Below, piece after piece: positions 1 to 64,000 of a stretch of 64,000 nucleotides of DNA. The notes below the pieces were generated by a model. The model was not told the DNA's origin, did not search any database, and saw nothing but the letters and a program-made list of their open reading frames with translations. The stretch is taken from positions 1 through 64,000 of IMG/VR virus record IMGVR_UViG_3300031772_000014; one strand, written 5' to 3'. Made by a program: the position numbers and the translations under genes. Position 1 is the stretch's first letter, and every line of letters starts with the position of its first letter. The DNA comes from a virus.

Positions 1-1
1 G

Positions 2-295
2 GTTCCGGGTCTGGAGGAGACCCACGGACTCGATGAGCGCGATGACGGTCATCCGCAGGAGGAGGGACTGCTGGTTCCTTCCCAGCAGGTCCTCGAGCGA
101 CGACGTTCCCAGGAAGGGAGGGGTCCCGTTGAAGTCCGACATGGCGTCCATGACCGCCCAAGCAATCTGCCGGTCGGTCGACTCCTGTCCGCGGACAATG
201 CGGTTCAGCTCCGGCTGGTCACGCATGTACGCGCGGACCATCTGGACGAACGCCCGCATCGTCGGGCTTGCTCCGGGGATCCCTTCGAGGGCCAT
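2..295 (-). CDS. Putative head completion/neck (head-tail connector) protein, truncated by window edge
   Basis: Not in the ORF track. Read manually from ATG at 295: MALEGIPGASPTMRAFVQMVRAYMRDQPELNRIVRG..., open to the window start. It lies downstream of the capsid genes; function is inferred from position. Confidence 0.5.
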   Translation of the reverse strand, partial: MALEGIPGASPTMRAFVQMVRAYMRDQPELNRIVRGQESTDRQIAWAVMDAMSDFNGTPPFLGTSSLEDLLGRNQQSLLLRMTVIALIESVGLLQTRN

Positions 296-298
296 GGC

Positions 299-850
299 TT
301 ACCGCCTCTTGTTCTTCTTGGGTGATGCAACCGCGACGACTTCTTGTTCGATCTCCTCGACGGGCTCTGGGTCCCTCGAGGGTGCGAAGTCCGGGTTCGC
401 CAGCATGGGCTCACCAGGGACTCCGAGATCCACGCCCGCGAACGCCATCGGGGTCTCGGGCTGGACCTCTTCCACGGGCTCGCCTTCGACCTTGGGCTTC
501 GCCTGCCAGGAGTGGTCGTTCTCGACGCTGTCCTCACGGAACTTCGGCGCCGGGGACTCGGGCTGGGATCCAGCGAGCTGGAAGGTCTCGAGGTCGAGCT
601 TCCGGCCGTCCTGCGAGTGGACGACGCAGATGCCGAGAGCCTCGAGGCCCTTGAGGTGCTCGACGTTCCGCTGGATGTCTTCCTCGGTGACCACGAGCGA
701 GCGACCAGGAACGAGACGCTGCTGGGTGTCGAGGATGAACTGCACGCGGCGGATGGCCACCGGGGCCGCGTACCTCTGCGTGCGGGTGTGCACGGAACGA
801 ACCGTGCTCTTGATGTGGAACAACTGCGGCTGGATGTCTTCGGTTTGCAT
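299..850 (-). CDS. Hypothetical protein with acidic/Pro-rich C-terminus
   Basis: Within ORF 299..904. Start moved to ATG 850 (MQTEDIQ), which is preceded by a GGAG RBS. Confidence 0.65.
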   Translation of the reverse strand: MQTEDIQPQLFHIKSTVRSVHTRTQRYAAPVAIRRVQFILDTQQRLVPGRSLVVTEEDIQRNVEHLKGLEALGICVVHSQDGRKLDLETFQLAGSQPESPAPKFREDSVENDHSWQAKPKVEGEPVEEVQPETPMAFAGVDLGVPGEPMLANPDFAPSRDPEPVEEIEQEVVAVASPKKNKRR

Positions 851-938
851 GTTGGTCTCCCTGAACGACAATAGGCGCCGGCACCGTCTGGCACCAGCGC
901 CCATTGTACCAGCCGCGGTCAGTCTTGCGGCTTGCAGA

Positions 939-2060
939 TCAGAACTGCGACACCTGTGGAAAGCGGAGCCCTTGGTCCACCCGGTTGTTCGGGGCGCCGA
1001 GCGCGTCCTCCGCGACCGGGATGAAGTTCGCGATGAGCGAGTTCGCGTTCACCGACGAGGCGTCGGCCGAGTACAGCTCGAGCTTGCGAACCGCCGCGAC
1101 GTTGATGACCGACATCGCGATGTCTTCCCACGCCTGGAAGCTGATCGTGTTCGCGACCTTGTCGATGTAGAACTTCGTGTTGTTCAGGACGTAGAACTTC
1201 CCGAAGAACTCGGGGCGCGTGAAGATGTACACGTTGCCCGGACGAAGGATGTCGGTCTTGACCGTACGGATGTACGCCAGTCCGAGGATGGTGTTGTACT
1301 TGTAGCCGTCGACCGCGGTCTCGCTCTGGAGGCGGTCACCGAAGTCCTCGACGGTCCACTGGAGCAGGTCGTCGTAGTCCGGCTCCGTCATGAGCAGGCG
1401 CTCTGCGCGGAGGCGGTTGGTGTCGAGCAGCTTGCGGAGGTTCACGATGTCCGGGCGCTGGATGGGGCGCACGATGGCGTCGTTGGTCAGCGCGGTGCGT
1501 GCGAGCTCGCCCTTGCGGACCGAGAACTCGACCACGGTGCCGGCCAAGATGGTGCTGCGGTTGAGCGCGACGGGGGTGCCGCCGTTCGCTTCCGTCTGGA
1601 GAGCCTGGACGGCCGACTCGATGTGGGTCGTGAACTCGCGGTCCTCGATCTCCTGGATGTCCTTCACCGAGTTGTCCTCGATGATCTTCGTGATGGGCAT
1701 CTCGTAGGCGAGAAGCTCCTGCTCGGTCTTCTGGAACATCTCCGAGGAGATGGTGAAGAACGCGACCTCGGCCCTGCTGCCACGGATGAAGCGGGCCGTG
1801 GGCTGGCCGCGGAACGTGATGGCCATCGCGCGGCTCTTCGGCTCCACGTCCACGATCTTGACGAGCGTGTCGTGGTTGACGGAGCGCTGGCAGTCGGCGC
1901 GGGTGACCTGCTGCGGGGGAATCACCTTGCGGGCGAAGGAGACTTCGCGGAGGCGGTCGCGGATGTACGTACCGCCGGCCTCCGCGAGCTTCTCCTTGCC
2001 CTCGGCGCTCCCCAGCTTCTGGGTGAACATGTCGTTGAGGACTCGTGCGGGAACGCTCAT
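939..2060 (-). CDS. Major capsid protein (HK97-fold likely)
   Basis: 373 aa with an AAGGA RBS. N-terminal IRDRLREVSFARKVIPP and central IQEIEDREF segments resemble phage capsid proteins. It is last in the protease-scaffold-decoration-capsid order. Confidence 0.75.
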   Translation of the reverse strand: MSVPARVLNDMFTQKLGSAEGKEKLAEAGGTYIRDRLREVSFARKVIPPQQVTRADCQRSVNHDTLVKIVDVEPKSRAMAITFRGQPTARFIRGSRAEVAFFTISSEMFQKTEQELLAYEMPITKIIEDNSVKDIQEIEDREFTTHIESAVQALQTEANGGTPVALNRSTILAGTVVEFSVRKGELARTALTNDAIVRPIQRPDIVNLRKLLDTNRLRAERLLMTEPDYDDLLQWTVEDFGDRLQSETAVDGYKYNTILGLAYIRTVKTDILRPGNVYIFTRPEFFGKFYVLNNTKFYIDKVANTISFQAWEDIAMSVINVAAVRKLELYSADASSVNANSLIANFIPVAEDALGAPNNRVDQGLRFPQVSQF

Positions 2061-2106
2061 GGTATTTTCCTTCTGTTCGTCTGTTGGAGGGCTGGTCTGG
2101 TTGGGC

Positions 2107-2634
2107 TAACTGACGCCAGCCCTGCATCATGCGGAGCTTGCCACCATTGGCTGCGGGCAGGCGAGTGACGTACCCGACCACCGGCTGGGGATCCGCCGCG
2201 CCACCATGGCCGACGATGCCGGAGAACTTGCGACCACCGAAGGTGATCGTTCCGACCTTGAGGGGCTGCATGACCGCCGTGATGGCAGCGCCGCCGGCGC
2301 CCACGACCGCCGTGGAGTCGAAGATGCGGGTGTCGGCCTCGTACTGCCCGAGGAAGAGCACGACGGTCTTCGTGCCCGCGATGGCCTGCACGTCGTAACG
2401 TCCGCGCTCCGCGAAGAGCGGGAACGAACGCACGAGGGCCGGGTCCAGACCCACCGCCACGTTGGACGCGCGGATGAGCTGGTAGCTGGCGTTGATGGTG
2501 CACCACTCGCCATCGACGAGGGCCACCGGATTGGTCGGTTGCGCCAACGTCGGATCTGCGAGGGGGAAGTCCCGCCGGTGAACCGGGAGGATATCCGAGG
2601 TGGGCTCGAAGTTGACTTTGCTGAGAGTGGACAT
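2107..2634 (-). CDS. Putative capsid decoration/cement protein (175 aa, ends at TTA)
   Basis: AAGGAG RBS and position just upstream of the capsid gene. In-frame TTA at 2109-2107; under the standard code the ORF would run 725 nt out of frame into the capsid gene. Confidence 0.6.
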
Positions 2635-2668
2635 GAACGCTTTCTCCTTCTTACCTTGGCCGGGGGCC

Positions 2669-3025
2669 TAACGACATGATGACGGACTCGAAACCCGAGA
2701 CGTCGCCACCGTGATTCTTGCCCTCGTCGGAAGACGGGGACGCGAGTTTGTTCCACATGTCTGGACCGACCATGTCGACCGCCGCTCGTACGTTCTCGAG
2801 CTGCCCGGCATGTGCCTTCTTCTCGAGGGTTTCGATCAGTGACTCGGTCGGCTCATCGCTCAGCCCTTTGCGCTGCATCTCGGATGCGATTTTCTCGCAG
2901 TCCTGACGCAGCTCGAGGCGAGCTACTTTCTCTCGGAGCTCGTCCCGCTCTGCGGTGACGGCCCGAAGCTGTACGGCAGCTTCCTTGGCCAAACCTGCGA
3001 CCTTCGCCTGGTTGAGCTTCTCCAT
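2669..3025 (-). CDS. Putative scaffold-like coiled-coil head protein (ends at TTA; standard TAA at 2651)
   Basis: Starts MEKLNQAK after GGAGG. Coiled-coil with K-x-A motifs; ends FESVIMS-TTA. Confidence 0.55.
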
Positions 3026-3027
3026 GA

Positions 3028-4536
3028 TCAGTTGACCTCCTCGACGAGCTTCTGGAACAGGGCCCGAGCTGCTGCTGTTTTCGTGTTGCCGGCGCTCGCG
3101 ACCTTCGGACCAGCCTCCGACGTGTGGCTGAAGGCAACCTGGAGGGTGTTGTCGTGGGCGGCCGAGTCCATGGGCTCCGACAACCACTGCTTCATGTCCG
3201 CCTTGCGGTTCGCGTACGCCTGGCCGCGGGTGAAGTTGATGGCGGACTCGTTCGAGCCGATGAGGCTCGTGGGTCCCTTCGGGGCTCCACCGACCGGCTC
3301 ACCACCGTCCTGCCCGGCCTCGGTGGCCTTCGGGGCCTCCGCGGGACCGGCAGAGATGTGCGCGGGGTTGATGGCGTCTTCCGCGAGCTTGATCCCGAGA
3401 CGGGACAGGTTGGCCATGTACAGGGCAGAAGCGCTGTGGTCGCTTGCGGTGACCATCTTGCCGCCACCACCACCCGAGAAGCTGTCCTTGAGCTTGGCCC
3501 CGAGTCCACCGAAGAAGCCCTTGGCTTTCTCGGCTGCTCCGCTGACGGCGCCGCGAACGGCGTTGCTGGCACCCGTGAGGGCCTCGTGTCCCTTCAACGC
3601 CGCGTTCCCGACCGCACCGCGCATCTTCGATGCCTCGAGACCCGCGTGAGCATGCTCGAGCATCCCTGGAACCTTGACGGGACCACGCGAGACGACCGGC
3701 GCCGCCGCGTGGGTCGCGTTGTGCATGAGCTCCCCGATGCCCTTGGGGGGTAGCTTCACTCTGCTGAGAAGAGACCCTGCCCCGCCGACCCCTCCAACCC
3801 GACCGGCCATGCCAAGAACATTCGCCAGCTTGAGCAGGCGCTTGAGGTTGGCTGCCGCGACCTTCTCGGGAGTGTGACCACCAGCACCAGGGGGCGAATG
3901 GTCGTTCGTCTCGAGGGCGTTCTTCGGAGCAGTGGGGGCGCCCTTCTCGGTGGGCGTGTGCATCGGGACGATGTTCTTCGGCGTCGCCTGGCCCTTGTGG
4001 TCGGGCAACGGGGTGCTCGCCGTGGCCTGCGTGACCTCGAGGTGTCCGGGACCGGCACCGGGACCGTTCGTCGTTCCCCCTTCGGCTTCCTTCCCGAGCT
4101 CATACCCGATGTACTCCAGGGCATCGGCAATCTTCATGACGTAGTCGGTCGAGACCGAAGACGTCTTCTCCTTCGAGCACTTCTCGTCATCGTGGTCGGA
4201 CTGCTTTGCTGCTTCAGCCGCGAGCTTCGCACGAGAGAGGGACCCCGCTTGCGCAGCCTTCAGCATCTCCTGAAGCGACATGTGTGTAGAGGCGTTCGTC
4301 ATGGTCGATCCATACTTCGGTTGGAGAGCCTTCGCTTCGGTAGCTCCTGCATCAGGAGCTGGGGGTGCAACTGAGTTCACCCTGGAATAGTTCGTACGTG
4401 GGGAGGTCCCGGTGGGACCCTTCTTCCCTGCGGCGGGTTGAGGCGTTACCTGGACTTCCGGTATCGGCATCGAACCCGCGGGAGGAGGCGTGACCGGAAG
4501 CGTATCGCCACCCGCGAGCTTCATCTTCCTGGTCAC
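3028..4536 (-). CDS. K-x-A motif, Gly/Ala/Pro-rich head/internal virion protein
   Basis: 502 aa, tightly packed in the head operon, with about 10 K-x-A motifs. Confidence 0.55.
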   Translation of the reverse strand: MTRKMKLAGGDTLPVTPPPAGSMPIPEVQVTPQPAAGKKGPTGTSPRTNYSRVNSVAPPAPDAGATEAKALQPKYGSTMTNASTHMSLQEMLKAAQAGSLSRAKLAAEAAKQSDHDDEKCSKEKTSSVSTDYVMKIADALEYIGYELGKEAEGGTTNGPGAGPGHLEVTQATASTPLPDHKGQATPKNIVPMHTPTEKGAPTAPKNALETNDHSPPGAGGHTPEKVAAANLKRLLKLANVLGMAGRVGGVGGAGSLLSRVKLPPKGIGELMHNATHAAAPVVSRGPVKVPGMLEHAHAGLEASKMRGAVGNAALKGHEALTGASNAVRGAVSGAAEKAKGFFGGLGAKLKDSFSGGGGGKMVTASDHSASALYMANLSRLGIKLAEDAINPAHISAGPAEAPKATEAGQDGGEPVGGAPKGPTSLIGSNESAINFTRGQAYANRKADMKQWLSEPMDSAAHDNTLQVAFSHTSEAGPKVASAGNTKTAAARALFQKLVEEVN

Positions 4537-4551
4537 GCGTCCTCACCTTCA

Positions 4552-5433
4552 TCACCAGTTGATCGGGTAGCCGACCATCTCGAGCAGCTCGAGCGCACGG
4601 ATGTGCATCCCCTGCTCGAAGTTCTCCGCCGAAGCGACCTTCGACTCCCCATCCGCCGGGAGGCCGAGAGTGAAGAGTGCATCGAGACGCTCGCCTGCCT
4701 CCTCGGGGTTGAAGCCAGCCTCGGCGGCCTTGTAGAGCGCGAGCTCCGCGGCCACCTCGTCCTGCGCGGACGCTTCCTTCTTGCCAGAAGTCGCCTTGTG
4801 CGCCGCCGCTGCGCCGGCCGCCGTCGCCGCCGTACCGGCCGCGACACCAGCTCCGATGCGCTTCAGCTTCTCGGACTTCGCCTGACGGAGACCCTCCATG
4901 CGGGCACCGTGCAGCGCCGGGTTCCCCTTGAGGGACTCGGAGATCATCTCATGCGCGTGCTGGCGTCGGCCAGTGACGAGATCCTTGACGCGGCTTCCGA
5001 CAGCCTTGCCGGCATCGCCCACGGCCTTGGCGGCATCGCCCGCCCTGCCGGCCGTCTTCTCGGCGATTTCGCGGCTCTCCTGCGCGAAGGAGTGCGCCAT
5101 GATGCGACCCATGAGGTCGGCCTCGGCGAACTTCTCCTGAGCCTCCTTGGTCTGCATGAACTCGGCATGCGCCGCCGCGACCTTCTCGTCCTTCTTCTCC
5201 GGCTCGTCCTTACCACCCTTGTGGCCGTGCTTGTGGCCGTGCTCACCACCGGCCGCCACCTTCGACTGCCAGGTGTTGTAGAGATCGGCAACCTCTTCGT
5301 CGCTGTACGAGTTGAGGTCGACGCCGTTCTCGGCTGCGAGCTTGGCGAACATGCCAGCCGAAGCCAGCTTCTCCTGTTCGTCGGAGGGGTTTGCAGTGCC
5401 GTACGCCTGGGCGAGGAAGTCGTTCATGGACAT
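4552..5433 (-). CDS. K-x-A motif head/internal virion protein
   Basis: 293 aa with a GGAG RBS. Contains EKLAS, AKLAA, SKVAA, EKVAA, EKTAG, KKEAS and SKVAS, plus a Gly/Ala-rich hydrophobic segment. Confidence 0.6.
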   Translation of the reverse strand: MSMNDFLAQAYGTANPSDEQEKLASAGMFAKLAAENGVDLNSYSDEEVADLYNTWQSKVAAGGEHGHKHGHKGGKDEPEKKDEKVAAAHAEFMQTKEAQEKFAEADLMGRIMAHSFAQESREIAEKTAGRAGDAAKAVGDAGKAVGSRVKDLVTGRRQHAHEMISESLKGNPALHGARMEGLRQAKSEKLKRIGAGVAAGTAATAAGAAAAHKATSGKKEASAQDEVAAELALYKAAEAGFNPEEAGERLDALFTLGLPADGESKVASAENFEQGMHIRALELLEMVGYPINW

Positions 5434-5447
5434 GGTTGAGAGCTCCG

Positions 5448-7160
5448 TCAGTGGGTCGTTGTTCTGAACGTGTTCTTCGAGGGGAAGCCCCTCTCCACGC
5501 CGGCGATTGCCGGAAGGCTGCCAACCTCATCTTGGAAGGCCAGCTTGAAGTACGCAGCAGACAGGGGAGTGAATAGCTTACCTGCGGGTGCCGATGCAAC
5601 CTTGGCCAGCTCCGAGTCACGAAGACCGGACCGGGACAACATGCTCTGGGACTCGGGGATCAAGTTCATCACGTTCTGTCGGTAGCCGTTGTACGCAGCA
5701 CCTATCTTACGCAGCACTTCCGGGGAAAGAGAAGAGGAAGTCTTTGACTTATCTTTGGACCCCTTCTCCGGGGCGTCCCTCCCGAGCATAATGATGACCC
5801 GTTTTTCGATGGCCGGGCCGAAGCCAGAACGGGCACCAAACAGCGGCATGAGGAGCTTCGCCAAGGCTGAATCGAAGCCTCCCTGGGCCATCGGGACATC
5901 AGCGCACTCGTCCACTTTCGGGAACGTCATCCCGACATCGTCAAGGTGGTCGGCCATCGGCCGGGCGCCTGAGTTGACCAAGATGACTCGTTGAAACTCT
6001 TGTGGCCGAAGGACCATCCCCATCCCGGTAACTGTCGAAAGGGCATCCCCCAGAGGACGAGAGCCCAACAGGTTCAGGATGTCTTCGGGGATGGAAGGCT
6101 CTTGCTTCGTCAGGAGTGGCACGGCCTTCGAGGCGAACTGGGACGGGAAGACATCCTTGGTGATCTCCCCTTCCTTGTCCTTCGCATCCTTGGACAAAGC
6201 CAACTTGAAGTTCTGTACCTGTGCGGTCTTCTCCGTGGACTCGCCGTCCTCGTAAACCTCTTCCCCGGCCTCCGCGCCAGACAGGAAGAAGTAGGACTTC
6301 GAGGCAATCTTCATCATCACCTTGGCGGTCTTGTCGGCGCCGATGAAGACGAAGCTGATGTCGAAGAACTTCGGGTAGTCGTTGTACACGAACACCTTCC
6401 GGCCATCCGGAAGGATCTTGTTCATGCTCTTGAGCGCGTGCTCGCAGTAGTCGGCACGGGTGATACTCAACCCACGGATGCCCTTGCCACCGTTGCTCTT
6501 GAGGGCCTTGTGCATGGCCAGCACGGCTTCACCTGGATGCCTGTGCTTTCCCTTCTCGAACGAACCCTGGGCCTTCTTGTAGAGATCCCAGTCAAGGCAG
6601 ATCGAGCAGGTGTCGAACGGGACTTTGCAACCCATCGAGACATCTGGGAACCCGCCAATCTTCAGCTTGTCCCAGACGCCCTGCCCGCCGTGCGAGATGC
6701 ACTTGTCCTTATCGACACGGGTGACGAGCTCCACCCGTTTCATCTTGTCGTTCCAGGCCGCGAGCTCGACTTCCCCGAACGCCTTCGCGGAGTCCTTGTT
6801 GCGATGGTGCGCGTACGGGTGGGCCTCGTAGAAGGTCGGGAACCCGTACGGCCAGGTCTTCGCCTTGATGCGGTCGATGACCGGGTTGCCGGTCCAGTCG
6901 TCCGGGCGGTGGATGAGGCTGGCCTCGGTGAAGTAGTCCCCGTTGATGTTCGACCCCCACCACTCCCCGGCCCCCATGGCGTTCATGAGCACGTACTGGG
7001 AGTCGCTCTGTGGACGCAGGGTCGAGATGTACTTCGCAACCTCCGGAAGAAGATCCGGTGCCGCCGTCTTCTCCAGGAAGGAATCAGTCTCCTTCGTGAA
7101 GAGCGGGATGGCGACCGGCCCGTGCGCCGCCATCGAGGGGAAGAACGCCAGCTTGATCAT
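5448..7160 (-). CDS. Putative prohead (capsid maturation) protease with Zn-finger insert
   Basis: Motifs NGDYF, HHRNKD, DVSMGCK..CSIC..CEH and FFDISFVFIGAD resemble phage prohead serine proteases. It lies upstream of the scaffold and capsid genes. Confidence 0.65.
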   Translation of the reverse strand: MIKLAFFPSMAAHGPVAIPLFTKETDSFLEKTAAPDLLPEVAKYISTLRPQSDSQYVLMNAMGAGEWWGSNINGDYFTEASLIHRPDDWTGNPVIDRIKAKTWPYGFPTFYEAHPYAHHRNKDSAKAFGEVELAAWNDKMKRVELVTRVDKDKCISHGGQGVWDKLKIGGFPDVSMGCKVPFDTCSICLDWDLYKKAQGSFEKGKHRHPGEAVLAMHKALKSNGGKGIRGLSITRADYCEHALKSMNKILPDGRKVFVYNDYPKFFDISFVFIGADKTAKVMMKIASKSYFFLSGAEAGEEVYEDGESTEKTAQVQNFKLALSKDAKDKEGEITKDVFPSQFASKAVPLLTKQEPSIPEDILNLLGSRPLGDALSTVTGMGMVLRPQEFQRVILVNSGARPMADHLDDVGMTFPKVDECADVPMAQGGFDSALAKLLMPLFGARSGFGPAIEKRVIIMLGRDAPEKGSKDKSKTSSSLSPEVLRKIGAAYNGYRQNVMNLIPESQSMLSRSGLRDSELAKVASAPAGKLFTPLSAAYFKLAFQDEVGSLPAIAGVERGFPSKNTFRTTTH

Positions 7161-7915
7161 CTGAAGGAGGGGTTGTGGTGCGCCTGCTCCAGATCCCCTT
7201 GGTCCATACCTTGGATGTGTTTCTTGAAGCCCTCCAGGCGCATCTGGTTCTCGTGCTGCTGCTGCATGTTCCCCGCGCCGTGCTGCTGCTTCGTTTCCTC
7301 CATCTCGTGCATGTTGCGAAGCTGATGCCCCGCCGCGGCCGCGCCCTGCTCGAGGCCCATGCGGTGCTTGGCCTCCTCGAGTGACAGCGCGCCAGCCTGC
7401 TGCCTGTTGGATTGATGCTCGGCCTGCTGGCCCCTCATGCTGTCCCCGAGACCGGCCTTGGCACCTTCGCCGGCGCCGCGACCGAACGCCTCCATGACCA
7501 TGTTCGGGGCCATCTTGCCCTGACGTTCGAGAGCCTCTAGCAAGGTCCCTCCAGCCGTGTCGGGGCTCATGACCATCATTCGTCGCATGTACTGCCCGGA
7601 GATCATCGGGTCCTTGGTCATCTCCGGGGTCATGGTCCGAAGAGAGCTGAAGGCCGCGTTGAACTCTTTCGGACGCGAGGAAGCGTGCTCGTGAAGGTCG
7701 GCGTTGAACGGGGACTGCATCATGCTGTTGAAGTCCCGCTTCTTCGTCATCGCGTTGTAGATGTGCTGAATCGCGGGTCCCGCGGCAGCGACACCAGCCG
7801 TCGCCACAGCACCGAGACCTGCCGAGATGGCGGTCGTCTTGGCGTGCTGCCCCCAGTTGATCGGCATGCTGGCTTCCTTCGTCATGCAGAAGCGGTCGAG
7901 AGGAGTGGTCTTCAT
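7157..7915 (-). CDS. Virion protein with K-x-A motif and Gly/Ala hydrophobic segment
   Basis: Starts MKTTPLD right after the upstream TGA. TKEAS is followed by an AGLGAVATAGVAAAG segment; ATGA overlap with the protease gene. Confidence 0.55.
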   Translation of the reverse strand: MKTTPLDRFCMTKEASMPINWGQHAKTTAISAGLGAVATAGVAAAGPAIQHIYNAMTKKRDFNSMMQSPFNADLHEHASSRPKEFNAAFSSLRTMTPEMTKDPMISGQYMRRMMVMSPDTAGGTLLEALERQGKMAPNMVMEAFGRGAGEGAKAGLGDSMRGQQAEHQSNRQQAGALSLEEAKHRMGLEQGAAAAGHQLRNMHEMEETKQQHGAGNMQQQHENQMRLEGFKKHIQGMDQGDLEQAHHNPSFR

Positions 7916-7916
7916 C

Positions 7917-9248
7917 TCAGTACCCGTACCCCTGTCCACCGAACTGACCCCCGCCGAACTGACCCATGGGGTTGTACCTCGACTGAAGCCCCGCCTGGTA
8001 CATGTCGTTCTGGGCCGTGCCTGGGACGTACGACTTGAGCTTCTGCATCCCCGGACTATCCCCCGCCGCATCCATGTGCTGAAGGGCCCGGATCCCGACC
8101 GCCGCCGCGGCGGCATGGGGGATGTGCTTCACGACCGTCTCGGTGGCCCCGCGCATGCTCTTCGCGTGCTCGTGGCCCTTCCCGAAGAGGATGTCGCCTG
8201 CACCTTCCGCGATGTTACCCGCGGTCGGGGCGGCATTGTCGGCAAAGAAGTCACGGATGTGCTGGACCGTACCCTTCGGCGGTGGGGCCTTGGGCTTCAT
8301 CCCGACCAAGCTTCGCAGACGATCCGTCCACCCAGCCAGCTTGGTCGCGTCGCCGGTGTCGTGCAGGAACTCGTCCATGTCGGCCAAGCAGGCACCGGCC
8401 TCGTCACGGCTCGAGCGGATCTCCGCCAGCTTCTCCAGGGCCACAGAGTGCCCGGCGAAGAGGTACATGAGCGGGTGGTCCTGGTTGACCACGCGCTGGT
8501 TCCCGACCTTCTCGATGGAAGCCCCGAGGGCGTCGAACGAGGGGAACACGCCCTGCTCGACGAGCTTCGAGGAGATCTTCTCGAACGCGGCCTTCACGAA
8601 GATGGGCTCGTCCGTGACCGTGCTCCAGGCATACACGATGTCCCCGAGCGGCACGCCCTCCATGGCCGCCTGCTTCACCGCACCCGCGAGCTCCTCCCCG
8701 ATCTCCTGGTAGATGGTCTCGAGACCGCTCATCTCCGAGGTCCAGTGGTCGTACATCCCGGCCAGCTTCTCTCGGAAGTCGTAAGCCGCCCGGAAGGGCT
8801 CGGCCTGATCCATGACCACCGGCTTCTCGGGAGCGAACATCCCCCAGAACTCTTCGTCCCGATGCGCGGACGCCCGCTTCTCCCTAGGGGCCGAGGCGTA
8901 GTCGGAGTGCCCGACGTCGAAGACCGTGCCCCCACCGCCGTCGTTCAGGTCCTTGATGATCTGCGACGTGTCCGCTGGACCTCCACGGAACTCGATGATC
9001 TTGTGGCTGCCCTCCTTCTTGAAGTCGCTCAGGTACGCGGCCGTGTTCGTGAACTCGACCACCCGGCGAACCTGCTCTGGAGACAGCCCTGCGTGCTTCA
9101 CGATGGACACGACCGAGTCGCTCAGGTTCGGGGCTACGCCGTTGGCCACGTCGGCTGCGGCTTTCTTGCCCATTGCTTCCAGCTCTTCACCGGAGACAGA
9201 ACGAGAATGGGACTGTTGAAGCGACCACTGGGCGGGAAGATCGTGCAT
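7917..9248 (-). CDS. K-x-A motif virion protein
   Basis: 443 aa with a GGAG RBS. Contains VKHAG, EKRAS, EKLAG, VKQAA and TKLAG. Confidence 0.6.
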   Translation of the reverse strand: MHDLPAQWSLQQSHSRSVSGEELEAMGKKAAADVANGVAPNLSDSVVSIVKHAGLSPEQVRRVVEFTNTAAYLSDFKKEGSHKIIEFRGGPADTSQIIKDLNDGGGGTVFDVGHSDYASAPREKRASAHRDEEFWGMFAPEKPVVMDQAEPFRAAYDFREKLAGMYDHWTSEMSGLETIYQEIGEELAGAVKQAAMEGVPLGDIVYAWSTVTDEPIFVKAAFEKISSKLVEQGVFPSFDALGASIEKVGNQRVVNQDHPLMYLFAGHSVALEKLAEIRSSRDEAGACLADMDEFLHDTGDATKLAGWTDRLRSLVGMKPKAPPPKGTVQHIRDFFADNAAPTAGNIAEGAGDILFGKGHEHAKSMRGATETVVKHIPHAAAAAVGIRALQHMDAAGDSPGMQKLKSYVPGTAQNDMYQAGLQSRYNPMGQFGGGQFGGQGYGY

Positions 9249-9287
9249 GTCTCGCTCCTATGTCAGAAACTCCTAAAGGAATAGCAC

Positions 9288-10007
9288 ATGAATGGCGCCA
9301 AACAGAAGCGTGAGACCGGAGAGCTCGTAACCCAAACGGAGGCCGCGAAGCTACTGGGCGTGCCTCCGAAAGCCGTCCTTCGCTTGATTGAAAGGGGAAT
9401 CCTGGAGCCTGTAGCCCAGCGAGGGACCAAGAGGTGGTTCGACCTTCGAGACGTTTCCGCCGCTTCAGATGCCCTCGAGCAGAAGCTCAGCTTCGCAGGA
9501 ATCCTCGAGACGAGCGTACGTGCTCACACGGCCGCTACCAGGGTCGAACGCAAGATCAACGCCCTCATGGAGTTCTTCGGGATGGAGACACTTCAGCCAC
9601 AACCCACGAAGCCACAGGTCGAGGCTCACTTCGCCCAAGGTGACCGACTGGCCCTTGGGAGCGAGTCGCTATCCCCAGCGGACATGATGCGCTGGGCGAA
9701 GATCATCATGCGGATCGACAGCTCTTACCTGACCCTCGTGGGGCACTACCTCAAGAAGAAGGAACCATGGGTGGTCTTCCTTCTGGGAACCGACCGAGCA
9801 CTCAGGGCGGTCCCCATCGAGCAGATGCAGGACGACCCCGACACCGTGATGGCCGTCTCAATGCTCTCGTACGCGAGAAAGTGCCTGGTGGGTGAGGCGT
9901 ACATCTACTGCCGGTTCACGCTCGGAAGGCAGAAGGCCGACATCAAGTTCCCCGACAACGCTCGAGGAGAGATGAACGACATCATCGGGGCCCTTCTTCG
10001 TTCGTAA
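9288..10007 (+). CDS. HTH (MerR/excisionase-like) DNA-binding protein
   Basis: N-terminal VTQTEAAKLLGVPPKAVLRLIERGILEP..RWF winged-HTH pattern; AAGGA RBS. Confidence 0.65.
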   Translation: MNGAKQKRETGELVTQTEAAKLLGVPPKAVLRLIERGILEPVAQRGTKRWFDLRDVSAASDALEQKLSFAGILETSVRAHTAATRVERKINALMEFFGMETLQPQPTKPQVEAHFAQGDRLALGSESLSPADMMRWAKIIMRIDSSYLTLVGHYLKKKEPWVVFLLGTDRALRAVPIEQMQDDPDTVMAVSMLSYARKCLVGEAYIYCRFTLGRQKADIKFPDNARGEMNDIIGALLRS

Positions 10008-11834
10008 CCCCTGCCAGAGGGGTCCCGTGTACATCGACTGGATGCCACCTCGATGCTGATCCTCTCGGAGAGGCGCGATGACGTCGGGCCGAGGGAAGCG
10101 GATCATCGAAGCCAGGAAGCAGTAGAGCACCGAGTGGAATGCATCGTCGGTTCGATCCTGCCGGTGGTTGTACTGCGTGATCCTGAGCTGCTCGTTGTAC
10201 TCCGAGAAGATGTTCGTGAAGTCCTTCCCGTAAGGCTCCTGGAACTCCTCCCACCTCGGAAGTTCGAGGACGTTCCCACGCTTGATGGCGTTGAAGATGT
10301 CGCTCATGACCTCGCTCCGGGCGACCTTGTACCGGCGGAACTTCTGGTCGTACTCGACCTTCTTCCGGATGCGCTGCATGTACTGAAACTTCGCCAGGCG
10401 CTGCGGCCCGAACTTCCGGGTGATGATGTCGTTCATGTGGAAGCCGCCGCCGTAGTCGGCTCCGATGATCATCACCTTGAACTTCTCGAGGATGTTGAGG
10501 ATGAGCTCCGTTTGGTACGGGATCTCCAGCTCCTGTCCCTCGAAGCGGTGGATGTAGAAGATCCTGAACGTGTTCCCCACCGCGTAAGTCCCGAGGCTGA
10601 TCACCGTGTAGCTGTTCTCACCGGTGCCCCAGTCGATGCCAGCGAAGACCGGGTTCTGGTACCCCGGGGGCTCGTACTTGGACATGCCTTCGTCCGTCAT
10701 CGTGGACTGCGCGTTGCAGCAAGCCTGGACCTGAGCGCTGCTAAGCGGACGTAGACCAGAGTCGAATGAAAGACCCAAGACCTCGTTGAAGAACTTGTCC
10801 CGTGGGTAGCGGCGGTAGTCGAGCGTGATCTCTTCCCATGGCTTCCAAGGAACCATGAGCTGGGAGATCCGGTAGCTCTCGAAGACCGCGTCCGGGCTCG
10901 CGTGCGCCCACGCGGCATCGGCGTGCTGGGGGAAGATCTGCTTCCCGCACTTCTCGCAGATGAGCGAGTCCTTCCCGATGTTGCGCTCACCGAGGATGTT
11001 CCAGAAGCGCCCCGCCCCGCCCTTGACGGTGGACCCGCAGGAGTCACAGGGGACCGCCCACTCCCCCTGAGTGGACATCGCCTGCCCTCGAGCCACGCCA
11101 GAACGGTAGAACTCGATGTTGTTGTCGAGGCTCTTCGGGGTGCCGGCGTAGATGAACTGCTTCAGGTTCTCGGGGGCGTGGCTGGTACACTGCTCGATGA
11201 CGGGGATGTTGTCCGAGAGAAGGTCTTGGAACTCATCGCACTCCAGCATGTACGCCGGGATACCTCGGGTTCGGTCGGCGTTCAGGAAGGCGTTGCGGAG
11301 CGTGATCTTGGAGAAGTTGTTGAACTGCTTCTCGAAGATGTTCTGCGCCATCATGTGGGCCGCGAAGGACTTCAACGTCGGGCTCGTCTCGATGGGCTCC
11401 TTGATTCGGTCGTTCGAGAACGTCTTCGTCTGGGTGCTCGTCGGGGAGACGTAGAGCGTCTTGTACCCAGGGATGAGGCACGAGAGCGAGACGGCCTTGT
11501 TCCCGAGGAAGGTCGACTTCTCAACCTGTCGAGCGCAGAAAAGAAAGATGCGCCGCGCCGGCGTGTTGTAGATCGGGATCATGTGCCGACGACCCTCGAA
11601 CGAGAAGTTCTCGTACGAGAGACCATCGGTCGTGGGCATCCTGAAAGCGAACTCAGTGAAGTGCGAAAGCATCACTGAAGCAGGAGGCTCTTCCTTCCTC
11701 TTCCCTCGAGGAATGAAGAAGGGGTTTACCTTCTGGTGCCTCCACTCGGAAGGAAACCACTCGGTGAAAGAAGCCGAATCCTCCGAGTCGTCCGTGTCTT
11801 CCAGGTCTGCTTTACTGAACGTCGCATCGTCCAT
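10005..11834 (-). CDS. Terminase large subunit (ends at TTA)
   Basis: Walker A-like ARQVEKST, Walker B DEFQD, GTPK motif III, CxxC pairs, and nuclease motifs AGIDWG and DDAFHS. Start is uncertain (11834, 11870 or 11912). Confidence 0.85.
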
Positions 11835-11868
11835 GTATTCAAACCCACCTAGGTATCCCGAGCTAGTC

Positions 11869-12159
11869 ATGTTCCCACCAAAGTCTACCGAGGATCCCAC
11901 AGAAGCCGTCAAAGGGCTCTGGGAAAGTATCTCGAGGGCTGGCGGTCATCTCAGCGACCAGGCCATCAGCGAACCCACCGAGCATGGGATGAAGTTCGTG
12001 ATCCGACTTGCTGAAGCCTTCACGGAAGACGGAAAGAGGTACGCCTTCGGGTTCATGAAAGCGTACCTCTTGGAGTGCGGGTGGAGGGCCAGCCGCATGA
12101 AGGTGGAGGCGAACGGCTACGTGACGTTCGAGGTCAGACCGGCCTCGAGGGCACGGTAG
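11869..12159 (+). CDS. Small hypothetical protein
   Basis: MFPPKSTED..., 96 aa. Fills the gap between two minus-strand genes and has protein-like composition. Confidence 0.45.
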   Translation: MFPPKSTEDPTEAVKGLWESISRAGGHLSDQAISEPTEHGMKFVIRLAEAFTEDGKRYAFGFMKAYLLECGWRASRMKVEANGYVTFEVRPASRAR

Positions 12160-12518
12160 AACTTGTCCACGAAGGCGTCGGCATCGAGGACGTGATCGTA
12201 CCCACGAGCGATGAGGTACCAGGAGTCGAGCTCGTAGTCCTTGATGTACTCCGCCGAGAGGCGGTCCTGCCCGGCGGCGAAGTGCTTCTGGGCGACCGGG
12301 TCCATCACCGCGGGGAAGACCTTGAACCAGTAGCGGTTGTCCGCTTCCTCGGGCCGGAAGAAGTGAAACACCAAGTCCCGGTTGATCATCCGGTGCTCCG
12401 CGATGAAGCCCTTCCGTGCCTCCTTCCTGAATACACGGGCCTCGACTTCCTTGTCCCCGTCCCCGGAGATCAGATCTTTCGCGATACCGCGTCCCTTTGC
12501 CATGTCCAGGTCAGCCAT
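12117..12518 (-). CDS. Hypothetical protein
   Basis: MADLDMAKG... after a GAGG RBS, overlapping the upstream stop. Confidence 0.6.
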   Translation of the reverse strand: MADLDMAKGRGIAKDLISGDGDKEVEARVFRKEARKGFIAEHRMINRDLVFHFFRPEEADNRYWFKVFPAVMDPVAQKHFAAGQDRLSAEYIKDYELDSWYLIARGYDHVLDADAFVDKFYRALEAGLTSNVT

Positions 12519-13488
12519 CTTCCTCTTCCCTTCTCCCGATGCTTCCAGGAGGTTCTTCTTGTGGAGCAGCGAGATCAGTCGAGTGGTTGCCACCCGTCAC
12601 AAGCTTCAAGGTTCTGATGGGTTCCGTGCTGTGCTTGATCTGGATGGCCTGGAGCTTCTTGCTCAAGGAGGTAGCTTCCTCCTGCATGGTCTCGGACATC
12701 TCCTTGGCCATCTTCGCGGCTCCGATCAACGAGTGAACCTCTGCGCCCATCATCGGCATCCCCTTGCCGAGGGTCACGTAGGCAGCCGCGAGAGCACCCT
12801 GATGCAACCCCGCGTAGACCTCTTTCATGTCTTCCATCTCTGCTGGGAAGCCCATCTGGATCTGCGAGACCAGGGCGGTGATCCTGTTCTGAGGAAGAGT
12901 CGACGAGATGTACCGTGGGTCTCGGTACTTGTTCCGGTTGCCGATCTTGATGAACTGCTCGCGCTCCGCCGCGGTGAGGCCGCTGGGTAGCTGGAGGTGG
13001 CGCATCTCGCAGAGCTCAACCATCTCCCGGCTGTCCACCAAGCTCTTGTCCCAGAAGAGGCTCTCGTACCTCTCCACGGATTCCTTCGGGAGGTCGCGGA
13101 AGATCCCCTTGGACATGCGGATGTAAAGCGCAATGTGCTCGGGGCTGGCATTGTTGTTGAGCATGGCCTCGACCAGCTCCTTCTGGCGAGGGTGCGCCAG
13201 GATTTGGTGCGTGTAGTCGAGGGTCTTCTTGGAGCGTTCATCCAGGATGAACATGTCCAGGATCTCCAGCTTCAAGAGGAACTCACGCGTGGGGCGGTGA
13301 CGTTCCACATCTCGAAGCTGGAGAGGGAACCCCGCCTGGCATTCCTCGCGCAGGCGGGAGATGTACTCCAAGCTCACGAAGAGCAAGTCGAGCTGGGTCA
13401 TCAGCTCCTTGATCTGCTCGTTCGTGTACTGGTTCGAGCAGACCAGGAGGAAGCGGATGTACCTCTCTGAGGGACTACGCCGTACCAT
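12511..13488 (-). CDS. Hypothetical helical protein (terminase small subunit candidate by position only)
   Basis: About 325 aa, upstream of the terminase large subunit. No diagnostic motif recognised. Confidence 0.5.
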   Translation of the reverse strand: MVRRSPSERYIRFLLVCSNQYTNEQIKELMTQLDLLFVSLEYISRLREECQAGFPLQLRDVERHRPTREFLLKLEILDMFILDERSKKTLDYTHQILAHPRQKELVEAMLNNNASPEHIALYIRMSKGIFRDLPKESVERYESLFWDKSLVDSREMVELCEMRHLQLPSGLTAAEREQFIKIGNRNKYRDPRYISSTLPQNRITALVSQIQMGFPAEMEDMKEVYAGLHQGALAAAYVTLGKGMPMMGAEVHSLIGAAKMAKEMSETMQEEATSLSKKLQAIQIKHSTEPIRTLKLVTGGNHSTDLAAPQEEPPGSIGRREEEDG

Positions 13489-13489
13489 G

Positions 13490-15736
13490 TCAGTTCTGCT
13501 GGAAGGCAATCATCTTGAGGCCGTCGATGGTCTCCTCAAGAGAGCGGATGCAGCGTTCGACGGCGTACTCGGGGATCTCCCGAACGCCCATGCGGGATGC
13601 GATGAGCAGCTCACACAGGTGCTCCTGAGCCTCGTTCAAGGCTGGCAGGTAGGACACGAACGCCATGAGGTTCTCGGGGTTCAGGAACCCGAGGCTCAGC
13701 ACGGCATCCACCGCCATGGGATCCGGGATCACCGCGGCCTCTTTGGTGAGGTCGTGGCGAACCGGAGTCCGTGCGGCGACCTTGCTGAAAGATGCACGGG
13801 CGTCCTGCATGCGGTCTTCGTAGCTCTGGATTGCTCGAGCGACCTTCACGGAGACCGGGCGACCTTCCGAGATCGACTGCCCGAGCTTCGCCATCGCGTA
13901 GCTGGGAGCCACCCCCAGACCCGCTAGGACGAAGAGCGCCTGGTCGAGGTTGACCATGCTCTTTTCGGAGGACGCGACCTTCGACAAGGACGCCCCATCG
14001 ATGGAGAACACGCCGGCGTCGGAACCACGGACCACCACCTCAGCCAGGATGGAGTGCGCCGCGGCTTCCTTGCTGAACTCCTCCGGGTGGCTCGCCAACG
14101 AGACCTGCTCGGTCTCATCGAGCGGCATCCACTCGAAGTTCTCGGGGACGATGAGGGTGCCCTCGTCCACCTGCGTGACCTTCCGAACTCCAGGCTGCTG
14201 GAGGATCTCCACGGTGGTCCCATCCATGAGCTCCGCCATGAGCCCGACCCCGCGGTCCCCACGGGACTCGCCCTTCAGGGCCGCCTTGACGTGCATTGGC
14301 ACCATGGCCTGAAGACGACCATTCGGGAGGGTCTCGACGAACGTCCCATACCCGCGGGGATGTCCGGTCATGAAGTTGGCCCCGGTGCCCGCGTGGACGC
14401 CGACGATCTCCCCCTGAAGGGCGGTCTGGGACCCGTTCGTGAACAGAGCCAGGGGCACCGAGGCGCCCGTCACGTCGATGAGGTTCGGGAACACGTACCC
14501 GATGATGTGCGCGCCCTTCTCGTCCTGGACCTTGTAGATCCCAAAGTCTTTGATGAGCTCCGGGTGATCCCCCTCGGGATCGTCCGCGCTCACCTCGACA
14601 TCGCCCATCGTGGCCCCGCCGGTCTTGTCGATGGCCAGCGCCATCTCGGGGCCCACGATGCCCACGAGCTGCCCGCGGTCCACCATCTTCTCCACGGGCG
14701 CCCAAGCGAGGTGGCTCGCGGTCTTCACGCAGTACCCGCCGGCCGTCTTGTTGATCTGGATCACCGAAGGCTTGATCCCCGCCGCGTAGCTCGCCATCTT
14801 CTCGCGAGGATTCGACGGCTCGTACCCCGAGAGGGAGTTGAGCGCCGGCTGCGTGGCGTTCTTGTTGGCCACGTACGCGGCCTTCATGAGCGGGGAGGAC
14901 ACCTGCCCGATGAAGCGGTCGAAGTCCGTGGCGTGGATGCTTGGCAGGATGCTGCCCAGAATGCCCCAACCCGCGTGCTTCTTCTTCAAAGAAGCGTTGC
15001 TGTTCACCGCGGCATCAACAGCATCTTCGGGGTGTCGACCGTACAGGTGCACGGTGCCCTTCTGCGTCGTCGCCGACCCATCACGCATCGTCCGCGCCAC
15101 GTTCTCGGCGGTGTGGCCCGGCGGTCCTCCCTTGCTTGCCTTACGGGCCGCCATCTCTCCGAAGTCCTCTGCCTTCACGACCCCAGACTTGAGAGCACGC
15201 TGCCACGCAGCCGAGCCTTCCTTGCCCATGCCGGCGCTGACCGTCGAGCCACCGCCGCCGAAGCCGTTGTTCTGTCGGTACGGCGGGTAGAGGGTCGAGA
15301 TGATGCTCTGGTCGCCGGGCGTCCTCGAGGTCACATCGAACATCTGCGGGCGGAAGAGCGCCAGGCGCAGACGCTTCTCGTTCAGGGGGAGCATCTTCGA
15401 GTCCTCCGTGACGAGCGTGTCGAAGGGCTTCATCTTCCCCTCGCGGATGATGATCGGGATGCGGACGTGGTGGATGCCTCCCACCTGCTCGCCGGCGGAG
15501 CCGGGGCCGCTCTGGATCTCGGTCTTGTTGCCGATCTCCACGTGCCCGAACCCGAAGGCTCGCTCGGCGTCGATGCGGTCCATCACGACGTCGGGGCTGA
15601 AGTCGGCCACGTACGGGTGCTGCTTGTAGAGCTCCTGGAGCACTTCGTTCTGCCACTGGTTCGGGTCTTCGGGCAGGGTGACTTCCGCGGCGGAGACCTT
15701 CTCGAAGTCGAGCTGGGAGTCGATGAACAGGTCCAT
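13490..15736 (-). CDS. Large K-x-A motif virion protein
   Basis: 748 aa with a GGAG RBS. Contains EKMAS, VKTAS, SKEAA, SKVAS, SKVAA and TKEAA. Confidence 0.6.
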   Translation of the reverse strand: MDLFIDSQLDFEKVSAAEVTLPEDPNQWQNEVLQELYKQHPYVADFSPDVVMDRIDAERAFGFGHVEIGNKTEIQSGPGSAGEQVGGIHHVRIPIIIREGKMKPFDTLVTEDSKMLPLNEKRLRLALFRPQMFDVTSRTPGDQSIISTLYPPYRQNNGFGGGGSTVSAGMGKEGSAAWQRALKSGVVKAEDFGEMAARKASKGGPPGHTAENVARTMRDGSATTQKGTVHLYGRHPEDAVDAAVNSNASLKKKHAGWGILGSILPSIHATDFDRFIGQVSSPLMKAAYVANKNATQPALNSLSGYEPSNPREKMASYAAGIKPSVIQINKTAGGYCVKTASHLAWAPVEKMVDRGQLVGIVGPEMALAIDKTGGATMGDVEVSADDPEGDHPELIKDFGIYKVQDEKGAHIIGYVFPNLIDVTGASVPLALFTNGSQTALQGEIVGVHAGTGANFMTGHPRGYGTFVETLPNGRLQAMVPMHVKAALKGESRGDRGVGLMAELMDGTTVEILQQPGVRKVTQVDEGTLIVPENFEWMPLDETEQVSLASHPEEFSKEAAAHSILAEVVVRGSDAGVFSIDGASLSKVASSEKSMVNLDQALFVLAGLGVAPSYAMAKLGQSISEGRPVSVKVARAIQSYEDRMQDARASFSKVAARTPVRHDLTKEAAVIPDPMAVDAVLSLGFLNPENLMAFVSYLPALNEAQEHLCELLIASRMGVREIPEYAVERCIRSLEETIDGLKMIAFQQN

Positions 15737-15749
15737 GATGGAATCTCCG

Positions 15750-16379
15750 TCAGATTGGGAAGTTGGGGGCGAACATGAACTGAAAGGCGCCTACGGCGGC
15801 CGGGGCCTTGGTGACTACCATGACACCATACGTGATGTCGGGAGGGTTGAAACCATCGGCCGGATAGGACGGGTACCCGACGATCTGCCCAAGGGCATTC
15901 ACGAAAGGTTGCCCGGACCATCCGTACAAAGCGCAGCCACCCAAAGAAAGGGCCGCTTGAAGTTGAGCCAGGAAGTTGATGCCCGCCAATCGTATCCCGA
16001 GGGACAGGTCTATGAGAAGATTGATGCCGCCGATCTTCAGCAAGAGAGCCGCCGCGAGGGCGATGTTGACCGATACCTGGATGCTGATCGGAGGGATCCC
16101 GATGGCCAGGGAAGCCTGCAAGGCCGCGATGACGGAGATGCTCGCCGCGATGGCCATCTTCAGCGCCGTCAGGGGATCCCCGAAGGCAATCGAGATCCCG
16201 ATGGAGGCGTTGAACTGCGCGACCAGATCTGCCTTCAAGGGACCGAGCCCGAACGCCCCTGCGAGCATGAGCTGAATCTGGGCGAGTAGCGGGGGCAACG
16301 CGAGCGAAGCCTGGAGAGCCCCGGACACGCAGGCCGATAGGGGAACAGGACCAGCAAGTTTAGCGAAAGGAGTGGGCAT
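15750..16379 (-). CDS. Hydrophobic Ala/Leu-rich structural protein
   Basis: MPTPFAKLAG... starts 2 nt after the upstream TTA. Confidence 0.55.
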   Translation of the reverse strand: MPTPFAKLAGPVPLSACVSGALQASLALPPLLAQIQLMLAGAFGLGPLKADLVAQFNASIGISIAFGDPLTALKMAIAASISVIAALQASLAIGIPPISIQVSVNIALAAALLLKIGGINLLIDLSLGIRLAGINFLAQLQAALSLGGCALYGWSGQPFVNALGQIVGYPSYPADGFNPPDITYGVMVVTKAPAAVGAFQFMFAPNFPI

Positions 16380-16381
16380 CG

Positions 16382-17698
16382 TAAGGCCATGACAGCCGGA
16401 TTGCCGGTCGTGATTGAACCAACCGCCGGGGTCGCAATCGTGATGACGCCCGTGAAAGGCGAACCGTTCAAGAGCCCAGATACCTGCGCGACCGGGATCA
16501 CGATGGCCACGCTGTCGCCCATACGGGCCACGGGCTGCGTGCCTGACCCAAGACGAATCTGATCTCCAGATACCTCCGTGAGCGCTTGCCCGCCCACGAC
16601 CATGCTGGTCTTGGCCTTCAACTCTGCGTTGTCGAACGCCAAGGAGAGGCTGCCGGCACCCTTGAGCGAGAGACCCTTCTTGAAGTCGATCACGCACCCG
16701 CCCTCGGACCTGATGAAGACCCCGCCGGCCCGGTCCATGATGAAGTGCATGGTCATCTGCTTGGCCACCGCGGGGTTCGCCAGGTCTCCGGTACCGGCCT
16801 TGAAGCCACCTGGCGCGATGACGACCTCCATGACGACCGGGGCCGTGGTCCCGATACCGGCGTTCTGGAGGTCGCTCGTCGAGTCACCGAAGAACGTGCT
16901 CCCTACCTTGGGTGGCTCCGTGACGGGGTTGAGGACCTTGCCCTTCGCGATGCGGATGTCGCAGAACTGATCGTTGGCGAAGAGCCGATAGGTCTCCATG
17001 TGCTGTGCGGCCGGGTTGTCGATGGATGGTCCTTCCTGGATCCCCCACTTGATGGCCCCGCCCACGTTCTGGTGCTCGTAGTCCCCGGACACGTCGAAGA
17101 TCTTGTTCGCGAGCGGGATGTAGATGCGCTGCGCCAAGCTCGAGCCGCCGATCTGAAGAACGCCGCCTCGATGAAGGATGACGAAGTTCCCGTCACGTCC
17201 CTTCATGAACACGTCGCCCGGCTTTATCTCCGGCCTACCGCCATCGAAGCGGGCGTCGTTATGCGGGAACTCCACCTTGCCGCTGCGGGAGCGTGTGCCC
17301 TGCGGGGCGTCGGTACCGGTCAGGTCACCCTGGTCCACGAGCTGATTGCTCTTGATGGACGTCGTGATGGCATCGTCAGGATTCCCGAGCGGCTTGGACG
17401 TGTTGCCAGCCTGCTGCATCGGCATGATGAACGAGTTCACGAACGGCGGAGACGAATCGCTGGGGATGCACACGAAGCACACCGCACCGACGTCAGGCAT
17501 CACGAAGATGCCCTCACCGCTGTTGTAGTGCATGTACGGCGAGCTGACCTGGATGTCGTAGTAGTAGTGCCGGTCGAACTGCGAGATGCAGTCCACGGTG
17601 TAGTTCACCAGGTTCACGTTCATGACCCGGCACTGGACCATCTTCGACGGTCGCTGCCCTTCCGACCGGCCACCGCCACCATCATACCTACGCGTCAT
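16382..17698 (-). CDS. Baseplate hub/spike protein (gp5/VgrG-like; ends at TTA)
   Basis: N-terminal OB-fold-like 'MPDVGAVCFV', beta-rich C-terminal part, and PAAR-like end PVARMGDSV...GSITTGNPAVMA followed by TTA. Confidence 0.65.
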
Positions 17699-20600
17699 AA
17701 GTACACGTGGGAGGGCACGACGTTTTCGCCCTTGGCGTTGCGAGCAAGCCGAGGAAGACCGAACTCAGCCCCGTAGACCACGCCAGGAATCGGATGGGCT
17801 CCGTGGATGCTGGAAACCATCCCCGTCGCGGCAGCTTCCGAGATGGTCGTACGGAGACGTTGATGCTGAAGGCGGGCCATCCAATCATCATGCAGAGACA
17901 AGGGGAGCATGTCGACTCCCATGAGCACTGGGCTGTGCAGGATCTGACCCTTGCCACCGGTCTTCAAGTCTCGGTTCATCTGGTTGATCACAGACGTCGG
18001 ATAGAACTCTCCCCGCATCAAGTGCGGGTGGTCGCCAGGATCTTCCACCTTCGTGATGTTCGACATCGCACGAACCATGACCTCTATGGCGCGTCGACGA
18101 ACACCTTCAGCCTTGTAGAGATCGTGGATCTCATCGGCCAGATGGTTCTGTACGTGGTCCATGCTCTTGGTCGCCTTGTAGAGATCGTGCGGGTTCACGA
18201 CCGTACGAAGCGGATCTGACAAGGAGCGCCCTGCCTCCACGTGCATCCCCACGGTCGGTGGCGTCCACAGGGCCTGACCCTTCGGCGGAATGGCTCCTGG
18301 AAGATTGATGTGAAGGTCCAGACCATTGTCGTCCTTGCCGACGAAGTGCGATGTGCCGCCGACCCAGATGCGCGTACCCGTGGACTCCTTGTCGATCTTG
18401 TCGATCTTCCCAGAGGCCATCGAGACCGTGGCGGAGTTCGGGATCTTCTTGTGCAGCTTCGTGAGCTGCTCGAAGCGAGCGAAGGAGTTCACGGCCTTTG
18501 AGCCGCCGCCAGACTCAGCAACGCCTCCCGTGTGGAAGAGCTTCAGGGTGAGCTGCACCGCCCGCTCCCCAACCGCGTGCGCGGCCTGGATGCCCACGTT
18601 GGTACCGAACTGGTGCTCCTCCCCATCGACAGAGGGCCCCATGCACTTCTGGCAGATCCCTTTCGGGCTGTCGCACTTCAGCGGACTTCGCACCAGCACC
18701 TTGGCGTTCTTGTCCACCGCACGCATCTGACCCACCAGGTCCGGGGTGACCAGCGTCCCCGCGGGGATGTGGAGCCCACCGGACCTGAAGTCTGCTGCGA
18801 GGTGCCGGTCATGCACGTCATGCTCGGAGAGCGCCATCGAGATGCCCTTCGAGGTCCCGCAGTCGTGCTTGTCGATCATGAGGTTCATCGAGGTGTTCAT
18901 CAAGAGTTTCGACATCGCGCCGGGCTCCTGGACCTCCTGGACCTTCATGACGGTTCCTCGACGAGCTCCGTGGAGCTGCGTCCAGTACTCCCCTAGGTCG
19001 AGACCTTCCGCGTAGCTGTTCTTGATCGGAACCGGGATGTTCTGGCTCTTGGAGTCCTTCATGATGAGCGGGGACATCACCATCTGCTTGTACTGGTCCC
19101 AGCTCGGCTTGGTCCCGGCGGCGGCCATCATGAACAAGTTCGAGGGGTTCTTCTTCGCCTCCTCCTTGTGCTGCGTCTGCATGTCCTCGCCGGCCTTGAG
19201 CCAGACGTTCACGGACTGCCGGTCCTTATCCTTCTCGTTGATGGTCTTGCTGCCGTTGATGGCATCCACCTTCGTCTGCGCGGCCTTGAGGATGGGGTCC
19301 CTGACCGAACGGATGGGATCGAAGTCCTTCAGGCTGAGCGAGTGCGTCCCGATGGAGAGGTGCTTGTCGGGGATGAGGTTCGTCTTGATGATCCCGTACG
19401 AGGCGTCGTACCCCAAGTCCTTCACGTCGTTGATGACTCGACCGAAGTCATGCCGGTGATCTTTGCCCAGGGTATCGAGCATGGTCACCAACCCCTTCTT
19501 GTCCACCTGGAAGTCCAAGTCATGCAGAATCTTGTTCTGCATCGGCTTCGGGAGGATGTTCGCCAAGAGCACGCGACCAGCCGTCGTCTCCTTGCCATTC
19601 AGGTGCACGATGTCCGTGTAGTCAATCTTGCCCGTGTGCAGGGCAGAAACGACCGATGCGTGGTCGGCGAACTTCTTGTCCGTCTTCTTGTCCGTCCGCG
19701 AAAGCTTGTAGAGACCCAGAGCAGACTCCAACGTGGGGCGGTACATGACCTCCCCGGAGGACTCGCTGAAGATGTTCTTCGTCGGGTACATCCTCTCGGC
19801 TTCCTTCACGGCCTCGTGGCTGATGGGGACGTAGACCGACATCGCGTCTCCGTCGAAGTCAGCGTTGAAACCACCCGTCACGAGAGGGTGGATCTTGATG
19901 GCGCTGCCTTCGACCGTCTTCGCCTTGAACGCCTGGACGGAGTACTTGTGCAGCGCAGGGTCACGCTTCAAGATGACGGGGCGCTCGCTCATGACCTGGT
20001 CGAGAGCTTTCCAGACCATCGGGTCCTTCTTCCCACGGTGCACCTCAGACAGCTTCTCCTGGGCATCGAGGGTGTGCGCGGCCGTGCCTTGCTGCACAAG
20101 CTGTCGAACCACGAACGGACGAAAGAGCGTGAGAGCGGCTTCCCTGGGAAGACCAACCTCGTCGAGCCCAAGGTTCGGCTCTGGGACGATGGTGGAGCGC
20201 ATGGTCATGTCCTGCTTGCGCTGCGCCAACGTCTTCTGGAAGTAGCCTTCCTTCGGCTGAGAGCCGGCAATAACCTCGAGGATGCCCTTCTCCTTCTTGT
20301 CCTTGTTCACGCTCCCGATGCCCATGATGGCTTTCACGCCGTCGTAGTAGGAGGTGCGCTGCTCTACCTTCCCCGCATCCGTGAGGTTCTTGGAGAGGAT
20401 GGGATCCTTGAGCTTGGTGTTGATCTGCGCGAACTTCATGTAGAGGCCGTTGATGTCCTCGTACTTGATGGCTCCCTGCTCCATCTGATTGATGGGACGG
20501 GTGTTCGGCGGCATCACGGGCAGGTTGTGGAGGATGTACGCCTCAGAGGGCTTCATCCCCAAGTCCTTGAGGACCGTGAGGTACTTCACTTTCTTGAGCG

Positions 20601-23600
20601 CTCGGTCCACGTTCCCAGGTGACGTGGACCCCAACTCGAGCTTCGCTTTCGCTAGGTCCTTGGTCACGTCGATCCTGTCGAGCAGCGTCTTGATACCGGG
20701 GCCTCCACGGACACCTGCCACGCTGGTAGTGATCTCTCCCGTCCCAGGCACGACACCCTTGGTGCCGTCGATGATGGAGTTGAACTGCTTCTGGGTGATG
20801 CCCGTGAGCTTCTTGATCGGCTCCTGGAAGAGCGGGTTCGGAAGCGCTTCCGCGAGCGCGATGTGGGACCACTTAGTCCCACCGTGACCGCCGGTCACCT
20901 TGTCATCGAACAAGCCACCAGGCATCGGCTCGTACTCACCGCTCTTGTTCGTCTTCGCCCGGACGGGTGAGTTACCAGCCGTCTTCAACTCACCCGCGGA
21001 CATGTTGAGGATGTGCTTGTCCGTCAAAGGGGAGACGTGGAACTCATGCCCCTTCTTCTCGATGTTGATGCCAGTACCTTGGAGCATCTGGGTGAAGCGG
21101 TGGAAAGCGAACGTCGGACGAGGCGGCGGCGGCGGCATCCCGTTCTGAATCGCGTTCCAGATGTCGTTGTGCTGGTTTCCTTGCGTCCATCGCTTCGCTT
21201 CGTTCGTCTGGATGTCGTTGCCCTCGGACTTCCAGGTCTGCATCTCTCGGATGTTCGCCTTCGCGCCGTGCGCGAGCATCGAGTAGAGCCCGAGAGCTCC
21301 CAGGCTCTGACCGCCGGCGTGACCGCCACCGGTAGGCTGGAGGAAGGAGTCGTACCCCTCCGCCTCGGTCAGCTTCGGCAAGCCCATCCCGGAACGTACC
21401 GAGAGCTTCTTGTCCACCTGGTGGACCAACTTCATCATGTACTGCTTGCCCACCAGAGCTTCCCCGATGGGGAGTTTCGTCATGGGATCGATCAGGTGCT
21501 CGGTGTCGCTGAGCCCGTGCTGCTTCAACTCACCCTTGACCTTCTCGAGGTAGTCCCCCGTGGTCGAGTCGAAGTTATGGACGAGGTACGGCTTGCCGGT
21601 CTTCTCGGCAATCTTGGACACAGCCGTCTCGAGCACCTGCCCGATGTTCATGCGTCCAGGGACGCCAGCAGGGTTCAGCAAAACCTCGGTGGGCTTCCCG
21701 TCTGCCGTGTGCGGCATCTCCTTGTTTGGAAGCACCAAGGTCACGATGCCCTTGTTGCCGTAGCGCCCGGCAATCTTGTCACCGACCTGCATGGGCTCGA
21801 TGGTGCGGACATGGACGGAGATGTTCTCTCCGGTCTTGTGGACCCCCACCACCTCACCCTTGAAGTCAGACGTCCACCGGACGGACTTGTCCGTGTGCTG
21901 GTTGATCATGCTCTTCCGAAGAGCCGCCACACCCGTCCGGTCCTTGAGCTGGTACGGCATCGTCGCGAGGATGAGCGGGTCACCAGACTTGACCGTGGCC
22001 CCAATCTTCACGACCCCGTGCTCATCAACGTTCTTGTACTGCTCCGCCGTGAAGGCTGTGAGGTGTTGCTGCCGGAACTTCTCCGGAGAGAACACCATCC
22101 CCTCCTTCTTCTCGACGTCATGCTTGTGCAAGTGCTCGCTGGAGAGCATCTGCGCGGCTGTCTCGCTGATGACCACCCCGTCCTCGAAGTTGTAACCCTT
22201 GAAGGGGATGTACGCGACGCGGAGGTTGGTACCCAGCGCCAACGCCCCGTTCTTCGAGTAGTTCGTGTCCGCGACGATCTGCCCAGCCTTCACCTTGTCC
22301 CCAACCTTCACGAGCGGGGTCGAGTTCATCGAGCTCTTGGCGTCGTTCAACGGGTAGTGATGGTAGAGCTGAATCTCGTGCTCGCCGTCCTTGCCCTTGA
22401 TCGTGATGCCGTCCTTCGTGATCCCTGAGACGACGCCATCCGTCCTCGAGAAGTGCGCGGTCTGCTTCCCCACCAGATGCTCGAAGGAGTTGATCCCCGT
22501 GGTGGTGGGAGGCGTGGCCACCTGGACGAGCGGTGCTTGGCGACCGATGAGGGAAATCGCCTGCTCCATGTGACGGCTGCCCATGCTCGCGCGACCACCA
22601 GAGCTGTTGCCCAGGAACGGGATGAGGTTCGAGGTGACGTTGAATAGCTGTGACGAGTGCCGGAGCACGTAGTCGGCTTCGACGAACTTCTTCTCTTCGA
22701 TCTTGTTCCCCTGCCCGACGATCTTGATCATGGGACCAGTCGGCACGGGCTTTCCGTCCTTCCAGGTCACCTGGTCCGGCAGGGCGACGTTCGAGGCGAT
22801 GAACTGGTGCGGGCTGATGTCCTCCGTCTTCCCGGTGCGGATGTTGAAGACCGGAATCTTCGCCTCGTTGCCGACCTTCTTCAAACCAATCGGCAGGCGC
22901 AGGGTCACGCCCGTCTTTTCACCCTCGGGGGTGTTGATGGGATCCAAGAAGCCGATGTGCGAGACGTTGATCATCTTCGCGTCAGCCGTCACCTGCCGGT
23001 CGCTCTTGATACCGCCCGGTCCCATGATGGTCGTCTGCATCGCCGCAGACACCATCTCGAGAGGATTGATCTGCTTGGCCGGGTTCGACAGGGCACTCTT
23101 CAAGAACAGGGTGCGGACGGGCTCGTTGAAGATGTCCGCTTTGATGACATCTCGAACCCCCGTCGCCTTGGGGTTGTTGAGCTGCCGCTGCATCTTCATC
23201 TGGATGACCTTGGAGGACACCCGCATCTGATCCTGGATGAAGTCCCCTGTGGAGCGCAGGGTCTTGAACGTCAGGGAGTCCCGGTCGTCCTCTGGGGCAC
23301 CACCGTGAAGGGCCAGCAACTTGTTGGACGCCCGGTGAAGAGCATCTCCGGTGACGTGCTCGAAAGCCTTACCCAGCGTGACCTGGGTCACGTCCGGGTT
23401 GATCTTCGACTCACCCATGACTTTGATGAGGTGGTCCTCCGCCGCTTCCTTGGAGGGAGCCGGGAGCTTGGTGGTGGTCTTGTAGAACTGCTCGACCGCA
23501 CCATCCACCCGCTTGCCCTTCTTGTTGGCCTCGAAGATCTCCTTGCCCCACGACTTCTCCAGAGCCTCGTCGCTGACACCCAACGTCTTCATCAGGGGGT

Positions 23601-24093
23601 AGAGGGGGATCTTGGCCTTCTTGTAGTCCGCGACGAAGACCTTCTTCTCCGGGTCGAAGACAACGTCGAAGGCAGAACGTCCAACGACGTTGAACCGGGA
23701 CTCGAGCTCTCCGTTCGCTCGACGCCTCGTGTAGACGCCAGGCTTGAGCTGCCACTGGTTGTCCACCTGGTACTCCTGCCCGTCCAGGATGTAGGAGTAC
23801 CGGCGGGTCATCTTCGGAAGGTCGGCCAGACGAACCTTCTTCTTGTCAAGGGTCTTGCCAGTCTCGTTGTCCTTCAACGAGAGCATCCCATGGATGGGAA
23901 CGGTCCAGCTCTTGCCGTTGATCTTGGCCTCGTGCTGCGACTTGATGTCGTCCGGGTGAAGCTTGTCGTCGATCAAGACCTCGTCGAGATGCAGCGTCGT
24001 GGTCCTACCTTTGAAGGGGAACGAGGACTTCAACCCTTCCACGGTCTTGTCCCGAAGGTGGTCGAACGCATCTTGAGGATTCAGGTAGGCCAT
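17698..24093 (-). CDS. Single-chain beta-beta' fused multisubunit DNA-directed RNA polymerase
   Basis: Beta motifs TPEG, GYNFEDG, GDKIAGRYGNKG, NPAGVPGRMNIGQ and YMMKLVH. Beta' motifs RDPALH, catalytic FNADFDGDAM, bridge helix HGARRG and trigger loop GERAVQLTLKLFHTGG. Ends TAC-TTA-TGA. Confidence 0.93.
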
Positions 24094-24156
24094 CGGTAGG
24101 AACCTCTTGGCACGGTACAGCACCGGCGAGTAGCCGAGCAAGAAGACGTGAAGATA

Positions 24157-24165
24157 GGGAACAAG
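24157..24165 (+). promoter_or_regulatory. Possible promoter motif variant GGGAACAAG
   Basis: At the start of the first plus-strand block; resembles GGGATAAG at 34177 and 39105. Confidence 0.25.
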
Positions 24166-24198
24166 AGTAGCGCAGGAACTTCACGCAAGGAGAACGCC

Positions 24199-24285
24199 AT
24201 GGATCCCGAAGAAAACTCAGGAAGCGACTACGAATCCGACATCGACGACATGTACCGGCCGAGCGACAACCAGGACAGCGAATGA
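24199..24285 (+). CDS. 28-aa highly acidic peptide
   Basis: AAGGAG RBS; MDPEENSGSDYESDIDDMYRPSDNQDSE; ATGA overlap with the next ORF. Confidence 0.5.
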   Translation: MDPEENSGSDYESDIDDMYRPSDNQDSE

Positions 24286-24398
24286 TCAAGTTGCTCTTCC
24301 TCGCTATCGTAGCGGCTCTGCTGAAGGGCTGCATCGACGGACTGCGGGAAGCTTTCAACAGGAGGTTCCATGATAGTGAACCCAAGTACGGCTGGTAG
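24282..24398 (+). CDS. 38-aa putative lipoprotein/membrane peptide
   Basis: MIKLLFLAIVAALLKGC...: signal-like helix with a lipobox-like Cys; translationally coupled. Confidence 0.45.
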   Translation: MIKLLFLAIVAALLKGCIDGLREAFNRRFHDSEPKYGW

Positions 24399-24963
24399 CT
24401 TGAGCATCATCAGCGGGCGAATGCTCGCTGAGACGTTCGGCCTCATCGGGGAGACCATCAAGGACGCCGGAAATCCCAGGAGGCTCTGGTCCATCACGGG
24501 GTTCTACGCTCCGCTCAACATGGCCATCAGCGGCATCAGGGCCCGCCTCCAGGACCAGAAGGACTTCATCGCCTTCGTGAACCAGAGGGACCTCGAGGTC
24601 TTGCTCGGGATTGGAATCCCAGGAGAGTACTGCGCGTGGCTCGGGGAGGACTACGTGAGCACCTTTGACAGAAGTTGGCTGGGCATCTGCACGGACACCG
24701 AAGACCTCGAAGATGATCTCTTCGGCAGAGAGGCGGAGCTCAGGAACCTCCAGACGGAGATCACCGGTAGTCCGTTGCTTCCCACCGGGTTGGAGATCAC
24801 CAGAAGGGTTTGCCTGAACGAGAACACGGACTGCGAGGAGCTCCACTACCTGCGGGGAGACTTCAACAACGAAACGGGCACGTACCCGGACCTGCGGTTT
24901 CAAACCCTGACGGAACGATGGATCAGGGTAGAGAGGAGATCTATGGTGTGGCGCCAAACATAG
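24370..24963 (+). CDS. Hypothetical protein
   Basis: 197 aa with a strong AGGAGG RBS. Confidence 0.65.
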   Translation: MIVNPSTAGSLSIISGRMLAETFGLIGETIKDAGNPRRLWSITGFYAPLNMAISGIRARLQDQKDFIAFVNQRDLEVLLGIGIPGEYCAWLGEDYVSTFDRSWLGICTDTEDLEDDLFGREAELRNLQTEITGSPLLPTGLEITRRVCLNENTDCEELHYLRGDFNNETGTYPDLRFQTLTERWIRVERRSMVWRQT

Positions 24964-25529
24964 GTTGGTCGTCGTGGAAGGACGCAGAAAGTGAAGAAGA
25001 GGTGGAAAACCTCTCCGAGCACCTCTGTGCTTGCTGCGAGGAACCCATCAAGTTCAACGAGGAGATCATCCTCCTTCAAGGCGCCTACCCGCACTTTGAT
25101 GGAGAAGACATCCACTACAACATGGCGCTGGATGACGACGGTGAGCCTGACGTCATGCCCGTGTTCATGCACATCGACTGCTGGGACCACGTCGGAGAGA
25201 CCATCTGCGAGATACGTGAAGATACTCCTCCCATCAACGAACCAGGAACCATCATCGAATGTGACACTTGCCTGTGCTCAGTACGCATGGGCGAGAAGGT
25301 AGTCATCGCGGAGTCGGGAACGTTCATTCAAAACCCAAGAGGAGGTGGGCCCAAGTTCCAGACCAGGGTCATCACCAACATCCTCTGTCTGCCCTGTGCG
25401 ACGATTGTATCCGACGTTTCGGAGATCGAATCCTGGGTGGACATCAACCAGCAAGGTGAGTGCTTCCACTGCACCAAAGCCCATTGCTGGCGAATCGGTA
25501 AGTGTTTCTGTGTGTGCCACGTCACCTGA
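24948..25529 (+). CDS. Cys/His-rich multi-Zn-finger protein
   Basis: CACC, HIDC, CDTC, CLPC, CFHC and C-terminal CFCVCH motifs; GTG start after AGGAG. Confidence 0.6.
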   Translation: MAPNIGWSSWKDAESEEEVENLSEHLCACCEEPIKFNEEIILLQGAYPHFDGEDIHYNMALDDDGEPDVMPVFMHIDCWDHVGETICEIREDTPPINEPGTIIECDTCLCSVRMGEKVVIAESGTFIQNPRGGGPKFQTRVITNILCLPCATIVSDVSEIESWVDINQQGECFHCTKAHCWRIGKCFCVCHVT

Positions 25530-25556
25530 ACAACCGCTCGTAGCGGTTGTTCTTTA
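25528..25556 (+). terminator. Hairpin terminator/attenuator
   Basis: GAACAACCGCT-CGT-AGCGGTTGTTC followed by TTT. Confidence 0.55.
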
Positions 25557-25571
25557 CCAAAGGAATCCAAC

Positions 25572-26774
25572 ATGCTCAATCCGAACGTGCTCATCACCGC
25601 GCTCTGCGTCCCGATGGAGAAGAACAAAGCTGTCGATGACCCCACCCATCGTATGGGTCTTCCGGTGAACCTCATCGGGGGCTCCGGCGTCGGCAAGTCG
25701 GAGTACGTGGAAGATGTCGGGGAAGCACTGAGGTTCTTCGTTCACACGGTCATCCCCGCCACCTCGAACCCCGAGGACATCGGAGGCTACCCCGTGCAGG
25801 ACGGAAAGGGCGGGCTCACCCGCCTGTGCGATGACGCCGGCATCTACCAGCTCATCGATACCGGGGAAGGCATCCTCTTCCTCGACGAGGTGAACACCAA
25901 CCGAGCCGCCATGCAGGCGGCCTACCTGCGCGTGGTCCTGAAGCGCATCTACGGCGGCATGTCGCTGCCCAACCGATGCCGCATCATATCGGCCATGAAC
26001 CCCCCGGAGCTCTCGGCCGGCGGCATCCCGCTAACGCCACCGATGGCGAACCGCTTCTGCCACATCCCGTTCTCGGCCGGCACCCCACGAGAGTGGTCGG
26101 ACTGGTTGCTCGACTACGACGGCGAGAAGGTGGAGAGCATGTACGACGCCGAGAAGAAGGTCGTGAACAACTGGTCGAAGTCCTGGGCGCTCTCGGCCAA
26201 CCAAATCGCCGGGTTCGTCCGAGCGAAGTCGGACTCGCTCAACAAGCAGCCGCTCCCTGGAGACCCCAAGGGAAGCGGGGCATGGCCGTCAAGCCGCACC
26301 AACTTCTGGGCGGCCAGGACCTTGGCGACGGCACGAGCCCTCGGGCAGGACGGGCTCGTGGAGGACATTCTCCTCCAGGGGCTGTGCGGTGAAGCATGGC
26401 TGACGGAGTTCAGGGCGTACGTGAAGGCCGCGGACCTCCCGGACCCCGAGACCATGCTCACCAAGGGATGGGAGATCGATACGCGGCGGCTCGACCGCAC
26501 CATGACGGCCCTCGAGACGCTCGGCAGGTACGTGGCCGACATCCCGGTGACCGACCCCACCAGGATCGACAAGGCCGAGAAGGCATGGGATTTCCTGCAC
26601 CGGGCGTGCTCGTCCGGTCTCGGAGACCTGTGCTACCGACCAGCACGGATGCTGGTCAACGCGAAGCTCTCGGCTCTCAGTGGGTCGGCGGTTCTCGAGA
26701 AGGCAGCGAGGCCGGTCCTCGAGCGCCTCTACAAGACCAACGAGATTGGTCAGAAGATTGCGAGCCTCACGTGA
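25572..26774 (+). CDS. MoxR-like AAA+ ATPase
   Basis: Walker A GGSGVGKS, Walker B ILFLDEVN, SAMNP and PMANRF. Confidence 0.85.
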   Translation: MLNPNVLITALCVPMEKNKAVDDPTHRMGLPVNLIGGSGVGKSEYVEDVGEALRFFVHTVIPATSNPEDIGGYPVQDGKGGLTRLCDDAGIYQLIDTGEGILFLDEVNTNRAAMQAAYLRVVLKRIYGGMSLPNRCRIISAMNPPELSAGGIPLTPPMANRFCHIPFSAGTPREWSDWLLDYDGEKVESMYDAEKKVVNNWSKSWALSANQIAGFVRAKSDSLNKQPLPGDPKGSGAWPSSRTNFWAARTLATARALGQDGLVEDILLQGLCGEAWLTEFRAYVKAADLPDPETMLTKGWEIDTRRLDRTMTALETLGRYVADIPVTDPTRIDKAEKAWDFLHRACSSGLGDLCYRPARMLVNAKLSALSGSAVLEKAARPVLERLYKTNEIGQKIASLT

Positions 26775-28012
26775 GCATCGAAGAGAAGATGATGATGGCC
26801 CGGATGATCATGCGTGCGGAAGCCCAGTACTTCACCGCCGCCCTGATGGGCCTCATCCCGTACTACACGGAGGAAGTACCGACTTGTGCGGTCACGAAGG
26901 GGATGGTGCTCATCATCAACCCCACCTACCTCTTGTCCCTCACGGACATGCAGGCAGCTACCAGGCTGTGGCACGAAGTTCAACACGTCCTCCGGGACAG
27001 CTTCGAGATGTTCTCGTCGTACGACAAGGTAGCCGACATGATGGCGTTCATGGACGTGGCGAACCGTGGGCAGGACCTCGCCATCAACTCCAGCGGGAGA
27101 ACGGGCCCATGGGACTTCGGTCCCGACGGGCTGCTACCGGCGCAGTTCGGTTTCCCCGAGGGACTGACCGCACAGGAGTACATCCTGCTCCTCCTGGACG
27201 ACCAAGGTAAGCAGCAGCAGCAGAAGAAGGAGAAGTGGGGAGGTTGCCACGGGTGCGGGTCGGCCTCCGGAAAGCCAGCCGACAAGGAGCTCGAGGAGAA
27301 GATCGATGCCCAGATGGGGAGAGCACCCAGCGACGTGAAGGAGATCGAGCGCCAAGTCGCTCGAGACATCATCAAGCACAACGCGAAGTATCCGGGGACC
27401 ATGACGGGAGCCTGGGAGGAGTGGGCGAAGGCCAAGCTCGAGCCCGCCAAGGTCCCGTGGGAACAGAAGTTCGCCAACATGGTCCGACACTGCTTGGCGG
27501 TGTACACGCCCGGCGGAGGGGTCGACAACAGCTACCAGCACCCCGCCAGGAGGTCGTACGTGGGGCCCATCGGCTCCCCGTCCGTCCTGTACCCAGGGCC
27601 CGTCGATCCTGTCATCGAGGCAGCGTTGATCCTCGACACCAGCGGGTCGATGGGGATCAGCACGGACATCGCCATCGCTCTTCGTGAGATGCGTGCGGTG
27701 GTCGAGTCAGTAGGGCAACGAGAATGCTGGCTCCTCGAGGTCGACGCCGAAGAGGCCGCGAAGGCCAGGAGGGTTACGCCTCCTGAACTGATCAGCCTCA
27801 ACATCCACGGCCGCGGCGGTACGGACTTCCGCCCGGCCTTCACGGCCATCGAGAAGCTCAACCCAAAGCCCTCGGTGGCCATCTACATGACGGACGGCAT
27901 GGGGCCGGCTCCGACAAACAAGCCCGCAAACCTGGAGGTGATCTGGTGCCTAGTCGGAGAGGGGAGAAAAGCTCCGACGTCTTGGGGTCACGTGGTGCAC
28001 GTAAAAGACTGA
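26771..28012 (+). CDS. Metallopeptidase-like (HExxH) + vWA domain protein
   Basis: HEVQH; MIDAS DTSGS; GRGGTDF; TDG. GTGA overlap with the MoxR gene. Confidence 0.85.
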   Translation: MSIEEKMMMARMIMRAEAQYFTAALMGLIPYYTEEVPTCAVTKGMVLIINPTYLLSLTDMQAATRLWHEVQHVLRDSFEMFSSYDKVADMMAFMDVANRGQDLAINSSGRTGPWDFGPDGLLPAQFGFPEGLTAQEYILLLLDDQGKQQQQKKEKWGGCHGCGSASGKPADKELEEKIDAQMGRAPSDVKEIERQVARDIIKHNAKYPGTMTGAWEEWAKAKLEPAKVPWEQKFANMVRHCLAVYTPGGGVDNSYQHPARRSYVGPIGSPSVLYPGPVDPVIEAALILDTSGSMGISTDIAIALREMRAVVESVGQRECWLLEVDAEEAAKARRVTPPELISLNIHGRGGTDFRPAFTAIEKLNPKPSVAIYMTDGMGPAPTNKPANLEVIWCLVGEGRKAPTSWGHVVHVKD

Positions 28013-28020
28013 GACGGAAC

Positions 28021-28749
28021 GTGCCGACAAGCCCCATCGGGATGATCACGGTCCCGTGCTGCGGTGAGAACCACCTCATCTACGTCAGCCCGAAGATGAA
28101 GGTCGTCTGCCTCAATCACACGATTCCCCCGAAGACCTTGGCCGCTGAGGCAGTAATCGGTGAGGACGTCAAAGGTTGCCCGGCCGCCGTGGCGGCGCTC
28201 ATCGGCGCTAAGCCTATCGAGAGCTACAACTTTGAACTCTGGGTTCATCGAATCCTCGAAGCCACCGTGCACAAGCAGCAAGGCTGGCACAACTTCCAGC
28301 AGGCACGTACGGCTGATCCGTTGCAGCAGAAGTTCGGAGAACGCCCCTCGCTACTACTTGCCAAGGCCACCAGTATCCTGTGGGGGCTCAAGTTCCGTAC
28401 AACGAAAACAAGCGTAGGGCACGCCCTCTTCATCAAGGAGGTAACGGGCATCCCGTGGGCGATTGGAGACAGGAGAACGGTAAACCCCACGTCCAGTAAG
28501 AAGAAGGCGTTCGCGAACATCCAGCAGCAGGTACACGTCAACCTCAACCCAAAGATGTGGGCCCGCGTGCTGAAGCTGTGCGGACCTGTCGTCGACGGCT
28601 TGTTCATCCTCCGCGTCAACAACGTGTGGAGCAAGAACGACATCGAAGTCACGGTCATGTACCAGTCCAAGGGGTACGCCATCGCCACCGCTCCCAGACG
28701 CATTCGGCGTGGGAATGATGGCGTGTGGAGGACCCACGAGAAGCTGTAA
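28021..28749 (+). CDS. Hypothetical basic protein
   Basis: Fills the gap before a terminator; CC..H..C..H near the N-terminus. Confidence 0.55.
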   Translation: MPTSPIGMITVPCCGENHLIYVSPKMKVVCLNHTIPPKTLAAEAVIGEDVKGCPAAVAALIGAKPIESYNFELWVHRILEATVHKQQGWHNFQQARTADPLQQKFGERPSLLLAKATSILWGLKFRTTKTSVGHALFIKEVTGIPWAIGDRRTVNPTSSKKKAFANIQQQVHVNLNPKMWARVLKLCGPVVDGLFILRVNNVWSKNDIEVTVMYQSKGYAIATAPRRIRRGNDGVWRTHEKL

Positions 28750-28754
28750 GTAGG

Positions 28755-28786
28755 AGAGGCCCGCAAGGGCCTCTTCTTCTAGCCCT
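28755..28786 (+). terminator. Terminator at convergent junction
   Basis: AGAGGCCC-GCAA-GGGCCTCT followed by TCTTCTAGCCCT. Confidence 0.7.
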
Positions 28787-30885
28787 CAGACGGAAGAGTT
28801 CGTACGTCGAGGTGACCGCTGCTCTGGTAGCGGGCGGGTATCCACCTGCGGCCCAGAACCACCACCAGGGCTGCCCTTGCCAGGAGAGACCCCCATACCC
28901 TTGAGCATCTGCATGACCAGGTCCGCGAGCTCAGGGCTCTGGGCCCGGAGGTTCTGAATCGCGAGGGCCTGCATGACGGGATCCATCCTGGAGATGACCT
29001 GCGCTTGCTGCCCCGCCATCGAGTTGATGTCGACGTTGAGCCCTCCGGCCATGCGCTGCCCGCCGTTCATCTTGCTGCTGATGAGATCGTCGAACTCCTG
29101 GCTCGGGGTCTGCTGTGGCTGCATCATCCCGATCTGCGGAGCATTCGGATCCTGCCCAGGGGCCCCAGGCGCTACAGCACCGTCTGCCGTGGGGGCTTGA
29201 CCGGCCGGTAGGTCGGCTGGCGCCGCCGCGGTAGCACCCCCAGGAGACCCGCCACCTTGCTGGAGGGCAGCGTCGGGGGCCCCGGGCTCTCCGGGGGCGG
29301 GGGCGGCCTGCTGGGCTTGCTGAGCGTCCAGTTGAGCCTTGTTCTGGTACTTCATCATCACCGCCTGAACCTTGCCCTGCACCTCCGCCATGGCGAGCTG
29401 CTGCTTCTCCGTGGCCTTGATGCGGGACTCCGTCTCCCGCTCCATGAGGGAGTTCTCCTCTTCCTGGGAGAGGTCGCTGTCCGCCAGGAGGGTCGTGTCA
29501 GAGACCTTGTTGCCCTGGTTGAGCTGCGAGAGGAACGCCTTCCGCTGGATGTCGTCGGCCATCTTGAACGGCTTGAATCGTCCACGGACGACGGGCCAGT
29601 CCAGGAAGTCCGCTACCTCCTGCATGACGAAGCGCAGGAGACCCTTGTGCCGGATCACGTAACCCAGGAACGAGTTCTCGAGCATCCGCATCGAGACGTT
29701 CGTGCCCGCGTACGAGAGCCCACCCTCGAGGAACTCTCTGGGGACCCCCATGCCCATCATGATGACCTGGTTCATGGACTGCATCTCCTGGGTCATCAGG
29801 AGAGCTTTGCCGTCACCGCCGATGGTTTGGTTCCCGATGGGAAGCGGGAGGATCGGGATGTAGTTCGGGTCGTATCGCCAGCGGGCAATCTCCGTCGCGA
29901 CATGGTCGCGCCAGTCCACGAGGTTGATGCTCGTGTACGGGTCGGCGGTCCCTGATCCTGCCTGCGGGAAGATGATCCGAAGAGGGATGATGTGCTCTAG
30001 GAGGATGGTCTCCTGAGCCTTCTTCATGATCTGGAGGTAGTAAGTGTCCTTCAGGACAGGTAGAAGAAGCGGGATCCCCCAGCCACGGTCTTGCGTGGCC
30101 AAGGTGGGCCGGCGCAGGTGGAAGAGCTTCTCGGCCGAGAACATCAGGCCCTTCTGATCCTTCAGCGCCTGGATGAAGATCTGCGGGGTGTCCTCGACGA
30201 TCTCCTTCCGACCGATGATGATGTCGTTCCGGATGAGCGCCGGTATCGTGTAGAAGTACGAGTAGTGCCCGGTGATGTCGTTGTAGGTGACCTCGATGTC
30301 CTCGGGGTTCCACCGGATGAGCTTCACCCCCGAGGCGTTCTTCACCGAGACGTCCTGCACCTTGGCGTCGCCCGTCAAGCCGCACTGCGGGCACCCGAGC
30401 CGAAACTGGTAGCTCGAGAAGACCCACTTGTCCCTGCACTTCTTCGCCTCTGATTTCCAGGAACAGTTCGGGCATGAGAGCCACTTCACGAACGGGGTAC
30501 CGACGCTGATGAACGCGTTCCCGTAGGCGAAGTAGTCGAGCCCAACCTCGATCTGGAAAGAGCGGTAGCGGAGGTGGTCCTCGAAGTAGTCGCTCCACTT
30601 CTTGACCGCGTCCCTGCTGTCGCTCTCGAACACGATGTCCGTGATCGGGTACTCGCTCAGCTTGAACACCGTCGCGTTGATGAGCGGGTTCGTGAGGAAG
30701 TAGTACCGGCACCACCGGAACATCTGCTTGACCGTGGCCGGCAGATACGTGTGCGCGATGTCGAAGAACGGGCTTGGGTAGTTGACCCCTCCACCGACAC
30801 CGTTCTGGATGCGTCCGCGCGTGTGCGAGAACCGCATCCCGTTCGCGGGACCGGCGACATTCAAACCGCCACCGATGAGAGTCAT
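28786..30885 (-). CDS. Portal protein with Zn-ribbon insert and low-complexity tail
   Basis: NPLINATVFKLSEYP, YFAYGNAF, LFHLRRP..GWGIP and MGVPREFL..SYAG are portal-like; CPNC...CPQC insert. Confidence 0.75.
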   Translation of the reverse strand: MTLIGGGLNVAGPANGMRFSHTRGRIQNGVGGGVNYPSPFFDIAHTYLPATVKQMFRWCRYYFLTNPLINATVFKLSEYPITDIVFESDSRDAVKKWSDYFEDHLRYRSFQIEVGLDYFAYGNAFISVGTPFVKWLSCPNCSWKSEAKKCRDKWVFSSYQFRLGCPQCGLTGDAKVQDVSVKNASGVKLIRWNPEDIEVTYNDITGHYSYFYTIPALIRNDIIIGRKEIVEDTPQIFIQALKDQKGLMFSAEKLFHLRRPTLATQDRGWGIPLLLPVLKDTYYLQIMKKAQETILLEHIIPLRIIFPQAGSGTADPYTSINLVDWRDHVATEIARWRYDPNYIPILPLPIGNQTIGGDGKALLMTQEMQSMNQVIMMGMGVPREFLEGGLSYAGTNVSMRMLENSFLGYVIRHKGLLRFVMQEVADFLDWPVVRGRFKPFKMADDIQRKAFLSQLNQGNKVSDTTLLADSDLSQEEENSLMERETESRIKATEKQQLAMAEVQGKVQAVMMKYQNKAQLDAQQAQQAAPAPGEPGAPDAALQQGGGSPGGATAAAPADLPAGQAPTADGAVAPGAPGQDPNAPQIGMMQPQQTPSQEFDDLISSKMNGGQRMAGGLNVDINSMAGQQAQVISRMDPVMQALAIQNLRAQSPELADLVMQMLKGMGVSPGKGSPGGGSGPQVDTRPLPEQRSPRRTNSSV

Positions 30886-31850
30886 CCTGTTCCCCCGCCT
30901 TCCATGGCCGTGCCGCTGTAGCGCGGGCTCATCTCAACTTCGTGTCTCACGTTGCCCTGCCCGTTCGTGAGGTCGGTCGATGTGGCACCCGTGGCGGCCT
31001 GGACCGCCGGCGCCGGGCGTACACCGGGACGAACGCCACGAAGACGGTCGATGCCCCTTCCGACCATCTTGCCGGCTCCCTCGGCGGCCCCACCGATCAC
31101 CGTCTGCCCGATCACCGGCAGAGGTCCACCAACAAGATTGCCGACCACGTTACCGACAGCACGCCCAATCCGCTCCCCTTTACCGGCGTTCGGATCTGAG
31201 TCTTCACGGGAGAGCGCCGAGTGCGCGATACCTATTGCTGGGAGACCCAACATCATGGCCTTGCTGGCCGCAGTGGTTCCGTGAAGCTGCTCGGCGGCCC
31301 CGGCCCTGACGGTGTTCATCAGACCATGCTCCTTCACGGACTTAGCGATGCCGGGCAGGCTGGTGATCCCCATCCGCTCAGCCTCCTGGGCGGCGTGCAT
31401 GCCCTTCCGGGTGTTCTCCAAGTTCTTCAAGTTCTCCGGTGAGGCTTCCAGGATGCTCTTGACATGAGCGTCGTTGAACCTCTTGGTCGCATCATGCGCG
31501 CCGTGCTCGATGGAGTGCAGACCTTCCGCGGGCGTCCAGCCCGTGAGCCCGTGGACTTGTCGTTGCCCGAAGTTGCTCAACTCCTTGCCGACGTTCGGTG
31601 CGACATGAGCCAGGCCAGCACCAAGGGCTGCACCACCGGCCGCCCCCACCGCGCCAGATTGAAGACCGTGCCCAAGGGCTTGACCTGTGGTCGCTCCTTC
31701 GGCCTTGGCTTTCCGGTACCCGAGGTACCCGGTCCCAAGACCACTGACACCACCCAGGAGAGCCGCCGAACCTACCATGGGGTTCAAGCCGCCGAGCTTC
31801 TCCAGTTCATCCTGAAACGCGAGCATCGTCGGCAAGGAGAGCTTAGGCAT
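30882..31850 (-). CDS. Glycine-zipper virion protein
   Basis: AFQDELEKLG leader, then several GxxxG hydrophobic segments. Confidence 0.55.
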   Translation of the reverse strand: MPKLSLPTMLAFQDELEKLGGLNPMVGSAALLGGVSGLGTGYLGYRKAKAEGATTGQALGHGLQSGAVGAAGGAALGAGLAHVAPNVGKELSNFGQRQVHGLTGWTPAEGLHSIEHGAHDATKRFNDAHVKSILEASPENLKNLENTRKGMHAAQEAERMGITSLPGIAKSVKEHGLMNTVRAGAAEQLHGTTAASKAMMLGLPAIGIAHSALSREDSDPNAGKGERIGRAVGNVVGNLVGGPLPVIGQTVIGGAAEGAGKMVGRGIDRLRGVRPGVRPAPAVQAATGATSTDLTNGQGNVRHEVEMSPRYSGTAMEGGGTG

Positions 31851-32631
31851 GTTGCACCAAGGGTAGCTGACTCCGAAGGCGGTTCCTACTAGCCTCCAAG
31901 TGCAGGTGAACTTCTAGCATACGTCGAAGTTGCTCATCTTCGACAGAAGCATCCGTGGGCGCCTTACCGGACACCCGAACGCCAGGCCACTGCTGCTTGA
32001 TGGCCTGGACGTTGACGTCGTAGTGGCTGGTGTCGATGTCCACGAAGTCCAGCGGCGGGGTGGGGACCACGATGCTCTCGTGCTCGAACACCGTCCGGAT
32101 GTACAGCCGAACTTCATCCGACCACTTCACGTCATCTCGCAGGCGGTTCGCGATGTCGACGGAGATGGCGACCTGCGAGACGTTCGGTACCTGCATGGTA
32201 TCGAAGTCCGGGAAGATCCCGTTGAAGGCCATCGTGCACCACCCGAACACGTGCCACTCGTTCCAGTACGGCTCCCCGAGGTGCAGCGTCTTGCACGCTT
32301 GAATCTTCGACATGTTCAAGTCGGAGAGCGGCCCGAAGTCCGCTTCGATCTGGCGATGAAGAACTTCAGGCTCCCAACCCAACCACTCGACCCCGTGCTT
32401 GACGATGAGAGCGATGTCCAGCGCGATGGGGTGAGAGTCAGGGTGGGAGAAGAAGGTCTTCCTCGTGATGTTCGTAGGCAGCGGAGGAAGAGACACCTCA
32501 TTGTGCTGGTGCTCCGACTTGTCGATCTCCTCGAGCTCGATGGTCGGGTCTTCCTTCTTGGGCTCTTCCGAATCTACACGGCGGGTAATCCGCAGGATTC
32601 GGTCGATGTCGCTTTCCGCTACCGCGGACAT
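31843..32631 (-). CDS. Hypothetical (virion-associated) protein
   Basis: 262 aa, coupled to both neighbours. Confidence 0.6.
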   Translation of the reverse strand: MSAVAESDIDRILRITRRVDSEEPKKEDPTIELEEIDKSEHQHNEVSLPPLPTNITRKTFFSHPDSHPIALDIALIVKHGVEWLGWEPEVLHRQIEADFGPLSDLNMSKIQACKTLHLGEPYWNEWHVFGWCTMAFNGIFPDFDTMQVPNVSQVAISVDIANRLRDDVKWSDEVRLYIRTVFEHESIVVPTPPLDFVDIDTSHYDVNVQAIKQQWPGVRVSGKAPTDASVEDEQLRRMLEVHLHLEASRNRLRSQLPLVQHA

Positions 32632-33587
32632 CAGGAGATGTTGTCCGCGGTGCTCTTGTCACGAGCCAGCTTGCCGAGGATCTTCCGCTGGTCCACCGGC
32701 ATCGACTTGTAGATGCCCACGGGGTCCTTCTGGAACTCCTCCGCCACCTCTTCGTTGAAGACCTTCTTCACCGATGAGATGCCCACACGGGCAAGGAAGA
32801 CCAGGTCGCTCTCGGCCACCTGCATGTTCCCGATGACCTCGGTGTACTCCGCCGTCTTCGACATCGCGAAGACCGTCGTCCACGGATCCGGGACATCCCC
32901 GTCGTAGTGGGAGTCGAGACCGGCCGTCTTGTCGAACTCATGCACGAGCTCGACGAAGATCTCCGGGTCCACGTGACCGGCCTGGCTCGCCACCTTGTCC
33001 AGGAGGACCTTGAGCCCGGCCTCGTCATCCTGGACGAGCAGGGAACGCCGAGCGTCCATGCAGACCTTGATACGCTCCGCCGAGGCATACTTCTCCGAGC
33101 CGTACTCGAGCGCGGCGTCAGGAACCTCCACGCCGATCTTGCTGGCTTCCTTCACCAGGTTCTTCGCGAACTCGTGGCGGTCCTCGGGGGAGAACATCTT
33201 CCAGTAGTCCGAGAAGTAGGCGCTCGCCATCTTGACCTGGGCGTAGTTCCCGAGCGGATACCTTCCTCTCAGGGCCGTCACGGACGCCTCCTTCTTCTCG
33301 ATCTTCGAGACCGGGTCCTTGTCCGAGACGTCCACGTGGGGCTTCATGACCTTCATCTGCGGAAGAGCTTCCATGTTCTTGCCTGGGATGAACGAGCGGT
33401 AGGGCGGACCTTCCTCGGGTCCGAAGTAGCTGCGGTCAGGCTGCCCGTTGGGCACGAGGTGGCCCATCGACGCGCCGGTCTTCTTGATCACGGCCTTGGT
33501 GGGTTCGACCTTGGGGTCAGCGGGAGGAGCTGCGGGCATGGTCTTGGTGTACGACAGATCGGCTTGCTTTTGCATGGTGTTCCTCAC
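32631..33587 (-). CDS. K-x-A motif virion protein
   Basis: Contains QKQAD, KKEAS, VKMAS, VKEAS, DKVAS, DKTAG and SKTAE. Confidence 0.6.
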   Translation of the reverse strand: MRNTMQKQADLSYTKTMPAAPPADPKVEPTKAVIKKTGASMGHLVPNGQPDRSYFGPEEGPPYRSFIPGKNMEALPQMKVMKPHVDVSDKDPVSKIEKKEASVTALRGRYPLGNYAQVKMASAYFSDYWKMFSPEDRHEFAKNLVKEASKIGVEVPDAALEYGSEKYASAERIKVCMDARRSLLVQDDEAGLKVLLDKVASQAGHVDPEIFVELVHEFDKTAGLDSHYDGDVPDPWTTVFAMSKTAEYTEVIGNMQVAESDLVFLARVGISSVKKVFNEEVAEEFQKDPVGIYKSMPVDQRKILGKLARDKSTADNIS

Positions 33588-34117
33588 AGCGCATTCCCGA
33601 AGCCGCGCCCAGCTTCCTGTGCGTTCACGCCCTTGAGGTTACCGCCGATCTCACTCGCGGCACCCGCGACCCCTAGAGCGGTCATCCCGGCCCCCAGGGC
33701 CTTTCCAGGGTTTCTGCGAATCATGCCGGGGATCTTGGCCGCGAAGCTTCCGATGCCGGCCACCTTCTTGAGCTCCTTGGGGTGGTCGAGCTTGTACCAG
33801 TCGCAGGCCACGAGCAGGTTGGCCGCCGCGACCTTCTGAGCTTCCTCGGGGAGGCGGTCCATGGTCTGGAGGAAGTAGTCGATGGACATCCGGGTGTTCC
33901 CGACGTCCGTGCAGGCGTACTTCCGAAGAACCACGTCTCCGTCGCGCATCACGAGGGCGAAGAGGTCATCTGGAAGGCTGCTGCGTTCCTCCCCGCTCAG
34001 CATGTGAGCGTTCTTCACCATCGAGGGGACTTCCGCCTTGGTCGGGTAGACCTGGCGAAAGACTTCACCTTCCTGGTCATCGTACACGTCGAGAAGTAGA
34101 CCGCTCAGCTTTTCCAT
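33584..34117 (-). CDS. K-x-A motif virion protein
   Basis: MEKLSG... after AGGAG; QKVAA and KKVAG followed by a Gly-rich segment. Confidence 0.6.
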   Translation of the reverse strand: MEKLSGLLLDVYDDQEGEVFRQVYPTKAEVPSMVKNAHMLSGEERSSLPDDLFALVMRDGDVVLRKYACTDVGNTRMSIDYFLQTMDRLPEEAQKVAAANLLVACDWYKLDHPKELKKVAGIGSFAAKIPGMIRRNPGKALGAGMTALGVAGAASEIGGNLKGVNAQEAGRGFGNAL

Positions 34118-34176
34118 GAAGCTCCTTTTACCAGCATCCGACCATCGGACGTATCCGCAAGAATAGCCCTTTGCTT

Positions 34177-34184
34177 GGGATAAG
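34177..34184 (+). promoter_or_regulatory. Candidate phage promoter motif GGGATAAG
   Basis: Same 8-mer at 39105. Both begin 47 nt before the ATG of the first gene of a plus-strand unit. Confidence 0.45.
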
Positions 34185-34223
34185 AGAACCGCAGCGAAGT
34201 TCACGCCCTGCCTAGGAGGTAAA

Positions 34224-34865
34224 ATGACGAACATGCCCGAGTGTTTCGGGAAGTACTGGGATGAGTCGGAAGTCGTATGTAGCGGGGGTTATGACCCGTC
34301 CTACGTGGCCTTGAACGGAAGCAAGAACAGGGAGCGGTGCCCTGGGTTCAACACCTGCCGGACCCGCACGTCGCTCGTGAAGGCCAACGAGCAGTTGAAG
34401 CAGCAGCAGGTCATACCGCCAAGCCAGCTCTTCCGAGGACAAGCTCAACCTGCGCAACAAGCCCCGGCGGCATGGAGACCTCCGACGCCCGTAGCACCAC
34501 CGGCACCGGCTCCAACGGTACCGACCGCCCCGCTGACGTGGGCGCAGCACCAGCAGTGGCAGCAGGCCCAGCAAGCGCAGCAGGCGCAGATGCAGCAGTG
34601 GCAGCAACAGCAGTGGCAGCAGATGCAGATGCAGCAGCAGATGCCTCCTTGGCTTCAGTACCCGCAGCAGTTCCAAGCGCAGGTGCAGCAGCAGCCGTTG
34701 CAGATGATGCCCGTCTCGTACGACATGCCGTCGTATCTCACCGTCACGGAAGACCGAAACCCTGGGACGTTCTGGACCAACCTCCTCCACGAGCTGCTTC
34801 GAGGAATGGGCAAAGCTGCCGGGCATAGCCTGGCGTCGTTCTTCGACCACGTGAAGTTCAGGTAA
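34224..34865 (+). CDS. Cys-cluster + Gln/Pro-rich low-complexity protein
   Basis: AGGAGG RBS; four N-terminal Cys (CFGKYW...C...C...C) and a long Q-rich tract. Confidence 0.7.
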   Translation: MTNMPECFGKYWDESEVVCSGGYDPSYVALNGSKNRERCPGFNTCRTRTSLVKANEQLKQQQVIPPSQLFRGQAQPAQQAPAAWRPPTPVAPPAPAPTVPTAPLTWAQHQQWQQAQQAQQAQMQQWQQQQWQQMQMQQQMPPWLQYPQQFQAQVQQQPLQMMPVSYDMPSYLTVTEDRNPGTFWTNLLHELLRGMGKAAGHSLASFFDHVKFR

Positions 34866-34867
34866 CC

Positions 34868-36595
34868 ATGAAGAGCATCCGCAAGCATCCCGACAAGGCG
34901 TACCTGGGTCTGGACCTGTGGGTGCCAAAGGCTGGGTTGAACGTGGAGGGCGTGAAGAGCGCCCTCCGGTTCCCCTACACCGTTGGCCAAGGTGAAGTCC
35001 GCATCCTCGAGCTGTTCAAGGAAGCGGCCAACCACATCCAAGTCCCTCGTGAGTTCTGGCAGTACGGCCAGCACTTCAACTTCGAGATCATCGACCTTCG
35101 CCCGAGGTCGTACAAGAAGGTCGGCTTTCGTAGCCGCATCAAGCTCGACCACGAGATGAAAGGCGGCAAGCTCGTACCCACCGGCAAGACCTACCAGCAG
35201 GAAGCCATCACGGCTCTTCACGGAGCTCGTGGCGGTGTGCTCGAGCTTGCCTGCGGGCTCGGGAAGACCGTCATCGCCCTCCAGTTCATCGCCGAGAAGA
35301 ACACCCCGGCCCTAATCCTGGTAGACAACACCCAGCTACTCGACCAGTGGCAGAAGGCCGTCGCGAACACGCTGAGCATCCCCGGTGGGGTGGGGCTCAT
35401 CCAAGGAGACTCCTTCGACTGGAAGAAGGGGCTCGTGATCGGCACCTACCAGACAGTGGCCAAGCGGGTCGCTGAAGGTAGGTGGACAGACCAGATGGCG
35501 AGGTGGTTCGGAATCGTGGTCGGGGATGAAGGTCATCACATCAACGCCCCCACCTTCTCGTACTCCTCGAACTGCATCTACGGCTACCGGCTCATCTTGA
35601 GCGCCACGCCCTTCCGGGATGATGGCCTTCACGTCATCGCCCACTTCCACATGGGCAACACGATCTACCGGGACCTCAAGCAGGACCTGAAGCCGGAGAT
35701 CACGTTCCACTGGACGGGGTTCGCACTCGACCTGAACAACGCTGCCACGATAGCGGGCACGCACACCATCGGAGGAAAGCTCAGCATCTCGAAGTTGGCC
35801 GTGTGGTTCGGAAGATGTCGTCCACGCCTCGACTTCATCCTCAACCGCATCCGTGTGCGGCTTGCGGAAGGTAGGAAGATCCTCGTCCTATCGAACTCCG
35901 TGGATGAGCTCGTGAACCTGCTCGCCATCTGGAACGGAGCACCCGACCTCTACTCAGCGGTCCCATACCCGACCGAGCAGGACGTGGGGGAAACCGTACC
36001 GGGGGAGAAGCTCGACGGCGATGAGCTAGAAAGCATCGAGAACCGGTACAAGCTCCTTGAGGAAGTGCTGAAGTCAAAGCACTTGGGGGAGTTGAAGAAG
36101 CAAACCACCCTCAACGAGATGCAGGACATCGAGCTTGTCCTGAAGATGCATGAGGTGGGGTGCAAGATCGAGAAACTCTGGAACGAGCGTCAGAAGGACT
36201 ACCGAGAGCAGCTACTCGCGATGCCGTCTGACGCTGGACTGATGATCCGCAAGGTAGCCGTGCAGGACCGGATGCGGATGCTCAAAGAGAAGCGGGTCAC
36301 CTTCGCCATCATGAAGTACGGGAAGGAAGGACTCGACGAACCCACCATCGACACGGTCATCGCCTGCGAGCCGATGTCCTCGAGGAACACCCTCCAGCAG
36401 GTGATGGGGAGGGCACTACGAAAGGAAGACAAGAAGAAGACACCAGTGTTCGAGGTCATGGAAGACGACATCGGACCCATGATCGGGATGTGCAAGAAGA
36501 TGCGCGGGCACCTGCGCCACTGGTCCGTCGATGACGGCGGGCCCTACGACTACACGTTCCTGGGATATCCGGAGCGGGCAAGGAAACTACGATGA
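34868..36595 (+). CDS. Superfamily 2 DNA helicase (UvsW/XPB-like)
   Basis: Motifs ACGLGKT, DEGHH, LSATP, EGLD and QVMGRALR. Confidence 0.88.
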   Translation: MKSIRKHPDKAYLGLDLWVPKAGLNVEGVKSALRFPYTVGQGEVRILELFKEAANHIQVPREFWQYGQHFNFEIIDLRPRSYKKVGFRSRIKLDHEMKGGKLVPTGKTYQQEAITALHGARGGVLELACGLGKTVIALQFIAEKNTPALILVDNTQLLDQWQKAVANTLSIPGGVGLIQGDSFDWKKGLVIGTYQTVAKRVAEGRWTDQMARWFGIVVGDEGHHINAPTFSYSSNCIYGYRLILSATPFRDDGLHVIAHFHMGNTIYRDLKQDLKPEITFHWTGFALDLNNAATIAGTHTIGGKLSISKLAVWFGRCRPRLDFILNRIRVRLAEGRKILVLSNSVDELVNLLAIWNGAPDLYSAVPYPTEQDVGETVPGEKLDGDELESIENRYKLLEEVLKSKHLGELKKQTTLNEMQDIELVLKMHEVGCKIEKLWNERQKDYREQLLAMPSDAGLMIRKVAVQDRMRMLKEKRVTFAIMKYGKEGLDEPTIDTVIACEPMSSRNTLQQVMGRALRKEDKKKTPVFEVMEDDIGPMIGMCKKMRGHLRHWSVDDGGPYDYTFLGYPERARKLR

Positions 36596-36999
36596 GCAAT
36601 GAATACAGGAGTTGGGCGTTGATCTGGACCGTGTGCGGAAGGTCGTACCTCGCAGACGTCGCCACGCTCAACGAGCAGGACGTGAGGGACTTCCTCCAGG
36701 CGTCCGAGGACAGCTTCGTACGCATCGGGGCGGGCGGGGCGTACGAGTACCAGAACCCCGTGGGGATGAACCAGCAGGGGAAGCTCTCCAGGCAGACCCT
36801 GGTGCTCCCCGTGGACTCCATGCTCGACAGCATCGGCTTCTTCGTGAGGATCTCCGAGGTGTTCTTCTTCTGCCAGTTGTCCGACGACGACTACGCGCAC
36901 TACGTGAAGCTCGTCGAGTCGGGGAACAGCATGAGGACGCAGACCAAGGCCGCGAAGGCTGGGCTCGTGCTCTCCACCGAGATGCCGAAGGTTCGGTAG
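36592..36999 (+). CDS. Hypothetical protein
   Basis: 135 aa, ATGA-coupled. Confidence 0.6.
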   Translation: MSNEYRSWALIWTVCGRSYLADVATLNEQDVRDFLQASEDSFVRIGAGGAYEYQNPVGMNQQGKLSRQTLVLPVDSMLDSIGFFVRISEVFFFCQLSDDDYAHYVKLVESGNSMRTQTKAAKAGLVLSTEMPKVR

Positions 37000-37838
37000 T
37001 GTTCGACTCCAGGAAGAGCCTCCCGCAACTTCGCCACGAGTGGAAAGACTGCACCAAGTGCGGTCTTGGTGTTCTACGAGAGGCGAACAACGGGAGGTTC
37101 GTCTTTGGGGAAGGTTCGCCAGGTGGGTTGATGTTCATCGGGGAAAGCCCCGGGTTTGCGGACGAAGAACTTGGCCGGCCCTTCATGAGTGAGTCTGGCC
37201 AGCTCCTGCACAAGGTACTGGCCAAGCTCGGGGTCTCCCACAGCTCCTGCTACTTCACGAACGTCGTTACCTGTCGTTCCTGTGAAGCCGTGATGAACGA
37301 CAAGGGGCTTCCGCTGATTCGCAGGAAGCAGCCGGTCTACAGAGACTTGGCTCCCCTCCCACCACACATCGAGGCGTGCTTGCCACGCCTGCACGAAGAG
37401 ATCTACATCGTGGACCCCGTGATCATCGTGGCTCTTGGGGCCACGGCCGCGAAGGCCGTCACCGGTGGAAACCTCTCCATCATGGGGGAGCGCGGTAAGG
37501 AGAGGTTCATCGAGATCCCTGGAGCCAGCAAGCGGGCCGTCTTCACAGACAAGAAGCGGTCCTGGGTTCACAAGGTACGCGGGGAACTGATCACGCCGAC
37601 TGAGACGAACACGGTGAGCTATCTCCTGATACCCACCCTGCACCCGAACCACGCGTACTCCCAGCAGGAGGACTTGAGTCGGGAAAGCCCGCTGAAGCTC
37701 ATCATCAAAGACCTTCGCTTCGCCGTGAAGGTCTACGAACGCTACCGGCTCGAAGTCTTCGGGACTTTGCCGACTGGCGCAAGCGACGTATCCGAAGAGA
37801 GCATCGAAGAGGAAGTAGGAGACAACGATGGCAACTAA
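36999..37838 (+). CDS. Uracil-DNA glycosylase family 4-like
   Basis: CTKC..L, VFGEG, FIGESPG, GRPF, TNVV.C, ALGATAA and TLHP; GTG start. Confidence 0.85.
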   Translation: MFDSRKSLPQLRHEWKDCTKCGLGVLREANNGRFVFGEGSPGGLMFIGESPGFADEELGRPFMSESGQLLHKVLAKLGVSHSSCYFTNVVTCRSCEAVMNDKGLPLIRRKQPVYRDLAPLPPHIEACLPRLHEEIYIVDPVIIVALGATAAKAVTGGNLSIMGERGKERFIEIPGASKRAVFTDKKRSWVHKVRGELITPTETNTVSYLLIPTLHPNHAYSQQEDLSRESPLKLIIKDLRFAVKVYERYRLEVFGTLPTGASDVSEESIEEEVGDNDGN

Positions 37839-38268
37839 GCGTTCCCCCGTGTCGGTACCTGTGGACCAGGTCATCGAAGTCATGGAGTTCGTCGAAGCCC
37901 AGGACGAGCTCGAGCAGTTCATCGCGAACAACCAGGACCTCTACGACGAGCTCTGTCGTCTGGCCCAGGAGCGGAACACCAGGCTGGAAGCAGCAGACAA
38001 GGTTGTGCGTGCCGCCGGCGTGTCCGCGGGTCCGTTCAACAAGATCTCCGAGTCGAAGAAGATCAACGCCGAGAAACTCTACGAGGAGATCGGCGCGGAA
38101 GACTTCGTCAAGGTCGGCGGGTACACGGAGACCGTTACCGCGTACAAGGTTGACCGTGAGCGCTTCCTCTCTCTCGTGCGGGCCAGCCAGGTCCCGCAGG
38201 AGATTGTCGAAGTCGTGGTCAAAGACACGGCCAGCTACGCGAACATCCCGCGGTACGTGCTTCCGTGA
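37828..38268 (+). CDS. Hypothetical coiled-coil protein
   Basis: 146 aa with an AGGAG RBS. Confidence 0.6.
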   Translation: MATKRSPVSVPVDQVIEVMEFVEAQDELEQFIANNQDLYDELCRLAQERNTRLEAADKVVRAAGVSAGPFNKISESKKINAEKLYEEIGAEDFVKVGGYTETVTAYKVDRERFLSLVRASQVPQEIVEVVVKDTASYANIPRYVLP

Positions 38269-38573
38269 AAGCCACGTACGTCATCACCACCGACGCACAG
38301 GGAAGGGAAACAAAGATGGAACAAGGTGAGGTAGAGGTGGAGGACCTGAAGGTCGATACCGAAAGCCACTTCAAGACGGCCGAAGTCGAGATGGCCGTGG
38401 GGTTCGCCCGCGGGTACGGCGAGGTGAAGGTGACCGCACTAGTCAGGTTGCACTGCACGCAGTCCACCTTCTCGGTCAAGCAGGCCGGTAAAGCCGCGCA
38501 CCTTCTGGCCTACGAGCTTGCGCTCGATGGGTTCAACATGGTGTGCGCCGACGTGGACTCGGTGACCAAGTGA
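38265..38573 (+). CDS. Hypothetical protein
   Basis: 102 aa, GTGA-coupled. Confidence 0.55.
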   Translation: MKATYVITTDAQGRETKMEQGEVEVEDLKVDTESHFKTAEVEMAVGFARGYGEVKVTALVRLHCTQSTFSVKQAGKAAHLLAYELALDGFNMVCADVDSVTK

Positions 38574-38923
38574 TTCAATCCGGCGTACTGAAGGCGAACA
38601 TGGTGGCGGTGGGGGAGCTCTCCGTGAGCTTCCTCGGCACCACCTTGAAGTTCACCGCAAAGGCCGCGTTCCTGAACAAGGACACCCGCGAGACCCATGG
38701 GTGGACCGAGAACACGAACTGGAGCCCGTCCACGATACAGAAGTTGCGTGAACTCAAGGAGGCCATGGAGACTGACCTCGCGAACATCCATTTCGTCACT
38801 GGTACAAGCTCAGAAGTGACCGGCAAGGTCGGTCTGACACTACGTGGCGATGCACCACCTGAAGAGGATGGTGGGCTCGGAAGCTTCCTCGGTGTCGAAG
38901 GCCCTGATGCTGATCCTGCGTAG
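38570..38923 (+). CDS. Hypothetical protein
   Basis: GTGA-coupled start within ORF 38543..38923. Confidence 0.55.
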   Translation: MIQSGVLKANMVAVGELSVSFLGTTLKFTAKAAFLNKDTRETHGWTENTNWSPSTIQKLRELKEAMETDLANIHFVTGTSSEVTGKVGLTLRGDAPPEEDGGLGSFLGVEGPDADPA

Positions 38924-39009
38924 TTGACTTCGACGGTCCAGACCTGCATCGTCGTCGGTCCATTGAGAAGGGGCTTACGCAGATCTTGCCGTCACGTACG
39001 ACTACTCAG

Positions 39010-39080
39010 CGTACTCGGTGCCTGTGCTTCATGCATGGGTGCCGAGTACGTGCGCGTCAACATTGGCGCGCTCTTTTAGG
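39010..39080 (+). terminator. Tandem hairpins with U-tract
   Basis: CGTACTCGGTGCCTGTGC..GCATGGGTGCCGAGTACG, then GCGCGTCAA-CA-TTGGCGCGC-TCTTTT. Confidence 0.55.
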
Positions 39081-39104
39081 CACAGCTAACAGACCCACTT
39101 CCAC

Positions 39105-39112
39105 GGGATAAG
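39105..39112 (+). promoter_or_regulatory. Candidate phage promoter motif GGGATAAG
   Basis: Follows a terminator and precedes the DnaB-like gene; identical to 34177. Confidence 0.45.
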
Positions 39113-39151
39113 CAATCCGTGTGAAGGACCACGCCCTAGGAGGAAGCAAAG

Positions 39152-40573
39152 ATGTCGCATCCTGAAACACAGCTACTGAGCAAGATCATCCGAACCGGTA
39201 ACCTGAGGATGGTCATCGAGTGGGGCATCACCGAGGCTGACTTCTGTACCGTTGAAGGTAAGGCGATGTTCCGCCACCTTCGAGGCTTCTACATGGAGCA
39301 CAACGGGTCGGTCATCGGAGAGAACATGCTGCCGCACACGTTCGGTACATTCGAGCTGTGTGATGACCCAGGAGTAAACCTACCCACGTACTGCACCATC
39401 GTGCGTACGAACCGACTCACGAGGAACTACGAAGACGCCTTGATAGAGGCGAACGACTTGGCGAAGAAGGATCCCATCGCGGCGATGACCTTCATGCAAG
39501 CCAAGACTCAAGAGCTCATGTCTCTGGGGATCACCACCAAGGACATGAAGCTGTCAGAGGGCGCGAGAGAAGCTGGGCGCCGGCACGACGACGCAGCGGC
39601 TGGGGGAGGGATGACGTCCCCCCTGGAGTGGCCATGGCCCCCCGTGAACGAAGTAACCCTCGGCATCCAGCAGGATGACTACATCGTCGTCTACGGGCGA
39701 CCCAAGAGCATGAAGTCGTTCGTGGTCAGTAAGATGGCCGCGCACCTGTACGAGTGCGGGATGAACCACGTGATGATCTACACGAAGGAGATGCCGGCCT
39801 GGCAGCTCTTCCGACGAACCGCTGGCTTCATCGCCCGGGTACCTTACGACAACCTCCGCCTCGGCCGACTCACGGCACGGGACCGTGCGGCCCTTCAGGG
39901 CGTCATCGACGAAGTAGCTGAAGAGGAAACCCGCACGGACGGGAAGCACACCATCACGGTCGTCAGCGGGCGGGATGCCCCTGGAGGTGTGGACAGCATC
40001 GGGTGGCTTCGCAGCAAGGTCGAGAAGTACAAGCCCGACGTCATCATGATCGACGGCCTCTACCTCATGTCCTCCGACAAGAAGACCATGAAGGACGAGG
40101 AACGTGTCCGCACCATCTCCAGAGCCGCAAGGCAGATGGTGCTCGACTACGAGACCCCGCTCATCGCCACCATGCAGGCCACCAGGGCAGCAGCGAAGAA
40201 CAGCACGGCCGAGCTGGATGAGATTGCCTACTCGGATGCCATCGGACAGGACGCCACGGCGCTCATCCGGTGCATCAACGAGAAGACCGGGCCCACCTTG
40301 GCACTGGTCTTCGGCGGTGCTCGAGAGTTCACCCTCCACGGCATCCGCATCAACGGAGTCCCCTGCACGGACTTCACCTACAAGGAGATGATGACCGAGA
40401 AGGAGATCAACAAGGCTACCGAGACGGACGCGAAGGGCGAGGAAGGGGAGAAGAACCCAGACGCCCACGTGAAGAAGCCGCTGCGTATGGGGGCCCCAGC
40501 CAACCCATCGAAGGCGGCGAAGGAAGCCGACAAGGCCATCGACAAGAAGATCGATGCAGCCCTAGGCGACTAG
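39152..40573 (+). CDS. DnaB-like replicative helicase
   Basis: Walker A variant GRPKSMKS, TKEM, IMIDGLYLM, TMQATR and SDAIGQDA. Confidence 0.82.
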   Translation: MSHPETQLLSKIIRTGNLRMVIEWGITEADFCTVEGKAMFRHLRGFYMEHNGSVIGENMLPHTFGTFELCDDPGVNLPTYCTIVRTNRLTRNYEDALIEANDLAKKDPIAAMTFMQAKTQELMSLGITTKDMKLSEGAREAGRRHDDAAAGGGMTSPLEWPWPPVNEVTLGIQQDDYIVVYGRPKSMKSFVVSKMAAHLYECGMNHVMIYTKEMPAWQLFRRTAGFIARVPYDNLRLGRLTARDRAALQGVIDEVAEEETRTDGKHTITVVSGRDAPGGVDSIGWLRSKVEKYKPDVIMIDGLYLMSSDKKTMKDEERVRTISRAARQMVLDYETPLIATMQATRAAAKNSTAELDEIAYSDAIGQDATALIRCINEKTGPTLALVFGGAREFTLHGIRINGVPCTDFTYKEMMTEKEINKATETDAKGEEGEKNPDAHVKKPLRMGAPANPSKAAKEADKAIDKKIDAALGD

Positions 40574-40574
40574 G

Positions 40575-41546
40575 ATGGGCATCGACTCGAGCGTGCTCGA
40601 GGTCGCCAACACATACCTGGCGGGAATCAAACGCAGCGGGCCTGAGAACATCATGGCCATCTGTCCCTGGCACACCCGTCAGGATGGGTCACCCGAGAGA
40701 AACCCGTCGTTCGCGCTGTCGCTGACGACGGGCTTGTGGATCTGCCACACGTGCAAGGAGCGTGGAACCTTCCGGTCCCTGCTCAAGGCATTCGACCTTC
40801 CTGCCAACATCATCCAGGCAAGGTACGAGGTTCTCTTCGAGGAGCTTGCCCAGAACCTCGACAGGAAGCCCAGGCCCGAAAGGGTCATCATCGAAGACAC
40901 CCCGCCCCTGGATGAATCCTGCCTGGGGCTCTTCGACTACATCTCCGAGCAGATGCTCGACTGGGGGTTCACGGAGGAGACCATCCAAGCCTTCAACGTG
41001 GGCTTCGACAAGAAGAACCTCCGCATCACCTTTCCACTCCGGGACTTCTCCGGGAGGTTGAGAGGTATCAGCGGACGCACGGTAGTAGACGCGGTTCCGA
41101 GGTATAAGATCTACGACGACAAAGACCTAGGCCCATGGGGTGTCCAAGCCCCAAAGGTCGAAAGGTCTGGGCTTCTCTGGAACGCGGAGCGGGTCTACCC
41201 CGCCACGTACTTCAGGCCCGGGGTGGACGTGGTCGTCGTGGAGGGGTTCAAGGCGTGCATGTGGGTCTACCAAGCCGGTGTCCAGAACGTAGTGTCTCTG
41301 GTCGGATCTTATCTGTCAGACCAGCAGTGCATGATCCTTGAACGCATGGGCGGCCCGTTCTACTTCTTCTTGGACAACGACCTCGCTGGTCAGAAAGGAA
41401 CCGCGTATGGGATGAAACGCCTCGCGAAGAGTTGCGAGGTCAAGGTAGCGCTGTACGAAGAGAAGCAACCAACCGATCTAAGTGAAGAAGGCGTCCTATT
41501 GGCCCTTGATGGGGCTCAGGACTTTTTTACGTGGGCTAGGAGATAA
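40575..41546 (+). CDS. DnaG-like primase
   Basis: CHC2 Zn finger CPWH...CHTC; ISGR; Toprim VVEG and DND.AG. Confidence 0.88.
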   Translation: MGIDSSVLEVANTYLAGIKRSGPENIMAICPWHTRQDGSPERNPSFALSLTTGLWICHTCKERGTFRSLLKAFDLPANIIQARYEVLFEELAQNLDRKPRPERVIIEDTPPLDESCLGLFDYISEQMLDWGFTEETIQAFNVGFDKKNLRITFPLRDFSGRLRGISGRTVVDAVPRYKIYDDKDLGPWGVQAPKVERSGLLWNAERVYPATYFRPGVDVVVVEGFKACMWVYQAGVQNVVSLVGSYLSDQQCMILERMGGPFYFFLDNDLAGQKGTAYGMKRLAKSCEVKVALYEEKQPTDLSEEGVLLALDGAQDFFTWARR

Positions 41547-41548
41547 CC

Positions 41549-42685
41549 ATGAGTGGCTTTGGCAAGAAGACGGAAGACGCAGAGGGCGTTGGGCGGTTCG
41601 GCGGCACGTTGCGCCAGCGGGCAGCACAGACCCGCGCGAACATCGAGTCTACGCACAAGAAGAAGGGCGGAGGTTCCCGGCGGTTCGGGGACCAGTTCAA
41701 ACCCGTGACCGTGGGCTCGGATAAGATCCGGGTTGTTGCCGGTGACTACAAGTACATCGGCGCGGACTCGAACGGGAACATCTACGAGGAGCCGTTGCAG
41801 TACTGGCCCTACGTGGAGCACTACCACGGGGTCAAGAAGCGGAGCATCATCTGCTCGGGCGGCCCGAAGCACTTCGTGAAGGGGCAGCGCGACCCCTGCT
41901 ACGGCTGCGACAAGTTCTACGCGGGCGGCGGCAAGGACTCTGACGGGAAGTACAAGAAGGGACCCATCTCGAAGCGCGAGATGTTCGCCTTCACGGTGTG
42001 GCACTACCACAAGTACCACAAGATCGAGCAGATGGACGACGCAGGGGTCGTGCAGAAGAACGACAAGAACGAGCCCTATTACAACTGGGTTCGGTGCGAC
42101 AACCGCGGCTGCAAGATGTGCAAGGAGCAGAAGGAGTTCGTCGAAGGGCGCCTGCTGTACTGGCCCATGGGCGTCACGCACTTCAAGACCCTCACGGACG
42201 ACCTCGACCAGCTCATTGGCCGCTCCTGCAAGACGTGCGGCACGAAGGACTCCATCGAGTCCGTGGCTTGGCTCTGTGACTCGTGCGGGGAGGCCATCGT
42301 GGACTTCGCGACCACTGAGCTCATGGATGAGCAGATCCTCGAGCTGACCGCGAAGAAGAACCGCTGTTCTACCTGCGGGCACACGGGCTTCCTCAAGGAG
42401 CTGGTGCAGTGCAACACGTGCGAGGAGCCCGAGCGGGCCACCATCTTCGACGTGGACATCGACGTGAAGCGGTCTGAGGGCGCGAGCGAAGAGTCCAGCG
42501 CGACGACGCTCATGGCAACGGGCTGGAGTGCGCCGTGCGGTTTGGCCGAGAACCTCAAGGACAAAATCAAGCCTCTCGACCTACCCGGCATCCACACGCC
42601 GACTCCGTTCGAGTCGCAACCCAGAGCGCTCGGTGAAGAGGGCGCGAGTGCAGGGAACCCCGGCTTCCGGGACTTCAAGAAGTAA
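41549..42685 (+). CDS. Putative ssDNA-binding protein (gp32-like) with multiple Zn ribbons
   Basis: Between primase and polymerase; H..C...C..C pattern plus several CxxC pairs. Confidence 0.55.
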   Translation: MSGFGKKTEDAEGVGRFGGTLRQRAAQTRANIESTHKKKGGGSRRFGDQFKPVTVGSDKIRVVAGDYKYIGADSNGNIYEEPLQYWPYVEHYHGVKKRSIICSGGPKHFVKGQRDPCYGCDKFYAGGGKDSDGKYKKGPISKREMFAFTVWHYHKYHKIEQMDDAGVVQKNDKNEPYYNWVRCDNRGCKMCKEQKEFVEGRLLYWPMGVTHFKTLTDDLDQLIGRSCKTCGTKDSIESVAWLCDSCGEAIVDFATTELMDEQILELTAKKNRCSTCGHTGFLKELVQCNTCEEPERATIFDVDIDVKRSEGASEESSATTLMATGWSAPCGLAENLKDKIKPLDLPGIHTPTPFESQPRALGEEGASAGNPGFRDFKK

Positions 42686-42698
42686 GAGATGTACCACC

Positions 42699-42727
42699 GG
42701 GGGCCTCGGGAAACCGGGGCCCCTTCT
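42699..42727 (+). terminator. GC-rich GAAA-loop hairpin after SSB
   Basis: GGGGCCTCGG-GAAA-CCGGGGCCCC followed by TTCT. Confidence 0.55.
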
Positions 42728-42741
42728 GGCGGGGAGCAACA

Positions 42742-44700
42742 ATGAGTTGGAACATCGAAATGCCGGATGCCGTCTGGCTTTCCGGAGATTCACCTGCGCA
42801 CGAGATTCAAGAGTTCGTCAATGAGGTGGCTGATTGCAAAGAAGTCGCCATCGACACAGAGACCACGGGGCTGAACATCTCGAAGGACACCGTCCTGTAC
42901 TGGTCGGTGGCCTGGTACCGGCCGAATGGTTCAACCGTCAGAGCGTGTCTGCGGGCAGACCTCCTCTACCGGTTCGAGGACATCTTCCACGAGAAGGACC
43001 GCAACTGGATCTTCTGTAACGCGAAGTTCGACGCCCACATGTGCAAGAACACGGGCATCGACATCGACGGGGAGTATCACGACATCTCGGTCATGCACTC
43101 CCTCCTGTACGAGGAGATGCCGCACGGCCTGAAGGAGATGACCGCGCAGCTACAGGGCTGGAAGTGGCGGGGCTTCACGGACACCTTCGGGAAGGTTGAC
43201 CGCAAGGATCCGAAGTGGATTCAGAACGCCCTCATCACGGCCGAGAAGGAGAACCTCGCCCTCCTTACCGAGTACGCATCGAACGATGCCTTTGGGACGC
43301 TCGAGAACTATCGAACCCTCAAGGCTCAACTCCAGGAGGCCGGTACCTGGTCGCTCTACCCGGAGCTCTACGGAAACCTCTGGGACCTCTTCAAGAAGGT
43401 GGAGGTACCCTTCACGAAGGTGCTCTGGAAGTGCGAGCGGGCAGGGATGCGCGTGGACCTTGGCTACCTGTCTGCCATCGAGGGCCCGGTGAAGATGGAG
43501 ATCGAGAAGCTCGAGCGCGAACTCGTTCGTATGCGAGGTAAGCCCGTCAACCCCAACTCCACCATGCAGCTACGGCAGTGGTTCTTCGAGGAGCTTGGGA
43601 TCAAGCCAACCAAGTTCACGAAGGGTGGCGCCAAGGGGGTGAAGGAGCCCTCGCTGGACTTCGACGCCCTCACGGCACTCGCGGACGACGGGGTCACGGC
43701 CGCCATCGCGCTGCTTCGCTACCGCGACCTCACGAAGCTGTACGGCACCTACGTGATCGGGCTCCAGGACAAGGTCGACCAGTACAGCCGGGTTCACACC
43801 CGCTTCAACCAGGACGTGGCACGTACGGGCCGGCTCTCATCATCGGACCCGAACCTCCAGAACATCCCGTCGCCCGACAACGACAAGTTCAAGATCCGCA
43901 AGGCGTTCACGTGCGAGCCAGGGAACTGTCTCATCGTGGCCGACTACGAACAGCTCGAGATGCGCTTGCTCGCCGCCGCGGCGATGGAGCAGGACATGAT
44001 CGACATCTTCCTCAAGGGCTGGGACATCCACATGGGCAACGCATCGCTCGTGTTCGGTCTCCCCTACGAGGACATCGCGAACGCGAAGAAGACCGACAAG
44101 AAGGTCAAGGAAGGGTTGCTGCCTGAATCCGAGATGACCGAGTACGTACACAAGTGCCTGTACGCCAGGCAGGCCGCCAAGACCATTGGGTTCGGGCTGA
44201 ACTACGGGATGGGTGCCAAGCGCCTCGCAGCGACCCTCGGGCGCACCGTCGAGGAAGCAGAGGCACTCATTGACCAGTACATGTCCCGCTACCCCACCGT
44301 GAAGCAGTTCTTCAAGGACTCCACCAACACGGCACTGGAGTACGGGTACGCCTTCACGATTCTCGGACGACGACGGTTCCTCCCAGGGATCAAGTCGAAC
44401 AGGATGGTGGACCGAAGCCGCGCCGAGCGGCAGGCGTCCAACCTACCCATTCAGGGCACCGCGGCAGACGTGGCCAAGATGGCCATGATTCGCTGCGACG
44501 AAGCAAACCTCCACGACAGGTTCGGATGGCACATGATCTCCCAGGTTCATGACGAACTCATCTTCGAGGGACCTGAAGAGACCGTGGACGACGTAATCCC
44601 CATCGTCCGGGAGTGCATGATGCATCCCCTCCCTACCGACCTAGCGGTGCCGCTCACCATCAGCATCGGCAAGGGTCACACATGGGTCGATGCGAAGTAA
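42742..44700 (+). CDS. DNA polymerase family A (3'-5' exonuclease + polymerase)
   Basis: DTETTG, NAKFD, YASND; RTGRLSSSDPNLQNIP; ADYEQLEMR; RQAAKTIGFGLNYG; QVHDEL. Confidence 0.95.
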   Translation: MSWNIEMPDAVWLSGDSPAHEIQEFVNEVADCKEVAIDTETTGLNISKDTVLYWSVAWYRPNGSTVRACLRADLLYRFEDIFHEKDRNWIFCNAKFDAHMCKNTGIDIDGEYHDISVMHSLLYEEMPHGLKEMTAQLQGWKWRGFTDTFGKVDRKDPKWIQNALITAEKENLALLTEYASNDAFGTLENYRTLKAQLQEAGTWSLYPELYGNLWDLFKKVEVPFTKVLWKCERAGMRVDLGYLSAIEGPVKMEIEKLERELVRMRGKPVNPNSTMQLRQWFFEELGIKPTKFTKGGAKGVKEPSLDFDALTALADDGVTAAIALLRYRDLTKLYGTYVIGLQDKVDQYSRVHTRFNQDVARTGRLSSSDPNLQNIPSPDNDKFKIRKAFTCEPGNCLIVADYEQLEMRLLAAAAMEQDMIDIFLKGWDIHMGNASLVFGLPYEDIANAKKTDKKVKEGLLPESEMTEYVHKCLYARQAAKTIGFGLNYGMGAKRLAATLGRTVEEAEALIDQYMSRYPTVKQFFKDSTNTALEYGYAFTILGRRRFLPGIKSNRMVDRSRAERQASNLPIQGTAADVAKMAMIRCDEANLHDRFGWHMISQVHDELIFEGPEETVDDVIPIVRECMMHPLPTDLAVPLTISIGKGHTWVDAK

Positions 44701-45151
44701 GCGTCGAACCTCGAAGAAGATGATCGATACGCGTGTGGCTGCCACGCTGGGAAGGACGCAGCCACACGTGGCACTCATCACGTCCATCTTTCTTCGTAAG
44801 GTCGTCGAGGAGCTCATAGCCGGCAACGAGGTGTACCTGGATGAAGTAGGGATCCTCCGGCTGGAAATGACCAAGGAAGACATCACGAGCAGGCTCAACG
44901 CGAAGGTTCACTTCACCAAGAGAGCCTACTTCGTGCGTCGCCTACGAGAGACCCACGTGCGACAATCAGAAGAGAAAGGTCAGGTATTTCCCATGGACAA
45001 GTTCGGAGTCGATGAGTCGGTAGATCAGAGCGCCCTCGAGAAGGCGGCGTCGCAAGGCTGCCCGGAGTGCGGGTCGAAGGTCGAGCAGCACGGCAAGGTA
45101 CTCGCGTGCCCAAAGTGCGGCACGGAGCCCTTCGAGGGCAAGAAGAAGTAG
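44690..45151 (+). CDS. HU/IHF-like domain followed by Zn-ribbon
   Basis: Helix-helix then GNEVYLDEVGIL...VHF resembles the HU fold; C-terminal CPEC...CPKC. An internal ATG at 44993 could start a separate small gene. Confidence 0.5.
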   Translation: MRSKRRTSKKMIDTRVAATLGRTQPHVALITSIFLRKVVEELIAGNEVYLDEVGILRLEMTKEDITSRLNAKVHFTKRAYFVRRLRETHVRQSEEKGQVFPMDKFGVDESVDQSALEKAASQGCPECGSKVEQHGKVLACPKCGTEPFEGKKK

Positions 45152-45223
45152 TTACACGGGACAAGGTAGACGGTGAACGGCTTCTCGCTCTGCGAGGAGC
45201 CGTTCCTATTTCCAAGGAGATAC

Positions 45224-46492
45224 ATGGCCACCAAGAAGACCGAAGCAGCAGAAGACGTGAGCGACGCCACCATGAAGGGACTCTCCCTGCGGGAAGCCAG
45301 GAAGGTAGACCCCGACAAGCTCAAGGCCCTCCAGGCTCTCATCAAGCGAGAGAACGCCAGGGCCAAGCACACCGTGCTGGAGTTCGCGGACAAGGTCCCG
45401 AACCCGTACATGAACCGCAAGCCCTTCGGGGTCATGCAGCTCGACATCGACCTCGCGGGCGGGCTCCCGTGCGGGGGGCTCTCCATCGTGGCGGGGCCTG
45501 ACGGGGCGGGCAAGACGGCCCTTCTGTACAAGCTGATGGCCATGCAGCAGCGCATCTACGGGGAGGCGGCGATGCTCGCCTTGGCGCCCGTCGAGCAGCC
45601 CGTGGACCACTTCTTCATGCGGGGCTGCGGGATGCAGATAGCGGTCCCGGACGAAGTCATCGACCAGAAGCAGGAAGCCCGGGAACGTGTCGGGCTCCCG
45701 CTCTACACCAAGGACGAGATCCGCGACCTGAAGAAGAAGGTCGGGAGCATCGTGCTCATCCAGGAGGACACGGCCGAGAGCTACCTCAACGCCGTGCTGG
45801 ACCTCTTCGCCATGAAGGCGTTCCACGTCATCGGGGTCGATTCCTTCTCGGCCTTCCAGACAGAAGCCGAGGCTGACGCCAAGGACGGGCTCGAGCAGAA
45901 CATCCGACAGGCTGCCGCGGCTGGGATCCTGACCAGGTTCTCGCAGCGGTTCCACCCGCTCACCCACGGGGACAACTACACGTGCCTGGTCGGTACCTGC
46001 CAGGTCAGGGCCAACCGGGAAAGAGCGAACGCACCAGGGCACCTCCAGAAGTACATCCGGCCCTACATCCCCGTGATCCCTTGGGCTCTTCGGCACGCCA
46101 TGCTCATCGCCCTCCTGGTGTGGCCAGGGGAGAAGATGAAGGACAAGGACGAGGAAGGTGAGCGCGTCCAGACCGGCAAGGTCCTCAACTGGGAGACCTT
46201 CAAGGGGAAGGTCGGCGTCCACGAAGGTATCCGTGGAGAGGCCGACTTCAAGTTCGGGGAGTACATCAACAACGAGGACAGCATCGTGGAGGCGGGCATC
46301 CGCCACGGCGTCATCCGTGAACGGGACGGCATCATCGACATCGTCTCGCACTTCGACAAGACGAAGCTCATCTACACGAAGATCCCCGGCGTGCTCGTCC
46401 TCAAGAAGTACCTCGTGTCCGACCCGGAGTTCGAGATGAGGATCCGCCAGGAGATCCTGGCAGCAGCAGGGGTCTCGTGCGTCTACTGGTGA
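45224..46492 (+). CDS. RecA-like recombinase
   Basis: LDIDLAGGLPCG, GPDGAGKT, IGVDS, QVR and ALRH; AAGGAG RBS. Confidence 0.85.
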   Translation: MATKKTEAAEDVSDATMKGLSLREARKVDPDKLKALQALIKRENARAKHTVLEFADKVPNPYMNRKPFGVMQLDIDLAGGLPCGGLSIVAGPDGAGKTALLYKLMAMQQRIYGEAAMLALAPVEQPVDHFFMRGCGMQIAVPDEVIDQKQEARERVGLPLYTKDEIRDLKKKVGSIVLIQEDTAESYLNAVLDLFAMKAFHVIGVDSFSAFQTEAEADAKDGLEQNIRQAAAAGILTRFSQRFHPLTHGDNYTCLVGTCQVRANRERANAPGHLQKYIRPYIPVIPWALRHAMLIALLVWPGEKMKDKDEEGERVQTGKVLNWETFKGKVGVHEGIRGEADFKFGEYINNEDSIVEAGIRHGVIRERDGIIDIVSHFDKTKLIYTKIPGVLVLKKYLVSDPEFEMRIRQEILAAAGVSCVYW

Positions 46493-46986
46493 AGGTCATC
46501 CGAGAAGTGGTACGTGGTGAAGGGGAGTTCCTCAACGTCTTCATCGGAAACGAGTCGGCTCGGGTAGGTCCGCTTCAAGATGGGGAACCCGTCGACATCG
46601 TGCTCGAGATGACGGAAACACCCAAAGGTGGACCGCCCACCAAGAGGATGAGGAAGCACGTCCGCGAAAGCGAGCGTCAAATCGGCAAGGACATCGGGGG
46701 CCGGGCTCAGCCGGCTTCCGGTGCCCTACCGGGCATGAAGGGTGACGCGAGAGCTCGAGGTCGAGTCAGGGTCGAGTCAAAGACCACGAAGACGTTGTCG
46801 TACTCGGTTGACCGCCGAGAGCTGAACAAGATCCGCAGCGAATGCACCGGGCTAGAGAAGCCAGTGTTCGTGGTGGAGTTCGTGAACCCCACGACACTTC
46901 GTGAGGAAGACAAATGGGTATTGGTACCCTACGAGGACTGGCATGAAACTTACGTCAATCAAGGACCTGGAAAGCGGAGCGGCTGA
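46477..46986 (+). CDS. PD-(D/E)xK nuclease/Holliday junction resolvase-like protein
   Basis: E...PASGA..KGD...VESK pattern. Confidence 0.6.
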   Translation: MRLLVKVIREVVRGEGEFLNVFIGNESARVGPLQDGEPVDIVLEMTETPKGGPPTKRMRKHVRESERQIGKDIGGRAQPASGALPGMKGDARARGRVRVESKTTKTLSYSVDRRELNKIRSECTGLEKPVFVVEFVNPTTLREEDKWVLVPYEDWHETYVNQGPGKRSG

Positions 46987-47767
46987 CCAGATCATTCTGG
47001 ACAAGAGCGTGAACCTCGGGGCGCTCTACGATGAGCTCCTCGATTCGTATGAAGAGGGGGAAGACGACCACAGGGCGCCCGGCGTTCATGCCTCCGAGGT
47101 TGCGTCGTGCAAGAGGCACGTCGTCTACACCCTCTACGCGACGGAGAAGAAGAAGACCACGAAGCGCGACATGCAGAAGCGCTTCAACGTAGGTAATGCC
47201 ATCCACGGGATGCTCCAGTCTGACTTCGCCAAGATGGCCAAGCGGTCAGGAGGCACCATCATATTCAAAGATGAAGTGAAGATGACCGGTTCGCCCTTGG
47301 CGGAGAAGTACGACATCCACTCGTCCTGCGACGGGGTGTTCGAGTTCCTCAACCCCTCGGGTGAGGTCTACCTCCGTATCGGCCTCGAGATCAAAAGCAA
47401 GGCGCCGGATGACTACGCCAAGCTGAAGGAGCCAGAGAAGAAGCACATCGAGCAGGCACACCTCTACCAGGCGTGCCTGGATCTTCCACTCGTCTGGTAC
47501 GTGTACTGGAACAAGGGGAACCAGAACTACACCCCGATGACCTTCCCGTGGCTCAGGAAGTTCGACCACAACGTGTGGAACCGACTCGAGAAGCGCATCA
47601 TCGAATCCCTGGAGGCCGCACACGCAGACGTACTCCCCGAAAGGGAGGAAGCGTTCCACTGCACGTGGTGCCCGTACGCATGGACCTGCGAGCCCTCGAC
47701 CATAAAGAAGCAGAACAACGGTGGTCAGAGGATCACGCCCCGCTCACTGACGAATCGAAGGAGATAG
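46943..47767 (+). CDS. Cas4-like/PD-(D/E)xK exonuclease
   Basis: ASEVASCKR, GNAIH, DG..LEIKS, QAHLY and CTWCPY...C (Fe-S type Cys arrangement). Confidence 0.8.
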   Translation: MKLTSIKDLESGAADQIILDKSVNLGALYDELLDSYEEGEDDHRAPGVHASEVASCKRHVVYTLYATEKKKTTKRDMQKRFNVGNAIHGMLQSDFAKMAKRSGGTIIFKDEVKMTGSPLAEKYDIHSSCDGVFEFLNPSGEVYLRIGLEIKSKAPDDYAKLKEPEKKHIEQAHLYQACLDLPLVWYVYWNKGNQNYTPMTFPWLRKFDHNVWNRLEKRIIESLEAAHADVLPEREEAFHCTWCPYAWTCEPSTIKKQNNGGQRITPRSLTNRRR

Positions 47768-47768
47768 C

Positions 47769-48626
47769 ATGGACGACTTCAACAACACCCGCGTGGTCAT
47801 CACGAACGACATCGACCCGAACCTGGCAGGCGCCTTCGTGTGGTGGCGCCTGTCCGGGGACATGAACATCATGAGCCTCGAGGCCACCTGGGCAGAGAAC
47901 CATCTCAAGGAGCCCATGCCCTCGAAGCCCTCCTTCCAGGTGGCGCTGCGCCGGGCCGTGAACGAGCAGGCGAACCGGCGCCGACTCATCAGGCCGCTTC
48001 CCAAGGACCAGTCCGGGTACGCCATCGTGGACGAGTCCCCCGACCACGAGAAAACGCTGAACTACGACATCGCCTGCAAGGTGTACTTCGAGCGCAGCGG
48101 CAAGGTCGCCATCTCGGGCGGCTCGGACGTGATGCGGTCGGAGATCCTGGCCGCGTACGAACGCCACCTCTCCACCGTGTCCGCTTCGGACGTACGGGAG
48201 TGGCTCACGGGGGTCATCATCCCCACGGTCCTCGCGCTCAAGCTCCGTGACGGCGGAGGGGTCTACTTCATCCCCCAGCCCACGTTGGCGAAGTTCAGGG
48301 CCATCGTGCGGTGCGTGAAGTGGTCCTCCGACCACGCCATCTTCGCGGTCCCGGCCATGAAGACCGAGGACGCGGTGGAGGGCATCATCGACGCCCTTCG
48401 GCACGAGTCCGAGACAACCCTCCAGAAGCTCAAGGAGGACCTGGACAAGGGCGAGCTCGGGGTCAGGGCCCTGAAGAGCCGGCTGGATGCCTGCGCCCAG
48501 CAGGAGAAGAAGCTCACGCAGTACGAACTCATGTTGGGTCGTAAGCAGATGGGGATCAGCAACGACCTCCACATGATGCGGTCCAGCCTCATGGAAGCCA
48601 TGCTCACCCAAGGAGAAGAAGGGTGA
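47769..48626 (+). CDS. Hypothetical protein
   Basis: 285 aa with an AAGGAG RBS and a GGVYFIP motif. Confidence 0.65.
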   Translation: MDDFNNTRVVITNDIDPNLAGAFVWWRLSGDMNIMSLEATWAENHLKEPMPSKPSFQVALRRAVNEQANRRRLIRPLPKDQSGYAIVDESPDHEKTLNYDIACKVYFERSGKVAISGGSDVMRSEILAAYERHLSTVSASDVREWLTGVIIPTVLALKLRDGGGVYFIPQPTLAKFRAIVRCVKWSSDHAIFAVPAMKTEDAVEGIIDALRHESETTLQKLKEDLDKGELGVRALKSRLDACAQQEKKLTQYELMLGRKQMGISNDLHMMRSSLMEAMLTQGEEG

Positions 48627-49126
48627 CCCGTCCTTCGTTCCACCAGATCTACATGGACTTGGCCACGAGCCTGTCCCAGCGTTCGACCTGCTCCCGCCTC
48701 TCGGTGGGGGCAGTGATCACGAGTCCCGACTTCCGGAAGGTCTACGCGGTCGGGTACAACGGCAACGTGTCCGGCGGAAAGAACGACTGCGACCGTCACG
48801 GGGAAGAAGCCGTGGGCAACTGCGGATGCATCCACGCCGAGCAAAACGCGGTCATCAACTGCGACACGGCCCGGCACCATGAGAAGATCGTGTTCTGCAC
48901 GCACCTACCCTGCATGCAGTGTGCGAAGTTCCTCATCAACCTCGGGGGCGTGAATGGGGTCTACTACCAGACCGACTACAGGCTGAAGGACTCGCTCCAC
49001 CTGTTCGCCTTCCACAACATCCTGACCGGGCACCTCAGCGGTCCCGACGTTCACCCCAACGACGCGTACCAGGCCAGCCTGTCGGCGTTGGCCAAGTACA
49101 CCCTGGAGAAGGAGAAGAAGCCATGA
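48623..49126 (+). CDS. dCMP deaminase
   Basis: RSTC.R..VGAVI, GYNG, HAEQNA and PCMQC. Confidence 0.92.
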   Translation: MTRPSFHQIYMDLATSLSQRSTCSRLSVGAVITSPDFRKVYAVGYNGNVSGGKNDCDRHGEEAVGNCGCIHAEQNAVINCDTARHHEKIVFCTHLPCMQCAKFLINLGGVNGVYYQTDYRLKDSLHLFAFHNILTGHLSGPDVHPNDAYQASLSALAKYTLEKEKKP

Positions 49127-49884
49127 TCATCGGAATCGCCGGCAACGCCGGCGTGGGTAAGGACACGGTGGCGGACCACCTCGTGAAGAACCACGGCTGC
49201 GTGAAGGTCAGTCTCGCGGACCCCTTGAAGCGCATCTGCCGGGACGTCTTCAACTTCTCGGAGGATCAGCTCTGGGGTCCGAGCGAGAAGAGGAACGAGC
49301 CGGACAGGCGGTATCCGCGCACGTACGCTGTAGCGGTCCCGGAAGGCAGTGATTACGTACTCCTGCGGGAGGACGGCACGGTGAAACCTAAGGCCGAGTG
49401 GCCGGTACTGGAGTACCTCACGCCTCGCCACGCCCTCCAGCAGCTCGGGACTCAGTGGGGGCGGTCCTGCTACCCAGACATCTGGGTCGACTACGCACTG
49501 CGGGTCGCGCAGGCGTTGCTCAAAGGGTCAGCTACGCAAGCTACCAAGTACGAGGCCCCGACGTATGAAGACTGGGAGCACCCCGGGTACGACCCACGCG
49601 TAGGGCTGGAAGCCTGGAGAGTCAGAACGAAGGCATCCATCGCCAAAGGTGTCGTCATCCCCGACGTTCGCTTCAATAACGAGGTGGAGGCCATCCGGGC
49701 AGCCGGCGGGGAGGTCTGGAAGATCACCCGGCCGATCCCCCGACTCGAGGGCGCGGCAGGGCAGCATCAGTCCGAGACCGAGCTGGACGGCATCGACCCC
49801 AAGCTGTTCCACGCCTTCATCGAGAACAGCGCGACCCTCGAGAAGCTCTACCAGTCCGTCGAGTTCTGCCTGGAGAAGAAATGA
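49123..49884 (+). CDS. Deoxynucleoside monophosphate kinase
   Basis: IIGIAGNAGVGKDT, ADPLK, PRHALQQLGT, DVRFNNE and HQSE. Confidence 0.9.
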   Translation: MIIGIAGNAGVGKDTVADHLVKNHGCVKVSLADPLKRICRDVFNFSEDQLWGPSEKRNEPDRRYPRTYAVAVPEGSDYVLLREDGTVKPKAEWPVLEYLTPRHALQQLGTQWGRSCYPDIWVDYALRVAQALLKGSATQATKYEAPTYEDWEHPGYDPRVGLEAWRVRTKASIAKGVVIPDVRFNNEVEAIRAAGGEVWKITRPIPRLEGAAGQHQSETELDGIDPKLFHAFIENSATLEKLYQSVEFCLEKK

Positions 49885-50549
49885 ACGACCCATTCGCCAA
49901 GAAGCCCCACGGGGTAAGGCAGCAGGTTGCTTCCGGTGGTCTCAGCATCGGCAAGAGCGTCGGCATCGCGAACTCGAAGCTCGAAGAGATCGTGATGAAG
50001 TTCCGGACGCTCGGCGGTCCCAATGGGATCGAGGCCGACATGAAGACGAAGGGGCCGGCTGAGTTCTCGAAGCCGAGCTCGGCCCCGATGGAGATCACCC
50101 CGGAGATGCTCTCCACCACCAACCCGGACGAGCTCAGCCGAGCGCTCGCTGAGCAGAACGCCTGGCTGAACTACTACTCGCCCATGATGGCAACCGTGGA
50201 GTCCGGGCTCGCAGAGAGCGAGAACATCATCACGCTGGTCGAGGCGCAGATCCGCAAGGACATGCTCGAGATCAACAAGACCACGAACAAGGGGGAGAAG
50301 TTCTCGAAAGAAGAGATCGACGCGGAGGTACTCACGAACCCGACCTACCAGGACTGCCTTCTGGAGGTTCAGAAGATGAAGCAGTACCGGTTTCAGATCG
50401 ACGGGTACATCAACATCGCGAACAGGAACGTCCGCACGGTCTCGAGGCAAATCTCCTTGCGAGGGCAGGAGTTGGACGGGAGCAACCGGGAGGCCAACGT
50501 CGCGAAAGCGGGAGGCGGGGGTCGTCGCTACGGCCCACTGCGCGGCTAA
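49881..50549 (+). CDS. Coiled-coil protein, possibly UvsY-like recombination mediator
   Basis: Helical, ending ..TVSRQISLR; located in the recombination module. Confidence 0.45.
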   Translation: MNDPFAKKPHGVRQQVASGGLSIGKSVGIANSKLEEIVMKFRTLGGPNGIEADMKTKGPAEFSKPSSAPMEITPEMLSTTNPDELSRALAEQNAWLNYYSPMMATVESGLAESENIITLVEAQIRKDMLEINKTTNKGEKFSKEEIDAEVLTNPTYQDCLLEVQKMKQYRFQIDGYINIANRNVRTVSRQISLRGQELDGSNREANVAKAGGGGRRYGPLRG

Positions 50550-51013
50550 TGATTCGCATCGACCTCGTGGGCCTTCCGCCGTCGTCCAACAACGCCTACG
50601 TGGAACTGCCACCTATCGTGAGGGGAAAGAAAGTCATCCCCCGCGGTAGGCGGCTCTCGGCGGAAGGTGAGAAGTACAAGCGGGAGACCATCACGCACAT
50701 CGTGAGGAACTACCCGAATGAGCTCTCGCAGGTAAAGCCCGACGTTGGGTTGTTCCTGTACGTGCGCTTCTTCTTCGAGGCGCTCTACAACAAGGGGTGG
50801 CCAAAAACAGCGGAAACACGGTACAAGAGGATTGACGTTACGAACCGGGTCAAGCTCCTCGAGGACTGCGTGAAAGATGCCTGCGGCATCGATGACTCGC
50901 AGAACGAGTTCGTTCTCCTCGAGAAGCGCCAAGGCCCGGACGCGACGGTTGTATTCATCTGGAACCTAGACAAGGAGGTGCCCCCTGGACTTGACGAGCT
51001 CTCACGACTCTTA
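50549..51013 (+). CDS. RusA-like Holliday junction resolvase (ends at TTA; standard TAA at 51028)
   Basis: LPPSSNNAY, DVTNRVKLLED and GIDDS. Confidence 0.78.
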
Positions 51014-60341: not shown

Positions 60342-61034
60342 TCAGAACTTGATCGTCCAATCCACTTCCAACGAGAAGGCGTTGGTCTTGGATAGGCTGT
60401 CGAAGGTGTCATACGCCACGCAGGTGTTGTGCGGCTGGTTCACGTACGTGGCGATGGGGCTGTGGAGAAAGAGGCCGATCTCGGAGATGGGCACCGTGAG
60501 GAACGGCCCGTAACTGATCTCGATCTCCGGGAAGACCCTGACGAACTTCACCGAGGTCGTGGTCGGGTACACGGCCGGCGACTGCACCTGCCCGAGCCAG
60601 ATGTCCGCGATGTTGTAGAAAGGCGGAGGGTCAGGGACAGCCGGGATGGGGCTCAGGATTCGAACAGGCCGCTCGAGACGGAGCACCGTGGGGTCCGTGT
60701 CGGTCTGGATGTTCGGCCCCGGGTAGTGCCCGGCGGGCGCGGGTGGCGCGGCCCCGAGAGGCGTCGCGTTCGCGACCGCGAGCTGGAGCTGCCTCGTGCC
60801 GCCGATGCCGAGGCCCATGTACCTGATGCCCCGGTCGTCCTTCAAGGTCACGGGGAGCGGGGGCTGCGGGGGCGGACCTCCCGGCAAGGCGAAGTACGAG
60901 ATGTGCTGCGGCAACCACTCACGCCCGAGGTTCAAGAAGATGTTGTGACCGCGGATGCGGCGCACGATCTTGCCCCGAGAGCGCAAGGTGAGCTCCAAGT
61001 TGCTCGCTACCTCGATTAGAACTTTGTCGCTCAT
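60342..61034 (-). CDS. Baseplate/tail-fibre attachment protein
   Basis: HNIFLNLGR, YMGLGIG, ISEIGLF and K...FSLEVDWTIKF are typical of tail-collar/fibre proximal domains. Confidence 0.65.
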   Translation of the reverse strand: MSDKVLIEVASNLELTLRSRGKIVRRIRGHNIFLNLGREWLPQHISYFALPGGPPPQPPLPVTLKDDRGIRYMGLGIGGTRQLQLAVANATPLGAAPPAPAGHYPGPNIQTDTDPTVLRLERPVRILSPIPAVPDPPPFYNIADIWLGQVQSPAVYPTTTSVKFVRVFPEIEISYGPFLTVPISEIGLFLHSPIATYVNQPHNTCVAYDTFDSLSKTNAFSLEVDWTIKF

Positions 61035-61078
61035 CTTGTCCTCTTGATACTACCTGAAGTCCGTCAAGCCTAGTTCTG

Positions 61079-64000
61079 TCAGATGTCGATGACCCTGTAG
61101 AGCGTCCCAGCGGGCAACGCGGGGTGGCCACCTGGCAGGCCCATGTCGAACCACCAACCTACCGCTTCACCGACCGTGACGAGCGCAGAGTGCAGGAAAG
61201 GCTTCAAAGGAAGCAACCCGTCAGGGACTAGACGAACGTCAACCACGTCTCCTGGGTTGATCGTAAAGGCACCTGGTAGCGGCAGCGGCGAAGGCGGCGG
61301 CCCCCACGCGACCGTCTGCCCGTCACCAAAATGAATGAACGGAAGGTCCGCCTCGAGCACCGCGTTGACGGTGATCTGGAGACGCATGTTCGTACTGCCG
61401 AGCGTGGGCTTGCCCTTCAGGTAGATGGCCACGCCCGTGACCGGGATAGCGACCAGTACGGGCCCGTCATCCCGGAGCTCGTGCCCGGTCATCGGCACGA
61501 ACGTCAGGAACTTCATCCCCCAGACGTGCTTCTCGCCGTTGAGCAGGAACTCGTCGAAGACGAAGAAGTCATCGAAGACCATCGGGCCGCCGGCGAAGAT
61601 CTCCGACCCGATGGCGTAGGACAGGACCTCCGGACGGATGAACTCCCTGTCGATACCCCAGGTGACGTCCAGGTCCGAGAGGGGGAACGTCGGGTAGGGC
61701 TGCGTGGGGTCTGAGCCCGTATCAGAGGCGTTGACGATGTGACCGCTCAGCAGACCCGCCGGAGGACCAACGGGACCACCAGGAGCCAGTAGGACGCCGG
61801 GCGACGGGTCCGGCTGGTCGATCATCGTGGCGGAGCCGACCTTCTGCGCGAGGGAGTCGTAGAGGAACTCCGACCAGGACAGCTCGAAGAGCTCGAGGAG
61901 GCCCTTGTAATGAATCTCGTCCGAAACATCGACCTCGGTATCCCCGATTTCAATCTGCACAAGGAAGATCGGGTACGTGTACGCGGGCTTGATTCGGAGG
62001 ATGAAGTTCCTGGTGAACAACAACGACGGCAGGTTGAATGCCGGGCTCTTCACTCGAACCATGAAGCGGTGGAACTTCTCGACCTCGTACAGAAGCCCTT
62101 GTCCCATCAGGCCCTGGAACCATGCCGGGTCCTTGATGTAATCGAGGGCCTCCACGCCGGTCACGAGCGGAGCGAACTGCGAGACCGTGTCGCCTACCGC
62201 GTAGGTCTTACCGGTAGCCGGATTGACCTCCAGCGGGAGCTTCTTCGGGAAGTTGTACGACCTGACGATCTCGGTGTTCTTGTTGTCTTGAAGTAGGAGA
62301 CGCCCCTTGTTCGGGGAGAAGTCGATGCTGATCTCCACGATGGTGCTGTCCTCCTCCGCGAACGGAAGACCCAGCAAGATCTGCGAACCGACCCGCATGT
62401 TGAACACGGTCGGGCCGTTCAGGTACGCGTACCAGAGCCCCTGCACGGCACTCAGATAGTCGAAGTTCGAAGGTAGCTTGGAAAGGTCGTCGAGCGAGAA
62501 GTCCACCGCGATACCGAAGTTGCCCTCGATGGTCGGACGGTTGTCCAGGTACGTGTACTCAGCCCAGAGGCGAGGCACGAGGACCGTGGGCTCCCTCTCG
62601 CCGGTCCCGAGGAATACACTGTCAAACCTGATGCACGCCTTCTCCCTGAACCTCTCGATGTAGAAGTCCGCGTTCCTGCGAAGTACTTCGCTCTCAGGGG
62701 AGTCTTTGATGACACGTTGCAGGAACGGGATGTCGAGGATCACGTCCTCGATGGGCATGTAATGACGGCGGTAGATACCCCAGAAGTAGAGCTCGAACCT
62801 GTCCGGGTACTTGGAGAAGTACGACTGGAACAGCGGGTCTATCTTCAGCGCGACCGAGTTCGCCTCGGCCTTGACGACACCCATGTGGTTGGTGGCCACG
62901 TAGGACACCCCCTGGATGGCCACGTCGAAGACCTCGATGATGGCCCAATCAAACTTGGCGGTCAGGCCGTTGTAGAAGTCGATCTGGGTGGAGGTCACCT
63001 TCATGGGGATGGACCACTCACTGGAAGCCGTGAGGGGGATCTCATCCTTCAAGGTGAACCGCTGGAACCTGAGAGGATCGAGCGGGTCATCCGCGATGCT
63101 CGCGATACGAACGCAGTCGTTCTCAGCGCCGAAGTTGTCGAGAACCAGGAAGTCGTTCTCTTTGATGTCCAACCCGGCCAACGAGATCCCGGTGTTGTAG
63201 GTCTTCGTGCTGGTCGCCGCGCCACCAGATCCGCCGAGCGGCTGGCAGCTATCTCCGATGTTGAACGGACCCGTGGTCCCAGCGACCACCGTGAACTCGA
63301 ACGGGGCGTACACGACAACCCTGGAGGTGGTCGGCGGGAAGGGGAGCAGGGGACCCGGCTCTCCAATCACCGCCGTGCACTTGAAGCGCTTGTCGACCGC
63401 CTTGAGCAGCTTATCTAGCTGCGTCGCGAAGGCACCAGGTGTGACAAGGTTCGGACCTGGCAAGGTCACGACGACGATGTCGTTGAAGAACGGGATCGAC
63501 AGAGCGAGCGTGGTCCCGGCAAAAGCCCCGCCGGCGTTCGGGAGATCTGTCGTGGTGACTCCCGTCCACACCGTGCGGATCTTCGCGAGCTCCACGAAGG
63601 GCTCACGGAGCAGGAGGTCGTAGTGGAGCCACCTGCGGTTGAACTGCCGCTGGATGTCCCGGAGGCTCTTCGAGTACTCGATCTGCCAGAGCGTGAAGAG
63701 CTCCGTGGCGGCCACTTGTGCGGCACCGCTCCACACGGTCTCGATACGCTCCCGGTCTTCGACGAGACGCCAGAAGTCCGAGAGGTAATCCCAGATGAAC
63801 TTCAGGTCAGGCGTGCATCCTCGGGGGAGCACGGACTGCACGACGTTGATGGCCGTCACGGACGGGGCCGAGAAAAGCTGCCCGTTCGAGACGATGAGCT
63901 GGAACTTGTAGAAGCCCGAGACGTCCGGGTAGAAGGTCGGCTTCACGGAGAGCGGCTGGTAGACGCCGTTCTGCGTGAGGACCTTGAAAGCCGCGTTGAC
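61079..64000 (-). CDS. Large baseplate wedge-like structural protein (5' end outside window)
   Basis: More than 970 aa, open to the window end. PKD-like PDVSGFYKFQLIV and C-terminal-domain IKPAYT motifs. Confidence 0.6.
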   Translation of the reverse strand, partial: VNAAFKVLTQNGVYQPLSVKPTFYPDVSGFYKFQLIVSNGQLFSAPSVTAINVVQSVLPRGCTPDLKFIWDYLSDFWRLVEDRERIETVWSGAAQVAATELFTLWQIEYSKSLRDIQRQFNRRWLHYDLLLREPFVELAKIRTVWTGVTTTDLPNAGGAFAGTTLALSIPFFNDIVVVTLPGPNLVTPGAFATQLDKLLKAVDKRFKCTAVIGEPGPLLPFPPTTSRVVVYAPFEFTVVAGTTGPFNIGDSCQPLGGSGGAATSTKTYNTGISLAGLDIKENDFLVLDNFGAENDCVRIASIADDPLDPLRFQRFTLKDEIPLTASSEWSIPMKVTSTQIDFYNGLTAKFDWAIIEVFDVAIQGVSYVATNHMGVVKAEANSVALKIDPLFQSYFSKYPDRFELYFWGIYRRHYMPIEDVILDIPFLQRVIKDSPESEVLRRNADFYIERFREKACIRFDSVFLGTGEREPTVLVPRLWAEYTYLDNRPTIEGNFGIAVDFSLDDLSKLPSNFDYLSAVQGLWYAYLNGPTVFNMRVGSQILLGLPFAEEDSTIVEISIDFSPNKGRLLLQDNKNTEIVRSYNFPKKLPLEVNPATGKTYAVGDTVSQFAPLVTGVEALDYIKDPAWFQGLMGQGLLYEVEKFHRFMVRVKSPAFNLPSLLFTRNFILRIKPAYTYPIFLVQIEIGDTEVDVSDEIHYKGLLELFELSWSEFLYDSLAQKVGSATMIDQPDPSPGVLLAPGGPVGPPAGLLSGHIVNASDTGSDPTQPYPTFPLSDLDVTWGIDREFIRPEVLSYAIGSEIFAGGPMVFDDFFVFDEFLLNGEKHVWGMKFLTFVPMTGHELRDDGPVLVAIPVTGVAIYLKGKPTLGSTNMRLQITVNAVLEADLPFIHFGDGQTVAWGPPPSPLPLPGAFTINPGDVVDVRLVPDGLLPLKPFLHSALVTVGEAVGWWFDMGLPGGHPALPAGTLYRVIDI

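Follow-up and report, generated by a model that had tools for sequence, protein, structure and literature searches.

In-frame TTA codons at gene ends in the clade of an uncultured sediment phage, probably read as stops

The codon UUA probably ends translation beside UAA, UAG and UGA in a clade of phages to which the DNA analysed here belongs, and the TTA at positions 2109-2107 would be the true end of a 175-aa gene of the head module. On sequence grounds, a probability of about 0.85 is given to this reading. The DNA, called the window below, makes up the first 64 kb of an IMG/VR virus contig of 75,150 bp (62% GC, CheckV completeness 41%) from an uncultured sediment phage. The phage genomes of the clade are probably roughly 175 kb long, judging from 171-kb relatives that are 91-92% complete. 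TTA is purged from the gene bodies of the clade and sits where relatives have their stop codons, swapping with TAA, TGA and TAG. The relevant features are collected in Table 1.

Table 1. Coordinates of the head-module features at site 1 and of the other TTA gene ends in the window.
Feature	Position	Strand	Evidence
175-codon head-module gene (possible cement/decoration protein)	2110..2634	-	ATG 2634 to CAG 2112-2110; homologue lengths and ends
In-frame TTA in place of a stop codon (site 1)	2107..2109	-	Sequence; standard stops in relatives; same TTA in L002
Spacer of 46 nt with the capsid RBS AAGGA at 2072-2068	2061..2106	-	Sequence; TTA and RBS kept in L002, spacer differs
Gene for the major capsid protein (373 aa); the spurious read-through of 257 codons lies across it	939..2060	-	phrog_2522
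TTA ending the scaffold-like gene 3025-2672; standard TAA 5 codons on	2669..2671	-	Kept in L002
TTA ending the large terminase gene 11912-10008	10005..10007	-	PF05876
TTA ending a 438-aa spike-like gene; next ATG 2 nt downstream	16382..16384	-	G001 alignment, G006
TTA ending the fused beta-beta' RNA polymerase gene 24141-17701; TGA directly next	17698..17700	-	PF00562, PF00623, PF04998
TTA ending the RusA-like gene 50549-51010	51011..51013	+	PF05866; TTA kept in G006
TTA ending tail-fibre-like gene 2 (57443-55113, 777 aa); next ATG 9 nt on, in frame	55110..55112	-	P0126/P0160 ends
TTA ending a 224-aa gene 58128-57457; next ATG 10 nt on	57454..57456	-	Periodicity; TTA kept in G006
TTA ending tail-fibre-like gene 1 (60331-58142, 730 aa); next ATG 10 nt on	58139..58141	-	

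The end of the 175-aa gene

On the minus strand, the scaffold-like gene (3025-2672) is followed by the 175-codon gene (2634-2110) and the major capsid gene (2060-939). Around site 1 this strand reads ATG ATG CAG GGC TGG CGT CAG TTA GCC CAA, and the spacer, the AAGGA and the capsid ATG (2060-2058) come next, which is the arrangement given accurately in a preliminary description of this DNA, the spacer measuring 46 nt. The TTA is codon 176 of the open reading frame starting at ATG 2634. As no TAA, TAG or TGA occurs in the frame of the 175-codon gene before position 1336, the standard code yields an ORF of 432 aa (1336..2634, minus strand) that overlaps the capsid gene off-frame. The 257-residue extension contains 21% Arg, 11% His and 15% Pro, the corresponding values for the first 175 residues being 6, 1 and 7%. 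This composition, noted in the preliminary description, is typical of off-frame translation of GC-rich coding DNA. The computed masses are 18.6 kDa for 175 aa and 47.6 kDa for 432 aa.

The 373-aa capsid protein matches phrog_2522 (major head protein) with an E-value of 2e-14, and is 79% identical to that of the sister genome G001 (171 kb, 91% complete) and 94% identical to that of L002, a 17-kb contig from a different metagenome. A blastn comparison of the region with a phage collection gave no match.

The natural end of the gene is indicated by its relatives. For the 175-aa part, 645 homologues were found; most of the 120 listed have 174-182 aa, close to the expected length of about 175 aa, and the 12 that were aligned end at GWR-x, that is at residue 175, just before the TTA. 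At the DNA level, the site-1 codon is TAA, TAG or TGA in 25 of 25 related loci outside the clade, TAA being found at the end of the gene in G001. A metagenome scan with the 175-aa protein added seven relatives, all with standard stops, and no new TTA carrier at site 1. Chance can be set aside, because the position of the TTA is precisely that of the stop codon in each relative outside the clade. Downstream of it come only a variable spacer, the RBS and the separate capsid gene. The proposal that the gene ends at the TTA with a product of about 175 aa, and that the standard code creates the 432-aa reading as an artefact, agrees with these homologue ends. The 432-aa 'protein' and similar long ORFs in the databases are annotation artefacts.

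The TTA itself was examined in independent assemblies. A Logan contig, from the probable source run, covers positions 1851-5662 at a depth of 15 with zero differing letters, and no variant or indel is listed at site 1 in this comparison. In the L002 contig, whose protein copy shares 80% identity, CAG TTA GCC is present as well and the spacer behind it differs. Reading also continues as GWRQ-L-A in two proteins from databases: P0001, a match to L002, and P0002, which represents a third variant. An assembly slip can be discounted, since the Logan contig agrees and L002 keeps the TTA in a different spacer; the 1-nt insertion error that the preliminary description had named as a refutation is not seen. 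Contigs of three sequencing runs were compared with the window: those of X1, which is probably the source sample, support the sites at 2109, 2671, 10007, 16384 and 17700; X3 contigs cover site 2671 and X2 contigs site 17700. A hairpin around the site-1 TTA lacks significance (z -1.3) and does not recur in L002, and a search for promoters and terminators near the site found none of note.

A search for longer homologues had a sole match, P0271 (564 aa), which was considered as a further TTA case and rejected. It is fused to the capsid protein by a 1-nt frameshift, and its C-terminus is itself frameshifted.

As to function, the label 'decoration' used in the preliminary description is only a lead. 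It draws on the position beside the capsid gene and on language-model features resembling the phage cement families PF23968, PF22758, PF09956 and PF23982 (score 0.97), these families occurring on 10-15% of the cluster members. Pfam gave no match for the protein or 25 homologues at E-values up to 5, nor did a PHROG search with the protein. The AlphaFold model has a mean pLDDT of 42, too poor for a fold search.

TTA as a gene end across the clade

Within the credible genes of the window, every in-frame TTA is a gene end, at 2109, 2671, 10007, 16384, 17700, 51011, 55112, 57456 and 58141. A frame-periodicity scan revealed no internal TTA, the 'internal-like' cases either preceding an in-frame start codon or being antisense. 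The 5'-proximal TTAs of ORFs 33584..34234 and 51221..51910 were rejected as sense codons, as each precedes the real start of its ORF or belongs to the wrong frame.

The count was extended to L002 and to G006, a 94-kb contig that was reached via homologues of a fused 1118-aa ORF and encodes an RNA polymerase 85% identical to that of the window. With a four-stop gene call, not one of the about 49,900 codons of the window contig, G006 and L002 is a sense TTA, against 14 of the 43,895 codons of G001. About 16 would be expected in the three clade contigs, and the Poisson probability of finding none is about 1e-7. Roughly 30 in-frame TTAs are found at gene ends across the same contigs. They make up 13-16% of the stops (8 of the 56 genes called in the window contig and 15 of the 91 in G006). 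There are 17 end-like in-frame TTAs in G006, and five window TTA sites are shared with it.

Codon-for-codon alignment of one phage's TTA with another's standard stop was seen in nine genes; the matched genes include those for the 175-aa protein, terminase, spike, RNA polymerase, scaffold, a 183-aa protein, a 502-aa head-module protein, one gene of G006 and fibre 2. After the terminase residues ..PLWQG, the codon is TTA in the window, TAA in G001 and TGA in L002; after ..PSHVY of the RNA polymerase, it is TTA in the window, TAG in G001 and TGA in G006. The exchange also runs the other way: L002 has TTA where the window has TAA (183-aa gene) and TGA (502-aa gene), and one G006 gene has TTA for a TAA in the window and a TGA in G001. 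The scaffold TTA aligns without gaps with a TGA in G001 and a TTA in L005, and in L002 the codons that follow the conserved TTA are changed non-synonymously. At the codon aligned with the spike TTA, G001 has the TGA of ..GNNKVLA-TGA and G006 a TTA, and the downstream gene is conserved in another frame. The back-up TAA that lies 4 codons past the RusA TTA in the window is CAA in G006. The terminase TTA triplet doubles as the TAA stop of a convergent plus-strand gene (9288-10007).

The end of fibre 2 is delimited by database proteins on both sides. P0126 (784 aa) ends exactly at ..VP, and P0160 (353 aa) begins at the following Met. Five homologues of the fused 1118-aa ORF read VP-L-G and continue into the in-frame next gene or, in three of them, into off-frame junk. 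The DNA of G006/L040 reads TTA at this point, the DNA of P0122 having been checked through L040. Tail-fibre-like gene 1 is paralogous to fibre 2 over residues 2-596.

The third-position GC periodicity in the TTA frame collapses just past the TTA, among others in the 224-aa gene, the read-through of which is Arg/Gly/Pro-rich junk. The exception is 55112, where the next gene happens to share the frame. At many sites a start codon, often with an RBS, lies 2-10 nt after the TTA. The distance from the TTA to the next in-frame standard stop ranges from 0 to 340 codons.

Outside the clade, TTA appears as a sense codon. Where the internal TTAs of G001 can be aligned with relatives, the residue there is L, I, F or Y, which indicates that G001 reads TTA as leucine; G002 has an internal TTA in its capsid gene. 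In a capsid-protein tree, the window and L002 group together (support 100/99) as sister to L005/L027/L032 (94/96), a lineage that has TAG TAG at site 1 and TTA at the scaffold stop and elsewhere. The TTA-stop phages form one clade in this tree and the TTA-as-leucine phages fall outside, so a single origin of the habit is likely.

Mechanism and alternative accounts

By analogy with organelles, the most likely route would be the loss of a tRNA-Leu together with an altered RF2. The infected cell would lack the UUA-reading tRNA-Leu or hold it in an inactive form, and U at the second position would be accepted by an RF2 of bacterial type with a changed codon-binding region. This factor may be supplied by the host, which is preferred, or by an unsampled part of the phage genome. 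That UUA is in this way a true fourth stop codon, with an altered release factor and a bacterial host lineage lacking a UUA-reading tRNA, is given even odds. Termination at TTA would be efficient and stop-like, as TTA ends probably abundant head proteins without back-up stops and exchanges freely with the standard stops.

No tRNA gene was found in the window contig, G001 or G006, and a search for an RF-1 domain was negative for the window contig, G001-G003, G005 and G006. In all, about 186 kb of clade DNA, overlapping in places, contained no release-factor domain, tRNA, tmRNA or Rfam RNA; the contigs were the 75-kb window contig, G006 and L002, with completeness values of 41%, 50% and 9%. It is presumed that the termination machinery lies outside the sampled phage DNA. 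Ten window proteins (six without a counterpart in G001, four missed by the gene caller) returned only DUF6744 and DUF2201 from Pfam. On the host side, the MAG labels of the relatives are inconsistent and span six phyla. The MAG G007, which holds the clade contig L032, has normal RF1 (PVT) and RF2 (SPF) motifs and TTA inside its genes; either this is a case of mis-binning, or the termination mechanism does not come from the host's code. An [A/G]PF pattern in RF2, with Ala or Gly for the serine of SPF, was found in 0 of 401 genomes of the phylum of G007, in a scan that had no positive control.

The absence of a release factor from the sampled phage DNA, and the ordinary RF1 and RF2 motifs of the MAG, would also suit a hungry or unassigned UUA, a possible though unlikely account. 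With no usable decoder, the ribosome would stall and the peptide would be freed without codon-specific recognition, so that the gene ends at TTA all the same but TTA is not a true stop codon. The tRNA-Leu(UAA) could be lost, withheld as with bldA in Streptomyces, or destroyed by the phage; release could follow from drop-off plus Pth, from ArfB-type rescue or from slow action of a release factor on a near-cognate codon. Precedents come from Streptomyces, where adpA has been proposed to yield a functional upstream product that is released at an undecoded UUA, and from the phage phiHau3, in which a hungry UUA in the terminase gene drives bypassing, the UUA heading a 10-nt coding gap beyond which the same protein is completed (PMC10732093). 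These cases share with the clade a GC-rich setting, the use of UUA as a special non-leucine signal and the involvement of the terminase. Unlike in phiHau3, homologues here stop at the TTA, and a separate start serves the next gene; at site 1 no resumption of the same protein after a gap was found, the aligned homologues ending at residue 175. A Streptomyces host is not indicated either. What speaks against a merely hungry codon is that TTA ends genes expected to be highly expressed, for the capsid-adjacent protein and the scaffold, without nearby back-up stops, and that at 13-16% of stops it exchanges freely with TAA, TGA and TAG between close relatives. Moreover, unassigned codons in Micrococcus luteus extracts reportedly stall translation without release of the peptide, and rescue by tmRNA would tag the product for degradation.

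Repair of the mRNA to give a normal stop, with UUA either edited from U to A or cut behind its first U and then extended with A, is very improbable. It has no direct support, although it would explain why no translation factor has been seen, and TTA is one base away from TAA and shares its +4 context. Incomplete stops in mitochondria are completed by A-addition, but no such editing or stop completion is known to us in bacteria or phages. Many of the TTAs lie 2-10 nt before the next start, where cleavage would cut polycistronic messages, and the purging of sense TTA from gene bodies would be left unexplained.

Still less credit is given to a +1 shift, in which the ribosome would pause at a rare TTA, slip by one base and terminate on T-TAG. 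At site 1 the TAG at 2108-2106 is 48 nt from the capsid ATG and hence in the capsid frame, as the preliminary description had pointed out. Four other window sites likewise read TTA-G with TAG in the +1 frame, and TTA would be a slow codon in a genome of 62% GC. As a general mechanism the shift fails, however, as C or T follows the TTA at about half of the gene ends in question, leaving no +1 stop (in the window those of terminase, spike and RusA, in L002 that of the 183-aa gene, and in G006 ten sites). The codons before the TTA (CAG, TCG, GGG, GCC, TAC, CTC, CCG, CCG and ACG) cannot re-pair in the +1 frame, and there is no prfB-like upstream SD at a fixed spacing. The base after TTA is only G or C, as it is after the TAA stops of this genome; since TAA stops share these +4 bases, a G after TTA reflects stop context or the RBS of the next gene. 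A similar frameshift was once invoked in human mitochondria, where the AGA/AGG ends of CO1 and ND6 were first explained by a -1 shift onto UAG. They were later explained by the release factor mtRF1 (PMC12574857). The likeness consists in a sense codon at the gene end with, at site 1, an overlapping stop one base away, but such an overlapping stop is present at only about half of the clade sites.

That nothing special occurs, the TTA being due to a sequencing or assembly error, to a decaying gene or to standard decoding of a real 432-aa protein, is the least credible account: the contig is a metagenome assembly and P0271 exposes a real frameshift-type artefact in a relative, but the depth-15 assembly is independent and concordant, the TTA recurs in L002 and the Q-L-A read-on in P0001 and P0002, GWRQ stands unaltered at the C-terminus, which is not so in P0271, the extension consists of off-frame junk lying over a capsid gene that is conserved, and the same pattern is repeated at about 30 sites on three contigs.

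Relation to known code changes and significance

Termination at UUA has been published for organelles. UUA is a stop codon in the mitochondria of labyrinthuleans (Thraustochytrium; NCBI table 23) and in peDinoflagellate plastids, and both UUA and UUG are stops in the mitochondria of Marsupiomonadales and Pseudoscourfieldia (PMC12574857; PMC6821328). The UUA stop of organelles has been tied to the change of the invariant Ser204 of RF2 to Ala, Gly or Cys (PMC12574857). The likeness to the phage clade is close: the codon is the same, it is missing from sense positions and it sits at the stops of homologues. As organelle systems use bacterial-type RF1 and RF2, the Ser204 mechanism could in principle carry over. 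Organelle genomes, however, are tiny, whereas here a large dsDNA phage (relatives of about 171 kb, 62% GC) depends on bacterial translation. TTA is also a minority stop in the clade, and the altered release factor and the missing tRNA are proposed from the analogy.

Among phages, a code that differs between a lineage and its sisters, and that standard gene callers mis-annotate, has parallels. Ivanova (2014), Borges (2022) and Peters (2022) are said to have described crAss-like, Lak and other phages in which TAG or TGA codes for an amino acid. As in those phages, late or structural genes may be linked to the change here too. The direction of the change is opposite, from stop to sense there and from sense to stop here, and, unlike in the recoded phages, the sampled DNA holds no suppressor tRNA or release factor.

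To our knowledge, the code changes published for bacteria and phages run from stop to sense or exchange one amino acid for a different one. Reassignment of a sense codon as a stop is on record for organelles alone (PMC6821328, PMC12574857). A full-text literature search found no report of UUA or TTA as a stop outside organelles.

For the phage at hand, the head protein encoded at site 1 would be settled as one of 18.6 kDa rather than 47.6 kDa. More generally, standard gene callers mis-annotate the phages of this clade, and P0001, P0002 and P0122-P0127 in public sets are read-through artefacts. A natural fourth stop codon is of interest for recoding and biocontainment work. Some bacterial translation system must terminate at UUA. 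If UUA is a true stop codon in a host lineage, the phage clade would be the visible trace of the first sense-to-stop code in free-living cells.

Sequence context of the TTA gene ends

The base following the stop codon was tabulated in the window, all called stops being counted. After TTA gene ends, the +4 base is G in four cases, C in three, T in one and never A. TAA stops show a matching distribution, with G seven times, C five times, T once and A never; TGA stops differ, with six A, seven T, eight C and eight G. Since the +4 base matches that of TAA and differs from that of TGA, the TTA stops are suggested either to originate from TAA or to share a common context with it. The two triplets are also mutual reverse complements, and in both the window and the 94-kb TTA-stop relative G006 the ends of convergent genes are shared or interlocked through TAA/TTA. 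In the tail cassette, TTA is followed by GG at all three internal junctions, with an ATG 9-10 nt 3' of the TTA. The two fibre-like proteins of this cassette are paralogues, with 29% identity across their first ~600 residues.

Coordinates of the features described in the text
Feature	Location	Strand	Description
Fused beta-beta' multisubunit RNA polymerase	window 17701-24141	-	2,147 aa, one polypeptide
Four-gene tail cassette	window 54087-60331	-	fibre-like 730 aa, 224 aa, fibre-like 777 aa, 337 aa
Shared end triplet	window 10005-10007	both	TAA of + gene = TTA of terminase
Interlocked TTA ends	G006 32873-32879		two convergent genes, TTA each, few bases between
Small ORF overlapping RusA end	window 50991-51341	+	overlooked by simple gene calling

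RNA polymerase and small ORF

The polymerase polypeptide combines a beta module (Rpb2 domains 3 and 6) with a beta' module (Rpb1 domains 1, 2 and 5). The fusion is kept in relatives, with 55% identity in the 171-kb sister phage genome G001 and 85% in G006. Such a phage-encoded fusion seems to be an unusual enzyme. The product of the small ORF carries a LTELYQVCRRAGL...REKLIALL motif resembling a DNA-binding helix pair of the SAP/HeH type, and a Cys-rich stretch comes after it. The true start of the next gene downstream is at 51338, preceded by AAGGAG.

Binning and public annotation of the relatives

L032, a 31.7-kb contig belonging to a TTA-stop phage, was assigned to G007, a MAG labelled Deltaproteobacteria, Myxococcota. 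TTA is a sense codon in the MAG's own genes, and its RF1 and RF2 motifs are normal; L032 is probably mis-binned. The bins of relatives are MAGs from six different phyla, with an archaeon among these MAGs. Proteins of relatives in public sets are read-through artefacts (P0001 and P0002, homologues of the 175-aa head protein, and P0122-P0125 and P0127). In these, the homologous part runs into a leucine and on into spacer-encoded or off-frame junk sequence, or else the protein is falsely fused with the product of the next gene. Gene calling with the standard code leads to wrong annotation of the TTA-stop clade.

Follow-up and report, generated by a model that had tools for sequence, protein, structure and literature searches.

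Genetic codes in which a sense codon has become a stop codon are not known outside organelles, and a literature search found none for phages or bacteria. The search also yielded no description of UUA as a phage or bacterial stop codon, and no bacterial release factor is known to read UUA. Micrococcus luteus has unassigned codons, which are associated with ribosome stalling and with rescue or mistranslation. In recoded E. coli, an unassigned codon without a cognate decoder stalls ribosomes (PMC6207430). In phages, changes of code from stop to sense are described, TAG or TGA being read as an amino acid via phage suppressor tRNAs (PMC10879173). The Streptomyces phage phiHau3 has coding gaps led by UUA, and bypassing was proposed in its large terminase gene (Antonov et al. 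2023, PMC10732093).

The window (the whole stretch of 64,000 nucleotides that was analysed) covers positions 1-64000 of a 75,150-nt IMG/VR record (G000), which has 11 kb more and is itself a fragment with an estimated completeness of 41%. The source is an uncultured sediment phage. As listed in Table 1, an HTH gene and a terminase gene face each other tail to tail, and the + strand at positions 9997-10015 reads ...CGT TCG TAA CCC CTG CCA.... It had been claimed in the initial annotation that the TAA stop of the HTH gene is the in-frame TTA of the terminase gene on the other strand, and this is exact, as read directly at 10005-10007. It had also been claimed that the terminase otherwise runs 147 nt antisense into the HTH gene, and the count agrees. 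The terminase ORF of 9858..11912 (-) is in frame with the triplet (10005-9858 = 147 = 49 x 3), the TTA is codon 636 of this ORF, directly after ...YTGPLWQG, and table 11 adds 48 further residues up to the TGA at 9858-9860, which makes 147 nt with the TTA counted.

Table 1. Coordinates in the window of the shared triplet, of the two genes that meet there, and of the other TTA triplets found at gene ends
Feature	Coordinates	Strand	Basis or remark
Shared triplet	10005..10007	both	TAA stop of the HTH gene on +; in-frame TTA right after the last conserved terminase codon on -
Gene for an HTH_17/MerR-like DNA-binding protein, 239 aa, TAA stop	9288..10007	+	Pfam; L086 ortholog of equal length
Gene for a terminase large subunit, GpA type, 621 aa, then TTA	10005..11870	-	ATG 11870 to GGG 10008
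48 codons and TGA added to the terminase by table 11	9858..10004	-	antisense to the HTH gene; unconserved
TTA ending the 175-aa decoration-like gene (2634..2110)	2107..2109	-	distant orthologs; L086 also TTA
TTA ending the 118-aa head-module gene	2669..2671	-	standard TAA 6 codons later; non-discriminating
TTA ending gene E (17698..16385, 438 aa)	16382..16384	-	next ATG 2 nt downstream
TTA after ...SHVY of the fused RNA polymerase beta/beta' gene, then TGA	17698..17700	-	ortholog ends
TTA ending the RusA-like gene (50549..51010)	51011..51013	+	standard TAA 5 codons later; PHROG match
TTA ending fibre-like gene C (57443..55113, 777 aa)	55110..55112	-	C homologs; relative
TTA ending gene B (58128..57457, 224 aa)	57454..57456	-	TTAGGAGCCGCAGATG starts gene C
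TTA ending fibre-like gene A (60331..58142, 730 aa)	58139..58141	-	TTAGGTATCCACCATG starts gene B

Is the shared triplet a coincidence? The product of the ORF on the - strand matches PF05876 with 49.4 bits (cut-off 25.6, E 6e-13) and is 26-28% identical to annotated terminases of phage records. With the criteria of an ATPase domain and of full-length homology both met, the gene is identified from its sequence as a GpA-type terminase large subunit, and its start is not settled (ATG 11870, ATG 11834, or TTG 11912). The facing gene has two borderline Pfam matches, one at the N-terminus to PF12728 (HTH_17; 27.4 bits, cut-off 27) and one to AbiEi_4 (25.4 bits, cut-off 25). Its TAA stop is taken to be authentic because the ortholog in a collinear relative (14172..14891 in locus L086 of contig G001) has the identical length of 239 aa, ending with ...ALIRT-TAG. 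The chance of an antisense TAA falling in frame is 1/3. The shared triplet is judged to be more than chance, because the TTA lies at the conserved C-terminus of the terminase and the HTH gene truly stops at the TAA. The HTH/terminase junction has neither a terminator-like nor a promoter-like site, and blastn of positions 9000-12000 against GenBank phages gave no match.

The initial annotation had proposed a comparison of terminase C-termini as a check, a conserved extension being what would refute the idea. A search of 5.8 billion proteins yielded 1,799 terminase homologs. In an alignment of 20 homologs (A1), 18 end precisely at ...GPxxQG. The codon right after ...QG is a standard stop in 58 of 80 related viral loci (TAG in 37, TGA in 14, and TAA in 7); the motif could be placed in 63 of the 80, and 5 of those 63 extend 2-10 codons beyond it. 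TTA follows ...QG in this genome only, among the 80 loci. The 48-aa extension is conserved in no homolog of A1 or of the 80 loci, and the comparison therefore came out on the side of an end at QG. In the extension, the coding score drops from 0.21 to 0.04. The only homolog reading on is an ENA variant protein (P0003) that is 99% identical and has Leu at the TTA position. Its tail, of at least 85 aa, differs in length from that of the window terminase, and there are 2 changes and a lost stop in the 48 tail residues as compared with 3 changes in the 610 core residues. Given the other length and the faster change, the tail is not conserved as protein. Another TTA-ended terminase may be P0009, in which ...QG-L is followed by a tail of 27 aa. 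The extension is best read as untranslated in the terminase frame, and translation of the terminase end with table 23 gives a protein of homolog length. A scan of metagenomes returned the G002 contig only. Many of the terminase homologs (P0008, P0019, P0038, P0105, and others) are 900-1,100 aa long with intein and LAGLIDADG domains (PF14890 and PF14528); the window terminase gene has no intein.

The shared triplet is one of nine in-frame TTAs that were found in gene bodies of the record (Table 1), in which TTA is very rare. All nine sit at gene ends, and the rest of the in-frame TTAs are upstream of SD and ATG starts; another 64 TTAs within genes are out of frame. When the record was annotated with four stop codons, a compact map of 69 genes was obtained, 37 of them ending with TGA, 14 with TAA, 9 with TAG, and 9 with TTA. 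No internal in-frame TTA was found in G000 (24.1k codons), in contig G008 of the collinear relative (27k), or in L086 (5.6k); every in-frame TTA of the three is either terminal or located upstream of an SD and ATG. This absence is not significant alone, because TTA is so rare in the family (2 in 54.7k codons of the distant relative G002), and it was dropped as a stand-alone argument. The case rests therefore on the terminal TTAs. Five of the nine match the stops of distant orthologs exactly, namely those of the terminase, RNA polymerase, decoration-like, spike-like (gene E), and RusA-like genes. The sites at 2669, 17698, and 51011 fit either reading, because a standard stop follows 1-6 codons later. 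Three junctions read TTAGG(N8)ATG or TTAGG(N7)ATG and resemble ordinary stop-SD-start junctions. The genome-wide check invited by the initial annotation, together with the swaps among TTA, TAA, and TGA in the relative (see below), was thus favourable. As a separate observation, the stops are TGA 11, TAA 9, TAG 8, and TTA 1 in + strand genes of the record and TGA 26, TAA 5, TAG 1, and TTA 8 in - strand genes. TAG is nearly absent in the strand block where TTA ends are common.

Outside the terminase, the decoration-like gene has five distant orthologs that stop exactly at the TTA position (four with TAA and one with TGA), and under table 11 it would run on for 257 aa across the major head protein gene. 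The last residue of the gene E orthologs in G002, G003, and G004 aligns with the one that precedes the TTA, and the ortholog in G008 has TTA. For the RNA polymerase gene, the sequence TTATG at 17698 makes its TTA overlap with the ATG of gene E; five orthologs end with ...HxY-stop, the window gene reads ...HVY-TTA-TGA, and the G008 gene reads ...HVY-TGA. The TTA of the RusA-like gene is aligned with a TAG stop in the G002 ortholog, and G008 has TTA. Pfam and PHROGs gave no match for the decoration-like gene, the 118-aa head-module gene, and genes A, B, C, D, and E. The RNA polymerase gene is an observation in itself. One gene of about 2,130-2,160 aa at 17698-24180 (-) fuses the beta part (Rpb2 domains 3 and 6) and the beta' part (Rpb1 domains 1, 2, and 5). 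The fused gene is kept in G002, G003, G004, G006, G007, and G008, and thus this phage family encodes a fused multisubunit-type RNA polymerase.

Three TTA ends lie in a four-gene cassette at 54087-60331 (-), which consists of fibre-like gene A, its partner B, fibre-like gene C, and its partner D. Genes A and C are paralogous over about 600 aa with 29% identity. At the end of gene C, TTAGGATCGAACATG runs in frame into gene D (55100..54087). Among the homologs, P0128 stops exactly at the conserved ...VP of gene C, and P0162, a homolog of gene D alone, begins with the Met of D. Five other homologs of gene C have L-G directly after ...VP, two of them continuing in frame into a D-like part and three into a non-homologous frame. 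Public protein sets list C-D homologs as single proteins of about 1,085 aa, and these are probably mis-called fusions, as far as their sequences tell. The B/C and C/D junctions keep the TTA at just about 50% protein identity. A homolog search with gene D alone gave no match.

Does TTA behave as a stop codon between genomes? The collinear relative consists of G001 (17 kb, ending at window position 11566) and G008 (94 kb, beginning at 11571), both from one metagenome and both fragments (9% and 50% complete, respectively). It is collinear with G000 at 70-84% nucleotide identity. In 48 ortholog pairs of equal length, TTA is at the stop position of both genomes in 7 pairs; 2 pairs have TTA in G000 and TGA in the relative (the terminase and RNA polymerase genes), and 6 pairs have TAA or TGA in G000 and TTA in the relative. 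The same standard stop is kept in 25 pairs and a different standard stop is used in 8. TTA exchanges with TAA and TGA at orthologous stops, and therefore it evolves as a stop codon. The criteria for a variant stop are met in that TTA occupies stop positions of orthologs and is exchanged with standard stops in both directions (8 exchanges and 7 shared positions); the absence of TTA from conserved sense positions is also met but is weak alone. More TTAGG...ATG junctions are present in G008. The relative has TTA ends on + strand genes too, three of them in G008. These data support the initial annotation in its central proposal, that UUA is a stop and that two genes share a single 3-bp stop; the evidence consists of ortholog ends and stop exchange, and the biochemistry of release remains unshown.

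The junction of the two facing genes is arranged differently in the relative, where about 600 nt with two tRNA-like genes and a small ORF lie between the HTH gene and the terminase gene of G001. The two tRNA-like genes are in the gap after the HTH ortholog, at L086 14891-15090 (-), and match the Rfam tRNA family with 49.8 and 45.6 bits. Their anticodon arms are abnormal: one has a 9-nt or an odd 7-nt loop (called His-atg by ARAGORN), and the other has a GAAA tetraloop instead of an anticodon loop. A 97-aa ORF follows them. The whole cassette is missing from the window, where the triplet is shared.

More distant relatives served as controls. The complete genome G002, with 61% GC, has only the two TTAs mentioned above, both within genes, and one falls in well-aligned RNA polymerase sequence. 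In locus L018, a TTA is within the conserved DDxxH block of the terminase. Because these TTAs are inside conserved RNA polymerase or terminase sequence, TTA is interpreted as a rare sense codon in G002, L018, and the more distant relatives, and the stop trait is therefore limited to a sub-lineage. The trait differs among phages with 60-67% terminase identity. In G002, an HTH-like gene and the terminase gene overlap tail to tail on CTAG, with TAG on both strands (G002:C1:19512-19515, locus L113). Thus, the tight packing of the HTH/terminase pair predates the usage of TTA. G002 also has a tRNA cluster at 97285-97520 (locus L117), with Tyr-GTA, an odd tRNA with a 4-letter anticodon call (actc), and Arg-TCT, and a Gln-CTG tRNA elsewhere in the genome. 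No tRNA-Leu(UAA) is among the four tRNAs of this complete genome.

The reading preferred here is that translation ends at UUA in this phage and in its near relatives, with a probability of roughly 0.8. It was reached without protein or ribosome data. The main rival is a conditional, tRNA-dependent version, in which UUA terminates only while the host lacks charged tRNA-Leu(UAA), in a bldA-like manner as in Streptomyces. With the tRNA present, UUA would be Leu, extended or fused proteins such as a C-D fibre would be made, and the TTAs would serve as a sensor or a timing switch. For the phiHau3 terminase, a published model does tie UUA recoding to tRNA supply (PMC10732093). Moreover, the TTA, SD, and ATG share one frame at 55110, so read-through would give a clean fusion, and fused C-D calls exist in databases (P0124 and P0126). 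Most of the genes with TTA ends are of virion or late type, and 8/9 are on the - strand, which has almost no TAG stops. However, read-through of the terminase, the decoration-like gene, E, A, and B would only add unconserved antisense or out-of-frame tails, and + strand genes of the relative end with TTA too. I consider this version unlikely, while a leaky or conditional stop at UUA is not excluded. Ordinary stop-loss, with TTA as leucine, a real 48-aa antisense tail on the terminase, and a TAA coinciding by chance, would need nine independent losses, all to one rarest codon. It would also have to accommodate 7 orthologous sites kept at 70-84% nucleotide identity and 8 exchanges with TAA or TGA, a tail whose length varies between 99%-identical strains, and a head protein with a 257-aa tail. 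The frame is indeed open under table 11, gene callers have yielded such a protein (P0003), and a 48-codon antisense frame is estimated from codon counts to be open about 2 times in 3 in this composition. Even so, stop-loss seems quite improbable.

A shift to a hidden standard stop was also considered: the ribosome would stall at the rare UUA and slip by +1 into TAG (T-TAG), or make a short hop like that of phiHau3. TTAG is present at 5/9 sites (2107, 2669, 55110, 57454, and 58139), and at 57454 CCG flanks TTAGGAG on both sides. This cannot apply to the terminase and gene E sites, which read TTACGA and whose +1 frame stays open for at least 8 codons. As for a hop, there is no homologous sequence downstream to land on, since homologs simply end there, and at 55110 and 58139 there is no matching landing codon by which the frame would be restored. 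The criterion for a phiHau3-type bypass is not met, as terminase homologs end at ...QG and the 48 codons past the TTA match nothing. As a general account, the +1 frameshift and the hop were rejected in view of the TTACGA sites and of the homologs ending there, and I regard the idea as very improbable. Finally, an assembly or base-calling error might have turned TAA into TTA on one strand, since this is a metagenome assembly with a moderate depth of about 12-15x in the source run. Yet the HTH gene requires TAA at the triplet, and therefore a miscall between TAA and TTA could not save both genes at once. In Logan contigs of run X1, which is probably the source and not an independent sample, each of the five sites within 1-20 kb shows 0 differences, the sites at 17698 and 2669 are kept in contigs of two further sediment samples (X2 and X3), and a distinct ENA variant (P0003) and two other IMG/VR contigs (G001 and G008), which are separate assemblies, show the same usage. 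Two special forms of error were rejected: the insertion of a single T in TAG would fit the TTAGG sites but not TTACGA, and a strand-specific artefact is ruled out by the + strand site at 51011 and the three + strand TTA ends in G008. An artefact is hardly conceivable.

How might UUA end translation? The following scheme goes beyond the data at several steps. UUA may have been nearly purged from the coding sequence of the family beforehand, which fits the codon-capture route, and in the infected cell it is inferred to be a codon without effective tRNA-Leu(UAA). The ribosome on the terminase mRNA would stop at the TTA of 10007-10005, so that the protein ends with ...PLWQG. Since TTA on one strand is TAA on the other, this 3-bp site doubles as the TAA of the HTH gene. 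Thus, the convergent genes would abut with a shared stop, with no spacer and no real overlap, and it is most likely that the triplet ends both the terminase gene and the facing regulator gene. A host factor might then free the chain at UUA. It could be either a rescue-type hydrolase or a class-I release factor whose reading of the second base is relaxed; this release step is inferred, not shown. The Shine-Dalgarno sequence of the next gene often overlaps the TTA (TTAGGAG...ATG), as at normal stop-start junctions, and the TTA is inferred to be kept under selection at gene ends. ARAGORN found no tRNA gene in G000 or G008 and only the two aberrant tRNA-like ones in G001, the available DNA being fragmentary. 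No RF-1 domain was found in G000, G001, G008, and G002, the first three of which are fragments. The search of genome contigs for clues to the host gave nothing but mis-binned relatives, in MAGs of Deltaproteobacteria, Myxococcales, Burkholderiales, and other groups, and no host call was made. That UUA is a true fourth stop codon of the bacterium-phage system, recognized by a dedicated hydrolase or by a release factor, is a stronger claim, and I find the odds on it even.

If true, this would be the first sense-to-stop reassignment outside organelles, and the natural codes would gain one in a bacterial-type system. A palindrome-like TAA/TTA triplet could then end two convergent genes, which is impossible in the standard code. 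If UUA ends translation, the question is raised of what releases the peptide there. The trait may reflect a host where UUA goes undecoded, and its variation at 60-67% terminase identity could be used to work out the time of the change and the hosts in which it happened. A practical consequence concerns gene annotation. Standard gene callers give wrong proteins for such phages, such as false-tailed terminases (P0003), a head protein with a false extension of 257 aa, and ORFs of about 1,100 aa that join fibre genes (P0124 and P0126), and such errors are already in public protein databases.

The system resembles phiHau3 in that a very rare UUA is a decoding signal in the terminase gene of a GC-rich phage, with an SD-like sequence adjoining. 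In phiHau3, the UUA is internal, and 7-10 nt later the coding sequence continues in another frame (PMC10732093). In contrast, the protein of the present phage appears to be complete at UUA, where the homologs end, and nothing resumes. As in the stop-to-sense phages, genes are mis-called by table 11 and the code feature varies between close phage lineages. The direction is the opposite, from sense to stop, and the search for tRNA genes gave none for G000 and G008 and only the two aberrant tRNA-like ones for G001. The effect of table 11 also differs, in that it produces over-long or fused ORFs here and fragmented ORFs in the stop-to-sense phages. The state inferred for UUA in the host, a stalling codon without a decoder, is like that of recoded E. 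coli and Micrococcus luteus. There, stalling leads to tagging, degradation, or misreading and not to clean, selected protein ends, whereas here the codon seems to be kept under selection at gene ends. The closest likeness in meaning is NCBI table 23 of Thraustochytrium mitochondria, where TTA is a stop: the codon is the same, and so would be its new meaning. Unlike table 23, the present case concerns the translation of a bacterium and its phage, in a GC-rich genome where all three standard stops are still used. As in organellar codes, a rare codon of a biased genome reappears only at the ends of genes.
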